From NCBI GenBank assembly GCA_045649105.1, contig JAZRPG010000045.1, positions 4,530-68,529 on the forward strand: DNA of 64,000 bases. Direction: 5' to 3'. Of this stretch, positions 1 to 64,000 are shown in pieces (position 1 is the first letter of the stretch; every line of letters starts with the position of its first letter). Position numbers and translations under genes: made by a program. Below the pieces are notes generated by a model. It was given only the letters and a program-made list of their open reading frames with translations, made no database searches and was not told where the DNA came from. The stretch comes from Eubacteriales bacterium (GTDB lineage Bacteria > Bacillota > Clostridia > Oscillospirales > JAAYXM01).

Positions 1-84
1 TGCAAGCGTCTCTGTTACGGCCGCCTGCCCGATTACATCGACAAAGCTTTGCGGCCGCCATTTTCTGTACAGCGCCTGATACAT
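1..84 (-). CDS. dnaX: DNA polymerase III subunit gamma/tau, first 28 codons only (gene runs off the left edge)
   Basis: The reverse complement of 1-84 reads MYQALYRKWRPQSFVDVIGQAAVTETLA, the canonical DnaX N-terminus. A GAGG RBS lies about 9 nt upstream. It is absent from the ORF track because it is truncated. Confidence 0.8.
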   Translation of the reverse strand, partial: MYQALYRKWRPQSFVDVIGQAAVTETLA

Positions 85-112
85 TCTTTTCTACCTCTGT
101 TTTTTTGGCCCA

Positions 113-394
113 TCGCACGACCACACACCCTCTCTCTGACAGCAAAAGCATGTGCGGAATTCAACCGTCCGGCTCAAGACCGGCGCGCTCGCGGCACACA
201 CGGCAAACCGCTTAATGCTGCTCGGTTCCCCGCCTGACATGGTTCACGGCGCTATGCTGCGCGAGACCGATCTCTCAACACCTTCCGGCTGACCCTGCCA
301 CACGTTTTTGTGCCTCGGAGCGGGAATTCACCCCTGCTGTAGCGGATTGCAGGTACAGGGCACCGCTATCTCCCCGGCTAGTGCGGTCTTGCGA
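113..394 (-). ncRNA. ffs: Signal recognition particle RNA, long Bacillus-type (scRNA/ffs) with Alu domain
   Basis: The minus strand contains GUGAACCAUGUCAGGCGGGGAACCGAGCAGCAUUAAGCG, the domain IV symmetric/asymmetric loop region. It also contains GGGGAGAUAGCGGUGCCCUGUACCUGCAAUCCGCU, the 5' Alu-domain segment. Both are near-identical to B. subtilis scRNA as I recall it. The 5' UCGCAAGACCGCAC pairs with the 3' GUGUGGUCGUGCGA as a closing helix. The position immediately upstream of dnaX matches Bacillus. The ends are approximate. Confidence 0.85.
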
Positions 395-415
395 CAGGCC
401 AAAACTAATTTTTTA

Positions 416-445
416 TTTATAAAATCTTTATTCCTGCCCTTTCAA
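416..445 (-). promoter_or_regulatory. Candidate sigma-A promoter for SRP RNA (TTGAAA-18-TATAAA), embedded in the asnA 3' end
   Basis: -35 TTGAAA is at 440-445 (rc) and -10 TATAAA at 416-421 (rc). This places the TSS about 10-15 nt upstream of the predicted mature 5' end. Confidence 0.35.
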
Positions 446-1427
446 GGATTTCGACATCCTCTGCCGGCCATACCGATGACTGAACCTCGCCTATATGCGC
501 ACAGCCAAGCATAAACATACACAGGCGCGACTGGCCTATTCCTCCCCCGATTGTGTACGGGAGCTCACCGTTCATAAGTGCGCTCTGGAACGGAAGCAGG
601 AGCCTTTCCTCGCAGCCCTCTGAATGAAGCTGCTCTGCAAGCGCCTTTTCATCCACGCGGATACCCATTGAGGATATCTCAAACGCACAGTCAAGAAGCG
701 GATAATAGAGAATGATGTCTCCGTTAAGCGTCCAGTCGTCATAATCCGGCGCGCGGCCATCGTGCTTGCCGCCACTTTTTAGCCTCCCGCCTATCTGCGA
801 GATAAACACGGCGCCATGCTCACGCACGCATGCAAGCTCACGCTCACGCGACTTCAAATCAGGATACATTTCCTCAAGCTCGTATGTTGAGAAAAACGCT
901 ATCTTTTCAGGGAGCTTTTTCTCAGTTCCGAACATATCGGAGATTTCCGACTCCGTGTCACGGACTACATCATATATCTTGCGCACAATATCAAACAAAA
1001 ATTCCGTATTTCTGTCTGATTTATTTATGACGCGCTCCCAATCCCATTGGTCGACATATATTGAATGGAGATTATCCGTCGCCTCGTCACGCCGTATTGC
1101 ATTCATATCGGTATATAATCCCTCACCGACCTCAAAGCCGTATTTCTTAAGCGCAAGGCGCTTCCACTTTGCAAGTGAATGGACTATCTCATATGACGAG
1201 CCGGGCTGCTCTAACACATCAAACGCGACGGGGCGCTCAAACCCGTTCAAGTTGTCGTTAAGACCTGTGCTGCTCTCGACAAAGAGCGGCGCGCTGACGC
1301 GCTCGAGGCTGAGTGCCGCGGCAAGCTTCCGCTCAAACATGTCCTTTATTGCTTTTACGCCGCGCTCAGTCTCTCTTATTGTCATTTTTTTGATATAGCC
1401 CTCGGGCAATACAAGCTGTTCCTTCAT
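417..1427 (-). CDS. asnA: Aspartate--ammonia ligase (asparagine synthetase A)
   Basis: 336 aa. Strings SLAKWKR, DQWDWERVI and C-terminal GGGIGQSRLCMFML are typical of AsnA (class II aaRS-like fold). Confidence 0.9.
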   Translation of the reverse strand: MKEQLVLPEGYIKKMTIRETERGVKAIKDMFERKLAAALSLERVSAPLFVESSTGLNDNLNGFERPVAFDVLEQPGSSYEIVHSLAKWKRLALKKYGFEVGEGLYTDMNAIRRDEATDNLHSIYVDQWDWERVINKSDRNTEFLFDIVRKIYDVVRDTESEISDMFGTEKKLPEKIAFFSTYELEEMYPDLKSRERELACVREHGAVFISQIGGRLKSGGKHDGRAPDYDDWTLNGDIILYYPLLDCAFEISSMGIRVDEKALAEQLHSEGCEERLLLPFQSALMNGELPYTIGGGIGQSRLCMFMLGCAHIGEVQSSVWPAEDVEILERAGIKIL

Positions 1428-1438
1428 AACTGCGCCTC

Positions 1439-2773
1439 TTAATATTTTATAAGATATTTATCGATTTCCCATTCGTGAACCTTTGTGGTGTATTCACGCC
1501 ACTCGAGTTCCTTTGCCTCTATATACTTCTCGGATATATGCTTTCCTATTGTATCAAGCAAAAGCTTGTCGTTTTTAAACTCGTCTACCGCCTCAGCAAG
1601 GTTTTTCGGGAGTGAGCGGATTTTGCCTGACTTAAGCTCTTCCTCTGACATCTCGAATATATTTGCATCTACAGGTGCGGGCGGCTCAAGATGACGCTTT
1701 ATTCCGTCAAGCCCTGCCGCGAGCACTGCCGCAAACGCGAGATACGGATTTGCCGCAGGGTCAGGATTTCTGATTTCAATTCGCGTGCCCTCGCCCGATG
1801 CGGACGGAACGCGGATAAGCGGGCTTCTGTTCTTTGCCGACCATGCGATATATATCGGCGCTTCATAACCCGATACAAGGCGCTTGTATGAATTTACAAG
1901 CGGATTTGTAACTGCGCTCATACCGCTTGAGTGCTCAAGCACGCCTGCTATAAAGTGATATGCCTCACGGCTTAAGCCGAGCTCATCCTTCGGGTCGCAG
2001 AAGATATTCTTCCCGCCTGAGCTCAGGGATATATTTATATGCATTCCCGAGCCGCTTATTCCGAAAATCGGCTTCGGCATGAATGTCGCATGCAGTCCGT
2101 TCTTCTGTGCAATGGTCTTTACAAGAAGCTTGAAGGTGATTATATTATCCGCTGTCGAGAGTGCCTCGCCGTATTTGAAATCTATCTCGTGCTGACTGTC
2201 GGCAACCTCGTGATGCGCCGCCTCAATCTCAAAGCCCATCTCCTCAAGCGCCATGCACATTTCGCGGCGGATCCGCTCGTCAGTGTCAATGGGGCCGAGG
2301 TCAAAATACCCTGCCTCGTCATTTCTGATTGCAGTGGGCTTCCCTTCCTCGTCCGTCTTAAACAGGAAAAACTCAGCCTCGGGGCCTATGTTCACGGTAT
2401 ATCCCATATCTGCCGCATCGGCAAGAACGCGCTTGAGAACACCGCGCGGGTCACCGCTGAAAGGATTCCCGTTTGTATCGTATACATCGCATATGAGGCG
2501 GGCAACACGGCCGCCCTCATCATCTATCCACGGAAGAATTGCAAACGAATTAAGGTCAGGATGCAGATACATGTCCGACTCCTCTATGCGGACAAAGCCC
2601 TCGATTGACGAGCCGTCAAACATGCATTTATTATCGAGAGCGCGCGAAAGCTGCCGCTCCGTAATAGATATATTCTTCATCGCACCGAAAATATCGGTAA
2701 ACTGGAGGCGTATAAACCTTACATTTTCTTCTTTAACTATTCTCTCTATGTCTTTACGCGTATAACCTGCCAT
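1439..2773 (-). CDS. glnA: Glutamine synthetase, type I
   Basis: 444 aa. It has N-terminal [11 protein letters not shown], catalytic-region [10 protein letters not shown], and NRSPLIRVP and NPYLAFA motifs. Confidence 0.93.
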
Positions 2774-2809
2774 ATTTTTCCGCCACCTTTACATATCCTT
2801 AATTAAGTA

Positions 2810-2838
2810 ATTTTACCATGTATCATGCAACTTTTCAA
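2810..2838 (-). promoter_or_regulatory. Candidate sigma-A promoter for glnA-asnA (TTGAAA-17-TAAAAT)
   Basis: -35 is at 2833-2838 (rc) and -10 at 2810-2815 (rc). It overlaps the stop region of the upstream radical SAM gene. Confidence 0.45.
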
Positions 2839-3851
2839 GTGCGAATTTGCCCGTCAACAACAACGCGGACCTCACCGTCACGAATTTCCGCATCGCCGCG
2901 TATCTTAAGGCTCGTCATTCCGTATTCTTTCTCAAGCAATATGCGATTCTTCCGCCCATGCCCCACCATCGCGGAGACGCGGTTCGGGCTTACAAATATT
3001 TCTGCGTTTCCGCTGCACCTTCCCGTGCCGAGCGCTTTCCTTGCAAGCTTTAAATACCGCGCCGACTGCGCAAGCTCGCCGAGGGCGGGATGATACGCCC
3101 CTGCGAGCGCATCGCCTCCGCTTAAGTCATCCGTCGGGTTAAGCCCAAACCTTATTACCGGAATTTTCGCCCCGGCAAAAATCTCAAGAAGCTCACCGCC
3201 GAGAGACGCCGCTTCCTCAACCGACATCGGTCTGTACTCTCCGCCTCTCCACATACGCTCAAGCTCTGTATCGCGTATCACGACCACGGGGTATATCCTC
3301 ACGCCGTCCGGCTTTAAAGCGCAGAGGCGCCTTGCCGTTTCTCTGTCATCATCTGCAGACGAGCCGGGAAGACCTGCCATCATCTGAAGAATAAGCTCAA
3401 AGCCATACTCTTTAACAAGCTCTGCCGCCCGTACTGCATCTTCTGCAGTATGCCCGCGGCCGGACTTTTCAAGCACCGAATCTGACATTGACTGTACGCC
3501 GAGTTCAACCGTCCTCACGCCGTATTCCGAAAGCAGGGAAAGTATTTGGCGGTCAATACAGTCAGGCCGCGTGGAAAGGCGTATTCCGCTTACCTTGCCC
3601 GAACGAACAAACTCCTCTGCGGCACCGAGGTATTGTCGCATAAGTTTGTCTGAAAGCGCAGTAAAACTCCCCCCGTAAAATGCTACGACAGGAGTTTCTC
3701 TTCCCGTATTTTCAAGCGCTGTGCGGATTATATCCGCGACCTCATCTGCCTTCGGTGCGCGAATTGTACTTGCAATCCGTTTCTGATTACAGAACACGCA
3801 GTCGTGCGGACAGCCGACATGCGGTATAAAAACCGGTATTATTGAGCTCAT
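2835..3851 (-). CDS. Radical SAM protein (ELP3-like N-terminal radical SAM domain family)
   Basis: 338 aa. The CPHDCVFC motif (CxxxCxxC) is at residues 14-21. Its start overlaps the rnc stop by 4 nt. Confidence 0.8.
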   Translation of the reverse strand: MSSIIPVFIPHVGCPHDCVFCNQKRIASTIRAPKADEVADIIRTALENTGRETPVVAFYGGSFTALSDKLMRQYLGAAEEFVRSGKVSGIRLSTRPDCIDRQILSLLSEYGVRTVELGVQSMSDSVLEKSGRGHTAEDAVRAAELVKEYGFELILQMMAGLPGSSADDDRETARRLCALKPDGVRIYPVVVIRDTELERMWRGGEYRPMSVEEAASLGGELLEIFAGAKIPVIRFGLNPTDDLSGGDALAGAYHPALGELAQSARYLKLARKALGTGRCSGNAEIFVSPNRVSAMVGHGRKNRILLEKEYGMTSLKIRGDAEIRDGEVRVVVDGQIRT

Positions 3852-4567
3852 GCGTCTACATCCATTCCCATAAGCTTAAGAGCCTCACGGGCTGCCATCT
3901 GTTCCGCCTCTTTTTTGCTGTGACCGCTTCCGCAACCGACGGAGTTGCTGTTTATCAGAACCTCAACCGTGAAGCTTCGCTCATGGTCCGGCCCGTTCGA
4001 TTCAAGCACACGGTACGACAGCTTCTCACCGCGGTTTTTCTGAACTATCTCCTGCAGCGTGGTCTTATAGTCCATAACGGCACGGTCTCCGGCGCTGAGG
4101 TTTGAGAGTACAAATTTTTTTATGAACTCGCCCGCTGCGGCCTCTCCCGAATCTATATATATCGCGCCGATTACCGCCTCAAAAGCGTCAGCAAGAATTG
4201 ACTCACGCTCGCGGCCTCCGCCGCTTTCCTCACCATGGCCGAGGCGGAGATGTGCGCCGAGGTTTATGCTCTTTGCCCTTGCGCATAATGCGCCTGCGCA
4301 CACGAGAGATGCGCGCATCTTTGTAAGCTCTCCTTCAGGCTCATCAGGATACTTTTTAAAAAGGTACAGTGCCGTAACCATACCGAGAACCGAATCGCCC
4401 AGAAACTCAAGCCGCTCATTATCGTATATTTTGTCTGCCCTGTTCTCATTTGCAAATGAGCTGTGCGTCAGAGCGCGCTGAAGAAGCGCTATATTCTTGA
4501 ATTTATATCCTATCTTCTTTTGAAACGCATCAATCCCACGAACAGGACTCGGCGACGCCTTACTCAC
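3848..4567 (-). CDS. rnc: Ribonuclease III
   Basis: 239 aa. It carries the ERLEFLGDSVLG signature and a C-terminal dsRNA-binding domain (GSGHSKKEAEQMAAREAL). Confidence 0.95.
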   Translation of the reverse strand: MSKASPSPVRGIDAFQKKIGYKFKNIALLQRALTHSSFANENRADKIYDNERLEFLGDSVLGMVTALYLFKKYPDEPEGELTKMRASLVCAGALCARAKSINLGAHLRLGHGEESGGGRERESILADAFEAVIGAIYIDSGEAAAGEFIKKFVLSNLSAGDRAVMDYKTTLQEIVQKNRGEKLSYRVLESNGPDHERSFTVEVLINSNSVGCGSGHSKKEAEQMAAREALKLMGMDVDA

Positions 4568-5603
4568 CGCGCGACGCCTCCCCTCCGGAAAAGTTATGCG
4601 ATATTTTTAAAGTCATGCCCGAATTGACATAGTCTATCGCCTGAACGATGCAGTTGCCTATTGCAACGGACGATGCGGAGCCGTGTGCCTTTATAACAGG
4701 CGCTTTTACGCCGAGAAGCGGCGCGCCGCCTGCCTCGTTATAGTCCATCTTGCGCTTAAACTCACGCACGCCGTTTCTTACCATAAACGCGGACAGCTTC
4801 GCCCGCTTTGATATCATAAATATCTTCTTGAGCTCCTTGGCGAAGGAAAGCCCCACGCCCTCCATCGTCTTTAAAAACACATTGCCGCTGAATCCGTCGG
4901 CAACTATGACATCAACACGCCCGAGAGGTGCGTCGCGCCCCTCAATATTTCCGATAAAATTAATGAGCCCGTCCTCGCCCGCTTTTTTCAGAAGCTTATA
5001 TGCCTCGCGGTGGACCTCATCGCCCTTGTGCTCCTCCGTGCCGTTATTTAAAAGACCTACTCTGGGCAAGGTCACCCCGAGCGCATGCTCCGTATAGAAT
5101 GCGCCCATAAGCGCAAATTGCAGCAAGCATTCAGGCGTGCACTCAACATTTGCTCCGCTGTCTATAAGAAGTGCAAAGCCATCAGTTGTCGGAATAACGG
5201 GCGCAAGCGCCGCGCGGCGGACGCCCTTTATGCGCTTTAAGATAAGAGTTGCCTGTGTAAGAAGAGCGCCTGTGTTCCCTGCGGATACAAGCGCATCACC
5301 GCCGCCTTCCGCAAGAAGGCGCATTGCAACAGTCATTGATGAATCCGGCTTCTCCTTCATTACACGCAAGGGGTCATCATTCATATCTACCGTTTCAGAC
5401 GCATTTACAATCGTTATATTCTTTAAACATTCTCCGTCAGGATCCTCCTCGCGCAGAAGTGCTGAAAGCTCCTCCTCAAGTCCGACGAGCACAACATCGA
5501 CATCGAGCTCGTCAACAGCGGCAACTGAAGCCTTTACAAACTCACGCGCGCCTCTGTCACTGCCCATCGCATCTAAAATTATCCTCATCACTTCAAACCC
5601 CAT
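4560..5603 (-). CDS. plsX: Phosphate acyltransferase PlsX
   Basis: 347 aa with LDAMGSD and VSAGNTGAL motifs. An alternative start is at 5588 (MRIILDAMG). Confidence 0.93.
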   Translation of the reverse strand: MGFEVMRIILDAMGSDRGAREFVKASVAAVDELDVDVVLVGLEEELSALLREEDPDGECLKNITIVNASETVDMNDDPLRVMKEKPDSSMTVAMRLLAEGGGDALVSAGNTGALLTQATLILKRIKGVRRAALAPVIPTTDGFALLIDSGANVECTPECLLQFALMGAFYTEHALGVTLPRVGLLNNGTEEHKGDEVHREAYKLLKKAGEDGLINFIGNIEGRDAPLGRVDVIVADGFSGNVFLKTMEGVGLSFAKELKKIFMISKRAKLSAFMVRNGVREFKRKMDYNEAGGAPLLGVKAPVIKAHGSASSVAIGNCIVQAIDYVNSGMTLKISHNFSGGEASRGE

Positions 5604-5604
5604 T

Positions 5605-6912
5605 TCATATTTCGGACGCTATTTTGTCCACTATTTCAAGTGACCGCTCTGCAATTTTAGCATTCTTTTCTTTCTTGCCCTTTATTTTTACTCCCAGCGG
5701 CGTCATTATGCCGAAATTTATATTCATCGGCTGGAAATCGCCGATGCTTCCGCTGCTCACATACTGCGAAAGTGCGCCTATCGCCGTCTTTTGGGAAAAC
5801 TCAGGCCGCTTAATTCCGTTTAGCTTTAATGCAAGCGAAAGCCCTGCCATGAGTCCCGACGAGGCGGATTCAACATACCCTTCAACACCTGTCATCTGTC
5901 CTGCAAAATAAAGCTCCGGCTCATTTATCAGCGAATAATCGGTATCAAGAAGCCCGGGGGACTTTATATATGTGTTCCTGTGCATTACTCCGTAGCGCAC
6001 AAATTCCGCATTTTCAAGACCGGGTATCATGGAAAATACTCTCTTCTGCTCGCCGAATTTAAGATGTGTCTGAAACCCGACTATATTGTAAAGCGTGCCC
6101 TCCCTGTTATCGCGACGGAGCTGAACAACGGCAAACGGTGTCTTTCCCGTCTTCGGGTCGCGCAGTCCCACGGGCTTGAGCGGGCCGTAGCACAGTGTGT
6201 CACGACCGCGGCGTGCCATAACCTCAACCGGCATGCACCCCTCAAATATGCCGCCGTCATCAAAGCCGTGCACCTCTGCCTCCTCGGCAGAAATGAGCGC
6301 CTCATAAAACGCGTTGTATTCTTCCTCCGTCATCGGACAATTTATATAATCCGCCGTGCCCTTGTCATAGCGCGATTTAAAATACGCGCGGCTCATATCT
6401 ATACTCTCCGCCGTTACAATCGGCGCTGCGGCATCATAAAACCCGAGATACGGCGCGCCGCCGAGGTGTTCTCTTATCGATTCCGAAAGCGGCTCCGTCG
6501 TGAGCGGGCCTGTCGCCACTATCAGCGGTCTCTCCTCGGGAAGGCTCGTTATCTCACGGCATACAACCTCAATATTCGGATGATTCTTTATCCGCTCAGT
6601 AATAAATGCAGAAAAGCGCTCGCGGTCAACGGCAAGGGCTCCCCCGGCCTCAACACGCGTCGCGTCCGCTGCCTGCATAATAAGCGAGCCCAGACGGCGC
6701 ATTTCCTCCTTGAGAAGCCCGACAGCGTTCTCTACAGCCGCCGCACGAAGCGAGTTTGAGCAAACAAGCTCCGAAAACTTCTCCGAGCTGTGCGCAGGAG
6801 ACATCTTTTGCGGCTTCATCTCAAAAAGCGAAACAGAAATCCCGCGCTCGGCAAGCTGCCACGCAGCCTCGCAACCCGCAAGACCTGCTCCCAAAACATA
6901 TGCATTACTCAC
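5605..6912 (-). CDS. trmFO: Methylenetetrahydrofolate--tRNA-(uracil-5)-methyltransferase TrmFO
   Basis: 435 aa with an FAD-binding [14 protein letters not shown] motif and [16 protein letters not shown]. The start lies 8 nt inside the topA tail. Confidence 0.93.
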
Positions 6913-9124
6913 TTTTTTTCTTCCCCGATGCAGACTTCTTTTTTTCGGTTTTCTTTGCTGCTGTCTTTTTTGTTGCGGCCTTTTTCACAGTCTTCTTTTC
7001 CTTGCTTTTTTCAGCCGCTTCCTTCTTATTTTCCTGCGGCTCGTACTTTTCGCATTCAGGATTTGCGCAGAAAAGCTTTTTAGACCCGCGCCCCGAGCGC
7101 TTATACATAGTCTTGCCGCAGCTCTCGCAGCGCTCCTTCTGAGGTACATCCCATGTCATAAATGTACATTCGGGGAACTTTTCGCACCCGTAATATGCAT
7201 ATCCGTTCTTTGACTTCTTTTTAAGTATCTCTCCGCCGCACTTCGGGCACTCTCCCGGCGTTTTTTCAACTATTGCCTTTGTGTTTTTACAATCGGGGAA
7301 ACCCGGGCACGCAAGGAATTTTCCGAAACGGCCTGACTTTATTACCATGTTTTTGCCGCACAGCTCGCATACAATGTCCGTCACCTCGTCAGGCACCTTA
7401 AGCCGCTTGCCGTCAAGCGCCTGCTCCGCCTCCCGAAGCTCCTTTTCAAACGGGCCGTAAAAATCGGCAAGAGTACCCTTCCAATCTCTGTTTCCCGCCT
7501 CGACCTCGTCAAGCTGCTCCTCCATATGTGCGGTGAATTCAACATCTATAATATCCTTAAACTGCTCCATCATAAGCCCGTTTACGACCTCGCCAAGAGG
7601 TGTCGGACGGAGACTCTTTCCTTCTTTTATGACATATTCGCGCTCAAGTATCGTCGAAATCGTCGGTGCATAGGTACTCGGGCGGCCGACGCCCTTTTCC
7701 TCCATTGCTTTAATCAGGCTTCCGTCCGTATAGCGTGCAGGCGGTGCGGTAAAGTGCTGCTCACTCGTCTGCCCCTCAAATTTGAGCTTTTCATTCTCAT
7801 ACAGGTCAGGAAGTGTTCCTACCTGCTCCTCAGCCTCTGCCGCTGCATCGGAATACACCGCCGTATATCCCTTGAATGCAATTTTTGAGCTTGTCGCCCT
7901 GAAGATATACTCATCTGCCGCAACATCTACGCTCATAGTGTCATACACGGCATTTTCCATCTGACACGCGACAAAGCGCGACCAGATGATGCGATAGAGC
8001 TTAAACTGCTCCGTTGTCAGGCTCTCTTTTATCTTTTCGGGAGTGAGGCTGACATATGTCGGGCGTATTGCCTCGTGCGCATCCTGGGCACTCTTTTTCG
8101 TCTTGAATACGCGGCGCGATTTCGGAAGAAATTCCTCTCCGTATGTGTCTGTGATATAGTTTCTGACATCATAAATAGCTTCGTCTGCAAGGCGAAGCGA
8201 GTCTGTTCTCATATATGTTATAAGACCCGTTGAGCCCATGCCCTCAATTTCGACACCCTCGTAAAGCTGCTGTGCTATTGCCATTGTGCGGCTCGGCGAC
8301 ATACCAAAGCGGCGCGACGCCTCCTGCTGAAGTGTAGATGTGATAAACGGCGGCACGGGAGACTTCTGCTTTTTGCCCTTCTTTATGGTTTTTACAAAGA
8401 AATCCGCGTCTTCTATTTTGCTTATTATAGCGTCCGTTTCCTCGGCATTTGCAGGCTCTTTTTTTCCTGCCTCCGTACCGTAAAACTTCGCAGTGAATTT
8501 CCCCTTTTCAGGTGCAATGCGCGAGAAATCAGCCATGATAGACCAGAACTCCCGAGGCTCAAACTCGCGTATTTCATTTTCGCGGTCGATTACAAGACGC
8601 GTTGCAACAGACTGGACTCGCCCTGCAGAAAGACCGTACCGCACCTTTTTCCAGAGAAGGGGCGAAAGCTTATATCCGACTATTCTGTCGAGCAGTCTGC
8701 GCGCCTGCTGCGCATTTACAAGGTTTTCATCTATATCACGGGGTTTTTCTATACCCTCGCATATTGCCTTTTTTGTAATCTCATTAAAGGTAACGCGTTT
8801 TGTTTTCTTCTCATCAAGACCGAGAAGTTCCTTTAAGTGCCATGATATTGCCTCTCCCTCGCGGTCAGGGTCTGTTGCGAGAAATACCGCTTCACTCTCC
8901 GCGGCGAGGCTTTTAAGCTCCTTTATGAGTGCGCTTTTGCCGCGGATTGCAACATAACGCGGAACAAAGCCCGCATCAATATCAACGCCGAGCTCGCTTT
9001 TCGGAAGATCACGCAGATGCCCCATTGAGGCCTTTACCTTATATTTGCTGCCGAGATGCTTGCCTATTGTCTTCACCTTTGTCGGCGACTCAACTATTAC
9101 AAGATATGACATACATTGCTCCAT
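6905..9124 (-). CDS. topA: DNA topoisomerase I, with three C4 zinc ribbons and a Lys-rich C-terminal tail
   Basis: 739 aa. It has a Toprim N-terminus ([15 protein letters not shown]) and zinc ribbons [24 protein letters not shown] and CESCG..CANPEC. A better RBS (GGAG, 6 nt spacing) supports the in-frame ATG at 9112 (MSYLVIVE). Confidence 0.95.
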
Positions 9125-9168
9125 TTCTGCCGCCTGTGCGGCGAGGTATAGATGATTATCTTCTTTGC

Positions 9169-10326
9169 CTACGGCTCACGGTTAAGGCAAAATCTGCTCC
9201 CTGCCTGCTGTCTTACATGTCCGCCTATCTCAAGAAGCGTCAGAAGCGACAGCACCTTTTGCAGCGTAAAGCCTGATTTTGCGGCTATTTCATCAGCTCG
9301 CAGTGTTTCTCCGCCTATTGCGGAAATGATTTTTCTCTCATTTTCCTCAAACTTTGCAAGATATTCCTGCGGAGGCTCCTTTTCTTTTATCTCCTTTTGC
9401 ACGGTACGGGGCTCCGTTTTCTCTATGCTTGCGCGTAAGTTTATTCTGTGCGGCAGAATATCTGCATACTCGGAGAGTATATCACGCCCCGACATTACCG
9501 GGTGTGCGCCTTCGCATATAAGCCTGTTTGACCCCTCGCTTGATTCCGAAAATATGCTCCCCATGACAGCAAAGACATCTCTGCCCTGCTCAAGAGCAAG
9601 CCCCGCAGTAATCAGCGCACCGCTCTTTGCCGGCGCCTCCGCGACAAGAGTGCCGAGAGATATGCCGCTTATCACTCTGTTTCTCCGCGGAAAGTTCATG
9701 CGCTGCGGCCCTGTTCCCGGAGGGAATTCCGAAATCACCATGCCGTTATATATTATTGCTTCAAACAGCTTTTTATTTTCTCTCGGATAACACACATCAA
9801 CGCCGCAGCCGAGGACTGCAACAGTCTTTCCGCCTGCATTAATCGCGCTCATGTGCGCAACTGTATCTATTCCTCTTGCGAGGCCTGAAACCACAAGTCC
9901 TCCGCCGGCCGCAATCTCGGAAGAAATCTTTTCTGCCGCGCGGAGACCGTAATTCGTCGCTTCTCTTGTCCCCACTACTGCAATTGCCGCCTCATCATCT
10001 ATATCAATATCCATACCGCGCGCATAAATCACGGGCGGAGGCATGGATATCTGCTTCAATCTGTCAGGATATGCGACATCCTGCATCGTTATTATGCGTA
10101 TTCTCTTTTTTATACACTCATCAATTATCTTCTCCGCGCGGTCAAGCCTCTTGTCGGTAAGATAACTTATGTCATACTCCGAGATGATATCAATCTCCCG
10201 ATACTCCTGCTCTGTTGCGGCATACACTTTCTCTGCCGAGCCAAAGTGCGAAAGAAGCGCTTTCGTCTTTCCCGTACTGTTCCCTCCGCACAAAGCAAGC
10301 CAAACCCATGTTTTTAGAGAGGACAT
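9169..10326 (-). CDS. dprA: DNA-processing protein DprA (Smf)
   Basis: 385 aa with the Rossmann-like core GLARGIDTVAH and a C-terminal winged-helix-like extension. Confidence 0.9.
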   Translation of the reverse strand: MSSLKTWVWLALCGGNSTGKTKALLSHFGSAEKVYAATEQEYREIDIISEYDISYLTDKRLDRAEKIIDECIKKRIRIITMQDVAYPDRLKQISMPPPVIYARGMDIDIDDEAAIAVVGTREATNYGLRAAEKISSEIAAGGGLVVSGLARGIDTVAHMSAINAGGKTVAVLGCGVDVCYPRENKKLFEAIIYNGMVISEFPPGTGPQRMNFPRRNRVISGISLGTLVAEAPAKSGALITAGLALEQGRDVFAVMGSIFSESSEGSNRLICEGAHPVMSGRDILSEYADILPHRINLRASIEKTEPRTVQKEIKEKEPPQEYLAKFEENERKIISAIGGETLRADEIAAKSGFTLQKVLSLLTLLEIGGHVRQQAGSRFCLNREP

Positions 10327-10338
10327 ACCAAAAAGACA

Positions 10339-11091
10339 CTACCTTTCACTCATTTTATACATCAATATGCCCGCGGCTATCGCCGCATTCAGAGACTCTG
10401 CCCCGCCGCGCATTGGGATAATCACGCTTCCGTCACAAAGCTCCTGCACCTCGCGCCGGACGCCGTTCCCCTCATTTCCTATGACAACAGCGGAAAATGG
10501 GAGCTCTTTATTATCAAGGATTTTCGCATCTTCACACAGCGTCGCCGCGTATACGCACACGCCCATATCCCGAAGCTCACAAATTGCGCTTTCCATTTCG
10601 CGCGATATAACGGGTACCCGAAAGAGAGAGCCCATTGCAGATCGGATTGTCTTAGGGTTATATATATCGGCGCATCCGTCCTCAATTATCATTTCTATTC
10701 CGAACGCATCTGCCGTGCGGATAATAGTCCCGACATTGCCCGTATCCTGAAGCCTGTCTAAAAGTACCGCGCGGCGCGCCGGCTTTTCTGGCGCCTGCGG
10801 CATTCTGCATGTGAACACCACGCTCTGTGATGTGGAAAGCGTTGTCACGCTGTCAAGCACATCACGCGGCACCATGTATATATCCGCGCGCGGGATTTCG
10901 GGAAGCTTCCCGGACTTTTCGTCATCGCAGAGGACTGTGAGTATTTCTGCCCCTGCGCCGATTGCCTCAACAAGAAGCTTTTCTCCGTCACATACAAACT
11001 CGCGGTTTAAGAGCCTGTAGCCACGGTCGCGCCCGAGCTTCCGCACATGCTTTATGATATCATTTTTACGGCTTGTTATTTTCTCTCTCAT
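10339..11091 (-). CDS. TrmH/SpoU family RNA 2'-O-methyltransferase
   Basis: 250 aa with SPOUT knot motifs VVIGNEGNGV and IPMRGGAESLNAAIAAGI. Confidence 0.85.
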   Translation of the reverse strand: MREKITSRKNDIIKHVRKLGRDRGYRLLNREFVCDGEKLLVEAIGAGAEILTVLCDDEKSGKLPEIPRADIYMVPRDVLDSVTTLSTSQSVVFTCRMPQAPEKPARRAVLLDRLQDTGNVGTIIRTADAFGIEMIIEDGCADIYNPKTIRSAMGSLFRVPVISREMESAICELRDMGVCVYAATLCEDAKILDNKELPFSAVVIGNEGNGVRREVQELCDGSVIIPMRGGAESLNAAIAAGILMYKMSER

Positions 11092-11114
11092 ATCATTCTC
11101 TGCTTTTTGTCATC

Positions 11115-11810
11115 TTAATTTTGACCGAGCATACCGCGAAGCGCAAGACCTGCGTTTTCGTACTTCTGCGCTATACGCTTTTTCTCGCTTCTCGACGGGG
11201 TAATCACCTTTATTGCGGCGTATATACCGCTTTCATTTCTGATGCCGAGTTTTTTTATTATTTCCGTATTGTCAACACGCACAAAGCACTCGTTCTCACT
11301 CTCTATACCGAAGGTGGAAAGCGGCTCAAACGCACCCTGCGCGTTGTACCAGTCCGTATATTTTTTATCGAGCAGAAAAAGAAGTATCTCGTCGTCTGCA
11401 AAGCTCACCGTTATTTTATTTATATTCGTTGCGGCAAACTCATCAAGCGCAAGCGCGGTGTCCCCCGTGCCGATGGAACTGCTCGTACAGAGCATCTGCC
11501 GTCCGACTTTTGCCGTCCCATCCTCTTTTATGAATCCGCCCATATAGTCGGAAAGCTCTTTCATCTGCTCACTTTCGGCAAACACAGAGCCGCCGAGGAT
11601 AAAATCAAGGTCATTATATTCGCGCGAGACAATATCCCCTGCAAGCGCAAACACAAAAACTATGAGCAGAATTGCCCCAAGTGTGTGAAACTTAAAGTGA
11701 TACCAGTATACTTCCTTAAACCAGTAGCGGAACTTTTCAAAAAAAGTTGCGCCGTCCATGTACCCGGGTTTAAAAACCTCGAACAGCTCGTATGAATCAC
11801 GGCTTTTCAA
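11115..11810 (-). CDS. Hypothetical single-pass membrane protein
   Basis: 231 aa with one hydrophobic helix (LGAILLIVFVFALAG). Its strand and spacing match its neighbours. No family was recognised. Confidence 0.55.
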   Translation of the reverse strand: MKSRDSYELFEVFKPGYMDGATFFEKFRYWFKEVYWYHFKFHTLGAILLIVFVFALAGDIVSREYNDLDFILGGSVFAESEQMKELSDYMGGFIKEDGTAKVGRQMLCTSSSIGTGDTALALDEFAATNINKITVSFADDEILLFLLDKKYTDWYNAQGAFEPLSTFGIESENECFVRVDNTEIIKKLGIRNESGIYAAIKVITPSRSEKKRIAQKYENAGLALRGMLGQN

Positions 11811-11848
11811 AATATTTCAGCTTCCTTTCGCCCTTGTATCGCGCTTTT

Positions 11849-13342
11849 TCAGTCAATCGGCTTCATTGTGGGGAAGAGTATAACATCTCTTATTGAGAAG
11901 CTGTCGGTCAGAAGCATGACAAGTCTGTCTATGCCTATTCCGAGTCCGCCTGTTGGCGGCATACCGTACTCAAGCGCATTTATAAAGTCCTCATCAACCT
12001 CAGCATTTATTCCGAGCGCGCGCTTTGCCTCGACCTGAGCCGTAAATCTTGCACGCTGGTCTATCGGGTCGTTAAGCTCTGAGAAGGCATTGCCCATCTC
12101 TCTTGCGTATATAAAGAACTCAAAGCGCTCTGTAAACAGCGGCGCATCTGCCTTTCTCTTTGCAAGCGGAGAAATTTCAACAGGGTAGTCATATATTATT
12201 GTAGGCTGAATGAGCTTGTCCTCAACCTTTTCTTCAAAGAAAGCAACGAGTACCTCGCCCCGTGTCGCATTCTTCTCGACATGCACGCCCTCGCTCTCTG
12301 CAACGGCGCGGGCAGCAGCGTCATCTGCCCAATCGTCGTACGAAACACCTGCAAACTTTTTGACGGACTGTGCCATTGTAAGGCGCTCCCAATCAGAGCA
12401 CATATCAATTTCAACGCCCTGGTATGTTATCTTCTCCGCACCGCAGATTTTCCTCGTGAGGTGCTTGTACAAATCCTCGACAAGGTCCATCATTCCGTAA
12501 TAGTCAGTATATGCCTGGTATACCTCCATGGAGGTAAACTCAGGATTGTGCTTTACGCTCATTCCCTCGTTGCGGAAAATACGGCCCATCTCATAAACGC
12601 GCTCAAGACCGCCTACAATAAGGCGCTTTAAATAAAGCTCCGTCTCGATACGCAGATACATCGGAATATCCAGCGTGTTGTGGTGCGTTACAAACGGGCG
12701 CGCGGCAGCGCCGATTTCAAGCGTATGAAGGACAGGCGTATCAACCTCAAGGAATCCGCGCGCGTCCATATAGTTTCTTATTTCGGAGAAAATGCGCGAA
12801 CGCATAAGGAAAGTGTCCTTAACCTCCGGATTCATAATAAGGTCAACATACCTCTGACGGTAGCGGAGGTCCTGGTCCTTAAGACCATGGAACTTCTCCG
12901 GCAGCGGCTTTAAGGATTTCGAGAGCAGGGAAACACTTGTGCAATGCACGGATATTTCGCCGCGGCGTGTTCTGAACACCGTTCCCTTCGCACCTATTAT
13001 GTCGCCTATGTCATATTTCTTGAATTTTGCAAAATCTTCTTCGCCTATATCATTTATACGGACATAGAGCTGGATTTTCCCCTTTGAGTCCTGAAGGTCG
13101 CAAAAAAATGCCTTGCCCATATCGCGGCGGCTCATCATACGCCCGGCAAGACTGACCTCGCTTCCCTCCAGGCTGTCGAAATTTTCGACAATCTCGGCGG
13201 AGTGGTGTGTCTGATCGTATTTTACAGTATTGTACGGATTTTCACCGTTCTCGATAAGATGTGCAAGCTTTGCACGGCGAATTTTTAATATTTCGCTTAA
13301 ATCCTCAGTCTGTTCGTTTGTCATTATTTCTTCGGGTGCCAT
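11849..13342 (-). CDS. lysS: Lysine--tRNA ligase (class II)
   Basis: 497 aa with an OB-fold N-domain and FRNEG and GGLGIGIDRLVM motifs. Confidence 0.95.
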   Translation of the reverse strand: MAPEEIMTNEQTEDLSEILKIRRAKLAHLIENGENPYNTVKYDQTHHSAEIVENFDSLEGSEVSLAGRMMSRRDMGKAFFCDLQDSKGKIQLYVRINDIGEEDFAKFKKYDIGDIIGAKGTVFRTRRGEISVHCTSVSLLSKSLKPLPEKFHGLKDQDLRYRQRYVDLIMNPEVKDTFLMRSRIFSEIRNYMDARGFLEVDTPVLHTLEIGAAARPFVTHHNTLDIPMYLRIETELYLKRLIVGGLERVYEMGRIFRNEGMSVKHNPEFTSMEVYQAYTDYYGMMDLVEDLYKHLTRKICGAEKITYQGVEIDMCSDWERLTMAQSVKKFAGVSYDDWADDAAARAVAESEGVHVEKNATRGEVLVAFFEEKVEDKLIQPTIIYDYPVEISPLAKRKADAPLFTERFEFFIYAREMGNAFSELNDPIDQRARFTAQVEAKRALGINAEVDEDFINALEYGMPPTGGLGIGIDRLVMLLTDSFSIRDVILFPTMKPID

Positions 13343-13401
13343 GCAGATATTCCTCCATTTTACGCCCTGAGGGCAAATCGTTTCTTAAGTTTTTGCGTCC
13401 C

Positions 13402-13878
13402 TTACGCGTTTCCGATTTCGAGTATTTTATACTCGAGCTTTCCGGCAGGGGCTTCTACGCTGACGATATCGCCTATGCGGCTTCCGAGAAGAGCCGTGCC
13501 GAACGGCGACTCGTCTGATATGCGTCCCTTATATGGGTCAGCCTCCTGAGAGCCTACGAGTACATATTCCTCGCGGCTTTCATCGGACATGTCCATAACA
13601 GTGACCTTACAGCCTGTCGTCACCTCATCAGTCTTTATGCTTGACGCGTCAATTATCTCATAATTGGCAAGGATATTCTCCACCTCTGCCATGCGTGAGA
13701 ACATTTTGCCCTGCTCGTTCTTCGCCTCGTCGTATTCACTGTTCTCCGACAGGTCACCGAATGAGCGCGCCTCTTTTATAAGCTCGGCTATCTCCTTTTC
13801 ACGGACGGTCTTCATCCAATGCAACTCGTCACGCAGCTCCTGGAGACGCTCTTTTGTCAGTTTGTATGCTTTTGCCAT
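13402..13878 (-). CDS. greA: Transcription elongation factor GreA
   Basis: It has the GreA coiled-coil N-domain (ARSFGDLSENSEYDEAK) and the C-terminal globular domain. The start was set to ATG 13878 (MAKAYKL), with RBS AAGGTG 6 nt upstream. The track start at 13887 is a GTG inside that RBS. Confidence 0.93.
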   Translation of the reverse strand: MAKAYKLTKERLQELRDELHWMKTVREKEIAELIKEARSFGDLSENSEYDEAKNEQGKMFSRMAEVENILANYEIIDASSIKTDEVTTGCKVTVMDMSDESREEYVLVGSQEADPYKGRISDESPFGTALLGSRIGDIVSVEAPAGKLEYKILEIGNA

Positions 13879-13965
13879 TTTCTGCACCTTCTTTTTTCGT
13901 GATAAAAAATGTTATTTTGCACTTTCCTACTATATAAATAGAAAATACTTATTTATATTCTACAT

Positions 13966-13994
13966 ATTATAGAGATGTATTCCAAAATTGTCAA
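13966..13994 (-). promoter_or_regulatory. Consensus sigma-A promoter for greA-lysS (TTGACA-17-TATAAT)
   Basis: -35 TTGACA is at 13989-13994 (rc) and -10 TATAAT at 13966-13971 (rc), with an exact 17-nt spacer. Confidence 0.65.
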
Positions 13995-14012
13995 GTAAAA
14001 AGTTTATTTATT

Positions 14013-14735
14013 TTACTTTTCCGCGCATCTGAGGACTGTTTTTATCTCATCTGCGCACAAAAAACCGCATGTTATAAGTGCCGCCGCGGATGATGCGGCA
14101 CAATTTTGCGGAATAATGCTCCCAAACTCCGCAGGCAGCAGCACCTCAAAATCCGAAAGTGTTGCGCACCTCTTGCCGCTCCTTAAAACTGCGCCTTCTT
14201 CCTCGGAAAAGGCAACCGAAACATCATTCTCCTGCACAGGAGCCGTGTTTTCAAGCAAGCGCGCCACAGCACCTGTCCTCGCGAGCAGGGCATCTGCTAT
14301 ATCGGCACCGCTTATGCAATCAAAGACAATATGCCTGCTTACCCTGCTGAGACGCACCGCCGCGTTAAGCATTGTTTCAAAGCCTCCGCGCCTGAGAATA
14401 AACCGCGTTTTTTCAGCACTGTATCCCGCGTCCTCAGTAAATAACAGCGCCATTTCTGCAAGCTTTTCACTTTCAAGTCTCCGCACCGTGGCAAGCTCAA
14501 CTCCGTACGCACGCAGCATATCGGTATATAAAAATCCATCCTCCGCCGCACACATCGCAACGCCCATATGCCGTATAGCCTCTGCGGCGCGGCGCACGCG
14601 CCTTTTTACAGCTCTTCCTCTGCCATGTGTTATTGAAAGATTGAACACAGCTACGGCGCCTGCAGCTCCGCCTGAGCTTATTTTAAACCCATGATACTGC
14701 CGCGTATCCGTGCCTGTTATAATACACATCCGCAC
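14013..14735 (-). CDS. Hypothetical protein, Ala/Arg-rich, no recognisable domain
   Basis: 240 aa. It has a GTG start with a GGTGA RBS and the same strand as its neighbours. No motif was recognised. Confidence 0.5.
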   Translation of the reverse strand: MRMCIITGTDTRQYHGFKISSGGAAGAVAVFNLSITHGRGRAVKRRVRRAAEAIRHMGVAMCAAEDGFLYTDMLRAYGVELATVRRLESEKLAEMALLFTEDAGYSAEKTRFILRRGGFETMLNAAVRLSRVSRHIVFDCISGADIADALLARTGAVARLLENTAPVQENDVSVAFSEEEGAVLRSGKRCATLSDFEVLLPAEFGSIIPQNCAASSAAALITCGFLCADEIKTVLRCAEK

Positions 14736-14805
14736 TTATATCACCGCCCGAGTAAACTACCGATACATGTTTACGAAAAAGGCGCGTGATATATTACAAG
14801 AATTT

Positions 14806-14838
14806 CGGACGGAACACCGCCACGCGGTCTTCCGTCCG
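14806..14838 (-). terminator. Hairpin downstream of the ctp gene (CGGACGGAA / TTCCGTCCG)
   Basis: A 9-bp GC-rich stem with a 15-nt loop. The trailing U-tract on the minus strand is weak (AAAUUCUU). Confidence 0.35.
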
Positions 14839-14860
14839 ATAAAAGCTTGTTTTAAAAAAA

Positions 14861-16078
14861 TTATATTTTTTCTTTAACCGCCGAAATCGCGGCCTGAAGC
14901 TGCCTGTCGGTGTCCTCTGTGAGGCGGTAGAAATTCTTTGTCTCCTCCTCAGTAAGAATAACTTCCCTATCCGGCTTTACTCCGCCGCTTTCCTCAAGGC
15001 TTACGCCTCTTGCCGTGAAATACTTGCTGACTGACAGGACAAGCCCTGACCCGTCCTGAAGTTTTATTGTGCTCTGGGCGCTTCCCTTGCCTGTTGTTGC
15101 CTCACCGACTACCGTCGCCTTGCCCGTCTCCTGCAGCGATGCCGCAAAAAACTCAGCCGCGCTTACTGAATACCGGTTTGTTATTACAGCCATGGGGAGG
15201 TTTAACTCATTCGCGTCTGATTTATAGCTGTGGACATCACCGAACTTATCCTGCTCGCTTATTATTACGCCCTCGGGCACAATCGGGTCAAGCACATTGA
15301 CGAGCACATTGAGAAGCCCGCCCGGGTTGTTTCGGACATCAAAGACTATACCCGAAACATTTGCCTTCTTAAGATTTTCGAGCGCCTCTGCCATGTCCTT
15401 GTCGACATTTGCATCAAAGTTGGAAATCCTTATATAACCTATATTCCCGTCAAGGATTTTTGAGTTTACGGCCTGTATGTCTATTTCCTTTCGCGTAATG
15501 CTCAAATCAAACGGGTCAGGCGTTCCGCTTCTGACAAGCGTCAGCCTTACCGACGTCCCCGAAGCACCTGCTATCTTCTTCACCGCGGCATCGTATCCTA
15601 TATCCGACACCGCCTCGCCGTCAACCTTTGTTATGATATCAAACGGCTTTATCCCTGCCGCCTCTGCCGGCGCATCTTCGTACACATCAAGAACAAGCAC
15701 CGCGTTGCTTTCCTCGTCAAATGCGGCATTTATGCCTATACCGACAAGCTTATTATTTGTCGAGTTCGCAAGCTCGGCAAACTGGTCAGCCGTCAGATAG
15801 TGTGACCATTTGTCGCCGAGAAATGCGACCATGCCGTATAGCGCGCCGTCGATTAAATCCTGGTCATTATAATCATTTACATAGTACTTATCAATATAGC
15901 TGCGCACCTCGGCAATTTTTGAATACTCCTGTTCACGGCGGCCGAGGCCTATCAGCTTATCATTATACTGCCGCTCGGAAACATAAAATGTTATGCAATA
16001 TGTGACAGCCGCAGTGAGCAGCATAAGCGCTATGGTCGTCGCTATATGTTTTTTCTTCATAAATTTCTCCTTTTTCAA
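14861..16078 (-). CDS. S41 family carboxy-terminal processing peptidase (CtpA/CtpB-like)
   Basis: 405 aa with an N-terminal membrane anchor, a PDZ region (GIKPFDIITKVDGE), the Ser motif SVSAAEFFAASL and the Lys motif TTGKGS. Confidence 0.9.
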   Translation of the reverse strand: MKKEKFMKKKHIATTIALMLLTAAVTYCITFYVSERQYNDKLIGLGRREQEYSKIAEVRSYIDKYYVNDYNDQDLIDGALYGMVAFLGDKWSHYLTADQFAELANSTNNKLVGIGINAAFDEESNAVLVLDVYEDAPAEAAGIKPFDIITKVDGEAVSDIGYDAAVKKIAGASGTSVRLTLVRSGTPDPFDLSITRKEIDIQAVNSKILDGNIGYIRISNFDANVDKDMAEALENLKKANVSGIVFDVRNNPGGLLNVLVNVLDPIVPEGVIISEQDKFGDVHSYKSDANELNLPMAVITNRYSVSAAEFFAASLQETGKATVVGEATTGKGSAQSTIKLQDGSGLVLSVSKYFTARGVSLEESGGVKPDREVILTEEETKNFYRLTEDTDRQLQAAISAVKEKI

Positions 16079-16084
16079 GGCGCA

Positions 16085-17263
16085 TTATTTGAAATACTGC
16101 ATCGGGTTTGTGTGGTTCCCGTTTATAAGCACCTCAAAGTGCAGGTGCGGACCCGTCGAATAGCCCGTGGAGCCGATAAGACCGACTACCTGCCCCCTTG
16201 TTACCTTTGCGCCCTTTGAGACCTTAATTTTGCTCATATGCGCATAAAGCGTGGATGTCCCGCCGCCATGGTCAATAACAACATAGTTTCCGTAGCCCTT
16301 GCTTGACCAGCCGGCAACTATGACTGTTCCGCTGTTTGCCGCAAATATATTCGTGCCCTGTTTTGCACCGATGTCTATACCCGTATGCATACGCGTCTTC
16401 TTTGTTATCGGATCACGTCTTGTACCGTATGGCGAGGTTATATATGTCGCAACTGATGGCCAGTACATGGCACCGCCGACATATTTTGTCTGCGAACCGG
16501 ACTTGGAAAGAAGCTTCTTAAGCTCATTCCTTGCCTGCTCCTGAGCGCGCTCCGCCTCCTGATATGCCTTCTCATATTCCGACGCCTCAGAGTTTAATTC
16601 CTTTAAAAGACTGTTCGCCTGATTATACTGGCTCGTGAGCGAGCTTTTTTTGTTCACCAGCTCTTTTTTTGCCGATGCCTGCTGCTCTCGGGCGCTGTCA
16701 AGCTCCGCTTTTTTCTTTTCAATATTTTCGCGAAGACCCGAAAGCTCCTTCATAAGCTTTTTGTCGCCCTCAACTATGCTTCCTATAACCTCGGTTCTTG
16801 TGAGCATGTCCGAGAAGCTGTCCGCAGAAAGGATAATGCCGAGCATCGATGCCGAGCCTTCTTCTTCCATTATGCGAACGCGCTTTAAAAACTGCTCATA
16901 TTCTGTCTTTTCCTTCTCCTGCGCTGCCGAAAGCTCCTCGCTGCATGTCTTTATCTTGACATCAAGCGCGCCTATGAGCTCATTTATTGTATCAACTTCC
17001 TGCTGCGTAATATCGATTTGTTTGTCGATTGCATTTTTTTTAGTCATTGTAGACTTCTTTTTTGCGTTTATCGCATTCAGTTCCTTCTGAATCTTCTTCT
17101 TCTGCGAATCATGACTTGACAGCTTGCTGTTAAGCCCTGAAACCGTCTCGGCAGCATCGGCTCTCGCAAAAACGAATATCTCCGCCACAAGGGCGAAAAC
17201 CAGCAAAAACGCAAGTACTCCCGCTATTACGGATGCTATTATACGAGTGCTCTTTCTTCCCAT
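16085..17263 (-). CDS. M23 family metallopeptidase with long coiled-coil N-domain (EnvC-like)
   Basis: 392 aa with HTGIDIGA, GYGNYVVIDHGGG and GSTGYSTGPHLHFEV motifs, preceded by about 230 aa of Lys/Glu/Gln-rich coiled coil. Confidence 0.9.
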   Translation of the reverse strand: MGRKSTRIIASVIAGVLAFLLVFALVAEIFVFARADAAETVSGLNSKLSSHDSQKKKIQKELNAINAKKKSTMTKKNAIDKQIDITQQEVDTINELIGALDVKIKTCSEELSAAQEKEKTEYEQFLKRVRIMEEEGSASMLGIILSADSFSDMLTRTEVIGSIVEGDKKLMKELSGLRENIEKKKAELDSAREQQASAKKELVNKKSSLTSQYNQANSLLKELNSEASEYEKAYQEAERAQEQARNELKKLLSKSGSQTKYVGGAMYWPSVATYITSPYGTRRDPITKKTRMHTGIDIGAKQGTNIFAANSGTVIVAGWSSKGYGNYVVIDHGGGTSTLYAHMSKIKVSKGAKVTRGQVVGLIGSTGYSTGPHLHFEVLINGNHTNPMQYFK

Positions 17264-17289
17264 ATTACGGAAACCTCCTTACAGCGATA

Positions 17290-18177
17290 CTATACCTTTA
17301 AGAACTTTCTGAGCGTGATTGCGCTTCCAAGTCCTCCGACTATAACGCCGACTCCGAAAAATGCCGCCATAAGCGCGAATACAATGTCGGAAAACGCAAC
17401 TGTCGGAATAAAGCTTATGCTTGCAAAGGCGCGCGAAACAACATATTCATACACGCCCCACTGCAGAAGAAGAGCAAGCGCGGCGCCCGCAATCCCGAGG
17501 AGGAGACCCTCAATTACAAACGGAATACGCACGAAGCTGTTTGTCGCGCCTATCATCTTCATTATTGCTATTTCCTCACGGCGGTTAAACATCGTGAGAT
17601 TTACCGTGTTTGAAATAATAAATATCGACACGAGCACGAGAATGAGTATAAGCACAACACATATTACGGTCACAACATCGCGCACCTGTATTATCTTGTC
17701 GGATATGTCGCTGCGCGCGCTGACTTTGGCGATGCCCTCAATTCCCTCGAGCGATTTTGCCGCCGAGGCCGTATCGTGAATGTCATGAAGCGTTACATTA
17801 TATCGGTCACGCAACGGGTTCCTGTCGTCAAGCCCGTCCAGGAGCGCGCTCTCCTCGCCGAACTCGTTACGGAAATTCTCAAGCGCTTCCGCCTTTGATG
17901 TGTATTTTACCGATGCAATAGTCGGTATTTCAAGGATTTTATCCTCTATCGCGCGTGCGGCCTCCTCTGTGAGCGTTTCGTCCACATATGCGACAACCTC
18001 ATTCTTCTTCTCTATATCGCTGAGAAGGTGCTCAACATTTGTGACCACAAGCGTGAAGCTTCCCATAAGAAGAAGGCACGCCGTGATAACACTCATTGCG
18101 GCCATGCTCATAAGCCTGTGTGCGAATATGCTCCGTACGCCCTCGCGCAGGAAATATGTATAATTATAAAGCTTCAT
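17290..18177 (-). CDS. ftsX: Cell division permease-like protein FtsX
   Basis: 295 aa with TM1, an extracellular domain and three C-terminal TMs. It overlaps ftsE by 14 nt. Confidence 0.9.
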   Translation of the reverse strand: MKLYNYTYFLREGVRSIFAHRLMSMAAMSVITACLLLMGSFTLVVTNVEHLLSDIEKKNEVVAYVDETLTEEAARAIEDKILEIPTIASVKYTSKAEALENFRNEFGEESALLDGLDDRNPLRDRYNVTLHDIHDTASAAKSLEGIEGIAKVSARSDISDKIIQVRDVVTVICVVLILILVLVSIFIISNTVNLTMFNRREEIAIMKMIGATNSFVRIPFVIEGLLLGIAGAALALLLQWGVYEYVVSRAFASISFIPTVAFSDIVFALMAAFFGVGVIVGGLGSAITLRKFLKV

Positions 18178-18853
18178 TTTGATAATACCCGCCTGTTCTG
18201 TCGCTTATAATGCGACCGTCGTCTATAGCGATAACGCGCTTTGAAAATTGATTTACAAGCTCGCGCTCATGCGTGACAACAAGCATAGTCGTTCCGAGCT
18301 CATTTATCTTCTCAAGCAGGCTCATTATCTCAAGTGACATCTTCGGGTCAAGATTGCCCGTCGGCTCATCGGCGATTATCATGCGCGGATTATTCACAAG
18401 CGCTCTTGCAACGGCAACTCTCTGCCGCTCACCGCCCGACAGCTCCTTCGGATACGATTTTTGCTTATTCTCAAGCCCCACAAGCTTCAGGACATACGGC
18501 ACACGCTTTTTTATAACGCGCGGCGGCGCGCCCACTGCGCGCATGGCAAATGCCACATTTTCATAAACTGTCTTTTTATCTATCAGGCGAAAGTCCTGAA
18601 ACACTATGCCGACGGTACGGCGAAGCTCAGGAATTTTCGACTCCTTTATCTTATTTAAGTTAAATCCGTTTATCACACCGCGTCCCGAGCTCATCTTTAC
18701 TTCGCTTGTGAGAATCTTTACTATTGTCGATTTTCCTGAAGCGGAGGAGCCGACGAGAAACACGAACTCACCATCGTCGATTTTTAAGTTTATGCCCGAC
18801 AGCGCAGGCGTTCCGTTTTCATACACCTTGCATACATCAAGGAGCCTAACCAT
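18164..18853 (-). CDS. ftsE: Cell division ATP-binding protein FtsE
   Basis: 229 aa with Walker A GSSASGKST, signature LSGGERQRVAVARAL and Walker B IIADEPTGNLD. Confidence 0.92.
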   Translation of the reverse strand: MVRLLDVCKVYENGTPALSGINLKIDDGEFVFLVGSSASGKSTIVKILTSEVKMSSGRGVINGFNLNKIKESKIPELRRTVGIVFQDFRLIDKKTVYENVAFAMRAVGAPPRVIKKRVPYVLKLVGLENKQKSYPKELSGGERQRVAVARALVNNPRMIIADEPTGNLDPKMSLEIMSLLEKINELGTTMLVVTHERELVNQFSKRVIAIDDGRIISDRTGGYYQNEAL

Positions 18854-18874
18854 TACTCACATTCCTTTCATGCA

Positions 18875-19972
18875 CTAAAATGCCGAACCCTGTATGGAAA
18901 GATAACGCCGAACCATAAGCGCTACCTTAAAAATAATCGCGTGGTCAAACTCTCGAAGGTCAAGTCCCGTTATCTTCTTTATTTTCTCAAGACGATAAAC
19001 AAGGGTATTCCTATGGACAAACAGGTTTCGCGACGTCTCAGATACATTTAAATTATTTTCAAAGAATTTCTGTATTGTATTAAGAGTCTCTGTATCAAGA
19101 GAATCAAGCGAGCCGTTTTTGAACACCTCAGACAAAAACATCTCGCACAGCGTCGTCGGAAGCTGATATATAAGCCTGCCTATGCCAAGGTTTTCATAGC
19201 TTACTATATCGCGCTCCGTATCAAACATTTTTCCTACCGTTATTGCCGACTGCGCCTCTTTATATGACACGGCAAGGTCCTTAAGCGTCGGCGCGACTGT
19301 CCCTATTCCTATGACCGTCTTTATAAACATCTCGGAATTAAGCGTATCGCGGATACTTTCCGCAATGCGTATAAAATCGGAAGCGCCCGCACCCGGAGCC
19401 GTCTCACGCACAAGAACAATCTCCGTTTCGCTGACACTGACGACAAAATCCTTCTGCTTATCAGGGAACATGCTGGAAACAACATCTACCGCGGCAGCAT
19501 CGCAGTGGTCAAGCTGTCTTATAAGAAACACCACATGCGGAACATCCATCTGCATGCGCAGCTCACCCGACTTCATATAGATATCACCGGTCAGGATATT
19601 GTCAAGTATAATATTCTTTATAAATGTCGCGCGGTCATGCTTCTCGTCGTAGTATTTCTTCGCATTGCCGACTGCGAGCGATGCCATAATACAAAGACTG
19701 CGCGCAACCTCGTCCTCGCCGCTTACAAACACGACATATTCAAAGCGCGCGCCCGGCGTTGCAACAGGCTTATATGTATCGCCGTCAAACACTATATATG
19801 AGCCTATCATCTCGCTCAGTGCATCAACTGCCTGCTCACGCACTGTGCCCCTGAGACTCTGGTCCGTACATGCGACGACCTCTCCCGAAAGGCTTATAAC
19901 GCCCACGGTCCTGTCAGTTGCCTCCTTCATCTGAAGTATTATGTTCTGAAGCATTCTCCAAGCCATTCTCAA
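18875..19972 (-). CDS. PucR/CdaR family transcriptional regulator
   Basis: 365 aa. The C-terminal PucR-type HTH reads NVSETSRNLFVHRNTLVYRLEKIKKITGLD. Confidence 0.8.
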   Translation of the reverse strand: MRMAWRMLQNIILQMKEATDRTVGVISLSGEVVACTDQSLRGTVREQAVDALSEMIGSYIVFDGDTYKPVATPGARFEYVVFVSGEDEVARSLCIMASLAVGNAKKYYDEKHDRATFIKNIILDNILTGDIYMKSGELRMQMDVPHVVFLIRQLDHCDAAAVDVVSSMFPDKQKDFVVSVSETEIVLVRETAPGAGASDFIRIAESIRDTLNSEMFIKTVIGIGTVAPTLKDLAVSYKEAQSAITVGKMFDTERDIVSYENLGIGRLIYQLPTTLCEMFLSEVFKNGSLDSLDTETLNTIQKFFENNLNVSETSRNLFVHRNTLVYRLEKIKKITGLDLREFDHAIIFKVALMVRRYLSIQGSAF

Positions 19973-20115
19973 ACCACCTTTTTTAAAGACAACGGCGCCG
20001 TCAAAAAAATGATGCTCGGCGACAAATACGTCATTTTATACTATAACACTATCTATAATAACAGATTCTCTGTCGAAAATCAATGAAAATTATGTAAAAT
20101 ATTCGCCTCCTGAGC

Positions 20116-21000
20116 CTACTTCTCCTCTCGCACGCGCCTGACATCACGCGCTATTTGTGACTTAAGTTCACCCAGTGAAGCAAACCTCATTTCCTCGCGC
20201 AGAAATTCACACAGCTCCACATGCACAGTCTCTCCGTACAGCTCGCCCGAAAAATCAAGTATATTTGTCTCTGCGCGCACCGCGCCGTCTTCCGAAACCG
20301 TCGGCCGCACGCCGATATCCGTAACACTTCTGTACTCCTTCCCGCGAATGAAGGTGCGCGATGAGTATACTCCGAATTTCGGCACTTGAACCTCCTCGGA
20401 AAAACTCTGATTTACAGTAGGAAAGCCGAGACCTCCGCCGAGGCGCCTGCCATGCTCCGTTTTTGAAATAATGCTGTGGCGGTGGCCGAGAAGCTTTTGC
20501 GCTTCCTTAACTTCTCCGCGTGCAATAAGCTCGCGTATTGCGGTAGAGCTTACGGCACGGCCGTCTACGCATACCGGCTCTGCAATATCACAGCCGCAGC
20601 CGAAAGAGGCGCACAGCGACGAAAGCTCTCCTGCGTCACCCTTGCCCCCGCGTCCGAATCTGAAATCGTATCCTGCGACAACATGCCGTACTTTGCATTC
20701 ACCGATAAGTATATTTTCGACAAATTCGCGGCATGTAAGGTCTGCATACTGCCTGTCAAACTCTTTTATTATTATGTCATTTATTCCGTAAAGCCCCGAT
20801 ATGAGCATCTTGCGCTCCTCTGTGGTATTTATGAGCTTTACCGGTTTTTTTAAAAGCACATTGGACGGGTGCGATGAATATGTCAGTACGGCAGGCGACA
20901 GAGAAAGCTCCTCTGCTCTTTTGCGCACAAGCTTAAAAAGCGCACCGTGACCTATGTGCACACCGTCAAAAAAACCAAGCGCAATAACCCTTCCATTCAT
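20116..21000 (-). CDS. ribF: Bifunctional riboflavin kinase / FMN adenylyltransferase
   Basis: It has GFFDGVHIGH (FAD synthetase) and GFPTVN (riboflavin kinase) motifs. The start was set to ATG 21000 (MNGRVIALG), with RBS GAGGTG 7 nt upstream. Confidence 0.93.
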   Translation of the reverse strand: MNGRVIALGFFDGVHIGHGALFKLVRKRAEELSLSPAVLTYSSHPSNVLLKKPVKLINTTEERKMLISGLYGINDIIIKEFDRQYADLTCREFVENILIGECKVRHVVAGYDFRFGRGGKGDAGELSSLCASFGCGCDIAEPVCVDGRAVSSTAIRELIARGEVKEAQKLLGHRHSIISKTEHGRRLGGGLGFPTVNQSFSEEVQVPKFGVYSSRTFIRGKEYRSVTDIGVRPTVSEDGAVRAETNILDFSGELYGETVHVELCEFLREEMRFASLGELKSQIARDVRRVREEK

Positions 21001-21004
21001 ATAA

Positions 21005-21859
21005 CTACACCTCAAAAAAGCTCTTGACAGTAACGAGATTTCCGTTCCCGTCGCCGCGTGCGAGCATTAAAAAGCCGCCGTCCTCGCCATATACACGGTA
21101 TGTTTCTCCGTTTTTTGCGTTGCATTTCACCGGCGCGCCATTGCGGCACCGTTGCTCACCGAAAGCGTCAATCGTAATACTTTTGTACATCGCAAATATT
21201 GAATCAACCGGCAGAAGATCAGGAGATTTTTCAAGCTCCTCAAGCGTCCTTGCCTCAGATATATCAAATGCGCCCGAGCGCAGACGGCGCAACGCCGTCA
21301 TGGTCGCTCCGCAACCGAGGCTCTCGCCTATATCATCGCATAGGGTGCGTATATATGTACCGCTCCCGCACTCGACCGTAAGCTCGTATTCATCGTTTTC
21401 CACATGCAAAACATCAATCGAACGCACGGTGATTTCTCTCGCCTCGCGCTCAATCTCCCTGCCGCTTCTCGCAAGCTTATACAGCGGCACACCGCCAACC
21501 TTTATGGCGGAATACATCGGCGGCGTCTGCATTATTTTTCCGACAAATTTCGCACACGCGCTCCTTACTTCGTCTGTACCGACATTGACCTTGCGTTCTG
21601 AAATAACTGCGCCGGTAATGTCCTGTGTATCCGTCCTTATGCCGAGGCGCAGACGCGCGCGGTATATCTTATCATCGCACAGCGCAAACTCACATGCACG
21701 CGTAGCCCTGCCGACAAATACCGGCAGGACTCCCGTCGCCATCGGGTCGAGCGTCCCTGAGTGACCCACTCTGCGCGTATTATAAAGCCGCCGAAGCCTC
21801 GCAACAACATCGTGCGAGGTCATTCCGGCGGGCTTGTCCACAACAGCTATTCCGTTCAT
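21005..21859 (-). CDS. truB: tRNA pseudouridine(55) synthase
   Basis: 284 aa with GMTSHDVV and GHSGTLDP (catalytic Asp) motifs. Confidence 0.95.
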   Translation of the reverse strand: MNGIAVVDKPAGMTSHDVVARLRRLYNTRRVGHSGTLDPMATGVLPVFVGRATRACEFALCDDKIYRARLRLGIRTDTQDITGAVISERKVNVGTDEVRSACAKFVGKIMQTPPMYSAIKVGGVPLYKLARSGREIEREAREITVRSIDVLHVENDEYELTVECGSGTYIRTLCDDIGESLGCGATMTALRRLRSGAFDISEARTLEELEKSPDLLPVDSIFAMYKSITIDAFGEQRCRNGAPVKCNAKNGETYRVYGEDGGFLMLARGDGNGNLVTVKSFFEV

Positions 21860-21919
21860 TTTCTAAAACTCCTTTAAAGCAAAGCTCACTTATGCACAGT
21901 ACAGCCGCGCTCCATATCC

Positions 21920-23224
21920 CTAAAAAAGAGAGAGCTTTTCAATGCGCTCAATTATCATTCGCTCCGCGTCAGAAAGAGATGCGGAAATTGAACAGCCTGC
22001 GGCACGGACATGTCCGCCGCCGCCGAAATAAGCGCAGAATTCCGACGCATCAATCTTCTCACCTGAGCGGACGGAAACCTTCGTTATGTCTCCGCGCTCG
22101 CGCAGATATATCCCGAGCTCTACGCCCTCAACCGTGCGGGCAAGCGCAGAGATTCCGTCAAGGTCATCTTCTTTTGCGCCCGTGCTCTCAATCAGCCCGG
22201 CAGGAAGCTTTATTATTCCTACCCGCCCGCCAAAGCATATGTTTATATCTGACAGAAGGCTCGCCTCAACGGCGATTCTTGCGCGGCTCTTTTCCGTAAA
22301 ATACTCTCGGTTTATCGCGACAAAATCAACCCCGCGCCTCAAGAGCTCTGCCGCCTTTATATGCGTCTCGGGTGTGGTGTTTGAATGAAGAAATCTACCC
22401 GTATCCGTCGCTATGGCAATATACAGCGCCTCGGCAATCTTTTTTGTTAGTTTTACTCCAAGCTCGCCGACAATGTCGAAAATAAGCTCACCGCACGCCG
22501 CGGCACCTGAATCGACAAACTCAAGCTGTGCATAATGCGTGTGCGACACATGATGGTCAATCGCAAGCTCAATAGCATCGCAAAATTCCTCTGCACCGTT
22601 TGAAATAAGCTTTATATCCGCACAGTCAACCGCTATTACGGAGCGCGGCTTAAAGCCCTCGGGCGGATAGAGTCTCCGTGCTATCTTTTTTGACTTTTCC
22701 GTAAACTCGGGATTTTCAAATACATAGGCGCGCTTCCCCGCTGCATTAAGTGCGCTTGCAAGCGCAACGGCACTTCCTGTCGCGTCCCCGTCAGGGCTTC
22801 TGTGCGTCAGGATAAGTATATCGTCGCGCGTTTTTAAAAACTCTGCAGCAGTCTTTGCCGTAAGGGTGCGCTTTTCTTCCTCTTTTTTGGCAACATCTCC
22901 GATGAGCTCCATAATCCGCGTTCCTGCGACTATCGAATCGTCCTCCGCAAAAATCAGCTCAGGCGTGTAACGCAGGCGCATTTTGCGTGCAACCTCGCGG
23001 CGGAGATACCCTGAGGCGGAAATAAGGCCTTTGATACACCCGCGTTTTGTCTCAGCATCGCCGAGAATGCTTACAAATATTTTTGCGCTGCCGAGATCGG
23101 GAGCTGCCTCAACATGCGTTATGCTCACGATTCCGCCGACGCGAGGGTCACGGACCGTTCTTATAAGCTCGCTTAAAACACGCATAAGCTCATCGTTTAC
23201 ACGGCCTATTCGTATACTTCCCAT
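21920..23224 (-). CDS. rbfA: Fusion protein: ribosome-binding factor A (N-terminal, about 115 aa) + DHH/DHHA1 phosphoesterase (NrnA-like, C-terminal)
   Basis: 434 aa. The N-terminal part (RVNDELMRVLSELIR..ITHVEAAPDLGSAKIFVS..LRYTPELIF) is RbfA. The rest carries DHH motifs HRSPDGDATGS, AVDCAD and IDHH plus the DHHA1 motif GGGGHVRAAG. It is one uninterrupted frame. Confidence 0.88.
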   Translation of the reverse strand: MGSIRIGRVNDELMRVLSELIRTVRDPRVGGIVSITHVEAAPDLGSAKIFVSILGDAETKRGCIKGLISASGYLRREVARKMRLRYTPELIFAEDDSIVAGTRIMELIGDVAKKEEEKRTLTAKTAAEFLKTRDDILILTHRSPDGDATGSAVALASALNAAGKRAYVFENPEFTEKSKKIARRLYPPEGFKPRSVIAVDCADIKLISNGAEEFCDAIELAIDHHVSHTHYAQLEFVDSGAAACGELIFDIVGELGVKLTKKIAEALYIAIATDTGRFLHSNTTPETHIKAAELLRRGVDFVAINREYFTEKSRARIAVEASLLSDINICFGGRVGIIKLPAGLIESTGAKEDDLDGISALARTVEGVELGIYLRERGDITKVSVRSGEKIDASEFCAYFGGGGHVRAAGCSISASLSDAERMIIERIEKLSLF

Positions 23225-23225
23225 A

Positions 23226-25535
23226 CTAATTCTTTACCTCAACCATGGCGTACGCCTCTACGACATCGCCCTCTTTTATATCGTTGAAATTCTCAATGCT
23301 CAGTCCGCATTCGTAGCCGGAGCTTACCTCCTTGGCATCGTCCTTAAAGCGCTTGAGCGAATTGAGCTCGCCCTCGAATACCACAATTCCGTCACGCACT
23401 ACTCGGACACTTGAATTTCTTGTTATCTTTCCGTCCGTGACATGGCAGCCCGCAATCGTTCCGACCTTCGAAACCTTAAAGGTCTGGCGTATCTCGGCAT
23501 GGCCGAGCACCTCCTCCTTGAATTTCGGCGCAAGGAGGCCCTTCATTGCGGCTTCCATTTCCTCAATGCAGTCATAGATTATGCGGTACAGACGGATATC
23601 TGTCCCCGTTCTGTCTGCGCTGTCACGGGCGCTCGCATCCGGACGCACATTAAAGCCGATTACGATAGCGTTTGAAGCCGATGCAAGGAGTATATCCGAC
23701 TCATTTATTGCGCCGACGCCCGCATGGATTACTCTTACGCGTACCTCGTCATTTGTAAGCTTCTCAAGTGATGCACGCACTGCCTCGGCAGAGCCTTTAA
23801 CATCAGCCTTTACTATAAGCGGAAGCTCCTTCATTTCGCCCTGCTGTATCTGGTCAAACAAATCCTCAAGAGAAACCTTGCGGCCTGCGTTCTGGTTTTG
23901 CGCCTCTTTTTCATTATGCTTGCGCTGCTCGGAAAGCTCGCGTGCCATGCGCTCATCTGCTACCGCGTAGAACAAATCGCCCGCGTTCGGAACTTCGGAA
24001 AGACCCGTTATTTCTACCGGCACGGCAGGGCCTGCCTCTTTAAGCTTCCTGCCCTTATCATCTGTCATTGCGCGGACGCGCCCGACAGCCGTACCTGCGA
24101 TTATTACATCGCCCGCCTTAAGCGTTCCGTTTGAAACGAGCAGTGTAGCAACGGGGCCGCGGCCGCGGTCAAGCTTCGCCTCGACTACCGTGCCCTTGCC
24201 GCTGCGGTTCGGGTTTGCCTTAAGCTCAAGCATATCAGCTGTGAGAAGCACCATTTCAAGAAGGTCGTCTATGCCCTTGCCCGTCTTTGCCGATACAGGG
24301 CAGACTATAGTGTTTCCGCCCCAATCCTCAGGCACAAGCTCATATTCCGTGAGCTGCTGCTTTATGCGCTCTTCATTCGCGCTTTCCTTATCAATCTTGT
24401 TTACGGCAACCACTATCGGTACATCTGCCGCCTTTGCGTGGTTTATGGCTTCTATCGTCTGCGGCATTATACCGTCATCCGCCGCAACGACAAGAATGAC
24501 AACATCCGTTACCTGTGCGCCGCGTGCGCGCATTGATGTAAACGCCTCATGTCCCGGTGTGTCAAGGAAGGTTATTTTGCGCCCGGAGAGCTCAACTCTG
24601 TATGCGCCTATGTGCTGCGTGATTCCGCCTGCCTCTCCCGAAACCACATTTGTCTTTCTTATTGCATCAAGAAGAGAGGTTTTACCGTGGTCAACATGAC
24701 CCATAACTACAACTACCGGGTCTCTCGGCACGAGGTCTTCCGCTTTGTCCTCACTCTCATCTATAAGTCTGTCCTCTATTGTGACTATTATTTCGCGCTC
24801 GACCTTTGCTCCCATTTCAAGCGCAACAACAGCGGCTGTGTCATAGTCGATAACATCTGAAACAGATGCCATCACGCCAAGCTTTATAAGCTGCTTTACA
24901 ACATCGGCGCCTGTGCGCTTCATGCGCGATGCAAGCTCGCCTACCGATATTTCGTCAGGAATCATAACCGTTATCTGCTGCTTCTTCTGCACCTGCTGCT
25001 GAAGCTTCTTTATCTTTTCCTGCTCCTCCAGACGGCGCTTCTGACCGAAGTTTGCTGACTTCCTGTCGGGGGCACGCTTTATTTTCTGCTTTGTCGGAGC
25101 GATGTCCTTTACGCTGTCCGGGACAAGATTGTCAACGCTGTCGTCGTATTTTGAAAGGTCTACCGAGGCTCCTCTTGTCTCGATATAGTGCGTCTGCACA
25201 CCCTTCCGCGGCTTTTTGCTTTCATACTCCTCTGCCGCTTTCTTCTCCTTGTCCTCTGATGCGGGAGCCGCCGTCTCTGACTTTTCCTCGGCCTTCTTCT
25301 CGGGCTCAGGCTTTTTCTCCTCGCGATATACCTCTGACATCAGGGTTTCAAAGCTTTCCACCTGATTGCCGAGTGTTATGACATCAAATATTATATTGAG
25401 GTCCTCATCCGACAGCACCTGCATATTTGACTTTGGTGCTGTTGAATACTTGCCTAGAATTTCGATTACCGCCTTCGGTGTCATCTCAAAATCCTTTGCA
25501 ACCTCGCGAACTCTGTATTTCTGTAAACTGCTCAT
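23226..25535 (-). CDS. infB: Translation initiation factor IF-2
   Basis: G domain motifs [17 protein letters not shown] and NKID. The start was set to ATG 25535 (MSSLQKY), with RBS GGAGGTG 9 nt upstream. Confidence 0.95.
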
Positions 25536-25579
25536 ATAGCATGCCACCTCCGTTTGAAATTAAAACACGAATCTACCCG

Positions 25580-25975
25580 CTACAGGCGCTTTTTCTTTTT
25601 ACCGCGCCGCTTAAGTATCCTGTCTGCCCTTTTTGATATGTCCTCAACGGCAAGCATGGCGCCCTCGTTTACGGGTGCCAGTTTCCTGACTATTGCCGCC
25701 GCCATACCAATGTCACATATCCCTACCACGGCACATGGGCGCTTCCCGAGCGCATTTCCGAGCTCTTCCTTTGTTTCGGCAACCGATATGCACGGTGCGC
25801 CTGCAAGAATCGAAAAGCTCTCTGCTCTTTTCCGTGTGCCCTCCGCCGCATTTGATGCTACGATTACCGCCCGGGTCTTCTTTATACGCGCGGCTGATGC
25901 ACACTCCTCCTCGCCAAGTGTCAGAAGGTTTGCCCTCTTTGCGAGGCCCAGGAGCTTTAAGTACTCATCTCCCAT
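25580..25975 (-). CDS. ylxQ: L7Ae-family RNA-binding protein YlxQ-like, with basic C-terminal tail
   Basis: LLGLAKRANLLTLGEEE..AVIVASNAAEGTRKR matches the YlxQ pattern. The start was set to the internal ATG at 25975 (MGDEYL). The longer track ORF would overlap most of the ylxR 3' end. Confidence 0.8.
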   Translation of the reverse strand: MGDEYLKLLGLAKRANLLTLGEEECASAARIKKTRAVIVASNAAEGTRKRAESFSILAGAPCISVAETKEELGNALGKRPCAVVGICDIGMAAAIVRKLAPVNEGAMLAVEDISKRADRILKRRGKKKKRL

Positions 25976-26246
25976 CGCTTTCCTCCGAAAGTCCCGCCGA
26001 GAGTGCGTCATACACCTCGGAAGATATCTGCTGTGAAAATGCACGCTCAAGCCCGCGCGCCTTTTTCACCTTCGCAAGACACTGAGCATTTCGGCACACA
26101 TACGCACCTCTGCCGGGAAGCTTGCCGACAGGGTCGAGAGATATTTCTCCGTCTTTCGCTCTGACTATCCTCATAAGCTCCCGCTTCGGGCGCATTTCGC
26201 GGCAACCGAGGCATTGCCGCATCGGTATTTTCTTTTCCTTTATCAT
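25965..26246 (-). CDS. ylxR: YlxR/RnpM family (DUF448) RNA-binding protein
   Basis: 93 aa with MRQCLGCREMRPKRELMRIV and GRGAYVC motifs. It sits in the canonical position between nusA and ylxQ. Confidence 0.9.
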   Translation of the reverse strand: MIKEKKIPMRQCLGCREMRPKRELMRIVRAKDGEISLDPVGKLPGRGAYVCRNAQCLAKVKKARGLERAFSQQISSEVYDALSAGLSEESDGR

Positions 26247-26271
26247 ACGCGCGGCACCTCCCGTTTAAAAA

Positions 26272-27327
26272 TTACTCCTCGCTGCTTTTGGGCTTTATGT
26301 CAATTTTATAGCCTGTAAGCTTTGCCGCAAGACGGGCATTCTGTCCGTCCTTACCTATTGCGAGTGAAAGCTGGTCATCATTTACAATTACGCGGCATGT
26401 GCGAGCTGCCTCGTCAGCCTCTACGGACACGACATTCGCCGGAGCAAGTGCCGATGCTACATACTCCGCTATATCCTCTGAATATTTTATTATATCAATC
26501 TTTTCTCCGCGAATCTCATCGACAATTGCGGCGACGCGGTTCCCGCGCGGACCTACGCATGCGCCTATCGGGTCGACATTTTCATCGTGCGATTTAACTG
26601 CCATTTTTGTTCTTGAGCCTGCCTCACGCGCAATGCTCTTGATTTCAACCGTTCCGTCATGTATTTCAGGAACCTCAAGCTCAAAGAGACGGCGGACAAG
26701 GCCGGGGTGAGTTCTCGAAATCACAATGTGCGGACCGCGCTCACTGCGTTTCACCTCAACAACATATATCTTTATATGTGTGCCCTCAACGAGTACCTCG
26801 CCCGGAATCTGCTCCTTTGCGGCGAGATATACCTCTGTCTTTTCCTTTGCACCTGCAATCTCTATCGACGCGCCGCCGCTGCGCGGGTCTGTCCTCGTGA
26901 CAAGGGCGGTGAGCACCTCATGCTCCCTGGACGTAAACTCCTGGAACACTACACCGCGCTCCGCCTCACGAATTCCCTGTATTATTACCTGCTTTGCAGT
27001 CTGCGCGGCAATGCGCCCGAAGTCACGGGTAGAAACCTCTATGCTTACCACATCGCCGAGCTCAGCTTTCGGCATAACCTCACGCGCCTGTGAAAGTGTC
27101 ATCTGTGTGACGGGGCTTTCGACCTCCTCGACAACATCCTTCTTGACAAACATACGAAATTCCTTTTTTTCCTTATCAGGCTCTACGAAAATGTTGTCCG
27201 TAACGCCTGCGTTGTCGCGCTTATATGCGGCAATCAGCGCCTGACCCACTTTTTCGAGCATATAATCCTGCGGTATTCCTTTTTCCTTTTCTATCTGCTC
27301 GATAGCATCAAAAAATTCAGCGTTCAT
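26272..27327 (-). CDS. nusA: Transcription termination/antitermination factor NusA
   Basis: 351 aa with an N-terminal domain, an S1 domain and KH1/KH2 domains (GPRGNRVAAIV, GKDGQNARLAAKLTG). Confidence 0.95.
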   Translation of the reverse strand: MNAEFFDAIEQIEKEKGIPQDYMLEKVGQALIAAYKRDNAGVTDNIFVEPDKEKKEFRMFVKKDVVEEVESPVTQMTLSQAREVMPKAELGDVVSIEVSTRDFGRIAAQTAKQVIIQGIREAERGVVFQEFTSREHEVLTALVTRTDPRSGGASIEIAGAKEKTEVYLAAKEQIPGEVLVEGTHIKIYVVEVKRSERGPHIVISRTHPGLVRRLFELEVPEIHDGTVEIKSIAREAGSRTKMAVKSHDENVDPIGACVGPRGNRVAAIVDEIRGEKIDIIKYSEDIAEYVASALAPANVVSVEADEAARTCRVIVNDDQLSLAIGKDGQNARLAAKLTGYKIDIKPKSSEE

Positions 27328-27361
27328 TTTTTCATTCGCTCCCTTATACTATTATCTTTTC

Positions 27362-27817
27362 TCAAAATTCTACTCGCAGCCTTACGGATGCTATTTCTTT
27401 TTTTGTAAACTTCTCCGATGCGCCGTCAATATCAAGAGTTACATCGCCGTTTTCATAACCTGCAAGCACACCGCAAAACTCTTTATTTCCGCCGCGCGGC
27501 AAAAAAGTCTTAAGTGTAACGGGGCTTCCCATGTATTCCTCGAAATCAGACGGGCGTGAAAGCTTTCTCTCGAGCCCTGCGCTCGACACCTCAAATATAT
27601 ATGACTCCTCAATCGGGTCAAGCTCATCAAGCAGCCGGTCAACCTCACGGCTGAAGGCTTCACAGTCCTCTATTCCCACGCCGCCCTTCTTGTCTATAAA
27701 AATGCGCAGGTACCTCTCGCCGCCTTCTTTTACAAACTCCACATCCCAGATAGAGAGGCCGAGACGCTCTGCCACCGGTGCGGAAACAGCTGCAACTTCA
27801 TCTGTAATTCTACTCAA
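27362..27817 (-). CDS. rimP: Ribosome maturation factor RimP
   Basis: LRIFIDKKGGVGIEDCEAFSREV and EVSSAGLERKL are typical of RimP. The start was set to TTG 27817, with RBS AAGGGG 7 nt upstream. The track start at 27868 lies only about 18 nt from the predicted TSS. Confidence 0.88.
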   Translation of the reverse strand: MSRITDEVAAVSAPVAERLGLSIWDVEFVKEGGERYLRIFIDKKGGVGIEDCEAFSREVDRLLDELDPIEESYIFEVSSAGLERKLSRPSDFEEYMGSPVTLKTFLPRGGNKEFCGVLAGYENGDVTLDIDGASEKFTKKEIASVRLRVEF

Positions 27818-27892
27818 AAAAACACCCCTTACAGAAATGAGAGAGTGGACATCCATGCCCACTCTCAATCAACACTTACTTACTTGTGACAC

Positions 27893-27921
27893 ATTATATC
27901 AGATATACTCACAAAATGCAA
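27893..27921 (-). promoter_or_regulatory. Sigma-A promoter of the rimP-nusA-infB operon (TTGCAT-17-TATAAT)
   Basis: -35 is at 27916-27921 (rc) and -10 at 27893-27898 (rc). It is followed by a 5' UTR hairpin (27841-27848 / 27859-27866). Confidence 0.6.
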
Positions 27922-27952
27922 GTTTTTTTATTAATTTTTATAAAAAATATTA

Positions 27953-29455
27953 TCAGTCTGCCCTGAAATCTATCTTTTCCAGAACGTTACACTTTGCCTT
28001 TTCGTCCGACTGTGCATATTTTTCTGCAAGCTCGAGAGCTTTTTCAAGCTGCGTATCCGTAACGACATACCTTTCCGTCAGCGCCTTTGTCGCCTCGTCA
28101 ATCTTCTCTATAAGTTCCCAGCTGCAGCGCGAGCTTATCGGCATAAGCCCCTCATCCCGGCAGAACATATTTATCGCATACAGCGTATATGTATCCCATA
28201 CATCATCAGGCTCGCCATACAGATACCCGAGCTCGGAAAGCCGCTGCTCTACTGCGCGCAGATTATCCCTCTTTATCGGGCTTATGTCGCTCTTTTCCTT
28301 AAGCGGTATCAGATACGGCAGAGTATACGGCTTTATGTCAAGGTCAACATCATAATCGGGAATAATGCCGATACCGTCATAGCTGCCGCTTGTCGGAAGC
28401 TTCATCTGCATCGTGGTAATTACAGCCTCATCACCGTCTTCAAGCTGCATATGGAGCTGACCCATGCCCTTGCCGTATGTTGTTTTTCCCACAACATCGG
28501 CATACCCGAGGTCCTGAAGCGCGCCTGCCATCATTTCTGCGGCAGATGCCGTATTTTCATTTACAAGTATCACAAATTTGTTGAATTCAAACCCGTACCC
28601 CTCAGATAAAAATGTGTTAAGTTTCATCGGCTTTGCCGACCATGTCATCAGATACGGAATGTCCTTCTCCGGAATTATGTTGTCCATAAGATTTACGAGA
28701 CAGTCGATTCCGCCGCCCATATTGTCACGCAAATCCAGAACCACTGTGTTTATTCCGCTGTCACGGAAATCGTCATATGCGTCCATAAAGTCCATAAACG
28801 CATTTATTCCGTCAAAGTGCTCAAGCTTTATGTATCCGACCTTTTCACTGACCTTGCTTGCGCTGACACTTGAAACAGTTATCTTTCTCCGCGTGATATT
28901 AAAGCTTTTCCTCTCTCCCGTGCGCATGACATCTACCTTTACCTTCGTGCCCTCTTCGCCCCTTATAAGGCCGCCAACCATCTCAGGCACATACGTTCGC
29001 ACATCAATACCGTCAACGGAAACAATGATATCTCCCGGCTTTATCCCTGCCTCTTTTGCAGGACCCTCAGACACGGAGTTGATGACAAGTCCGTCCTCCT
29101 CGCTGTAGGAAATTACAACGCCGATTCCGACCATCGATTTCTGCATTACATACGCATTGTCGTATACCTCGGGCGCCATATAGTGCGAATATCTGTCATT
29201 GCTTTCATAGATGCTGTTCATAAACTTGTAGAAGAGGGTACCGTCCTCTTCAAAAAGCTTTATAAGAGCATCTCTTACATAATCCGTTTCATCATTTGAA
29301 AACAGACCGTAATCTATATACAGCCCAAGCGCGCGGTCAAGCTTTGCGCCGTAGTCAACCTTTTCCTCAGCCGCAAATGCCGCAAGCGAAAAAACAGTGC
29401 ATACCAAAAGCGCGATAGCAATACATCTTAAAAAGCATGTCCTTTTCATCTTCAC
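27953..29455 (-). CDS. Secreted S41 family peptidase with C-terminal peptidoglycan-binding-like domain
   Basis: 500 aa with a signal peptide (LLVCTVFSLAAFA), PDZ (GIKPGDIIVSVDG), the Ser motif TASAAEMMAGAL and TTYGKG. The C-terminal LRAVEQRLSELGYLYGEPDDVWD resembles PG_binding_1. Confidence 0.88.
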   Translation of the reverse strand: MKMKRTCFLRCIAIALLVCTVFSLAAFAAEEKVDYGAKLDRALGLYIDYGLFSNDETDYVRDALIKLFEEDGTLFYKFMNSIYESNDRYSHYMAPEVYDNAYVMQKSMVGIGVVISYSEEDGLVINSVSEGPAKEAGIKPGDIIVSVDGIDVRTYVPEMVGGLIRGEEGTKVKVDVMRTGERKSFNITRRKITVSSVSASKVSEKVGYIKLEHFDGINAFMDFMDAYDDFRDSGINTVVLDLRDNMGGGIDCLVNLMDNIIPEKDIPYLMTWSAKPMKLNTFLSEGYGFEFNKFVILVNENTASAAEMMAGALQDLGYADVVGKTTYGKGMGQLHMQLEDGDEAVITTMQMKLPTSGSYDGIGIIPDYDVDLDIKPYTLPYLIPLKEKSDISPIKRDNLRAVEQRLSELGYLYGEPDDVWDTYTLYAINMFCRDEGLMPISSRCSWELIEKIDEATKALTERYVVTDTQLEKALELAEKYAQSDEKAKCNVLEKIDFRAD

Positions 29456-29463
29456 ACCATCCT

Positions 29464-29901
29464 TTAATTCAACATTGAGCCGGACTCGCGTATATCAACG
29501 CAGACAGCATTCTCTCCGGTCACGGCATTGTTTATCTCCATTGCGTAATCTATCTTCATTCTGCCGCCGGAATCAGACAGGTTTTTATCAATACACTTCG
29601 TGCTCACCCCGATAGTGAAGGCGCCGAAACCCATATCATAATACGATATGTGCTTCTGCCCCTCCTCAAACACCATATGCGTCTGAGTCTCGCCGAAGCG
29701 CATAATCGTTACCCTGTTGTTCTCTATTTTCATCGTCGTAGTCGTGTCACCGAGCCCTGTCAGCTCGCTTTCCTTATACGATATGTAATAGTTGCCGCCC
29801 TTTTCGTAAAAACGACCGTTTGTGACAAGCTCTACACTGTCGCTGTCACTGTCCTCAAAATTCTGAAGTCCTTTTATCGTTATTATTACATCTTTTTTCA
29901 T
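29464..29901 (-). CDS. DUF1934 (YwiB-like) beta-barrel protein
   Basis: 145 aa. The pattern of alternating beta-strands (VIITIKG..ELVTNGRFYEKGGNYYISYKE..MKIENNRVTIMRFGE) is typical of DUF1934. Confidence 0.7.
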   Translation of the reverse strand: MKKDVIITIKGLQNFEDSDSDSVELVTNGRFYEKGGNYYISYKESELTGLGDTTTTMKIENNRVTIMRFGETQTHMVFEEGQKHISYYDMGFGAFTIGVSTKCIDKNLSDSGGRMKIDYAMEINNAVTGENAVCVDIRESGSMLN

Positions 29902-30027
29902 CAGTTTCCTCCACAGGTAAAAAACGCAGGCAATAGCTCCGTACTGCCAATCTTTTCAACAAAAAACAGGCGAAATACACAACTCAAACCAAGTTGATGA
30001 GGAGTGCTCCGCCACGGTGCACTGACT

Positions 30028-30056
30028 ATTATACACCCTTGCACCGGCCTTGTAAA
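30028..30056 (-). promoter_or_regulatory. Candidate sigma-A promoter (TTTACA-17-TATAAT) upstream of the DUF1934 gene
   Basis: -35 is at 30051-30056 (rc) and -10 at 30028-30033 (rc). This predicts a leader of about 120 nt. Confidence 0.45.
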
Positions 30057-30860
30057 CTACCTCCCCGGCTCCGCAAGCGAAACCCTGCCTCGAAGCTCAC
30101 GGCCAAGGAAATTTGAGGCATTTTTAATAAATCCCTCCTTGTCGTCCGACACGAAGAATCTGTGTTTCCCCTCCGTATTCCCGTTCATTCTTATACAACC
30201 GCTGTCGCGCAGATGCCGCGCAGCCTCAAGACCCGGATTTATAAGAGAAACGCCCTCTCCCATAATCTTTCTGATTGCCTTCTCTATTATCGGATAGTGC
30301 GTACAGCCCATAATAAGCGTGTCAACACCTGCCGCGCGCACAGGCTCAAGATATTCCCGTGCAATAATATCAAGCACGGCATCATTCTCGTCTGTACGCC
30401 CGTTTTCCACAAGCGGAACAAACAGAGGACACGGCACGGAATAAAGCTCAGCCCGGGAAATCCTTGACCGTATCTCGCGCTCATAAGCGCCGCTGCTTAT
30501 CGTTGCGCATGTTCCGATTATTCCTATCTTTCCGTTTTTTGTCGCGCGCACCGCGCTCTCCGCCGCAGGCGATACAACACCTATTATCGGCAGACTGTAT
30601 TCACCCTTAACAACGGGAAGCGATACTGAGCTTACAGTCCCGCAGGCCATAAGAATCGCCTTTATGTCAAAGCCCTTTAAAAACTCTATGCTCTCTCTTG
30701 TGTACCGCACTATTGTACTTTCGCTCCGCGTGCCGTAGGGGACTCTCGCCGTATCACCGAGATATACAATATCCTCGCCGGGCAGTATCCGCATTATCTC
30801 TGCCACGGCCGTAAGCCCGCCAAGCCCCGAATCAAACACACCTATAGGTCTCTTATCCAT
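30057..30860 (-). CDS. murI: Glutamate racemase
   Basis: FDSGLGGLT and the Cys motifs LMACGTVSS and MGCTHYP. The start was set to ATG 30860 (MDKRPIGVFDSG). The longer track ORF would overlap ddl by 80 nt. Confidence 0.93.
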   Translation of the reverse strand: MDKRPIGVFDSGLGGLTAVAEIMRILPGEDIVYLGDTARVPYGTRSESTIVRYTRESIEFLKGFDIKAILMACGTVSSVSLPVVKGEYSLPIIGVVSPAAESAVRATKNGKIGIIGTCATISSGAYEREIRSRISRAELYSVPCPLFVPLVENGRTDENDAVLDIIAREYLEPVRAAGVDTLIMGCTHYPIIEKAIRKIMGEGVSLINPGLEAARHLRDSGCIRMNGNTEGKHRFFVSDDKEGFIKNASNFLGRELRGRVSLAEPGR

Positions 30861-30861
30861 A

Positions 30862-31917
30862 TCAACCCTCCAGCGCGAACTCAATAATCTTATCAAGAAG
30901 CTCAGAAAACGGAATTCCGCACGCGTCAAACAGCTTTGCATACATGCTTATGCTCGTAAACCCCGGGATTGTGTTTATCTCATTAAACACTATTTCTCCG
31001 CTTTTGCGCGTAACGAAAAAGTCAACGCGTGACATGCACTTGCAACCGAGCGCAAGATAAATTTTCTTAGCATATTCGCAGATGCGTGCAGATGTCTCGT
31101 CATCAATTCGTGCAGGGATAATTATTTCGGAACTGTTGTCCACATACTTTGACTCGTATGAATAAAACTCGCGCGACGGAAGAATCTCACCGCAGACAGA
31201 CGCCTCCGGCGCAGAGTTCCCGAGAACCGCCACCTCTATCTCGCGTCCGTCTATAAACTCCTCAACAAGCGCCTTTCCGCCGTACTTCAGCGCCTCTGTG
31301 AGCCCGCTTTCAAGCTCTGCTCTGCTTTTTGCTTTGCTCGTGCCGACTGAGGAGCCCGTACCCGCAGGCTTTACAAACACGGGATAAGAAAAACGCTTCT
31401 CAATTTTCTCTGTAATATCCGCGCCGGTGCCCTCTTCTGATGTTACAAGAACCCAGTCCGCCTGACGCACGCCCGTTGTCGCTGCAACAAGCTTTGTCGC
31501 CGACTTATCCATAGCAATTGCACTTGCCTCGCAGCCCGGTCCGACAAAAGGAACACCCGCAAGCTCAAGCATGCCCTGAACGCGCCCGTCCTCACCGTTT
31601 TCTCCATGGAGCACGGGAAAAACGACATCTGCCTTAAGAAGCTTCGCGCTCTCTAACAGAAAAACGCCGGCGCTTGCACGGTTTGAACTGAAGGCACAAG
31701 CATATCTTTCCGCGCGCTTTTCCCATGTGTTTTCCAAAAGCTCGTTTTCTGAAAGCTCCGGGCAGTAGTACCATTCGCCCGCGCGTGTTATTCCGACGGG
31801 CAGAATGTCATACCTGCCGCCCGAGAGGCCGGAAATAACCGAAGCGGCAGACAAAAGCGATATTTCGTGTTCCGAGGATATACCTCCGAACAGGACACAT
31901 ATCTTTATTTTTTGCAT
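30862..31917 (-). CDS. ddl: D-alanine--D-alanine ligase
   Basis: 351 aa ATP-grasp protein with GGISSEHEISL, VFPVLHGENGEDG and EINTIPGFT motifs. Confidence 0.95.
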   Translation of the reverse strand: MQKIKICVLFGGISSEHEISLLSAASVISGLSGGRYDILPVGITRAGEWYYCPELSENELLENTWEKRAERYACAFSSNRASAGVFLLESAKLLKADVVFPVLHGENGEDGRVQGMLELAGVPFVGPGCEASAIAMDKSATKLVAATTGVRQADWVLVTSEEGTGADITEKIEKRFSYPVFVKPAGTGSSVGTSKAKSRAELESGLTEALKYGGKALVEEFIDGREIEVAVLGNSAPEASVCGEILPSREFYSYESKYVDNSSEIIIPARIDDETSARICEYAKKIYLALGCKCMSRVDFFVTRKSGEIVFNEINTIPGFTSISMYAKLFDACGIPFSELLDKIIEFALEG

Positions 31918-32105
31918 GTTGACAACTCCTTGACAAATTTCTCAGAAACATGAGGATAAAACGAGGAAAAATGTGAACATTTATTTATATGTGGAAAAAC
32001 AGACTCATATGTTGTATAATGATACCGCAAAGCAGGCACGAACCTGCAGCAGACACATTCCATATACTGTAACAAAAAACACGCATTTTATAAGGGGTTT
32101 AAGAA

Positions 32106-32510
32106 ATGAAGATAGAACTCTCAAGCAAACAATTCCGAAGGCTTCTGGACCTTGTTTATATCGGCAACTGGATACTTAACTCAACGCGCGGTAACGACAG
32201 AATACCCGACTTTGACACTCTGGAGAGCTACTTGTTTTCTCTTTGCCCGAAGTACGGAATGGACTCACTCTGCGACCTTACGGGTGCCGAAGCGCTTCCC
32301 TCACAGGCTTTTTCCGAGGGCGGAATCCACGAGGCAATCATGGACTACGAGGATACCGTGTTTTTTGAAATACTCGCAGAGGAGCTTGCCCACCGCGACA
32401 TATGCGAGTCCGGGGAAGACACCGAAGAGCTGAGCCGCCGCATAAACGCGTACATTTCAGAATTTGAGCGCAACGGAGTATCAAACATCTCTGTCGAAGG
32501 TGACTTCTAG
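32106..32510 (+). CDS. Hypothetical acidic protein
   Basis: 134 aa with RBS AAGGGG upstream. No family was recognised. Confidence 0.5.
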   Translation: MKIELSSKQFRRLLDLVYIGNWILNSTRGNDRIPDFDTLESYLFSLCPKYGMDSLCDLTGAEALPSQAFSEGGIHEAIMDYEDTVFFEILAEELAHRDICESGEDTEELSRRINAYISEFERNGVSNISVEGDF

Positions 32511-33163
32511 AGAACGTACAGAATTATGGAAAGAAAGTGGCAAACGCTTCCCGAAAGGACAAAAAAATGGAAAACGGAATGCATGTATTTCACACGCTTT
32601 CCAATTCCGTAGAGCACGGCGCCCGCAGTGTACGCAATGCCGCCCGAAACAAGAAGCCACAGACCGGGTTCCGGCAGTGCAGCGGCAAGAGGCCGTGCAG
32701 AAAAAACTATCGCCCAGCCCATGCTTATATAAATTATCATTGACAGCACGCGGAATTTATGGACATTGATTGCACTGAAAACTATTCCGACGATTGCAAC
32801 CGCCCATATCCCGCAGAAAATCGGGAGCCCGACGCTCTCTGAAAGCGTGATAAGCGTATACGGAGTATATGTCCCTGCAATAAGTATGTATATACTGCAA
32901 TGGTCAAGCGTGCGGAATACCTTTTTCGCGAGGTTTACCTTTAGCGCATGATATATCGTAGATATCGTGTAGAGAAGTATGATTGCAGACCCGTAAATAC
33001 TTCCGCTTACTATCCCGATTGTGCTTCCGCTTCTGACGCTGTTTATGACACAGAGGACAAGGACAACGATTCCGAAAACGGCACCCAGCCCGTGTGATAT
33101 TGAATTCACAAGCTCTTCACCAAGCGTATATTTAGGTATCCCGTACCTTTTCTTTTCTTCCAT
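32507..33163 (-). CDS. Hemolysin III / PAQR family channel protein
   Basis: 218 aa with 7 TM helices and ISHGLGA, IYHAL and HSVFHFFVL motifs. Confidence 0.88.
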   Translation of the reverse strand: MEEKKRYGIPKYTLGEELVNSISHGLGAVFGIVVLVLCVINSVRSGSTIGIVSGSIYGSAIILLYTISTIYHALKVNLAKKVFRTLDHCSIYILIAGTYTPYTLITLSESVGLPIFCGIWAVAIVGIVFSAINVHKFRVLSMIIYISMGWAIVFSARPLAAALPEPGLWLLVSGGIAYTAGAVLYGIGKRVKYMHSVFHFFVLSGSVCHFLSIILYVL

Positions 33164-33188
33164 TCGTCACCGCTCCTTGCTTTATATT

Positions 33189-33217
33189 ATAATATCACTT
33201 ATTTAATTAAATTACAA
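33189..33217 (-). promoter_or_regulatory. Candidate sigma-A promoter for the hemolysin III gene (TTGTAA-17-TATTAT)
   Basis: -35 is at 33212-33217 (rc) and -10 at 33189-33194 (rc). Confidence 0.4.
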
Positions 33218-33299
33218 TGCATTTTATATCATGCAGCCGCCGTCTGTGCTATCCTCTTTTTCCCAACAAAAATGCAGATAAGTCTCCTTTATTAAGATA

Positions 33300-33343
33300 C
33301 AAACTGCTCAACTCCCTCACCGAGAGTTGAGCAGTTTGTTTTT
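33300..33343 (-). terminator. Strong hairpin downstream of clpB (15-bp stem CAAACTGCTCAACTC / GAGTTGAGCAGTTTG)
   Basis: A perfect 15-bp stem with a 9-nt loop. The clean T5 run is on the plus strand. On the minus strand the tail is UAUCUUAAU. Confidence 0.55.
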
Positions 33344-33361
33344 ACTACTGAATATCTTCCC

Positions 33362-35965
33362 TTATTTTGCTTCTCTTTCTGCCGAAACCGAAAGCTCCCC
33401 GTCTTTTAAATCCACAACAATCGTTGTCTGCGGACGAAGGTCCTCTGCGATTATCTTCCGTCCGACGAGCGTTTCAACCCTGCTCTGTATAAATCTGCGC
33501 AGGGGCCGTGCGCCGTACACGCGGTCAAAGCCCTCTGAAATTATATAGTCACGCGCCCGCTCCGTAACCTCAAGCGAGAGCTGTCTTCCCTGCAGACGCA
33601 TGCGTAAATCATCAATCATGAGCTCTGCTATACGCCCGATATCCTCATGTGAGAGCGGTCTGTAGAACACAATCTCGTCAAGCCTGTTTAAAAACTCGGG
33701 ACGGAATCGCATCTTCAGAAGCTCTCCGACCTTCTCCTTCACCGTATCGGAAAGCCCGTTGCCGTCAATTCCATCAAGAATTATGTCCGAGCCGAGATTT
33801 GACGTGAGAATCAGAATCGTGTTCTTGAAATCAACCGTCTTGCCCTGCGAATCGGTAATGCGTCCGTCATCAAGCACCTGGAGAAGAATGTTAAACACGT
33901 CCGGGTGTGCCTTTTCAACCTCGTCAAACAGCACAACGGAATACGGGCGTTTGCGCACGGCTTCCGTCAGCTGTCCTCCCTCCTCATAGCCGACATATCC
34001 CGGAGGCGCTCCGACAAGCCTTGATACAGAGTGCTTCTCCATATACTCACTCATATCAATTCTTATCATATTCTTTTCATCGTCAAACAGAGCCTCTGAA
34101 AGAGCCTTTGCAAGCTCGGTTTTTCCCACACCGGTCGGTCCGAGGAACAAAAACGATCCTATCGGCCGTTTCGGGTCTGCAATTCCTGCGCGGGAGCGCA
34201 AAATAGCCTCGCTGACACTGCGCACCGCCTCGTCCTGTCCTATCACGCGGCGGTGAAGAATCTCCTCAAGCCCGAGAAGCTTCTCACGCTCGCTCTCAAG
34301 AAGCTTTGAAACGGGAATCCCCGTCCATCTACCGATTATCTTTGCTATTTCCTCATCAGTTACCTTGTCACGAAGGAGCGTGTTTTTCCCCTCCGCCTCC
34401 TCTGCAACCTGCTCAGCGGCCTCAATCTCCGCTTTGAGCGCGGGCAGGCGGCCGTACTTAAGCTCTGCCGCGCGGTTTAAGTCATATTTTTCCTCGGCGC
34501 GCTCTATCTCCGCATTAACACCCTCAAGCTCCTCACGAAGCCGCGAGAGCTTCTCTATCGACTCCTTTTCATTCTCCCATTTTGCCTTCATCTCGGAAAA
34601 TTCGCTTCTGATTTCTGAAAGCTCGCGGCGAATGTCCTCAAGATGCGCCTTTGACGCGTCGTCGCTCTCACGGAGAAGCGCCGCCTCCTCAATCTCATGC
34701 TGCATTATTCTGCGCGAGATTTCATCAAGCTCCGTCGGCATTGAGTCTATCTCCGTCCGTATCATGGCGCAAGCCTCGTCTACAAGGTCTATTGCCTTAT
34801 CGGGCAGGAATCTGTCAGATATATACCGCGCGGAAAGTACTGCCGCCGCAATAAGTGCAGGGTCCTGAATCTTGACGCCGTGAAACACCTCATAACGCTC
34901 ACGCAGACCCCTGAGTATTGATATTGTGTCCTCAACTGTCGGCTCATCTACAAGCACGGGCTGGAACCTGCGCTCAAGCGCCGCGTCTTTCTCTATATAC
35001 TTTCTGTATTCGTTAAGAGTTGTCGCACCGATGCAGTGAAGCTCGCCCCTTGCAAGAAGCGGTTTCAGCAGATTTCCGGCGTCCATTGCACCGTCGGTCT
35101 TACCCGCTCCGACTATCGTATGAAGCTCATCGATAAACAAAATTATCTTCCCGTCACTCGCCTTTATCTCATTGAGCACTGCCTTAAGCCGTTCCTCAAA
35201 TTCGCCGCGGAATTTTGCCCCTGCAATAAGGGCGCCCATATCAAGCGAGAATATCGTGCGGTCCGAGAGTGACTTCGGCACATCTCCGCGCACTATACGC
35301 ATCGCAAGCCCCTCCGCAATCGCAGTTTTTCCGACACCCGGCTCTCCGATAAGCACAGGGTTATTCTTCGTCTTTCGCGACAGAATGCGTATCACATTCC
35401 GTATTTCAGTGTCGCGCCCGATTACCGGGTCAAGCTTCTTGGCTCTGGCAAGCTCAACAAGGTCAGTGCCGTACTTTTTGAGCGCATCGTAGGTTCCTTC
35501 CGGGTCGTCACTCGTCACGCGCGCGTTCTTTCTGACTGTTGAAAGTGCCTGAAGAAACGCGTCTGTCGTAATAGAGAATTTCTTTATTATCTTCTTCATC
35601 TCTCCGGACGGCTTTTCAAGCAAACCGAGCATTATATGCTCAACGGAAATATATTCATCCTTCATGCGCTCCGCCTGCTTTTCCGCGGCATTGAGCGCAA
35701 GCTCCGCATCACGCGATACATATACATTCCCCGAATCGCCCGAGACCTTCGGAAGCCTCGATATCGCCTCCGATGCGGCAGACGCGATATCTGACGCCTT
35801 AATACCGAGCTTTTCCGCAAGGCCGGAAATGAGCCCGCCCTCCTGTGATACAAGAGCATACAGAATATGCTCCTGTTCTATCTGTGTATTTCCGTACTCA
35901 AGCGCCGCTGCCTGAGCACGCTGCAAAGCTTCCATTGACTTTTGGGTCAGTTTCTGCATATTCAT
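33362..35965 (-). CDS. clpB: ATP-dependent chaperone ClpB
   Basis: 867 aa with two AAA+ modules ([18 protein letters not shown]) and a long coiled-coil M-domain between them. The N-domain is of the ClpB type. Confidence 0.95.
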
Positions 35966-35986
35966 AAAAAATCCTCCTTTGCACAG

Positions 35987-36634
35987 CTATATTAAAATTG
36001 CACCTGAGCTTACATATCTTCTGTATATGTCCGAAATACGGGCAGTGGCCCGTTCCGTATCGGGCAGAGACTCAAAATATGCGCTGATTCCGTCATGCAG
36101 AACGCGAATATACCCCGCCGCGGCACTCCCGATTTCCGTTGCGTCCGCCTTTTTGTGCGGCATGCGAAGACATCTGGTATATTTCCCCGCCTCGAGGAAT
36201 ACACGAGGAGATGTGCCCGAATACGCCGTTTCCACCCGTTCCCACATCTCAAAGAAAAGACCGACCTGTGATATAAGCATAGGGTTCTGCGTCCTCAGTA
36301 CAGCGCGCAGCTCACCGAAAAATTCATCCGCCTCGGAATACAGCGCAACGGAATATCTTATCGTCGGATTATACTTAAAGCTCAGCGAGCTTTTTACCGC
36401 AAAAAGAGTATCAGACTGTGCCGCGTGTATACGAAAATCATTATCGCTCTCAATCATGCGACCAAGCTCAGAAAAAATCCTCCGCGCATGTGTCTCCGGC
36501 GTTGACATGCTGACATATTCGGCCAAAATCCTGTTTATCATACCCGAACGGCTCGTTCCGTTAAGATATGCGACGCGGTCAACCGCACGCACCACATCCT
36601 CAAGCAATGTTATACTGTAAACATTCTTCTTCAT
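35987..36634 (-). CDS. Ribbon-helix-helix (CopG/Arc-like) domain protein with uncharacterised 165-aa C-terminal domain
   Basis: 215 aa. The N-terminal VYSITLLEDVVRAVDRVAYLNGTSRSGMINRILAEYV fits a beta-strand/helix/helix RHH pattern. The stop lies only 21 nt upstream of the clpB start. Confidence 0.65.
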   Translation of the reverse strand: MKKNVYSITLLEDVVRAVDRVAYLNGTSRSGMINRILAEYVSMSTPETHARRIFSELGRMIESDNDFRIHAAQSDTLFAVKSSLSFKYNPTIRYSVALYSEADEFFGELRAVLRTQNPMLISQVGLFFEMWERVETAYSGTSPRVFLEAGKYTRCLRMPHKKADATEIGSAAAGYIRVLHDGISAYFESLPDTERATARISDIYRRYVSSGAILI

Positions 36635-36658
36635 GCTTTGCCACCTTTCTCTGTATTT

Positions 36659-36686
36659 AGTATAACATTTATAAATAATTTGTCAA
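36659..36686 (-). promoter_or_regulatory. Sigma-A promoter for the RHH gene-clpB operon (TTGACA-16-TATACT, with TG extension)
   Basis: -35 is at 36681-36686 (rc) and -10 at 36659-36664 (rc), preceded by TGT. Confidence 0.55.
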
Positions 36687-36701
36687 GCAATTTATATAAA
36701 T
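36667..36701. promoter_or_regulatory. Two perfect AT palindromes flanking the -35 box: ATTTATAAAT (36667-36676) and ATTTATATAAAT (36690-36701)
   Basis: Read directly from the sequence. One palindrome is inside the promoter spacer and one is just upstream of -35. This is a candidate operator for the RHH protein. Confidence 0.35.
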
Positions 36702-36947
36702 CTGTTTACGACTTTCCTTTTGCACAATTTTCTCTTTTTTATTTGTGCATTTTGACTTGCTTTACAAAAATTCTCTATATTCGCATTTTGCTTTAATATA
36801 ATTTGCATTTCTCCATTAAATATTACCTATTTTTTAAATCTTCCGGATTTAGCTCCCCCGAATTTACATATTCGCACCTCTTTTTTGTGTATTTATTATA
36901 GTCTATATTGTACAAAACTACTGCGAAAGCTTTGTCTAATAAGAGAA

Positions 36948-36976
36948 TTTACATTTTACCCGGATAATGATATATT
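36948..36976 (+). promoter_or_regulatory. Candidate sigma-A promoter for the msmK-like gene (TTTACA-17-TATATT)
   Basis: -35 is at 36948-36953 and -10 at 36971-36976, about 57 nt upstream of the ATG. Confidence 0.45.
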
Positions 36977-37033
36977 TAATACAGTAAAAAAGGCGGCGGG
37001 CTTTTCCGCTTCCTAAAAACGGAGGTTTTTTTA

Positions 37034-38146
37034 ATGTCAAGTGTAAGACTCGAACATGTTTACAAGAGATTCGCAGGCGGCGTTACCGCTGTTTCAGATT
37101 TCTGCATCGATGTTGCAGACAAGGAATTCATCATCCTCGTCGGCCCGTCAGGCTGCGGTAAATCAACAACACTGCGCATGATTGCAGGCCTTGAGGAGAT
37201 TTCAGAGGGTGAGCTCTATATCGACGATACTCTCTGCAACGATGTCGCGCCGAAGGACCGCGATATTGCTATGGTTTTCCAGAACTACGCTCTTTATCCG
37301 CATATGACAGTTTTTGAAAACATGGCTTTCGGACTTAAACTCCGCAAGACACCTAAGGCTGAAATCCAGCGCCGCGTTGAAGAGGCTGCAAAAATCCTCG
37401 AAATCGATCATCTCCTCGACAGAAAGCCGAAGGCTCTGTCCGGCGGTCAGAGACAGCGTGTTGCGCTCGGACGTGCTATCGTCCGCAGCCCGAAGGTATT
37501 CCTTCTTGACGAGCCGCTCTCAAACCTCGATGCAAAGCTTCGTGCATCAATGAGAACAGAGCTTTCAAAGCTCCATGAGCGTCTTGCAACAACCTTTATC
37601 TATGTTACACATGACCAGGTCGAGGCTATGACGATGGGAACGCGTATCGTAGTTATGAAGGACGGTTTCATCCAGCAGACAGCCGCTCCGCATGTCCTTT
37701 ATGAGACACCTGCCAACCTCTTCGTTGCAACATTCATCGGTTCACCCCAGATGAACACATTTGAAGCACGCCTCATCGAAGAGAACGGCAAAACATATCT
37801 CACATTCGACGGATTCAAGGTTGCTCTTCCCGATTCAAAGGGCAGAAAGCCTGAAGTTCTTTCCTACATAGGCAAGGACGTTATCGTCGGTGTCCGCCCC
37901 GAGGCGCTGCATGACGAGGAGGTATATCTCAACCAGTTTGAGGATGCAGTTGTTGATGCAACAGTCGATGTTGTTGAAATGATGGGTCACGAGACATATC
38001 TCTATCTCAGCTGCGGAAGCAAGAACTTTGTCGCACGCGTTTCACCGCGTTCACACACCAAGGTAGGCGACAAAATAAAGGTTGCAATCGAGGCTACAAA
38101 GATTCACCTCTTCGACAAAGAGACAGAGCTTACAATCACAAACTAA
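37034..38146 (+). CDS. Sugar ABC transporter ATP-binding protein (MsmK/MalK/UgpC type, orphan ATPase)
   Basis: 370 aa with Walker A GPSGCGKST, signature LSGGQRQRVALGRA, Walker B FLLDEPLSNLD and a C-terminal MalK-like regulatory (TOBE) domain. Confidence 0.92.
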   Translation: MSSVRLEHVYKRFAGGVTAVSDFCIDVADKEFIILVGPSGCGKSTTLRMIAGLEEISEGELYIDDTLCNDVAPKDRDIAMVFQNYALYPHMTVFENMAFGLKLRKTPKAEIQRRVEEAAKILEIDHLLDRKPKALSGGQRQRVALGRAIVRSPKVFLLDEPLSNLDAKLRASMRTELSKLHERLATTFIYVTHDQVEAMTMGTRIVVMKDGFIQQTAAPHVLYETPANLFVATFIGSPQMNTFEARLIEENGKTYLTFDGFKVALPDSKGRKPEVLSYIGKDVIVGVRPEALHDEEVYLNQFEDAVVDATVDVVEMMGHETYLYLSCGSKNFVARVSPRSHTKVGDKIKVAIEATKIHLFDKETELTITN

Positions 38147-38163
38147 TCTTAAAAGAAAAATTG

Positions 38164-38196
38164 CGCGCCGGACGAAATGTCCGGCGCGTCTTTTAT
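38164..38196 (+). terminator. Rho-independent terminator of the msmK-like gene
   Basis: Stem CGCGCCGGAC / GTCCGGCGCG followed by TCTTTTAT. Confidence 0.75.
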
Positions 38197-38208
38197 CCCG
38201 GCAAAAAA

Positions 38209-38244
38209 AGAGCACGGAAGAATACTGTTCTGCCGTGCTCTTTT
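38209..38244 (-). terminator. Rho-independent terminator of the 38273-38689 gene (usable in both directions)
   Basis: Stem AGAGCACGG..CCGTGCTCT, flanked by A7 on one side and T4 on the other. On the minus strand it is followed by UUUUUUU. Confidence 0.7.
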
Positions 38245-38272
38245 CTCTGTTTCTTTAAGATACCCGATGTGG

Positions 38273-38689
38273 CTATGTCTTTTTTATAACCTTTGCGCGG
38301 CATTTCGGGCAGGTCACCTCAATCTTCCCCTTCCCGCGCGGAACGCGGAGCCTCGTCCTGCACAGCCTGCACCTGAAATGTTTGTGCGTTTTGCGCTCAC
38401 GGATAATGCGGCGTAAAAGCGATACTCTGTCCCGAGCATTTGTCCGAAGCCGCTGATATGCATAAAGCTCACCGCGGCGCGCATCAAATTTCTTTGAAAA
38501 GCACCTGAAATATGCCCAGAATATTATTAAAAGCGCGGGCAAAGAAAGCCACGCAAGCCATCTGAATGACGCGAGCAGCGTCATTATTATTCCTGTTATA
38601 AGCAGCGATTTTGAAAGCTCGTCTATCCCGTATCTGCCGTACATAAACCGCCTGAAACTATTTATAAGTCTCCCGAAAAAACCGTACAT
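38273..38689 (-). CDS. Small membrane protein with C-terminal zinc ribbon
   Basis: It has two hydrophobic helices and then CRLCRTRLRVPRGKGKIEVTCPKC. The start was set to ATG 38689 (MYGFFGRL), downstream of a GGAGG. Confidence 0.6.
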   Translation of the reverse strand: MYGFFGRLINSFRRFMYGRYGIDELSKSLLITGIIMTLLASFRWLAWLSLPALLIIFWAYFRCFSKKFDARRGELYAYQRLRTNARDRVSLLRRIIRERKTHKHFRCRLCRTRLRVPRGKGKIEVTCPKCRAKVIKKT

Positions 38690-38841
38690 AATAAGCGATG
38701 CCTCCGATATATCTTTGGATTTTATTTTACTACAGTAATGTATTATATTCAATAACTGAGGCGCAAACGTTACACTTTGTTTACACATAAATCGCGCCCT
38801 GCAGCCGAAAACGCTGCAAGGCGCACTTTTTCTTATATTAA

Positions 38842-40080
38842 TTACCAGGAGCGCAGATACTCCTTCTGCGCATCGCTAAGGCTGTCAATCTCAATGCCGG
38901 AGGCACGGAGTTTCTCCCTTGCGACATGCTCATCTATCTCCTGCGGCACGGGGTAAAGCCCCGGCGCAAGACGGGACGGAAGCTTTGCTATGTACTCCAT
39001 CATAAGTGCCTGAACAGCAAAGCTCATATCCATAATCTCTGCAGGATGCCCGTTTCCCGCGGCAAGGTTTACGAGCCTGCCCTCTCCGAGAAGATTTAAC
39101 ACCTTCCCGTCGCGCATGTAATATCCTTCTATATTGGGCTTTCTTATCTCTACTCGCTCTGCAAGAGATGCAAGCTCTTTTTTATTTATCTCAACATCGA
39201 AATGCCCCGCATTTGCAAGGAGCACCCCGTCACGCATTGCCTCAAAATGCCGACGCACTATAATATCTCTGCAGCCCGTTGTCGTGACAAAGATATCTCC
39301 GATATTCGCCGCCGAATCCATCGTCATTACACGGTAGCCCTCTGTATATGCCTCAAGCGCACGATGCGGATCTGTCTCACAGATTACGACCTCCGCGCCA
39401 AGCCCCCGTGCACGCATGGCGACTCCGCGCCCGCAGAATCCGTATCCCGCAACAACAACGCACTTTCCTGCAATGAGGCAGTTTGTCGTGTTCATAATCG
39501 CGTCCCAGACCGACTGACCCGTGCCGTGCCTGTTATCAAACAAATGCTTGCACTTTGCATCATTTACAGAGAACATCGGAAAATTAAGCTTCCCTGCCTT
39601 GGCTCGCGCGGATAGTCTCGCAACGCCCGTCGTCGTCTCCTCACAGCCGCCTCTGAGATTCTTTGCGAGGTCTTCCCTGCCGCCGTGCAAAATGCCGACA
39701 AAATCTCCGCCATCATCTATAATTATATCAGGCACGCAGCTAAGCGTCTCTGTAAGATGCTTCTCATATTCCTCCTCGCTTGCCCCGTGTACTGCAAATG
39801 TCTCCACGCCGAGCGAATCGAGCGCCGCCGCGACATCGTCCTGAGTCGAAAGAGGATTGCAGCCCGTTGCAAACACTCGCGCACCGCCTCTTTTAAGCGT
39901 CAGAGCGAGGTTTGCCGTCTTCGCCTCAAGGTGTATCGACATTGCAATATTGAGCCCCTCAAACGGGCGCTCCTTCTCAAACCTCTCGCCTATGGCTTCA
40001 AGCACGGGCATATATGATTTTACCCAATCAATTTTTCTTCTCCCTGCCGGAGCCGCATTTTTGTCCTTTAAAATACTCAT
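38842..40080 (-). CDS. ahcY: Adenosylhomocysteinase
   Basis: 412 aa with an NAD-binding GYGFCGRGVAMRARGLGAEV motif and a HFDVEI motif. Confidence 0.92.
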   Translation of the reverse strand: MSILKDKNAAPAGRRKIDWVKSYMPVLEAIGERFEKERPFEGLNIAMSIHLEAKTANLALTLKRGGARVFATGCNPLSTQDDVAAALDSLGVETFAVHGASEEEYEKHLTETLSCVPDIIIDDGGDFVGILHGGREDLAKNLRGGCEETTTGVARLSARAKAGKLNFPMFSVNDAKCKHLFDNRHGTGQSVWDAIMNTTNCLIAGKCVVVAGYGFCGRGVAMRARGLGAEVVICETDPHRALEAYTEGYRVMTMDSAANIGDIFVTTTGCRDIIVRRHFEAMRDGVLLANAGHFDVEINKKELASLAERVEIRKPNIEGYYMRDGKVLNLLGEGRLVNLAAGNGHPAEIMDMSFAVQALMMEYIAKLPSRLAPGLYPVPQEIDEHVAREKLRASGIEIDSLSDAQKEYLRSW

Positions 40081-40224
40081 TATATCAACCTCTTTTTTCC
40101 ATAATACACAAAACCGCTGATATTTGCAATACCTATTACTTTATTTACAAAAAATATCTTTTTTCTTATATTAAAATATGTTATACTGTAACTTGGCTCA
40201 GAATATTTTTGAAAGGATACTGAA

Positions 40225-42969
40225 ATGGGTATTATAACAAAGCTTTTCGGCACACACAGTGACCGCGAAATAAAGAAAATCCTCCCCCTTGTCGACAAAA
40301 TCGAAGCGCTTGAGAATGAGTTTAAAGCGCTGTCAGACAGCGAGCTTCGTTCAAAGACCGAGGAATTCCGAAGCCGCATAAGCAGCGGCGAGACGCTCGA
40401 CCTTCTTCTTCCTGAGGCCTTTGCCGCAATCCGCGAGGCGGCATTCCGCGTGCTCGGGCTTCGCGCCTTCCGCGTACAGCTCATCGGCGGAATCGTTCTT
40501 CATCAGGGGCGCATCGCGGAGATGAAGACCGGTGAGGGAAAAACCCTCTCCGCCATTCTCCCCGCATACCTGAACGCGCTTACGGGCAACGGTGTCCACA
40601 TCGTCACCGTAAATGACTACCTCGCAAAATACCAGGGTGAGCTTATGGGCCGCGTATTCCGCTTTCTCGGCATGTCCGTCGGCATCATTGTCCACGGTCT
40701 CTCAAACGAGGAGCGCCGCGCGGCATACTTCTCAGACATTACATACGGAACGAACAACGAGTTCGGCTTTGATTACCTGCGCGACAACATGGCCCTTTAT
40801 AAGGACAACATGGTCGGGCGCTCAAACCACGCCTTCGCAATCGTTGACGAGGTCGACTCAATACTTATAGACGAGGCGAGAACTCCGCTCATCATATCCG
40901 GCCAGGGAGAAAAGCCGACATATATATACGAGCAGGCGGACAGATTTGCCGCCTCGCTTCGCCGCATAGTCGTCGCCTCTGTTGACGAAAAGGAAGATAA
41001 CGACGATGCCGACGGCGACTATATAGTAGACGAAAAGGCGCGCACGGCAACGCTCACCGCATCGGGTATCGCAAAGGCGGAGAAGGCATTTTCCATCGAA
41101 AACCTGTCCGACCCGGAAAACGCCGAGCTTTATCACCATATAAACCAGGCTATCCGCGCGCGCGGCATAATGCAGCGCGACATTGACTATGTTGTTCGTG
41201 ACAATCAGATTATAATAGTCGACGAGTTTACAGGCCGCCTCATGCTCGGGCGCAGATATTCCGAGGGTCTGCATCAGGCAATAGAGGCAAAGGAGCGCGT
41301 AAATATACAGAACGAAAGCAAAACCCTTGCGACAATTACGTTTCAGAACTATTTCCGCATGTACGACAAACTCTCGGGCATGACCGGTACGGCGCTTACA
41401 GAAGAGGACGAGTTTAAGCACATTTACAACCTCGATGTTGTCGAGATTCCCACAAACAGACCGATGATACGAAATGACATGTCCGATGTCGTATATAAAA
41501 CCGAGGCGGGGAAATTCCGCGCCGTAATCGCCCGGATTGAGGACTGTGTCAAGCGCGGTCAGCCTGCACTTGTCGGCACTGTATCAATCGAGAAGAGTGA
41601 GCATGTGTCCGCTCTCCTGAACAAACGCGGAATAAAGCATGTTGTGCTTAATGCAAAAAACCATGAAAAAGAGGCAGAAATAGTCGCCCAGGCCGGAAAG
41701 CTCGGCGCGGTTACAATCGCAACAAATATGGCAGGCCGCGGAACCGATATCATGCTCGGAGGCAACGCCGACTTTATGGCAAAGAGCGAGCTCAGGCGCA
41801 CGGGAATGGACGAAGACCTCATAGTCGATGCCGGCGGCACGGCTACTACAGATGACGCCGAAATACTCGCAGCGCGTGAAAAATACAGAGAGCTTTACAA
41901 GAAATACAAACAGGTTACAGATGCCGAGGCGGAAAAGGTCAAGGCGGCAGGCGGCCTCTTCATAATCGGCACCGAGCGTCACGAATCGCGCAGAATTGAC
42001 AATCAGCTCCGCGGCCGTGCAGGGCGCCAGGGCGACCCCGGAAACTCGCGCTTTTATCTCTCGCTTGAGGATGATATAATGCGCCTGTTCGGCTCAGAGC
42101 GCGTAATGGGCATGATGAACGCGCTCGGAATAGACGAGGACACGCCGATAGAGCAGAACATGCTCACAAACGCGATAGAATCTGCACAGCGCAGGGTTGA
42201 ATCAAGAAACTTCGGGATACGCAAAAACGTCTTACAGTATGATGATGTTATAAATAAGCAGCGCACGATAATCTACGACCAGAGAAAAACAGTTCTCGAC
42301 GGCCATGATATTGAAAAATCAATAAAGAAGATGATTGAGGACTCAATAAAGCTCACCGTTTTTTCAGTCCTCGGCGAAGAAAAATATGTCCAGACAGCGC
42401 ATCTTGACGCCGTGCGCGAAAAATACAAGGGTATCTTCCTTACCGAGCGCGACCTCAGAATGACGCGTGACGAGCTCTCAAAGGTTGACTATGACGCAGA
42501 TGACCTCTGCCATGACCTTACAGAGCTTGCAAACCGCGCCTACTCGGCGCGTGAGGCAGAGCTTACGCCAGAAATCATGCGTGAGCTTGAGCGCGTCGTT
42601 CTTCTCCGCAATGTAGACGAGCACTGGATGGAGCATATTGACGCAATGACAGAGCTGCGCCAGGGCATCGGCCTTCGCGCATACGGACAGCAGGACCCGA
42701 TTATAGCATATAAAAACGAGGGCCATGACATGTTCGAGGAGATGATAGACTCTATCCGCGAAAACACGGTGACGATGGTATTCACCATGCGTCTCCGCGG
42801 CCCATCTGCGCCCAGGCGCGAAGCCGTCGCAAAGATCACGGGAGAGCACGGCGGCGACGGAAGCGTCAAAAAAGAGCCTCATCGCCGCGGTGCAAAAGTC
42901 GGAAGGAACGACCCATGCCCCTGCGGCAGCGGAAAGAAATACAAAAAGTGCTGCGGTGCAAACGAATAA
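40225..42969 (+). CDS. secA: Preprotein translocase ATPase SecA
   Basis: 914 aa with [38 protein letters not shown] and the C-terminal zinc motif [14 protein letters not shown]. Confidence 0.97.
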
Positions 42970-43013
42970 AAAATGTATATAAGAACATCGCATTTTACGG
43001 AGGATAACAGAAA

Positions 43014-45560
43014 ATGAAAAGGAACATACGGATAAAAATATCGGCGTTTATTACGGCAGCTGTACTTACCGCATCCGTCACGCTGCCTGCAGGCGCCTTT
43101 AAATATTCTGAACTTACCTCATCACTCTCTGTTGAGGGATATACAATAACCAATGTCGCACCTGATGCAAACCATATCGAGCTGCGCGCGTCAGACGCCC
43201 GCGGGAAACAGAACATAAACGCAATTGAGTTTAACCCGCAAAACCCGTACACCTCGCTTCGCGCAGGGTTAAGTGCAGGATATGTATACAGCGAGCAGAC
43301 CGTCAACACTATTGCAAACAACATGAGCAGTACAGACGGCGGAGACACCGCAACAGCTGCAATAAACGGCGACTTTTTTAATTTCGGTGTCGGCGTGCCG
43401 CACGGCATATTCATAGATGACGGCATTATCCTTTCAACTCCGCCGCAGTACTATGCCGCATTCGGCCTCACCTACGACAACAAACCGTTTATCGTACGAC
43501 ACGGCACAATACTTGACAAGATATTCCGAATCGATGGGGTATTGTGCGATGTTACGGGGATTAACAATGCCCACGCAAAGGACGCTCCGTCACTCATGCT
43601 TTATACCCCTGATTACGCGCGCGGCACAAAAACAGGCACAACAACCTACGAGCTGCGCTGCCGCGTTATCTCGGGCGAGGTAAGACACGGGGACACGCTT
43701 AAATTTGTCGTTGAAGAAGCATTCGACGCCGTCGGAAACACCGCTCTCGGCGACGGGTACATAGTCCTCTCCGCTCAGGGCGAGCGCATGAACGACTTAA
43801 AAAAGCTCAATATCGGCGACGAGCTTGAGATGTCCTTCCGCTTCAATGAGTTCTGGTCAAATGTAAAGTTTGCCGTCGGCGGCATTGAGCTTCTCTTAAA
43901 GGACGGAGAAATATACAGCGAGGCTGATAAAGCGTACCAGCCGCGAACCTCTGTCGGCATCAGAGCCGACGGCACAGTCGTTATGGCGACCTTTGACGGA
44001 AGGCAGGACGGCGCTGCAGGCATGACATACAAATCCGCAGCGGAGGCAATGCGCGCTCTCGGCTGCACAGACGCGCTCAACCTCGACGGCGGCGGGTCTA
44101 CCACCTTTGTCCTCAGAAGACCGGGCGAGCTTTCAACCTCTGTAGTAAACAAGGTTTCCGGAAGCAGTCCGCGTCAGGTTGCAAACGCGCTTGTGCTTAT
44201 GAACACCGCGCCGACGGGAAGAGCAACCTCACTTACCGTTTCGCCCTCGTCACGCCTTGTAATGCAGGGCGGAAAGTATAAATTCTCCGTCACGGGAGCA
44301 TATGATGAGAACATAAAACCGATTCCTGCGCCGAGTGATATATACTGGTCGACAGACTCCGTATACAACAGCATAGCCTATGACGGTACGCTCTCGGCAG
44401 ATGTTGCGGAAACCACCGTAATTACGGCAGAAAGCGGTATTGCAGCAGGAAATGCAACCATTGAAATCGTGGACGATGTTGATACAATTACACCCGATAT
44501 TAAAAGCATTTCCGCCGATGCCGGCAAAAGCATTGAAATAAAAATGAGCGCTGCCCGCAACGGTCAGGTTGTCGAATGTCCGCAGGAGCTTTATACATTC
44601 ACTGCGCCCGAGGAGCTCGGAACCTTCACCTCTCCCGGCAAATTCACGCTCGCGGAGGAATTTGCAACAGGCAATATTACAGTAAGTCTCGGCACGGCAT
44701 CTGTCGAAATCCCGGTCGAGATAAAAGTTCCGCCTGTTATAATAACTGACTTTGAGGATAACGGAACCGTATTTGTCCCTGCATCAGTCGGAACAAAGGT
44801 CGCACCGAACTGGAAGTTTGAAGAAACCGGCGACCTTGTGATGTACGGAAAGCGTAGCCTTAAGGTATACTACAACTTCCTCAACACAACAGAATCCGTC
44901 GGCTCGTATTACATGGTCTCTCCGAATTCCGAGACCGACGCGCCGTACAGGCTCGAAAAAGCGCCGAATAAGCTCAGCATGATGGTGTTCGGCGACGGAA
45001 GCGGCGTCGCACTCCGCACGATAATAGAGGATGAATCAGGGAAGCAGTATACCCTCTCATACACAGGAAGCACGGGAATAGACTGGACGGGATGGAAATA
45101 TGTTGAAGTTTCTCTTCCCGAAAACATATCAGGGCCCATTTTCGTAAAGGTGCCTGTATATCTCGTGTCCAACCCGCAGAAGCTCACTCACGGCTGTCTG
45201 TATTTTGACAGGCTCCGTGCAATATACAGCGAGCCTGAGGGCGAGGACTACATCGCGCCGGAAATAACAAAGGCATGGCCGGATGAAAAAATGATAATCC
45301 ATACCAAAAACCCATCAATCGGCGTTATCCTGAAAGACAACTCGGCAACCGATTCCGACGCAGGCCTAAACCCCGAAACCGTTGAAATATGGGTAAACGG
45401 CTACAACTGTACCGACCGTATCTATGACACCGCCACGGGAAAAATCTCATATACTGTAAAGCATGCGCTTAAAAACGGACACCACACAATTCTCGTCCGT
45501 GCGAGGGACTTTTCCGGAAACCTCATAGTGCGCGAGTGGAAATTTGAGGTCCGCGCATGA
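43014..45560 (+). CDS. Secreted phosphodiester glycosidase family protein (NAGPA/DUF2233 domain) with Ig-like and C-terminal beta-rich domains
   Basis: 848 aa with a signal peptide (AAVLTASVTLPAGA). AAINGDFFNFGVGVPHG and ALNLDGGGSTTF are hallmarks of the family. Confidence 0.75.
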   Translation: MKRNIRIKISAFITAAVLTASVTLPAGAFKYSELTSSLSVEGYTITNVAPDANHIELRASDARGKQNINAIEFNPQNPYTSLRAGLSAGYVYSEQTVNTIANNMSSTDGGDTATAAINGDFFNFGVGVPHGIFIDDGIILSTPPQYYAAFGLTYDNKPFIVRHGTILDKIFRIDGVLCDVTGINNAHAKDAPSLMLYTPDYARGTKTGTTTYELRCRVISGEVRHGDTLKFVVEEAFDAVGNTALGDGYIVLSAQGERMNDLKKLNIGDELEMSFRFNEFWSNVKFAVGGIELLLKDGEIYSEADKAYQPRTSVGIRADGTVVMATFDGRQDGAAGMTYKSAAEAMRALGCTDALNLDGGGSTTFVLRRPGELSTSVVNKVSGSSPRQVANALVLMNTAPTGRATSLTVSPSSRLVMQGGKYKFSVTGAYDENIKPIPAPSDIYWSTDSVYNSIAYDGTLSADVAETTVITAESGIAAGNATIEIVDDVDTITPDIKSISADAGKSIEIKMSAARNGQVVECPQELYTFTAPEELGTFTSPGKFTLAEEFATGNITVSLGTASVEIPVEIKVPPVIITDFEDNGTVFVPASVGTKVAPNWKFEETGDLVMYGKRSLKVYYNFLNTTESVGSYYMVSPNSETDAPYRLEKAPNKLSMMVFGDGSGVALRTIIEDESGKQYTLSYTGSTGIDWTGWKYVEVSLPENISGPIFVKVPVYLVSNPQKLTHGCLYFDRLRAIYSEPEGEDYIAPEITKAWPDEKMIIHTKNPSIGVILKDNSATDSDAGLNPETVEIWVNGYNCTDRIYDTATGKISYTVKHALKNGHHTILVRARDFSGNLIVREWKFEVRA

Positions 45561-46633
45561 TGAGAAGAAGGCTTGCACTTGCAAGGGAGCAGCTTGACAA
45601 ACACAGGCTTGACTGCCTTCTTATCACCTCATATGAAAACTACAGATATTTTTCGGGCTTTACGGGCAGCAACTGCACCCTGCTTATCACAAAAGGCGAA
45701 TGCTTCGCGCTTACCGACAGCAGGTATGACCTGCAGATACGGGAGCAGGCAAAGCTTTATACCCCGATAATCGCAAATCAGTCAAAAAACGCGCACATAT
45801 TTGAGCTTATTTCAAAAAACAGTATAACAAGCATCGGATATGAAACAAGCCGCCTGACAGACAGCGAAGCACGGGCGCTCAGGCAGATGAGCGATAAAAT
45901 AAGCTGGGTTCCGCTTCCCGATTTCGGCGAGGATATCCGCGCGATAAAGGACGCGTCTGAAATTTTAAATATCCGCCGTGCCGCAAAGGTAGCAGACGAT
46001 GCATTTTCCGCGCTCATTCACACGCTTAAAAAGGGCATGACCGAGCGCGAGGTCGCCGCGCGCCTTGAGTATGAGATGGCGCTTCGCGGAAGCGAAAAGG
46101 CTGCATTTGAAACAATAGCGGCAAGCGGAGTCCGCGGTGCCATGCCGCACGCCTGCCCGACCGATGCACCTCTTCCCGAAAACGGGCTTCTTACGCTTGA
46201 TTTCGGCGCCTGCATCGGCGGCTACATGTCAGACATTACAAGAACGCTCCATCTCGGAAAACCCTGCCGCGAGCTTTCAGAGCTTTGGGATATGGTCTAT
46301 AAGGTCCAGAAAAAGTGCGTTGCAAAGGTTTCCCCCGGCATAACCTGCCGCGAAATTACGGAGTACCAGTGCGAGCTGTTCTCAGAATTCGGCGCAGAAG
46401 AATACATCATGCATTCTTTGGGTCACGGTGTAGGACTCGCGATACATGAAGCGCCGACCGTTTCAAAGCGCTCTGACTCCGTTCTTTCCGAAAACATGGT
46501 AATAACAATCGAGCCGGGGCTCTATATCGAAAACCTCGGCGGCGTGCGTATAGAGGACACGGTGCTCGTGACAGCATCAGGCGCCGAAGTTCTTACACAT
46601 TCACAAAAGAGATATGACATCACTCTGAGGTAG
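45557..46633 (+). CDS. pepP: M24 family Xaa-Pro aminopeptidase
   Basis: 358 aa with metal ligand motifs DFGACIGGYMSDITRT, HSLGHGVGLAIHE and IEPG..RIED. Its start overlaps the upstream stop (ATGA). Confidence 0.9.
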   Translation: MMRRRLALAREQLDKHRLDCLLITSYENYRYFSGFTGSNCTLLITKGECFALTDSRYDLQIREQAKLYTPIIANQSKNAHIFELISKNSITSIGYETSRLTDSEARALRQMSDKISWVPLPDFGEDIRAIKDASEILNIRRAAKVADDAFSALIHTLKKGMTEREVAARLEYEMALRGSEKAAFETIAASGVRGAMPHACPTDAPLPENGLLTLDFGACIGGYMSDITRTLHLGKPCRELSELWDMVYKVQKKCVAKVSPGITCREITEYQCELFSEFGAEEYIMHSLGHGVGLAIHEAPTVSKRSDSVLSENMVITIEPGLYIENLGGVRIEDTVLVTASGAEVLTHSQKRYDITLR

Positions 46634-46636
46634 CAT

Positions 46637-47653
46637 ATGAAAAAGACTGTAATCGTCGGCATAAGCGGCGGTGTTGACAGCAGTGTCGCCGCCTGTATAC
46701 TGAAAAAGGACTTCAATGTCATCGGGGTAACTCTTGTTATGCACGGAGCGCCCCCGCCCGATGCTGCAGGCATATGCAAGGTTCTTGATATTCCGCACTA
46801 TGAAATTGATGTTCGTGATAAGTTTACAGAGCATGTCATAAAAAATTTTATTGACGAATACCGCAGTGCGCGTACGCCAAACCCCTGCGTGTGGTGTAAC
46901 TACTATCTTAAATTCGGCGCAATGCTCGACATTGCCGACTCGCTCGGCGCGGATTTCGTCGCAACAGGGCACTACTCTCGCCTTATTAAGGACAGCTCAG
47001 GTGAGCTTTTCCCTGCGCGGGCGCTTTTTTCAGAAAAGGACCAGACCTATGCGCTGTACAGACTGCGCCAGCATCAGCTCCGCCGCGCACTTTTTCCGCT
47101 CGGCGGGCTTACGAAACCGCGCGTGCGTGAAATTGCCGCGGAAATCGGCCTTGACACTGCCTCAAAGCGGGACAGCCAGGACATATGCTTTATTCCCGAC
47201 GGCGATTATGCCGCATATCTTGAGAAAAATTCATCGCCGTTGCCGCCCGGGCGCTTTATCGGCCCCGGCGGGGAAGACCTCGGCGAGCACCGCGGACTTC
47301 TGCACTATACAGTCGGTCAGCGGCGCGGTCTCGGAATCGCATATTCCGAGCGCCTGTTTGTCACGCGGCTTGATGCAGAGAAAAACGAGGTCCACCTCGG
47401 GACTGACGGCGCACAGAATAAAACAACCGTCACGGCAGGCGACATAACCTTCATAAGCGATAAAAAACCTCCGCAGAAATTTGCATGCAGCGCAAAAATC
47501 AGATATAATGGAGCTGCAAGCCCCGCGATGATATATACAGACGGGGAAATTATCCGCGCGGAGTTTGCTTCTCCCCGGCGCGGCGTTGCCCCCGGTCAGT
47601 CGCTCGTTCTTTATGACGGTGAGCGCGTCATCGGCGGAGGAATTATAGAATAA
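46637..47653 (+). CDS. mnmA: tRNA 2-thiouridine(34) synthase
   Basis: 338 aa with the PP-loop VGISGGVDSSVAA, NPCVWCN and DQTYAL motifs. Confidence 0.93.
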   Translation: MKKTVIVGISGGVDSSVAACILKKDFNVIGVTLVMHGAPPPDAAGICKVLDIPHYEIDVRDKFTEHVIKNFIDEYRSARTPNPCVWCNYYLKFGAMLDIADSLGADFVATGHYSRLIKDSSGELFPARALFSEKDQTYALYRLRQHQLRRALFPLGGLTKPRVREIAAEIGLDTASKRDSQDICFIPDGDYAAYLEKNSSPLPPGRFIGPGGEDLGEHRGLLHYTVGQRRGLGIAYSERLFVTRLDAEKNEVHLGTDGAQNKTTVTAGDITFISDKKPPQKFACSAKIRYNGAASPAMIYTDGEIIRAEFASPRRGVAPGQSLVLYDGERVIGGGIIE

Positions 47654-47691
47654 ACAATATTTTTACCATATATAAAAGGTGGGGATATAAT

Positions 47692-48336
47692 ATGTTTGAA
47701 AACATGCGCGCAGACCTTCGCGCAGTTAAAGAGCGCGACCCGGCGGCGAGAAATTCGGTTGAGGTGTTTTTCCTCTACTCGGGTTTTCACGCCATCACAA
47801 GGCACCGCATAGCGCATTTCTACTATAAACACAAGCTGTTTTTTCTCGCAAGACTTGTGTCACAGTTCAATAAATTCTTAACCGGCGTTGAAATTCACCC
47901 TGCCGCGCAAATCGGACCCGGCTTTTTCATTGACCACGGCACAGGCGTCGTAATCGGCGAAACGGCTGAAATCGGCTCAAACTGCACGATTTATCAGGGC
48001 GCCACCCTGGGCGGTACGGGCAAGGATGTCGGCAAGCGCCACCCGACCATAGGCAATAATGTAATGATAGGCGCGGGCGCAAAGGTCCTCGGCCCGTTTT
48101 CTGTCGGCGATAACTCAAAAATCGCCGCAAACGCCGTAGTCCTTGACACCATTCCGCCAAACTCCACTGCTGTCGGCGTCCCCGCGCGCGTAGTGAAGCG
48201 TGACGGGATAAAGACATGCGACGGCACTGACCTTGACCAGATTCACATTCCCGACCCCATCGCGCAGGAGCTCTGCAGAATGCGCATAAAGCTTGAGCAT
48301 ATGCAAGCGGAGCTTGACAAACTCCGGAAGGAATAA
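47692..48336 (+). CDS. cysE: Serine O-acetyltransferase
   Basis: 214 aa with hexapeptide repeats: IDHGTGVVIGETAEIGSNCTIYQGATLGGTG. Confidence 0.9.
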   Translation: MFENMRADLRAVKERDPAARNSVEVFFLYSGFHAITRHRIAHFYYKHKLFFLARLVSQFNKFLTGVEIHPAAQIGPGFFIDHGTGVVIGETAEIGSNCTIYQGATLGGTGKDVGKRHPTIGNNVMIGAGAKVLGPFSVGDNSKIAANAVVLDTIPPNSTAVGVPARVVKRDGIKTCDGTDLDQIHIPDPIAQELCRMRIKLEHMQAELDKLRKE

Positions 48337-48369
48337 GAAGAACACAAATTCCGTTTGGGAGATATTCTG

Positions 48370-49419
48370 ATGCTGAAAGACAATCCGTATACAGAGCCGC
48401 CCGAAAGCTCTGAATTTTCACGGCGTGAATATGTAAGCTCTCTCAACTCGTTTGTCGCATCGCTTGAGGAAAAATCAAGCTCTTTGCGTGATAAGTTCAT
48501 GCCGCCTGAAAGCTTCTTCCGCGATATTGAGAGCTACAGAAAAAAGTATATTGACATGCTCGGAAAGCCTCTGTGCCGATATGAAAAGTCAGTCCCGCCG
48601 GCATCATACGCCTTTGTTGCCGAGGACGAAAACTGCAATATATACCGCATAAAAATTGAGGCGCTGCCCGGGCTTTTCTTTCACGGGCTGTATCTTGTCC
48701 CGCATGAGGAGGCAGCTCCGTCCCCGCTCGTTATTGCGGCGCACGGTGCCCTCGGCACGCCTGAGCTTCTGTGCAATATGCACGGTAAGAACGGCTATTC
48801 AAACCTCGTCCCGAGGCTTGTTTTGCGCGGCGCGCGCGTCTTTGCGCCGCAGCTCCTTCTGTGGAACATAGGTCAGAGCCCCGCAAAGCCAATATATGAG
48901 ACAGAATACAACCGCGCAGACCTTGACCTTCGCCTCAAGAGCCTTGGCGGAAGCATGACTTCGCTCGAAATATTCTGCATAATGCGCGTACTTGACTTTC
49001 TTGAGGCACACCCCCGCACCGCATTCTCACGCGTCGGCTTTGCCGGTATGTCATACGGCGCATATATAGGTCTTCACATGATGGCAGCGGATACACGCAT
49101 AGAAAGCGCATATCTCTCCGGCTGCTTTAATGACAGGCTGCGCTATCGCTTTTCCGAGTGGCACTACAATAACGCCGCGAACACATTTCTCGATGCGGAA
49201 ATCGCCGCGCTCTGCGCACCCCGCGCGCTGTATCTCGAGGTCGGCAGTAAGGACGATATTTTCGATTTTGGCTCTGCCGTGCGTGAAGCATACCGCGCAA
49301 AAAAATACTACTCCGCCGCAGGCGCAGAGGAAAAGCTCTGCTTCTCGGTATGGGACGGCGGTCATCTTGTAAACCCTGCAGATGACGGGCTCGATTTCCT
49401 CTTTAAAAACATGCCGTAA
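48370..49419 (+). CDS. Alpha/beta hydrolase (acetyl-xylan-esterase / dienelactone-hydrolase-like)
   Basis: It has the nucleophile elbow GMSYGAY and a C-terminal GGH. The start was set to ATG 48370, with a GGGAG RBS. Confidence 0.7.
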   Translation: MLKDNPYTEPPESSEFSRREYVSSLNSFVASLEEKSSSLRDKFMPPESFFRDIESYRKKYIDMLGKPLCRYEKSVPPASYAFVAEDENCNIYRIKIEALPGLFFHGLYLVPHEEAAPSPLVIAAHGALGTPELLCNMHGKNGYSNLVPRLVLRGARVFAPQLLLWNIGQSPAKPIYETEYNRADLDLRLKSLGGSMTSLEIFCIMRVLDFLEAHPRTAFSRVGFAGMSYGAYIGLHMMAADTRIESAYLSGCFNDRLRYRFSEWHYNNAANTFLDAEIAALCAPRALYLEVGSKDDIFDFGSAVREAYRAKKYYSAAGAEEKLCFSVWDGGHLVNPADDGLDFLFKNMP

Positions 49420-49450
49420 CAGCAACGCTAAACAGCCTTCTGATATAAGT

Positions 49451-49496
49451 AAAAAAGCATGCCGGACATCTGTCTTGATGTCGGCATGCTTTTTTA
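49451..49496. terminator. Bidirectional rho-independent terminator between convergent genes
   Basis: AAAAAAGCATGCCGGACATC..GATGTCGGCATGCTTTTTT, a 13-bp stem flanked by A6 and T6. Confidence 0.8.
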
Positions 49497-49508
49497 CTTA
49501 TCAGCTCT

Positions 49509-51197
49509 TTATTTCTTCAGTATTTTTTCGTTTACCACCTGCAGCTCACAGTCGCATATCTCACGCGCGGCATTTCTGTGTGATATGGCAATGCAGGTGC
49601 GCCCCGGAAGCTTCATTATATTTTCAAGCACGGCTCTCTCCGTCTCCTCGTCAAGCGCGCTTGTCGCCTCATCAAGAAGCAGCACCGGCGCACCGGACAG
49701 AATCGCACGCGCTATTGCAAGGCGCTGCACCTGCCCTTCAGAAAGCCCGCGCCCCCGCTCGCCTATTTCGGTCATAACCCCGTCCCGAAGCTCATTCACA
49801 AAAGTATCGGCTGAGCTTACACGCAGAGCTTTATCTATATCCTCTTCCGTCGCATCAGGTTTTGCAAGCAGGAGATTTTCGCGGATTGTCCCGCTCATAA
49901 GGAAATTACCCTGCGGCACATACGCAAAAAGCCCGCGTGTTGAACTTCCGAGTCTTATTTCCCTTCCGTCAGAGAGAGAAGCACATATCTCTCCGGACGC
50001 AGGTCTTATAACGCCCATAAGAAGCTTGATAAGCGTGCTTTTTCCTATGCCCGATGCCCCTGATATAAGCGTAAGCTTTCCTTTATGTATTTCTGCATCC
50101 GCGTCGGTAAACACCTTTGTCTTCCCGTAATTAAAAGATACTCTTTGAAGGCGTATCAGGTCAAGCTCCTTGTATATTTCCGGTACATCAGTGCAAGTCG
50201 CGTCATCTTCACACGGAAGGTCTGCAAGCTCCATTATCCGCTCTGCCGACGCTATCGCCGAGTAGTACTTTGAGAGGCTTCCTGAAAGGCCCGCAAACGG
50301 CGTCTGTATCTGTCCTATAAGCTGCATTATCGCAGTAAAATCACCGTAACCGAAGCCGGGTGTGCCCGACAGTATCCTCACAGCGCCCCAGACTACCGCA
50401 TACATATATCCGCACATGACAAGCGCGGAAAATCCCGTCCCTGCGCCTGACGAAAACGCGGCTCGCCGCATTTTTGCCTTGTGCTGTGCCTTGGCGCGTC
50501 CGCTTTCTCCGTCCGTTATCTGCTCCTCCATCTTAAAGGACTTTATAACAAGAAGATTTTCCATCGCCTCCTGCACAAATGAGCGCAGACGGCCGCCCGC
50601 CTCCTGAACATCTGTGTGCGTGCGCTTCATAAATTTGCGGAATACACGCGCAAACACAAACATCAGAAGCCCGCCGCAGAGTATCAGGATTGCAAAGCGC
50701 CTGTCCACCAGAAGTATCGCCGCAAGCGCTCCGACAAGGCGCGTCAGAAGTCCGATAACCCCCGGCACAAGTGTCGCCGTTGTACTGCACACTATTGAAA
50801 CATCGCCAAACAGGCGGTTTATCACCTCGCCGCTGTGAAACGACGAAACTGCGCTGTAATCCTTTTTTAAAAGAGCGCGGAACACACGCCCGCGCATGGC
50901 TATTTCAAGCCGTGAGGATATGTGCTCCTCAAGCATACGGCATGTTATACTGAGCAGAAGCTGAAGCGCAACGACAGCAACCATAACGACAGCCGCGCGC
51001 CACACGCCCGCAGTATCCCCTTCAATCGCGCGGTTTATCACATCACGCACGACAAGTGTAAAATACACGCCGAGTGCCGCGATAAGAGCGTTTACAGCCG
51101 TCACTGCAAGTATTTTAAGAAGCTCGCCCTTTGACGAATCAAAAATAAATCTGTGCGCCTTATTTTTTTCCAAAAAACACCCTCCCTGCCGCCGCAA
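49509..51197 (-). CDS. ABC exporter, fused TMD-NBD half-transporter (no C39 peptidase domain)
   Basis: 562 aa with six TM helices, Walker A GASGIGKST, signature LSEGQVQRLAIARA and Walker B LLLDEATSALD. Two TTG starts are possible, 51197 or 51173 (the latter with a GGGAGGG RBS). Both overlap the upstream gene. Confidence 0.9.
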   Translation of the reverse strand: MRRQGGCFLEKNKAHRFIFDSSKGELLKILAVTAVNALIAALGVYFTLVVRDVINRAIEGDTAGVWRAAVVMVAVVALQLLLSITCRMLEEHISSRLEIAMRGRVFRALLKKDYSAVSSFHSGEVINRLFGDVSIVCSTTATLVPGVIGLLTRLVGALAAILLVDRRFAILILCGGLLMFVFARVFRKFMKRTHTDVQEAGGRLRSFVQEAMENLLVIKSFKMEEQITDGESGRAKAQHKAKMRRAAFSSGAGTGFSALVMCGYMYAVVWGAVRILSGTPGFGYGDFTAIMQLIGQIQTPFAGLSGSLSKYYSAIASAERIMELADLPCEDDATCTDVPEIYKELDLIRLQRVSFNYGKTKVFTDADAEIHKGKLTLISGASGIGKSTLIKLLMGVIRPASGEICASLSDGREIRLGSSTRGLFAYVPQGNFLMSGTIRENLLLAKPDATEEDIDKALRVSSADTFVNELRDGVMTEIGERGRGLSEGQVQRLAIARAILSGAPVLLLDEATSALDEETERAVLENIMKLPGRTCIAISHRNAAREICDCELQVVNEKILKK

Positions 51198-51618
51198 ACA
51201 GTCCCCTTACGCGCCTGAACACGCGAGAGCGCACGCGGCGCCGCGCATATTTCATATATGAAGCATCTTTTGTATCTATATCCTTTCCGTCACGGCGGAA
51301 AGATGAGACAACACCTATTATCTGCCCGTCAGTTACGGGATATTCCTTTATACACTGGTGGTCTCCGCACATCACATATCCGCGCCGCCGCACGCCTATA
51401 ACCCTGTGCAGCACAAATGTACCGTCTTCTCGCCTGTACAGCGGAATATCGTATTTTTTAAGCCTTCCGCAAGCCTTAATAAGCTCGACGCTGTCGCGGC
51501 CCTCACGAAGAAGCGGAAGCATGCTCTGCCCCGTAATTTCAAGCCGTATGCTGCCGCCTGAAGAAAGCGTCTCCTCAATGACGGGCGCAAGAGCGGAAAG
51601 CGAAACCTTCTTATTCAA
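51160..51618 (-). CDS. S26B-type (SipW/ER-type, Ser-His) signal-peptidase-like protein lacking a membrane anchor
   Basis: 152 aa with GQSMLPLL (Ser box), VLHRVIG (His box, where bacterial type I enzymes have Lys) and CGDHQ (GD box). There is no hydrophobic N-terminus, and the C-terminal tail is Arg-rich. The TTG start overlaps the PqqD gene stop by 8 nt. Confidence 0.7.
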   Translation of the reverse strand: MNKKVSLSALAPVIEETLSSGGSIRLEITGQSMLPLLREGRDSVELIKACGRLKKYDIPLYRREDGTFVLHRVIGVRRRGYVMCGDHQCIKEYPVTDGQIIGVVSSFRRDGKDIDTKDASYMKYARRRVRSRVFRRVRGLFAAAGRVFFGKK

Positions 51619-51883
51619 GTATATCAGCTTCTCTCATTTGCGCTATAAACGCGGCGGTATCTTTCCTTGCAATCTCCTCGGAAACATCATAGCTCTCAAG
51701 TATCGCGGCTACAAGCTCGTCCTCCTCCGCGCCTGAAGAAAGCTTCTCCCAGAGCATTGCGCCGACCTCATTAAGCGTCATCATTCCGTTGAAATCAACC
51801 GCAGCGCTTCCTGTCGGAAGGACGACATTATTCCCCGCGACACTGCGCATTACATAGCAATCCTTGATTTTCAAAACCATCAC
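51611..51883 (-). CDS. PqqD family protein (RiPP recognition element-like)
   Basis: 90 aa. MTLNEVGAMLWEKL..EDELVAAILESYDVSEEIARKDTAAFIAQMREADIL matches the PqqD winged-helix pattern. Its start is coupled to the upstream stop (TGATG). Confidence 0.8.
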   Translation of the reverse strand: MMVLKIKDCYVMRSVAGNNVVLPTGSAAVDFNGMMTLNEVGAMLWEKLSSGAEEDELVAAILESYDVSEEIARKDTAAFIAQMREADILE

Positions 51884-52599
51884 ACCTCCGTATTTTTTGC
51901 GGACATGGCGTTATAACTTGCCAAAGCCGCGTCACTGTCCATATTTACCTTCGCTCTGAATATCGGCACCTGCGAAAACAGACGGTCAACAAGCGCAAGA
52001 AGCTTCGCCGTTTTCTTGTGGTCAACAGGCCGCAGAGTCTGCTCCATAAACTGCACAAGCGCCTCGGCCGGAGCAATGCGCGTAACCTCATTTTTCTCTC
52101 CGCGCTCCAGAAACGCAATTCCGCGCAGCGGCACCGACACATTCCTGCTTATGTCATACTTTCCGCTCCACGGCGTTCCGCACGCAAAAAAAGCACCGTC
52201 TCGCTCAATTATCGCAGGCTTATCGTCGTTTATTACAAATGTCCGCTCCGCACCGAACACCTTCTGCCACAGCTTAATATGCGTCGACTTCCCCACGCCC
52301 GACGGAGCAGAAAACAAATACGCACCGCCGTCAAGGCTTATTGCCGCGGAATGAAGAAGCAGCCCTCCATGCTCTATGAGTGCATCATAAAACACGGTCG
52401 CCGTAAGCATATATTCGCATTCGTCATATGAAAAATGCGGATTTTTCTTTTTTTCATTAAGAATTAAAAAATCAGGGATATTTATTTCAATATCTGCCTG
52501 CTGAAACTCCCCGCATCTGTACGCCTCAAGTCTTGAGTTTGTGAGCTCTCCGCGGCACACGGCACGCACCCTGAGCCCGGCTATACTGTAATAACCCAC
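51880..52599 (-). CDS. HPr kinase/phosphorylase-like P-loop protein (HprK-related kinase)
   Basis: GGLLLHSAAISLDGGAYLFSAPSGVGKSTHIKLW fits the HprK C-terminal-domain P-loop pattern seen in lasso-cluster kinases. The start was set to GTG 52599, with RBS AAGGGGG 7 nt upstream. The track ATG at 52668 coincides with the predicted -35 box. Confidence 0.72.
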   Translation of the reverse strand: MGYYSIAGLRVRAVCRGELTNSRLEAYRCGEFQQADIEINIPDFLILNEKKKNPHFSYDECEYMLTATVFYDALIEHGGLLLHSAAISLDGGAYLFSAPSGVGKSTHIKLWQKVFGAERTFVINDDKPAIIERDGAFFACGTPWSGKYDISRNVSVPLRGIAFLERGEKNEVTRIAPAEALVQFMEQTLRPVDHKKTAKLLALVDRLFSQVPIFRAKVNMDSDAALASYNAMSAKNTEV

Positions 52600-52639
52600 G
52601 CGCCGCACCCCCTTTTGAACATCGCAAAATACTATGATT

Positions 52640-52668
52640 ATAATACCACAACGCAAAAAATACTTCAA
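52640..52668 (-). promoter_or_regulatory. Candidate sigma-A promoter of the kinase-PqqD-peptidase-ABC operon (TTGAAG-17-TATTAT)
   Basis: -35 is at 52663-52668 (rc) and -10 at 52640-52645 (rc). Confidence 0.35.
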
Positions 52669-52704
52669 GTGTTATAAAATACAGCAATATTTTGCACTCA
52701 GCGC

Positions 52705-52734
52705 GCATATTACGGCATATAACCGCGCAAACTA
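52705..52734 (+). promoter_or_regulatory. Forespore-type (sigma-G/F-like) promoter candidate GCATA-N18-CAAACTA upstream of the DUF1540-like gene
   Basis: GCATA at 52705-52709 and CAAACTA at 52728-52734 fit the GHATR-N17/18-CAHWHTA pattern as I recall it. The site is 37 nt upstream of the ATG. Confidence 0.3.
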
Positions 52735-52770
52735 TCTCCGCGCAAAAAAATAAACGGAGGTATTTGCAAA

Positions 52771-52959
52771 ATGTCTGATAACAACGCAAACAAAAGCATT
52801 CAGTGCACAGTAACTTCCTGCGCTCATCACTGCGGCGATGTCAATTACTGCTCTCTCAACACCATACAGGTCGGAACCCATGAGCAGAACCCGACAAAGG
52901 ACCAGTGTACAGACTGCATGTCGTTTGACCTTAAAAAATCAAACGGAAGCTGCTGCTGA
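52771..52959 (+). CDS. Small Cys-rich protein, DUF1540-like
   Basis: 62 aa with RBS GGAGG. It has the spacing C-x4-C-x3-C-x5-C (CTVTSCAHHCGDVNYC), then QCTDCMSF, and ends in SNGSCC. Confidence 0.75.
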   Translation: MSDNNANKSIQCTVTSCAHHCGDVNYCSLNTIQVGTHEQNPTKDQCTDCMSFDLKKSNGSCC

Positions 52960-52997
52960 CCCTGCGGGCGGATTTTTCCGCCCCTTACATAGACAAT

Positions 52998-53042
52998 GCA
53001 CGGCAGAAAGGCCTCTCACGCTTTCTGCCGTGCAATTTTTCC
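52998..53042. terminator. Terminator between convergent DUF1540-like gene and spoVT
   Basis: A 13-bp stem, GCACGGCAGAAAG / CTTTCTGCCGTGC, followed by AATTTTTCC on the plus strand. Confidence 0.7.
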
Positions 53043-53071
53043 GTACTGTATTCTTTTCGTATGATGGCCTT

Positions 53072-53614
53072 TTATGCTTCCATCTGCTTGCCGAGAAATC
53101 CTGCAACCGTCTGCGCGAGCTTATATCCCGTCTCTCCAAGCTCCGTCTCCGAGCCGTCAAACGCAAATACAATGCACCCCGACACGTCACCCTCGGATAT
53201 TATTGGCGCCGCGATTGACAGATACTGTCCGTTATCACTGTCAGTAACGCTGATTTTTCTTTCCCCGCTCTTGTGCTGATAAATCTGGCGTGACTCAATA
53301 ATATGCTCAAGGTCCTCGCTTATCCTCTTGTCGAGCAAATCGCGGCGCGCAGGTCCCGATGCCGCAATTACCGAATCACGGTCACACACGATTGCTGTCG
53401 CTCCCGTTGTCTTATTGAGCGTTTCGCATATATGGATAGCAAATGTCGCAAGCTCTCCGACGGGAGAATATTTTTTGAATATTACCTCTCCGTCCTTGTC
53501 CGTGTATATCTCAAGCGGATCTCCCTCGCGTATGCGCATCGTGCGGCGGATTTCTTTCGGTATGACGACACGACCGAGGTCGTCAATTCTTCTTACAATT
53601 CCTGTGGCTTTCAT
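53072..53614 (-). CDS. spoVT: Stage V sporulation protein T (AbrB-type N-domain + GAF-like domain)
   Basis: 180 aa. The N-terminal MKATGIVRRIDDLGRVVIPKEIRRTMRIREGDPLEI is the SpoVT/AbrB swapped-hairpin motif. Length and C-terminal domain match SpoVT. Confidence 0.93.
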   Translation of the reverse strand: MKATGIVRRIDDLGRVVIPKEIRRTMRIREGDPLEIYTDKDGEVIFKKYSPVGELATFAIHICETLNKTTGATAIVCDRDSVIAASGPARRDLLDKRISEDLEHIIESRQIYQHKSGERKISVTDSDNGQYLSIAAPIISEGDVSGCIVFAFDGSETELGETGYKLAQTVAGFLGKQMEA

Positions 53615-53640
53615 TATATAAATCCCCTTTTTGTTTTGAA

Positions 53641-53649
53641 ATTATAACA
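53641..53649 (-). promoter_or_regulatory. Extended -10 element (TGTTATAAT) upstream of spoVT
   Basis: The reverse complement of 53641-53649 is TGTTATAAT, about 27 nt upstream of the ATG. No good -35 was found. Confidence 0.3.
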
Positions 53650-53741
53650 CTATTGTTTACAATCAAGGGATTTTTATGTAAGGAAATTGGTGGGAAGAAA
53701 TCAAAATTCAGTTTCAGAATACTTCTCTTTTAAAATAAATT

Positions 53742-54272
53742 TTATTTATATTCTCCGCAATTTTTGCAATACTGATTTCCTGCTCCGTTTTTGCTTTTAC
53801 ATTTTTGGCATGTCCAGTATCCCGCATCATAACAATTTAATGGCGAAGCTGTATCTGTTGTTCTTTGTCTGACAACACTTTTATCACTGCTTTTTGTGCT
53901 TTTTTCTCCTTGTACTTCACCGTCATTTTCCGCACAGTAAAGCGCTGTGCCTGCAGTTATTCTTACATTGTGAACAATACTGGCACCCGCGCCCAGAATA
54001 ATTGCTATAAGATGATATGTAATGTACTGAAAAAAAGCGAGAGCCGCCGTAATTGCAATTATTGTGATAAACACCCGGAATCCGCCGTCTTCTGCAAGCG
54101 CAAAAGCCGTAATTATCCCTATTATGCCTATAACCCAACAAACTATCTTTCCTATTGTCTCAATCGTCTCACACCAAGCCCACAACGAAGCCGAAATATG
54201 ATCCATCTTCATACATTCCTTCAAAGAATTCGGCTTCTTTGACAATATGCAGCTCGTAAAAACATTCTTCAC
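53742..54272 (-). CDS. Small two-TM membrane protein with C-terminal zinc ribbon
   Basis: Two hydrophobic helices and a C-terminal CQKCKSKNGAGNQYCKNCG. The start was set to GTG 54272, with RBS AAGGGAGG 8 nt upstream, which is downstream of the predicted promoter. The track ATG at 54353 lies upstream of that promoter. Confidence 0.6.
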   Translation of the reverse strand: MKNVFTSCILSKKPNSLKECMKMDHISASLWAWCETIETIGKIVCWVIGIIGIITAFALAEDGGFRVFITIIAITAALAFFQYITYHLIAIILGAGASIVHNVRITAGTALYCAENDGEVQGEKSTKSSDKSVVRQRTTDTASPLNCYDAGYWTCQKCKSKNGAGNQYCKNCGEYK

Positions 54273-54303
54273 TTTTATTTCCTCCCTTAAGTATAATATG
54301 TAT

Positions 54304-54332
54304 ATTTTAGCGAAATTCTCGCTAAAAGTCAA
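54304..54332 (-). promoter_or_regulatory. Sigma-A promoter (TTGACT-17-TAAAAT) of the membrane/zinc-ribbon gene
   Basis: -35 is at 54327-54332 (rc) and -10 at 54304-54309 (rc). The spacer is filled by the inverted repeat at 54308-54324. Confidence 0.5.
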
Positions 54333-54349
54333 TAGCGAAATTCTTTCTA
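54308..54349. promoter_or_regulatory. Two operator-like sites: TAGCGAAATTCTCGCTA (54308-54324, perfect 6-bp inverted repeat) and TAGCGAAATTCTTTCTA (54333-54349, degenerate copy)
   Basis: Read directly from the sequence. Site starts are 25 bp apart, and the sites lie between the divergent XRE gene and the membrane protein gene. Confidence 0.45.
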
Positions 54350-54387
54350 TCATATAATGATATTACTCTTATGGAGGAGGTGTTGAT

Positions 54388-54606
54388 ATGCCGTATTATA
54401 AGCGTCTTAGAGATTTACGCGAAGACCGAGACCTTACGCAAACAAAGCTCGGTGAGATATTATCTTGCAGCCAGCGAGTTTACAGCAATTATGAACGCGG
54501 AGATATCGACATTCCTACATCAACACTTGTAAAACTCGCGGATTTTTACGATATTTCCGTTGATTATATCTTAGGCAGAACCGATAACCCCAAAACAAAC
54601 AAATAG
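54388..54606 (+). CDS. XRE family helix-turn-helix transcriptional regulator
   Basis: 72 aa. LTQTKLGEILSCSQRVYSNYERGDIDIPTSTLVKLADFYDISVDYILGR is a typical Cro/C1 HTH. The RBS is GGAGGAGG. Confidence 0.88.
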   Translation: MPYYKRLRDLREDRDLTQTKLGEILSCSQRVYSNYERGDIDIPTSTLVKLADFYDISVDYILGRTDNPKTNK

Positions 54607-54611
54607 TCATC

Positions 54612-54648
54612 AACAGCGAGGTGAAATTCACCTCGCTGTTGTTCTTTC
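54612..54648 (+). terminator. Rho-independent terminator after the XRE gene
   Basis: A 14-bp stem, AACAGCGAGGTGAA / TTCACCTCGCTGTT, followed by GTTCTTTCT. Confidence 0.7.
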
Positions 54649-54680
54649 TGCCACGCTATGTATTGCAAAATAAAACCTGT

Positions 54681-55517
54681 CTAACACTTTTCAAATCCGA
54701 CTAACAAGCCGCCCTTTTCTGCATAAAAGCTGCACAGGCCCCTGAATTTATGTATCTCAACCTGTACATCACCGAACTTTTCTTTAATCATCGCTTTCAA
54801 TTGCTCCGCTGCCTTTTGATTCTGACAATGCCCGATGCTGACCCTGCCGCTTCTGAATCCGTACTTTTCAAGGTCAGATAGTATCGTATCCAGGGACTTA
54901 TTTTCTCCTCTGCATTTATGAGAAGGCTCCAGTGTCCCTTCATCGCTCGCTTTTCCGACTATGCAGATACCCGCAAAACCCGCAAGCTTCGCCACAATGG
55001 GAGACACTCTGCCGTTAGCTGCAAAATTCTTGAGGGACTTAAGCATAAACACAAGCCCGGTGTTCTTATTATATTCCTGTATCCTCCTGCAAATCTCCTC
55101 ATAATCCACGCCGTTCTTTATAAGCTCCTCCAGCTTTCTGACCGCCAAGGTGATTTCAGGGCCTGCAGAAAGTGTATCGAGAACAAAAACGCGCTTTCCT
55201 TCATTCTCCGCTTCATACATCTCCTTTGCCGTGCACGCCGAGTTATAGCTGCCGGAAAGAGCGCTTGTTATTGTAACGCATATGATATCGTCGGCATCTC
55301 CAAAAGCTTTTATCCAATCAGCCGGGTTCGGGCAGGAGGTTTGCGACCTTTCTTTATACTCGTCAAAGAAATTTACCATTTCATCAACATCAAGATTCTC
55401 ATCATCGACAAATTCTCTTTCCGCCGTGATGATTTTCATTGGAGAGCTTGCAAACTCCACATTTTCAAGCGCTGACAAATCGGATGCAGAATCCGACACA
55501 ATTCTGATTTTTCTCAT
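54681..55517 (-). CDS. DegV family fatty-acid-binding protein
   Basis: IRIVSDSASDL at the N-terminus, and the length and pattern are typical of DegV. The start was set to ATG 55517, with RBS AGGAGA 6 nt upstream. Confidence 0.88.
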   Translation of the reverse strand: MRKIRIVSDSASDLSALENVEFASSPMKIITAEREFVDDENLDVDEMVNFFDEYKERSQTSCPNPADWIKAFGDADDIICVTITSALSGSYNSACTAKEMYEAENEGKRVFVLDTLSAGPEITLAVRKLEELIKNGVDYEEICRRIQEYNKNTGLVFMLKSLKNFAANGRVSPIVAKLAGFAGICIVGKASDEGTLEPSHKCRGENKSLDTILSDLEKYGFRSGRVSIGHCQNQKAAEQLKAMIKEKFGDVQVEIHKFRGLCSFYAEKGGLLVGFEKC

Positions 55518-55611
55518 TTCTTTTCTCCTGTTCAAAAAATATATTCCTGTTTATTTTTTCGCTCAGCTTCGGTGTGTTATATCAAAGCACCTTTCGCCGT
55601 AACATGAAGCT

Positions 55612-56442
55612 TCATAATTTGCTGTATTCCAGAGGTCTTTTATAGAATTCTTCATATGACTTGGCCCAGGCCTCATAATTTTTATTTTTCATATCCCTCC
55701 TGGCGCCTGCAGAAGAAAGATTTTCGTCCGGATAAATTGCAGGCAGTATATGAACCGTATATTCCTGCACGAAAAAACCGTCCGGGTCAAGTATGTCGCT
55801 GTCTTCCATTGTGATAAAGACCGGAACAACGGGAGCCTTATTCCGCACAGCGAGAGAAAAGGCTCCGTCCTGCATGGGTCGGGGCTTGCGATAATTCCAC
55901 CACATACCCTGTTCAGGATATATCAATATTGTCTCGCCGCGGTTCAGCAGTTCGGCAAATGCATGCATAAACTCAACCATCGTTTCCTTCCGGCTCGATA
56001 ACGGAAGCGTATTACAGTGCCGCATAAAGAGTCCGAATGGTTTGGGCGGGTTGGTATAGTTTCCTTCTCGGATTACTTTATAAAGCATCCTTCCGTCCAT
56101 ATGGTCGCGAAGTGCCACCCATACGGCGTAATTATCGCACATACTGAAATGATTGCAGGTAACAATCCTTCCGCCTTTGACAGCAGTAAAATTCTCAATA
56201 CCGCGGACTTCCTTTATGATAAGCTGCCTTGCGGCAATCATTTTATCAAAAAAACGGGCACCAAAAGCATTGGCTACCTTATTTTTTATTTTGCTTGACA
56301 GCTTTTTGTTCAGATAGTCTATATTATCCGGCATAAGCGGATATGTTTCGGGGTCGTCCTCGACATCGAGATACCACCGCTCCTGTTTTTCAAGTTCGGC
56401 GATTTTTTCAAGCAGTTCCAGTTTATGAGCCGATTTTTCCAT
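55612..56442 (-). CDS. Lysophospholipid (1-acyl-glycerol-3-phosphate-type) acyltransferase family protein
   Basis: 276 aa with the HX4D motif CNHFSMCD and a YPEQG motif, consistent with the PlsC/LPLAT fold. Confidence 0.75.
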   Translation of the reverse strand: MEKSAHKLELLEKIAELEKQERWYLDVEDDPETYPLMPDNIDYLNKKLSSKIKNKVANAFGARFFDKMIAARQLIIKEVRGIENFTAVKGGRIVTCNHFSMCDNYAVWVALRDHMDGRMLYKVIREGNYTNPPKPFGLFMRHCNTLPLSSRKETMVEFMHAFAELLNRGETILIYPEQGMWWNYRKPRPMQDGAFSLAVRNKAPVVPVFITMEDSDILDPDGFFVQEYTVHILPAIYPDENLSSAGARRDMKNKNYEAWAKSYEEFYKRPLEYSKL

Positions 56443-56446
56443 ACAC

Positions 56447-57376
56447 TTATCCTCTTACACCAAGTTTTTTGGCAAAGGTATCATCGGACATGGCAATTTT
56501 GTTTGCATGAACAATAATTTCTTTTGCCATCGCGTCATTGGCGGACTTCTCTTTTTCGCCGTAATTTGCTTTTCTGTCAAGTATCAATTTGCAGAACGGT
56601 GATTTATTTGCATATTCCCAAAAATATTTTCCGTCTGTCACATCATCATATTGCCACGGTTTTTTGTAAAGCGCATAGTGGACAATATTTTTTTTACCCT
56701 CGCAGACACTTCCTGTAGGCGCTTTATTCCAGCCGTTAGGTAACATATATGTTTTCCCGAAGCAAAGATAATTCAGATATGCCTGGTCAGGGTCAAGCAG
56801 GTCAAAGTCATTTTCGGTTATCAGACTTATGAATTTATTTTCAATGTTATTCTTTCTGAATTGCTCTAAGCTGATAAGCAAAACTCCCGCATTAAAATAT
56901 GTATCAGGATTAACTCCGATTGCTTTTTCTGCATAAAATCTGAATTCTTTTGTGTTGCATACATATTGGTCGGAAACTACGCCCAAAATTTTTTCTCCGA
57001 GGTCGATGTTATACAGCTCGGATATATCTCCAAGTACGACAAGGTCACAATCAAGATATATTATTTTATCGTATTGCGGAAAAAGCGAGGCAATAAAAAG
57101 CCGGTAATATGTTACGATTGAAAAATGATATACATTTTTGAAGCGTGTTTTTATATTTTTTACACTTTCGGAAATATCAACAAATTCAATCTTAAAGCCG
57201 GGACGCTCATTTAGCATGACTTTTTCGATGTTTTCAGTCTGAAGTCCTGTATTCAAAACTATAATTCTGTAGTTATATTCCTCTGAAGCATTGGCAACAA
57301 GCGATGCTATTGCTATGTCAAGATATGGCATATAATTATCATCGGTTGAAAAGAAAACCGGTATCTCTCCACTCAT
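56447..57376 (-). CDS. Glycosyltransferase family 8
   Basis: 309 aa with N-terminal FFSTDDNYMPYL, the DxD motif YLDCDLVVLGD and FNAGVLLI. The stop is 4 nt from the next start. The gene is markedly AT-rich relative to the rest of the window. Confidence 0.85.
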   Translation of the reverse strand: MSGEIPVFFSTDDNYMPYLDIAIASLVANASEEYNYRIIVLNTGLQTENIEKVMLNERPGFKIEFVDISESVKNIKTRFKNVYHFSIVTYYRLFIASLFPQYDKIIYLDCDLVVLGDISELYNIDLGEKILGVVSDQYVCNTKEFRFYAEKAIGVNPDTYFNAGVLLISLEQFRKNNIENKFISLITENDFDLLDPDQAYLNYLCFGKTYMLPNGWNKAPTGSVCEGKKNIVHYALYKKPWQYDDVTDGKYFWEYANKSPFCKLILDRKANYGEKEKSANDAMAKEIIVHANKIAMSDDTFAKKLGVRG

Positions 57377-57418
57377 CCTTTTTTACTCCTTCTGTTTTGC
57401 TTTAAACATTTCAGGAAA

Positions 57419-57447
57419 ATTATACTTATGAAAAACGGCTGAGTAAA
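57419..57447 (-). promoter_or_regulatory. Sigma-A promoter (TTTACT-17-TATAAT) of the GT8-acyltransferase(-degV) operon
   Basis: -35 is at 57442-57447 (rc) and -10 at 57419-57424 (rc). Confidence 0.5.
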
Positions 57448-57534
57448 CCTAAGTATGGGAGATGGCCGTCTACTAACCCGATTCCGTCCCGTAGAGTCAA
57501 AATTCTATGCCTCTACGATTCGGAGAGTTATGGT

Positions 57535-57572
57535 AAAAACGCTCTGTTCCACTTGGAAACAGAGCGTTTTTT
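57535..57572. terminator. Bidirectional terminator after the marR/XRE-TM operon
   Basis: AAAAACGCTCTGTTCC-ACTT-GGAAACAGAGCGTTTTTT, immediately after the stop at 57574. Confidence 0.8.
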
Positions 57573-57573
57573 C

Positions 57574-58176
57574 TTATTTTGTTTTCGGCCTGTTAATAAA
57601 TGACCATAAAATAATCACGATTTGGCCCGCAACGCCTAAAATATAAATAAGCGAGACATCAATACCGAAATAAAGGAATGTAATATGAACCGCAGCAAGA
57701 ACAGACCACATCAGCGCCGAGATAATAATGTAATTATGTCGGGGATTGAACCAGATTGTATTCAGAACCAGTTTCACAATAATAACAGCCGGTAACGCAT
57801 AGATAAAATACAGCCACTGAAAGGTTGTTCCCTTCATAATCAGCGAAGTAATGATAAATGCAAATATTGCAACTATCCAGCCGACACTTTCTGCGATATA
57901 TGAAATGACGCGCCTGTTGTATTGCCCCTTTTCCGTCTTATGTACATTAACCGTTTCTTCCGCACTTTCAGCCCTTACGAGAGAATCCAGTGTGACGCCG
58001 AACAAATCCGCAATCTCAACCAGCACGGAAATATCCGGAGAGGATTCTGCCCTCTCCCACTTGGAAATGGTTTTATCCGAATAGTTAAGCTTCTCCGCAA
58101 GCTCCATTTGCGTCATATTATTGCGCACACGAAGCTCAGTTATATTTTTGGCAACATTGCCCTTTATATCTCCCAT
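57574..58176 (-). CDS. XRE-family HTH regulator fused to a four-TM membrane domain
   Basis: It has the HTH MTQMELAEKLNYSDKTISKWERAES, followed by four hydrophobic helices. The start was set to ATG 58176, with RBS GGAGGA 6 nt upstream. Confidence 0.8.
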   Translation of the reverse strand: MGDIKGNVAKNITELRVRNNMTQMELAEKLNYSDKTISKWERAESSPDISVLVEIADLFGVTLDSLVRAESAEETVNVHKTEKGQYNRRVISYIAESVGWIVAIFAFIITSLIMKGTTFQWLYFIYALPAVIIVKLVLNTIWFNPRHNYIIISALMWSVLAAVHITFLYFGIDVSLIYILGVAGQIVIILWSFINRPKTK

Positions 58177-58232
58177 CACAAATCCTCCGTTACTTAAAAT
58201 GACTCTTGTTTTCATATATTAATATACAATCT

Positions 58233-58682
58233 TTATTTTTCAGCATTCCTCGAAACAACTTCCAGGCTTTCGCTGACAATGGAAAGACAGCGGTAAAACT
58301 CCGCCCGCTCAGCCTCGGTAAGACCGCCGCCGATTGAATCAAGAACACCGCCGATTTTATCCGCAATCCTCTTTCCGGCTTCAATCCCTTTATCTGTCAG
58401 CAGCAACGGTCTTTTGTATCTTTTTGCATTTCCGGGCTTGCGCGCAATAAAGCCGTTTGTTTCAAGATAGTCCAGTGCACGGGAAATCGTTGCCTTATCT
58501 TCCTCACACCGCTCACAAAGGTCTGTTGCGGTTGCGCCTTTTAACGAATAAATATAATAAAGACACGAAACATGCGCGCTCCTCAAATCATATTCCGCCA
58601 TTTCATAATTTTTTATCTTCCTGATATTCCGGCTTATTCTGTTAATCAGAACCGTAAAAGTTTCAAATCTTTCTTGCATCAT
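58233..58682 (-). CDS. MarR family transcriptional regulator
   Basis: 149 aa. The winged-helix region is GATATDLCERCEEDKATISRALDYLETNGFIAR. Confidence 0.88.
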   Translation of the reverse strand: MMQERFETFTVLINRISRNIRKIKNYEMAEYDLRSAHVSCLYYIYSLKGATATDLCERCEEDKATISRALDYLETNGFIARKPGNAKRYKRPLLLTDKGIEAGKRIADKIGGVLDSIGGGLTEAERAEFYRCLSIVSESLEVVSRNAEK

Positions 58683-58699
58683 ACTGCCTCCGCCAAATT

Positions 58700-58755
58700 T
58701 GTTGAAATATCAACATGTTTCAGTGTAGCACATATTTGTTGAAGTGTCAACAAAT
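58700..58755. promoter_or_regulatory. Two MarR-type operators sharing TGTTGA-N4-TCAACA: 58700-58715 and 58734-58755 (the latter ATTTGTTGA-AGTG-TCAACAAAT)
   Basis: Perfect inverted repeats read directly. The second overlaps the -35 and spacer of the marR promoter. The first lies around or just after the predicted TSS. Confidence 0.55.
58722..58750 (-). promoter_or_regulatory. Sigma-A promoter of marR (TTGACA-17-TACACT)
   Basis: -35 is at 58745-58750 (rc) and -10 at 58722-58727 (rc). Confidence 0.5.
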
Positions 58756-58805
58756 ATGAAAACCTCTCTCTGTTTCTGCGATTTACCGAAACAAGTCGGT
58801 GCCGC

Positions 58806-58834
58806 TGGACATGCGGCGATATCGGTAGTATAAT
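58806..58834 (+). promoter_or_regulatory. Sigma-A promoter of azlCD (TGGACA-17-TATAAT)
   Basis: -35 is at 58806-58811 and -10 at 58829-58834. Confidence 0.5.
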
Positions 58835-58871
58835 AATTCCATTCTACTGATGATTAAAATGGTGTATGTAT

Positions 58872-59603
58872 ATGAAAAAGAAATTTGATAAGTCTGTTTT
58901 TAAATACGGAATCCGCGATGGAATACCTATCGGTCTCGGTTATTTCGCCGTGTCCTTTTCATTGGGGATTGCCGCCGCAGGCACGGGGCTCACCCCATTT
59001 CAGGGCTTTCTTATGAGCATTCTTTGCAACGCATCCGCAGGCCAGTATGCCGGCCTTGCAATGATTGCGGCAAACGCATCTTTTTTTGAAACAGCATTTG
59101 CAACAATTGTTACAAATGCGCGTTATCTGCTTATGAGCTGTGCTCTCGGGCAGAAAATGTCGCCGGAAACTCCGCTTCGTCACAGGATGATTATCGGCTT
59201 TGACGTGACAGACGAAATTTTCGGCATTACCGTCTCAAGGCCCGGCGAGATTAATCCCTATTACACCTATGGCGCAATGCTTATCGCAATGCCGCTCTGG
59301 GCGCTTGGTACGATGTTTGGCATAATCGCGGGAAATCTTCTTCCTTCTGCAATCGTCAGCGCATTTTCCGTTGCACTTTACGGAATGTTCATCGCCATTA
59401 TAATCCCGCCCGCAAAAAAGGATAAAATAATCGGATGTCTTATCGCAATAAGCTTTGCGGCAAGCTTTGCTGCATCCAAGCTTCCGTACATATCCGGTTT
59501 TTCGGAAGGGACGAGAACAATTATTCTGACAGTTGTTATATCGGTTTTTGCAGCAATTATATTCCCGAAAAATTTCGAGGTAAAGGATACAAAAGATGAA
59601 TAA
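58872..59603 (+). CDS. azlC: AzlC family branched-chain amino acid exporter subunit
   Basis: A polytopic membrane protein with GIRDGIPIGLGYFAVSFSLG and NARYLLMS motifs. The ATG at 58872 is preferred on RBS spacing; the track start is 58866. Confidence 0.88.
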   Translation: MKKKFDKSVFKYGIRDGIPIGLGYFAVSFSLGIAAAGTGLTPFQGFLMSILCNASAGQYAGLAMIAANASFFETAFATIVTNARYLLMSCALGQKMSPETPLRHRMIIGFDVTDEIFGITVSRPGEINPYYTYGAMLIAMPLWALGTMFGIIAGNLLPSAIVSAFSVALYGMFIAIIIPPAKKDKIIGCLIAISFAASFAASKLPYISGFSEGTRTIILTVVISVFAAIIFPKNFEVKDTKDE

Positions 59604-59901
59604 TGTATATTTTTATATAGCCGCAATGGCGCTCACGACATATACCGTGCGTGTTCTCCCCCTCACCGTTATCCGTCGCCCGATAACGAACAGGTTTTTA
59701 AACTCATTTTTATATTATGTCCCGTATGTGACGCTTGCAGTAATGACCTTTCCCGCAATAGTGAACGCAACAAGAAGCCCGATTGCGGGAGCTGCCGCAT
59801 GCTGCATCGGCATCATAGTCGCAATTCTGGGCTTTGATTTGTTCAAAGTCGCAGTGACCTGCTGCGCTGTTGTTTTTATTGCAGAGCTTTTTCTGATATG
59901 A
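59596..59901 (+). CDS. azlD: AzlD family branched-chain amino acid exporter small subunit
   Basis: A 101-aa hydrophobic protein that overlaps azlC by 8 nt. Confidence 0.85.
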   Translation: MNNVYFYIAAMALTTYTVRVLPLTVIRRPITNRFLNSFLYYVPYVTLAVMTFPAIVNATRSPIAGAAACCIGIIVAILGFDLFKVAVTCCAVVFIAELFLI

Positions 59902-59907
59902 AACCGC

Positions 59908-59942
59908 GGGAGCCTCCTCAGATAAAAGGAGGCTCCCTTTTT
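59908..59942 (+). terminator. Rho-independent terminator of azlCD
   Basis: An 11-bp stem, GGGAGCCTCCT / AGGAGGCTCCC, followed by TTTTT. Confidence 0.85.
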
Positions 59943-59973
59943 GATAATTCGCCTTCCGGAAGTCTCATCTGCA

Positions 59974-60002
59974 TTGACAACAGGATTTCATAATGTTATA
60001 CT
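59974..60002 (+). promoter_or_regulatory. Sigma-A promoter (TTGACA-17-TATACT) of the nucleotidyltransferase-kinase fusion gene
   Basis: -35 is at 59974-59979 and -10 at 59997-60002. Confidence 0.55.
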
Positions 60003-60084
60003 TATTTTACCTATATATTCTGCATTTTTTGTCTAAATACCGCAAAATAAGAAATTTTAAACATCAGTATGGGAGAGTACAACA

Positions 60085-62466
60085 ATGTTAGCTGCAGTAC
60101 TTTTATGTGCCGGAAAGGGCACCCGCATGAATGACGACTCAACGAACAAGGTCTGTTTCCCCTGCGCAGGTATTCCTGTCATAAAAAGAATTATCAATAA
60201 CCTCCGTGCCGGCGGGGTTGACACGTTTGTCATCGTCGTCGGGCACCATGCGCAGGCCGTTATGGAAGCACTCGGCGATGAGCAGGGTGTGATATATGCT
60301 TTCCAGAAAGAGCAGAAAGGAACGGGACATGCCGCGCTCTGCGGACTTTCCGCTCTTAAAAATGCCGGTTTTCACGGCCGCGCCGTCATCTCCATGGGCG
60401 ACAAAATCATTTCTCCCGATGTAATCCGCGGACTTATTACAGCCGACGAGAAGTGCAAGGCTGTATGGGGCGTTCAGCCTCTTTCCGCAAACTATAACGG
60501 CGGCCGCGTCGTCACAGACGGTAAGAAGGCATACGGTGTCGTTGAGCTTGCAGATGCTGCACTTATGTCACTCGCCGGCGTTCCCGAAGCCTCACGCGCC
60601 GGGGTTTTGAAAAACTTGCGGATTAATGAAAAAAAAGCCGAGAAAATCCTTGCAAAGGCAAAAAACGAGAAGCTTTCCGGTGAAATAACATTAGGCGGCA
60701 GAGTTTTTACCGCAGACGATATTCTGAACACGCCGTATGCCAATGCAGGCTTGTACTGTTTTGATGTTGACGCCGCAGTTGACGCTATTTTAAAGTGCGA
60801 CTCGGCAAATGCGCAGGGCGAAATTTATCTTACCGATACGCTCTCCATGTTTGCCGAAAAAGACGAGGCTGTCTTATACGAAGTTTCTGACAAATCGGAC
60901 ATGCTTACCTACAGCACAAAGCCTGAGCTCCGCGCAATATCTTCGTTCTTCTGCCGCTCCGCATCGGAATTTGCAGCTTCAATAACAGACGGAGCCATGG
61001 ACGATAAGTTTAACAGCCTGTACGATGACCCGCAGGAGCAAAAAGCCAGATACCTTAACCTCATTTCATTATTCATGCAAAAATACGGTGATAAAAAAAT
61101 AGTTATAACCCGTGCCCCCGGAAGGGTCAATCTTATGGGCAGACACATTGACCATCGCGGCGGCTCTGTAAATGTAGTTGCAATCAACCGCGATATGGTT
61201 ATGGTCGCCTCCCCGCGTGAGGACGATACCGTAAGAGTCACATACAGCGACGGTGCATACCCCGACAGCACATTTTCCGTGTCCGAGCTGCTGTCGCTTG
61301 CACCGCACGAAAACTGGCTCGATTATCTTGAGTCAGACAAGGTCAAAGAAGCGCTCAGACAGAGTAAAGGCGATGCAACCAACTATGTTAAGTCTGCCAT
61401 TCTCCGTCTCCGGCTTGAGTCAAACATTCCGCTTTGCGGAATGGATATAGTCCTCGGCGGAACAATTCCGATGGCAGTCGGGCTGTCGTCCTCGTCTGCA
61501 ATCGTCGTTGCTGCCGCAGAAGCCGTATGCTTCCTCAATAATTTAAACCTTACGCCCCGCCAGTTTGTTGAGCTTTGCGGCGAGGGCGAGTGGTTTGTAG
61601 GCTCCCGCGGAGGCGCTGCTGACCACGCCGCCATGAAGTGCTGCTCTGAGGGGCATATCACGCATCTTTCGTTCAAGCCGTTCACCATCGGGGAGTCCGT
61701 CCCCTTCTCAGACAAGTTTGCCCTCATTATTGCAAACAGTATGCAAATGGCAAAAAAGTCAGAGGGCTGCAAGGATAAGTATAACGAAAAGGTTGCCGCA
61801 TCGGATATTGCCCTTTTCCTTCTTAAAAAGAAATATCCGGAGTATAATTTAAAGGAATTCCGCGATATTGCAAAAGTCCCCACGCACGCAGAAATTTACG
61901 ACATGCTTCTGTCCCTGCCGGTCAGAATGAGCAGGAGCGAAATTTTCTCTGCGCTTCCCGGGCACAGAGCTTCTCTGGAGCGCATTTTCTCAAACCATTC
62001 CGACCCCGGCTTCTACGCCGTGCGCGGTGTTGCGCTGTTCGGAATTTCCGAATGCATGCGTGCAGAAAAATGCACGGAAGCGCTTAAGGAAAATGACTAT
62101 AAGCTTCTTGGCGACATGATGAAAATCAGCCACTGCGGTGACAGCGTCACAGACACCATGCCCGTTGACGATGAAACAATCCGCCGCCTTTCCCGAAACG
62201 AAACCCCTCTTTATCTGGTTGCCGGCGCGTATGAATGTTCCACAGAGCGGATAGACGGTCTCTGCAATCTGTTAAACTCCTATGACGGCGTGCTCGGAAC
62301 CTCTCTTATCGGCGCAGGACTTGGAGGATGCGTCCTTTCCCTCGTGGAAAAGGATAAGGCAGCCTCTGCCCTCGAAAATATAAAAAAGGACTTTTATCAC
62401 AAGAGCGGGTTTGAAGAATCAGCCGAGGTTTATCTCGCATCAACAGGCTCCGGCGTGATATATTGA
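60085..62466 (+). CDS. Bifunctional protein: GlmU-like sugar-1-phosphate nucleotidylyltransferase (N-terminal) + GHMP-family (galactokinase-like) sugar kinase (C-terminal)
   Basis: 793 aa. The N-terminal part has LLCAGKGTRM, QKGTGHAA and GEIYLTD. The C-terminal part has APGRVNLMGRHIDHRGG (galactokinase signature variant), PMAVGLSSSSAIVVAAAEA (GHMP motif II) and GAGLGGCVLSLV (motif III). Confidence 0.8.
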   Translation: MLAAVLLCAGKGTRMNDDSTNKVCFPCAGIPVIKRIINNLRAGGVDTFVIVVGHHAQAVMEALGDEQGVIYAFQKEQKGTGHAALCGLSALKNAGFHGRAVISMGDKIISPDVIRGLITADEKCKAVWGVQPLSANYNGGRVVTDGKKAYGVVELADAALMSLAGVPEASRAGVLKNLRINEKKAEKILAKAKNEKLSGEITLGGRVFTADDILNTPYANAGLYCFDVDAAVDAILKCDSANAQGEIYLTDTLSMFAEKDEAVLYEVSDKSDMLTYSTKPELRAISSFFCRSASEFAASITDGAMDDKFNSLYDDPQEQKARYLNLISLFMQKYGDKKIVITRAPGRVNLMGRHIDHRGGSVNVVAINRDMVMVASPREDDTVRVTYSDGAYPDSTFSVSELLSLAPHENWLDYLESDKVKEALRQSKGDATNYVKSAILRLRLESNIPLCGMDIVLGGTIPMAVGLSSSSAIVVAAAEAVCFLNNLNLTPRQFVELCGEGEWFVGSRGGAADHAAMKCCSEGHITHLSFKPFTIGESVPFSDKFALIIANSMQMAKKSEGCKDKYNEKVAASDIALFLLKKKYPEYNLKEFRDIAKVPTHAEIYDMLLSLPVRMSRSEIFSALPGHRASLERIFSNHSDPGFYAVRGVALFGISECMRAEKCTEALKENDYKLLGDMMKISHCGDSVTDTMPVDDETIRRLSRNETPLYLVAGAYECSTERIDGLCNLLNSYDGVLGTSLIGAGLGGCVLSLVEKDKAASALENIKKDFYHKSGFEESAEVYLASTGSGVIY

Positions 62467-62527
62467 CCCGTTTTTTTACGCCAATATTTCCCAACAAAAA
62501 AAACTTGATTTTTATTTTTGGAAATGC

Positions 62528-62556
62528 TTGAAATGTAGTTCCATATATGTTATTAT
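62528..62556 (+). promoter_or_regulatory. Candidate sigma-A promoter (TTGAAA-17-TATTAT) of the solute-binding protein gene
   Basis: -35 is at 62528-62533 and -10 at 62551-62556. Confidence 0.4.
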
Positions 62557-62589
62557 TTACTTACTTATTTAGAGGAGGGAATAGAAAAA

Positions 62590-64000
62590 ATGAAACTTAC
62601 AAGAAGAATCATAGCTTTCGCACTTGCGCTTACGCTCCTTCTCGCTCTCGCCGCTTGCACAAAAGATCCTGCAACCAGCGGTGACGACTCTGAAGGCCTT
62701 GAGGGCAAGACAATTTCCATGGCAATCGGAAGCCATCCGAGCTGGCCGTACGAAGAGGGCTGGGAAGTTTGGCAGTACATGAAGGAAGGTTCAGGCGCAA
62801 ACCTCGATATTCGTGCATATCCTAACTCTGACTACAGCACGAAGATTACTCTTATGTTCGCATCCCCTGAAACACTTCCGGACCTTATGTATCTTGACTA
62901 TAAGCCGGGTGTTGACAAGCATGCTGCACAGGGTGCCGTTCGTGCTCTTGATGACTTTGCTGACATCATGCCGAACTACAATGCATACCTTAATTCACTT
63001 CCGGAGGCAGAGCGTGATACTCTCTTACAGGGAAGAAGATACTTAGACGGCAAAGTTTACTTAGCTCCGACCGTTGGTAAGGAGAAAACAAATAACACAC
63101 GTGCATGGCTCTACCGTAAGGACATATTCGAAAAGCACAACTTAAAGACTCCTGAAACAATGGAGGATGTCTACAATGTCGCAAAGCAGCTTAAAGCTCT
63201 CTATCCTGAAAGCTATCCGTTCTGCCTGCGCCAGGGTCTTGATAATATATCCGTAATGGGTTCGTCATGGAAGCCCTATTTTGAAAGAGGTTTCTATTAC
63301 GACTACAATGCTGAGAAGTGGAGCTATGGCGCTACCGAGGACACAATGCTTGAAATAATCAAGTATTTCAAGAAGCTTGTCGATGAAGGACTTGTTCCGT
63401 CTGATTTCCTCACAATCAACTCCGGCTCATGGCAGGAGCTTATAACAACAAGCCGCGGTTTCTTCATGCCCGAGTATCAGGTAAGAATCGACTTCTTTAA
63501 CTCACTCGGAAAAGACATCGACCCGAACTTCAATATATCAGCATTTGTTCCGCCGCATGCTGACAACGGCGTCGGCGTCCCGATGGTTTTGAACAACACA
63601 TTTGTTCACCAGGGCCTGGCTCTCTGTAACACCGGCAACGAGACCCGCATCAGAAATGCTGCAAGATTCCTTGACTGGATGTATTCAGATGAAGCTGTTG
63701 AGCTTCTCAGCTGGGGTAAAGAAGGCGAAACTTACGAGGTTGTAGACGGCAAGAAGCAATACATCCTCGACGAGGCCGGCAACTCTGCACAGGTCCTTTA
63801 CGGTATCCAGTCTAACGGTGCTTATCTCCGTCTTGATCCTGATGCTGCTCTTGCACTCTGCACAGACGACTACGGCGCAGTAGTTGACATGGTTGCTGAG
63901 CACACAATGGATAATGTAAACCCCACAAACTTCCTCTCTTATACTGACGAGGAGTCAAACATCATCGCAGACAAGGGCGCTGCTGTTGATGTTTACGCGC
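62590..64000 (+). CDS. ABC transporter extracellular solute-binding lipoprotein (large carbohydrate-binding type), C-terminally truncated by the window edge
   Basis: It is not in the ORF track because there is no stop in the window. My translation from ATG 62590 (RBS AGAGGAGGG) reads MKLTRRIIAFALALTLLLALAACTKDPATSGDD, with a lipobox LAAC. The frame stays open for 470 codons to the window end, and the composition is typical of family 1 SBPs. Confidence 0.85.
   Translation, partial: MKLTRRIIAFALALTLLLALAACTKDPATSGDDSEGLEGKTISMAIGSHPSWPYEEGWEVWQYMKEGSGANLDIRAYPNSDYSTKITLMFASPETLPDLMYLDYKPGVDKHAAQGAVRALDDFADIMPNYNAYLNSLPEAERDTLLQGRRYLDGKVYLAPTVGKEKTNNTRAWLYRKDIFEKHNLKTPETMEDVYNVAKQLKALYPESYPFCLRQGLDNISVMGSSWKPYFERGFYYDYNAEKWSYGATEDTMLEIIKYFKKLVDEGLVPSDFLTINSGSWQELITTSRGFFMPEYQVRIDFFNSLGKDIDPNFNISAFVPPHADNGVGVPMVLNNTFVHQGLALCNTGNETRIRNAARFLDWMYSDEAVELLSWGKEGETYEVVDGKKQYILDEAGNSAQVLYGIQSNGAYLRLDPDAALALCTDDYGAVVDMVAEHTMDNVNPTNFLSYTDEESNIIADKGAAVDVYA

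Follow-up and report, generated by a model that had tools for sequence, protein, structure and literature searches.

What kind of pathway is encoded by the four coupled minus-strand genes at 49509–52599 of the clostridial DNA stretch analyzed here (64 kb, hereafter the window), which follow one another in the order kinase, PqqD-type RRE, S26B peptidase and ABC exporter? A sequence-only reading of the same DNA had proposed a non-lasso route in which a peptide is recognized, modified (possibly phosphorylated), freed of its leader and exported. Such a system already has a precedent in the pathway for Linear Polyphosphorylated Peptides (LPP), which appeared in May 2026 and has been described in Bacilli only; its clusters are lppA-K-B-S-D-N from Paenibacillus alginolyticus DSM 5050 and counterparts elsewhere in that class (Popov et al., Nat Commun 2026, PMC13381572). 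The proposed route matches what has been shown experimentally for the homologous and collinear lppKBSD genes, and we consider it likely that the operon is the lppK-B-S-D core of an LPP-type RiPP pathway belonging to a divergent clostridial branch. This assignment draws on homology, collinearity, protein folds, conservation of the residues for catalysis and leader binding, co-occurrence of the genes, and a precursor family present in relatives.

Re-reading of the sequence confirmed the four open reading frames and their junctions as first described. The kinase and PqqD genes meet at TGATG (51882–51878), where stop overlaps start; the PqqD and peptidase genes share 8 nt (from TTG at 51618 to TAA at 51611), the RRE gene overlapping both of its neighbors; and the peptidase gene (stop at 51160) overlaps the exporter gene (TTG at 51173) by 14 nt. 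The latter TTG, which follows GGGAGGGTG and yields 554 aa, is the most likely exporter start; it was chosen over 51197 (562 aa) because of the ribosome-binding site and the gene calls of 553/554 aa in relatives. A promoter-like site on the same strand 5′ of the kinase gene (52640–52668), recognized by consensus match only, is sigma-70-like (TTGAAG, 17 nt, TATTAT, with an extended –10 TG). Directly 3′ of the exporter stop lies an intrinsic terminator hairpin with a U-run (49440–49504, minus strand; MFE –37.9 kcal/mol, z = –10.7 against shuffled sequences), which is placed between convergent genes and is usable from both strands. As the sequence-only reading had noted, neither 52600–52770 nor 49420–49508 holds a credible small open reading frame. 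Purifying selection acts on each of the four genes, with dN/dS values of 0.07–0.16 against an 89%-identical relative (dS ~0.5–0.6).

The first gene (51880–52599, minus strand) starts with GTG at 52599 after AAAGGGGGTG and encodes a 239-aa LppK-like protein carrying LLLHSAAISLDGGAYLFSAPSGVGKSTH. It had been proposed to be a P-loop protein of the HPr-kinase type. The P-loop (SGxGKSTH) is indeed invariant across 100 homologues, together with H83 and the motifs NDDKPA and GTPWSGK. Since a profile search of the kinase alignment against the PDB returned nothing meaningful, we turned to a predicted structure to establish the fold: the top PDB matches of the AlphaFold model (pLDDT 95) are HprK/P and PEPCK. 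Our local copy of Pfam-A contained no model matching either the kinase or the peptidase, while the precomputed annotation assigns all kinase homologues to PF27840 ‘ScmC’. The best NCBIfam models, TIGR04249, TIGR04355 and TIGR04352, are each sub-threshold; the same three are grouped as ‘HprK kinase’ in PMC13381572. The kinase is 28% identical to P. alginolyticus LppK over 141 aa (BLASTP, E 1e-10), and an HMM of the clostridial kinases matches LppK at 8e-21, making the protein an LppK homologue. The similarity to the lasso kinase adjoining the lpp locus is lower (E 4e-4).

TIGR04249 describes ScmC of the SynChlorMet cassette, which is likewise related to HprK, has a P-loop and is accompanied by a PqqD homologue. 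The window is not a SynChlorMet cassette: the score is 43.3 bits against a cut-off of 125 bits, none of the four genes encodes a radical SAM protein, and the two radical SAM/SPASM maturases are absent. A search of the literature on ScmC/SynChlorMet and on PqqD with signal peptidase and Oscillospiraceae found nothing relevant.

The second gene (51611–51880, or from 51883, minus strand) encodes an 89-aa LppB-like discrete RRE; its earlier assignment to the PqqD type holds (PF05402, E 3.7e-17). LppB can be detected from the clostridial RRE by profile only (HMM E 1e-9). Equivalents of LppB N33, V35, W40, Y60, D70, F74 and M78, the residues that hold the YxxP leader, are all retained, and the protein is thus predicted to bind a YxxP leader, as does the discrete RRE that co-localizes with the peptidase in LPP clusters. 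The window RRE is 39–45% identical to the ‘RRE others’ of clostridial SpI-like peptidases in SSN clusters 4 and 9 of PMC13381572.

The third gene (51160–51618, minus strand, TTG start) encodes a 152-aa LppS-like leader peptidase of the S26B (archaeal/SipW) type, in agreement with the soluble S26-type peptidase proposed from sequence. It matches NCBIfam only weakly, through the model for archaeal-type signal peptidase I (TIGR02228, E 1.9e-6), and its model (pLDDT 92) is closest in fold to SpsB, SEC11A and LexA/UmuD. Instead of an N-terminal transmembrane segment, the model has an amphipathic helix (residues 7–19) and a long basic C-terminal helix (119–149). Invariant in 30 homologues are S32, H71, G85-D86 and E92, which align with LppS S29, H68, G86-D87 and D93. 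The LPP peptidase is defined as an SpI-like S26B enzyme with a Ser/His/Asp set; in every clostridial member Glu occupies this third, acidic position, as opposed to Asp in LppS. Identities are 39% to a Ruminococcus SpI of SSN cluster 9, 31–37% to cluster 4, 26–28% to cluster 1 and 26% to LppS itself, which the clostridial peptidase HMM matches at E 2e-21. Judged by pairwise identities alone, both the peptidase and the RRE of the window fall outside the LPP-defining SSN cluster 1 and the ‘LPP RRE’ clade. The housekeeping ER/archaeal-type S26B peptidase SipW shares the fold and the Ser/His boxes (SMxP, HR, GD), but the window enzyme is not a SipW, scoring 16.7 against 190 bits with NF046067 and 27.8 against 51.85 bits with TIGR02228 and having no N-terminal membrane anchor.

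The last gene (49509–51173, minus strand) encodes an LppD-like exporter of the MsbA type. The earlier description as a TMD-NBD half-transporter without a C39 domain proved correct (PF00664 ABC_membrane and PF00005 ABC_tran are found, C39 is absent). The best NCBIfam model is MsbA, in line with the MsbA-like ABC exporter of LPP clusters. Identity to P. alginolyticus LppD is 30% over 463 aa (BLASTP, E 2e-63), and the clostridial HMM reaches 1e-102.

Comparison with the LPP locus (L091 in our set) shows that the K-B-S-D order is identical and that all four proteins are homologous. As in LPP, there is no macrolactam cyclase, the peptidase is a soluble SpI/S26B enzyme with aligned Ser and His, and the RRE is of the Tyr type that holds YxxP. 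The likeness extends to relatives of the window, in which a precursor with a T...S junction immediately precedes the kinase gene; some of them carry an LppN-type NTP_transf_5 gene and adjoin Wzz/BY-kinase capsule genes. There are also differences. The window is devoid of lppA and lppN: no homologue of LppN (PF14907, NTP transferase) was detected in its 64 kb, and no precursor with the LPP leader motif YxxPxVLxHQxIxFETxxS (PMC13381572) was found in or near the cluster. Its close relatives likewise lack both such a precursor and an LppN-type nucleotidyltransferase. The leader of clostridial precursors reads Yxx-P-x11-IIT|xS rather than YxxPxVLxHQxIxFET|xxS, and it is gut Oscillospirales and other Clostridia, not Bacilli, that carry this branch. 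Relatives of this branch appear in a supplementary table of PMC13381572 only as SSN clusters 4 and 9 with ‘RRE others’, and their precursors are not given.

We assembled 84 non-redundant related loci. Joint occurrence of the four genes is widespread in this set, which answers the neighborhood comparison that the sequence-only reading had called for, and the families adjoin one another in at least nine distinct arrangements, so their linkage is not due to chance. The peptidase gene always adjoins the RRE or the kinase gene. Fusions were also observed: kinase with PqqD (P0109), kinase with S26 (L117), and S26 with NTP_transf_5 (L062), the last being one of 16 loci with an LppN-type gene. All-against-all clustering of the neighbors revealed, as further families, only a Wzz/BY-kinase gene (15 loci) and DUF1540 (7 loci), and no additional family common to many loci. 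In species-representative genomes the kinase gene has at least about 590 matches, mostly in gut Oscillospirales.

The same loci revealed the precursor family of the clostridial branch. Its members have the leader MKKxYxxPE[IL]E[IV]xxFxVEDIIT followed by xS and a short acidic core (12–34 aa); YxxP is present in the leader and the ...T-x-S junction is invariant. By analogy with LPP, cleavage is predicted after ...IIT and phosphorylation at the Ser in core position +2, which is the sole Ser/Thr in three short cores. The leader matches LppA only marginally (E 0.04), and the peptides match no family in Pfam or NCBIfam, where only thiopeptide-leader models appeared at E ~0.1. A precursor gene lies upstream of the kinase gene on the same strand in 21 of the 84 loci, 20 of which also have the S26 gene. 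The genes found between the two in some loci (encoding lipoprotein, DUF559-like, four-helix-bundle, SLH and large Big_2 proteins) are unrelated to one another and hence are not extra pathway enzymes.

In this branch the precursor is often unlinked. There is no cassette within 6 kb in 32 of 53 peptide-anchored loci, and five MAGs whose cassette gene has no precursor beside it encode one on another contig. (For the collection scan, peptide alignment A5 was too variable; the tighter alignment A6 worked.) In the 64-kb window, no precursor was found either by the leader HMM (six frames, --max) or by three regular expressions (clostridial; generic YxxP...TxS; LPP Px9Fx[T/A]), and the same HMM and motif searches, extended to 10 kb around the cassette of the four closest relatives (L001, L088–L090) and to the more distant L054, gave no credible candidate there either. 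Given purifying selection on all four genes and the absence of a precursor nearby, the substrate of the window operon is probably encoded elsewhere in the genome, which supports the unlinked substrate that had been offered as one option at the outset.

The operon could also be what is left of a paeninodin-type lasso cluster (padeA, C, B1, B2, D, K) after loss of the cyclase, the B2 protease and the precursor. Those clusters share with the window an accessory set of HprK-like Ser kinase, discrete PqqD RRE for a [Y/W]xxP leader and ABC exporter, and in Bacilli LPP and lasso clusters often lie side by side. However, the RRE signature of the window is Tyr-type (Asn, Asp) whereas that of paeninodin is Trp-type (Gly, Gln), the kinase is nearer to LppK than to the lasso kinase, and an S26B peptidase takes the place of the leader protease, a role it fills in 46 of the 84 loci. 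The absence of an Asn-synthetase-like cyclase and a transglutaminase-like B2 protease from the window, noted from the sequence, was borne out by phmmer with P. alginolyticus PbaC and PbaB2, which had no match in the window or in ~140 related clostridial loci; as a positive control, these queries recovered 11 cyclases and 7 B2 genes in 31 LppS-anchored Bacilli loci. The low dN/dS of all four genes likewise speaks against decay. We therefore reject this explanation as largely refuted and extremely improbable.

Two other readings accept a functional cassette and differ in its substrate or chemistry. The sequence-only reading had pointed to the adjacent Cys-rich gene, a divergently oriented DUF1540 gene (52771–52959), onto which the cassette of this clade might have been re-targeted from YxxP peptides. 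This gene sits where other clades have the precursor; its head-to-head arrangement with the kinase gene is seen in the window and again in L001, L088–L090 and L054, the last with a kinase that is 45% identical. Yet its product has neither YxxP nor an ...IIT-x-S junction, it lies on the opposite strand, and the window RRE retains its YxxP-binding residues; the adjacency, confined to one clade, is seen in only 6 of ~87 loci, most of them with a common SpoVT–DUF1540 synteny, and in four others DUF1540 is 5 kb off. Unlinked precursors, moreover, are common in the family. On these grounds we regard this substrate as very unlikely. It is unlikely, too, that the kinase departs from LppK in its chemistry, for instance by phosphorylating only once, by nucleotidylation or by ATP-dependent activation, or that its substrate is not a ribosomal peptide. 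A different chemistry is conceivable in view of the NDDKPA and GTPWSGK motifs, which are not common to LppK and are, with QTLRP, invariant and specific to the family, and is compatible with the low identity to LppK, the whole-protein fold match to PEPCK (TM 0.55–0.57) and a best curated model, ScmC, that comes from an uncharacterized radical-SAM cassette. In 21 of the 84 loci, moreover, the kinase gene occurs with none of the other cassette genes in housekeeping neighborhoods (thyA, folA, polA), and so the family is not strictly tied to RRE and peptidase. Against this, linked precursors always lie upstream of the kinase gene, and the invariant Ser that follows their predicted cleavage site mirrors Ser3 of LppA, the phosphorylation target of LppK.

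Under the LPP-type reading, the window enzymes would act like their Paenibacillus homologues, where LppK polyphosphorylates core Ser (Ser3 of LppA) and the LppB RRE presents the leader to the SpI-like LppS in an RRE-dependent cleavage (PMC13381572). The PqqD-type RRE would bind a small precursor peptide through the YxxP motif of its leader. The HprK-fold kinase would then use ATP to phosphorylate the conserved Ser just after the leader (core +2 by analogy), probably repeatedly, and the RRE would hand the C-terminal ...IIT motif of the leader to the soluble Ser/His/Glu S26B peptidase for removal of the leader. Finally, the MsbA-like half-transporter may export the resulting short acidic phosphopeptide. 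The exact sites of cleavage and phosphorylation, as well as export, are in this scheme inferred.

More tentatively, and with somewhat less than even confidence, we suggest that the clostridial branch forms an LPP-like family of its own, very widespread, whose members make short acidic peptides phosphorylated at Ser+2, often from precursors encoded in trans, and that the cassette of the window clade (K-B-S-D with a conserved divergent DUF1540-SpoVT neighbor and no precursor or LppN) serves an unlinked or non-canonical substrate. Apart from this suggestion, the window shows that the same logic of kinase, RRE, SpI peptidase and exporter exists in a divergent branch, which gut Clostridia commonly carry and which PMC13381572 did not analyze. 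New for this branch are the precursor family and its predicted cleavage (...IIT) and phosphorylation (Ser+2) sites, which make it directly testable by co-expression and mass spectrometry. Precursors, and even single enzymes, of the branch are frequently scattered over the genome, and for genome-mining tools precursor-less cassettes should count as normal members rather than relics. If the branch is indeed such a separate family, gut microbiota would contain a large uncharacterized class of exported phosphopeptides.

The four minus-strand genes at 49509-52599 encode an HprK-like kinase (K), a PqqD-type RRE, an S26B-type peptidase (S26) and an ABC exporter. Rereading of the sequence reproduced exactly the ORFs and junctions described in the sequence-only reading. 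The kinase-like gene (-) starts with GTG at 52599, preceded by AAAGGGGGTG, a start supported by the uniform length of its homologues, all of ~239 aa. It ends in a TGA that shares bases with the PqqD start codon ATG (TGATG); the TAA stop of the PqqD gene lies 8 nt within the TTG-started peptidase gene. For the exporter we favour TTG 51173, with GGGAGGGTG before it, because gene calls in relatives give proteins of 553 and 554 aa; with this start the peptidase and exporter genes overlap by 14 nt. A sigma-70-like site is located upstream of the operon, and a hairpin (-37.9 kcal/mol) with a U-run lies 3′ of the exporter stop. No credible small ORF was found in either operon flank, as had been reported from the sequence.

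Several features around the operon were recorded in passing. A gene for a 354-aa protein (48355-49419, +) converges with the exporter gene, a position kept in two close relatives (L001 and L088); its product has only marginal matches, to alpha/beta-hydrolase and serralysin-C. The gene at 53742-54353 (-) encodes a 203-aa predicted membrane protein with a zinc-ribbon-like CxxC...CxxC C-terminal tail and no family match. The sole Rfam family reaching its gathering score in the window is the bacterial large SRP RNA (RF01854, 176.9 bits; 121-386, -). GC skew changes from ~-0.17 to ~-0.02 near 40 kb, where AT skew becomes positive and the predominant coding strand switches.

The kinase-like protein has no match in local Pfam-A. 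The newer PF27840 (‘ScmC’) is present on all kinase homologues, and the best NCBIfam matches, ScmC and HprK-related kinases B and A, are all below threshold. Conservation across 100 homologues is complete or almost complete in HS(S/A)A, YLFSAxSGxGKSTH (containing the P-loop), NDDKPA, GTPWSGK and QTLRP, and the top structural matches to the model (pLDDT 95) come from ATP-dependent PEPCK and the catalytic domains of HprK/P (probability 1.0), confirming the earlier assignment to HprK-like kinases. The PqqD gene product matches PF05402 (E 3.7e-17). In the 152-aa protein G-x-S32-M-x-P, H71-R, G85-D86 and E92 are all invariant; its model (pLDDT 92) matches SpsB, human SEC11A, LexA and UmuD. The protein lacks a membrane anchor and has one helix at the N terminus (residues 7-19) and another, long and basic, at the C terminus. 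The exporter consists of ABC_membrane and ABC_tran domains, with MsbA as the best curated model; domain search revealed no C39 domain.

This operon is a divergent, reduced member of the type of system published in 2026 as ‘Linear Polyphosphorylated Peptides’ (LPP) clusters of Bacilli (Popov et al., Nat Commun 2026; PMC13381572). These clusters encode a precursor LppA, HprK-like LppK, the RRE LppB, SpI-like peptidase LppS, MsbA-like LppD and the NTP transferase LppN. The LppA leader reads YxxPxVLxHQxIxFET|xxS; in B. subtilis LppK places up to four phosphates onto core Ser3, LppS (S29, H68, D93) cuts the leader off after T-1 provided LppB is present, and lppN deletion has no visible effect (PMC13381572). 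The ‘HprK kinase’ group of that study comprises matches to TIGR04249, TIGR04352 and TIGR04355 (PMC13381572), the same models that the window kinase matches.

Gene order in the Paenibacillus alginolyticus lpp locus (L091), K-B-S-D, is identical to that of the window, and HMMs built from the clostridial proteins detect LppK (8e-21), LppB (1e-9), LppS (2e-21) and LppD (1e-102) there. The window kinase is 28% identical to LppK over 141 aa (E 1e-10), while its match to the neighbouring lasso kinase of P. alginolyticus has E 4e-4; the clostridial kinases have invariant motifs of their own. The exporter is 30% identical to LppD over 463 aa (E 2e-63). For the peptidase, identity is 26% with LppS, whose S29, H68 and D93 align with S32, H71 and E92, and 39% with a cluster-9 Ruminococcus protein. 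The window RRE shares 39-45% with cluster 4 and 9 RREs and retains equivalents of LppB N33, V35, W40, Y60, D70, F74 and M78, residues that hold leader Tyr-16, Pro-13 and Val-11; in the paeninodin-type B1 the counterparts of N33 and D70 are Gly and Gln. Clusters 4 and 9 are the SSN clusters in which Supplementary Data 1 places clostridial SpI-like peptidases and adjacent RREs, classed as ‘RRE others’ with precursors ‘ND’ (PMC13381572).

Scanning species-representative genomes revealed at least 593 stretches that encode kinase relatives; among the matches listed, nearly all are from MAGs of Oscillospirales and other Clostridia, plus Acetivibrio alkalicellulosi. Gene orders were counted over 84 non-redundant loci, where the four genes co-occur in various combinations: kinase alone (21 loci), K-RRE-S26 (19), K-RRE-S26-ABC as in the window (11), K-RRE (8), K-RRE-ABC (5), and K-S26, RRE-K, K-ABC-RRE-S26 and an ABC-S26-RRE set on the opposite strand ~3.5 kb from K (4 each), with four other orders seen once each. 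Lone-kinase loci (L005, L006, L007, L011 and others; for example, L005 10001-10714) have no RRE or peptidase gene nearby, and the kinase gene often sits within the housekeeping run thyA-folA-kinase-SDR-UDG-polA-coaE. Fusions join the kinase to the S26 peptidase (377 aa, L117 7233-8366), the peptidase to NTP_transf_5 (540 aa, L062 2427-4049) and the kinase to PqqD (334 aa, protein P0109). The clostridial HMMs also found kinase-S26-ABC(-RRE) sets in Bacteroidales MAGs (L115 7016-10217, L121 5381-8679); thus, the system extends beyond Bacillota. In 15 of the 84 loci (L024 12749-14251 and 14 others) a capsule gene encoding a fused Wzz chain-length determinant and BY-kinase-like (AAA_31/ParA) protein lies 3′ of the cassette, which suggests a link to capsule loci like that reported for LPP clusters of Bacilli (PMC13381572).

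A conserved small ORF precedes the kinase gene by 60-500 nt on the same strand in 21/84 loci, in two copies in some; in a few it is farther away owing to an inserted gene. Its product, the precursor of this branch, is covered by no curated family and has the leader consensus MKKxYxxPE[IL]E[IV]xxFxVEDIIT. The leader runs into x-S and then a core, 12-34 aa long and of net negative charge, in which Gly, Asp and Ser are abundant. An alignment of 16 sequences shows no variation at the leader Pro or at the post-leader Ser; the latter is the sole Ser/Thr in three short cores. The S26 gene is present in 20 of the 21 peptide-bearing loci; an LppN-type NTP_transf_5 gene, absent from the window, occurs in 16/84 loci, most of which have a linked precursor. 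The precursor gene is often directly 3′ of a gene for a large secreted protein: in some loci a Big_2-repeat protein of 786-1047 aa (L045 7229-9589, L048 6585-9728, L068 6894-9728), in seven peptide-only loci (L144 2823-4997 and six others) a conserved ~724-aa protein with a signal peptide and without Pfam match.

The strict motif Fx[VT]EDIIT[AEL]S retrieved 54 loci, including the already-known L059. Leaving L059 out, the cassette lies within 6 kb of the precursor in 21 of 53 loci and does not in the other 32. Five MAGs carry a precursor on a different contig from a kinase gene or cassette that has none beside it (L008/L146, L010/L150, L015/L149, L053/L134, L028/L167); L008, L010 and L028 are lone-kinase loci (3/21). 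In a sixth MAG the L059 cassette has linked precursors and a further copy lies on another contig (L125). Scattered components are therefore normal in this family.

The order SpoVT-DUF1540 (divergent)-K-RRE-S26-ABC is common to the window and its close relatives L088, L090, L001 and L089 (kinase identity 89%, 70%, 67% and 59%), its SpoVT-DUF1540-kinase portion being kept in L001 and L088-L090, and neither a precursor nor an LppN gene is within reach in any of the five. Compared with L088 (dS ~0.5-0.6), dN/dS of the four genes is 0.12, 0.07, 0.12 and 0.16; all four are under purifying selection, so the cassette is in use. The adjoining Cys-rich 62-aa DUF1540 gene (52771-52959, +), next to spoVT (TIGR02851; 53072-53614, -), had been offered as a possible substrate; of these two neighbours, only DUF1540 recurs in the more distant L054, again head-to-head with the kinase gene. 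DUF1540 is an unlikely substrate, since it is without YxxP, is encoded on the opposite strand and adjoins the kinase gene in one clade only. A lasso pathway, which the earlier reading had rejected, finds no support either: neither a lasso cyclase nor a B2 protease was detected in the window or in ~140 clostridial loci by queries that find both in Bacilli control loci. As precursors are often unlinked in the family, the simplest reading is that the window's precursor is encoded elsewhere in the genome.

Such a precursor would be bound through its YxxP leader by the window's RRE and phosphorylated by the kinase at Ser+2, the second core residue; the S26 peptidase would then cut the leader after ...IIT, and the exporter may secrete the short acidic phosphopeptide. 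For the homologues, Ser polyphosphorylation and RRE-dependent cleavage have been demonstrated (PMC13381572). The original interpretation of the operon, a route for peptide recognition, modification (possibly phosphorylation), leader cleavage and export, was essentially right. The analysis showed homology and collinearity with lppKBSD, the folds of kinase and peptidase, and conserved catalytic and leader-binding residues. To the original interpretation it adds a precursor family and evidence that the components are scattered, for a branch widespread in gut Clostridia.
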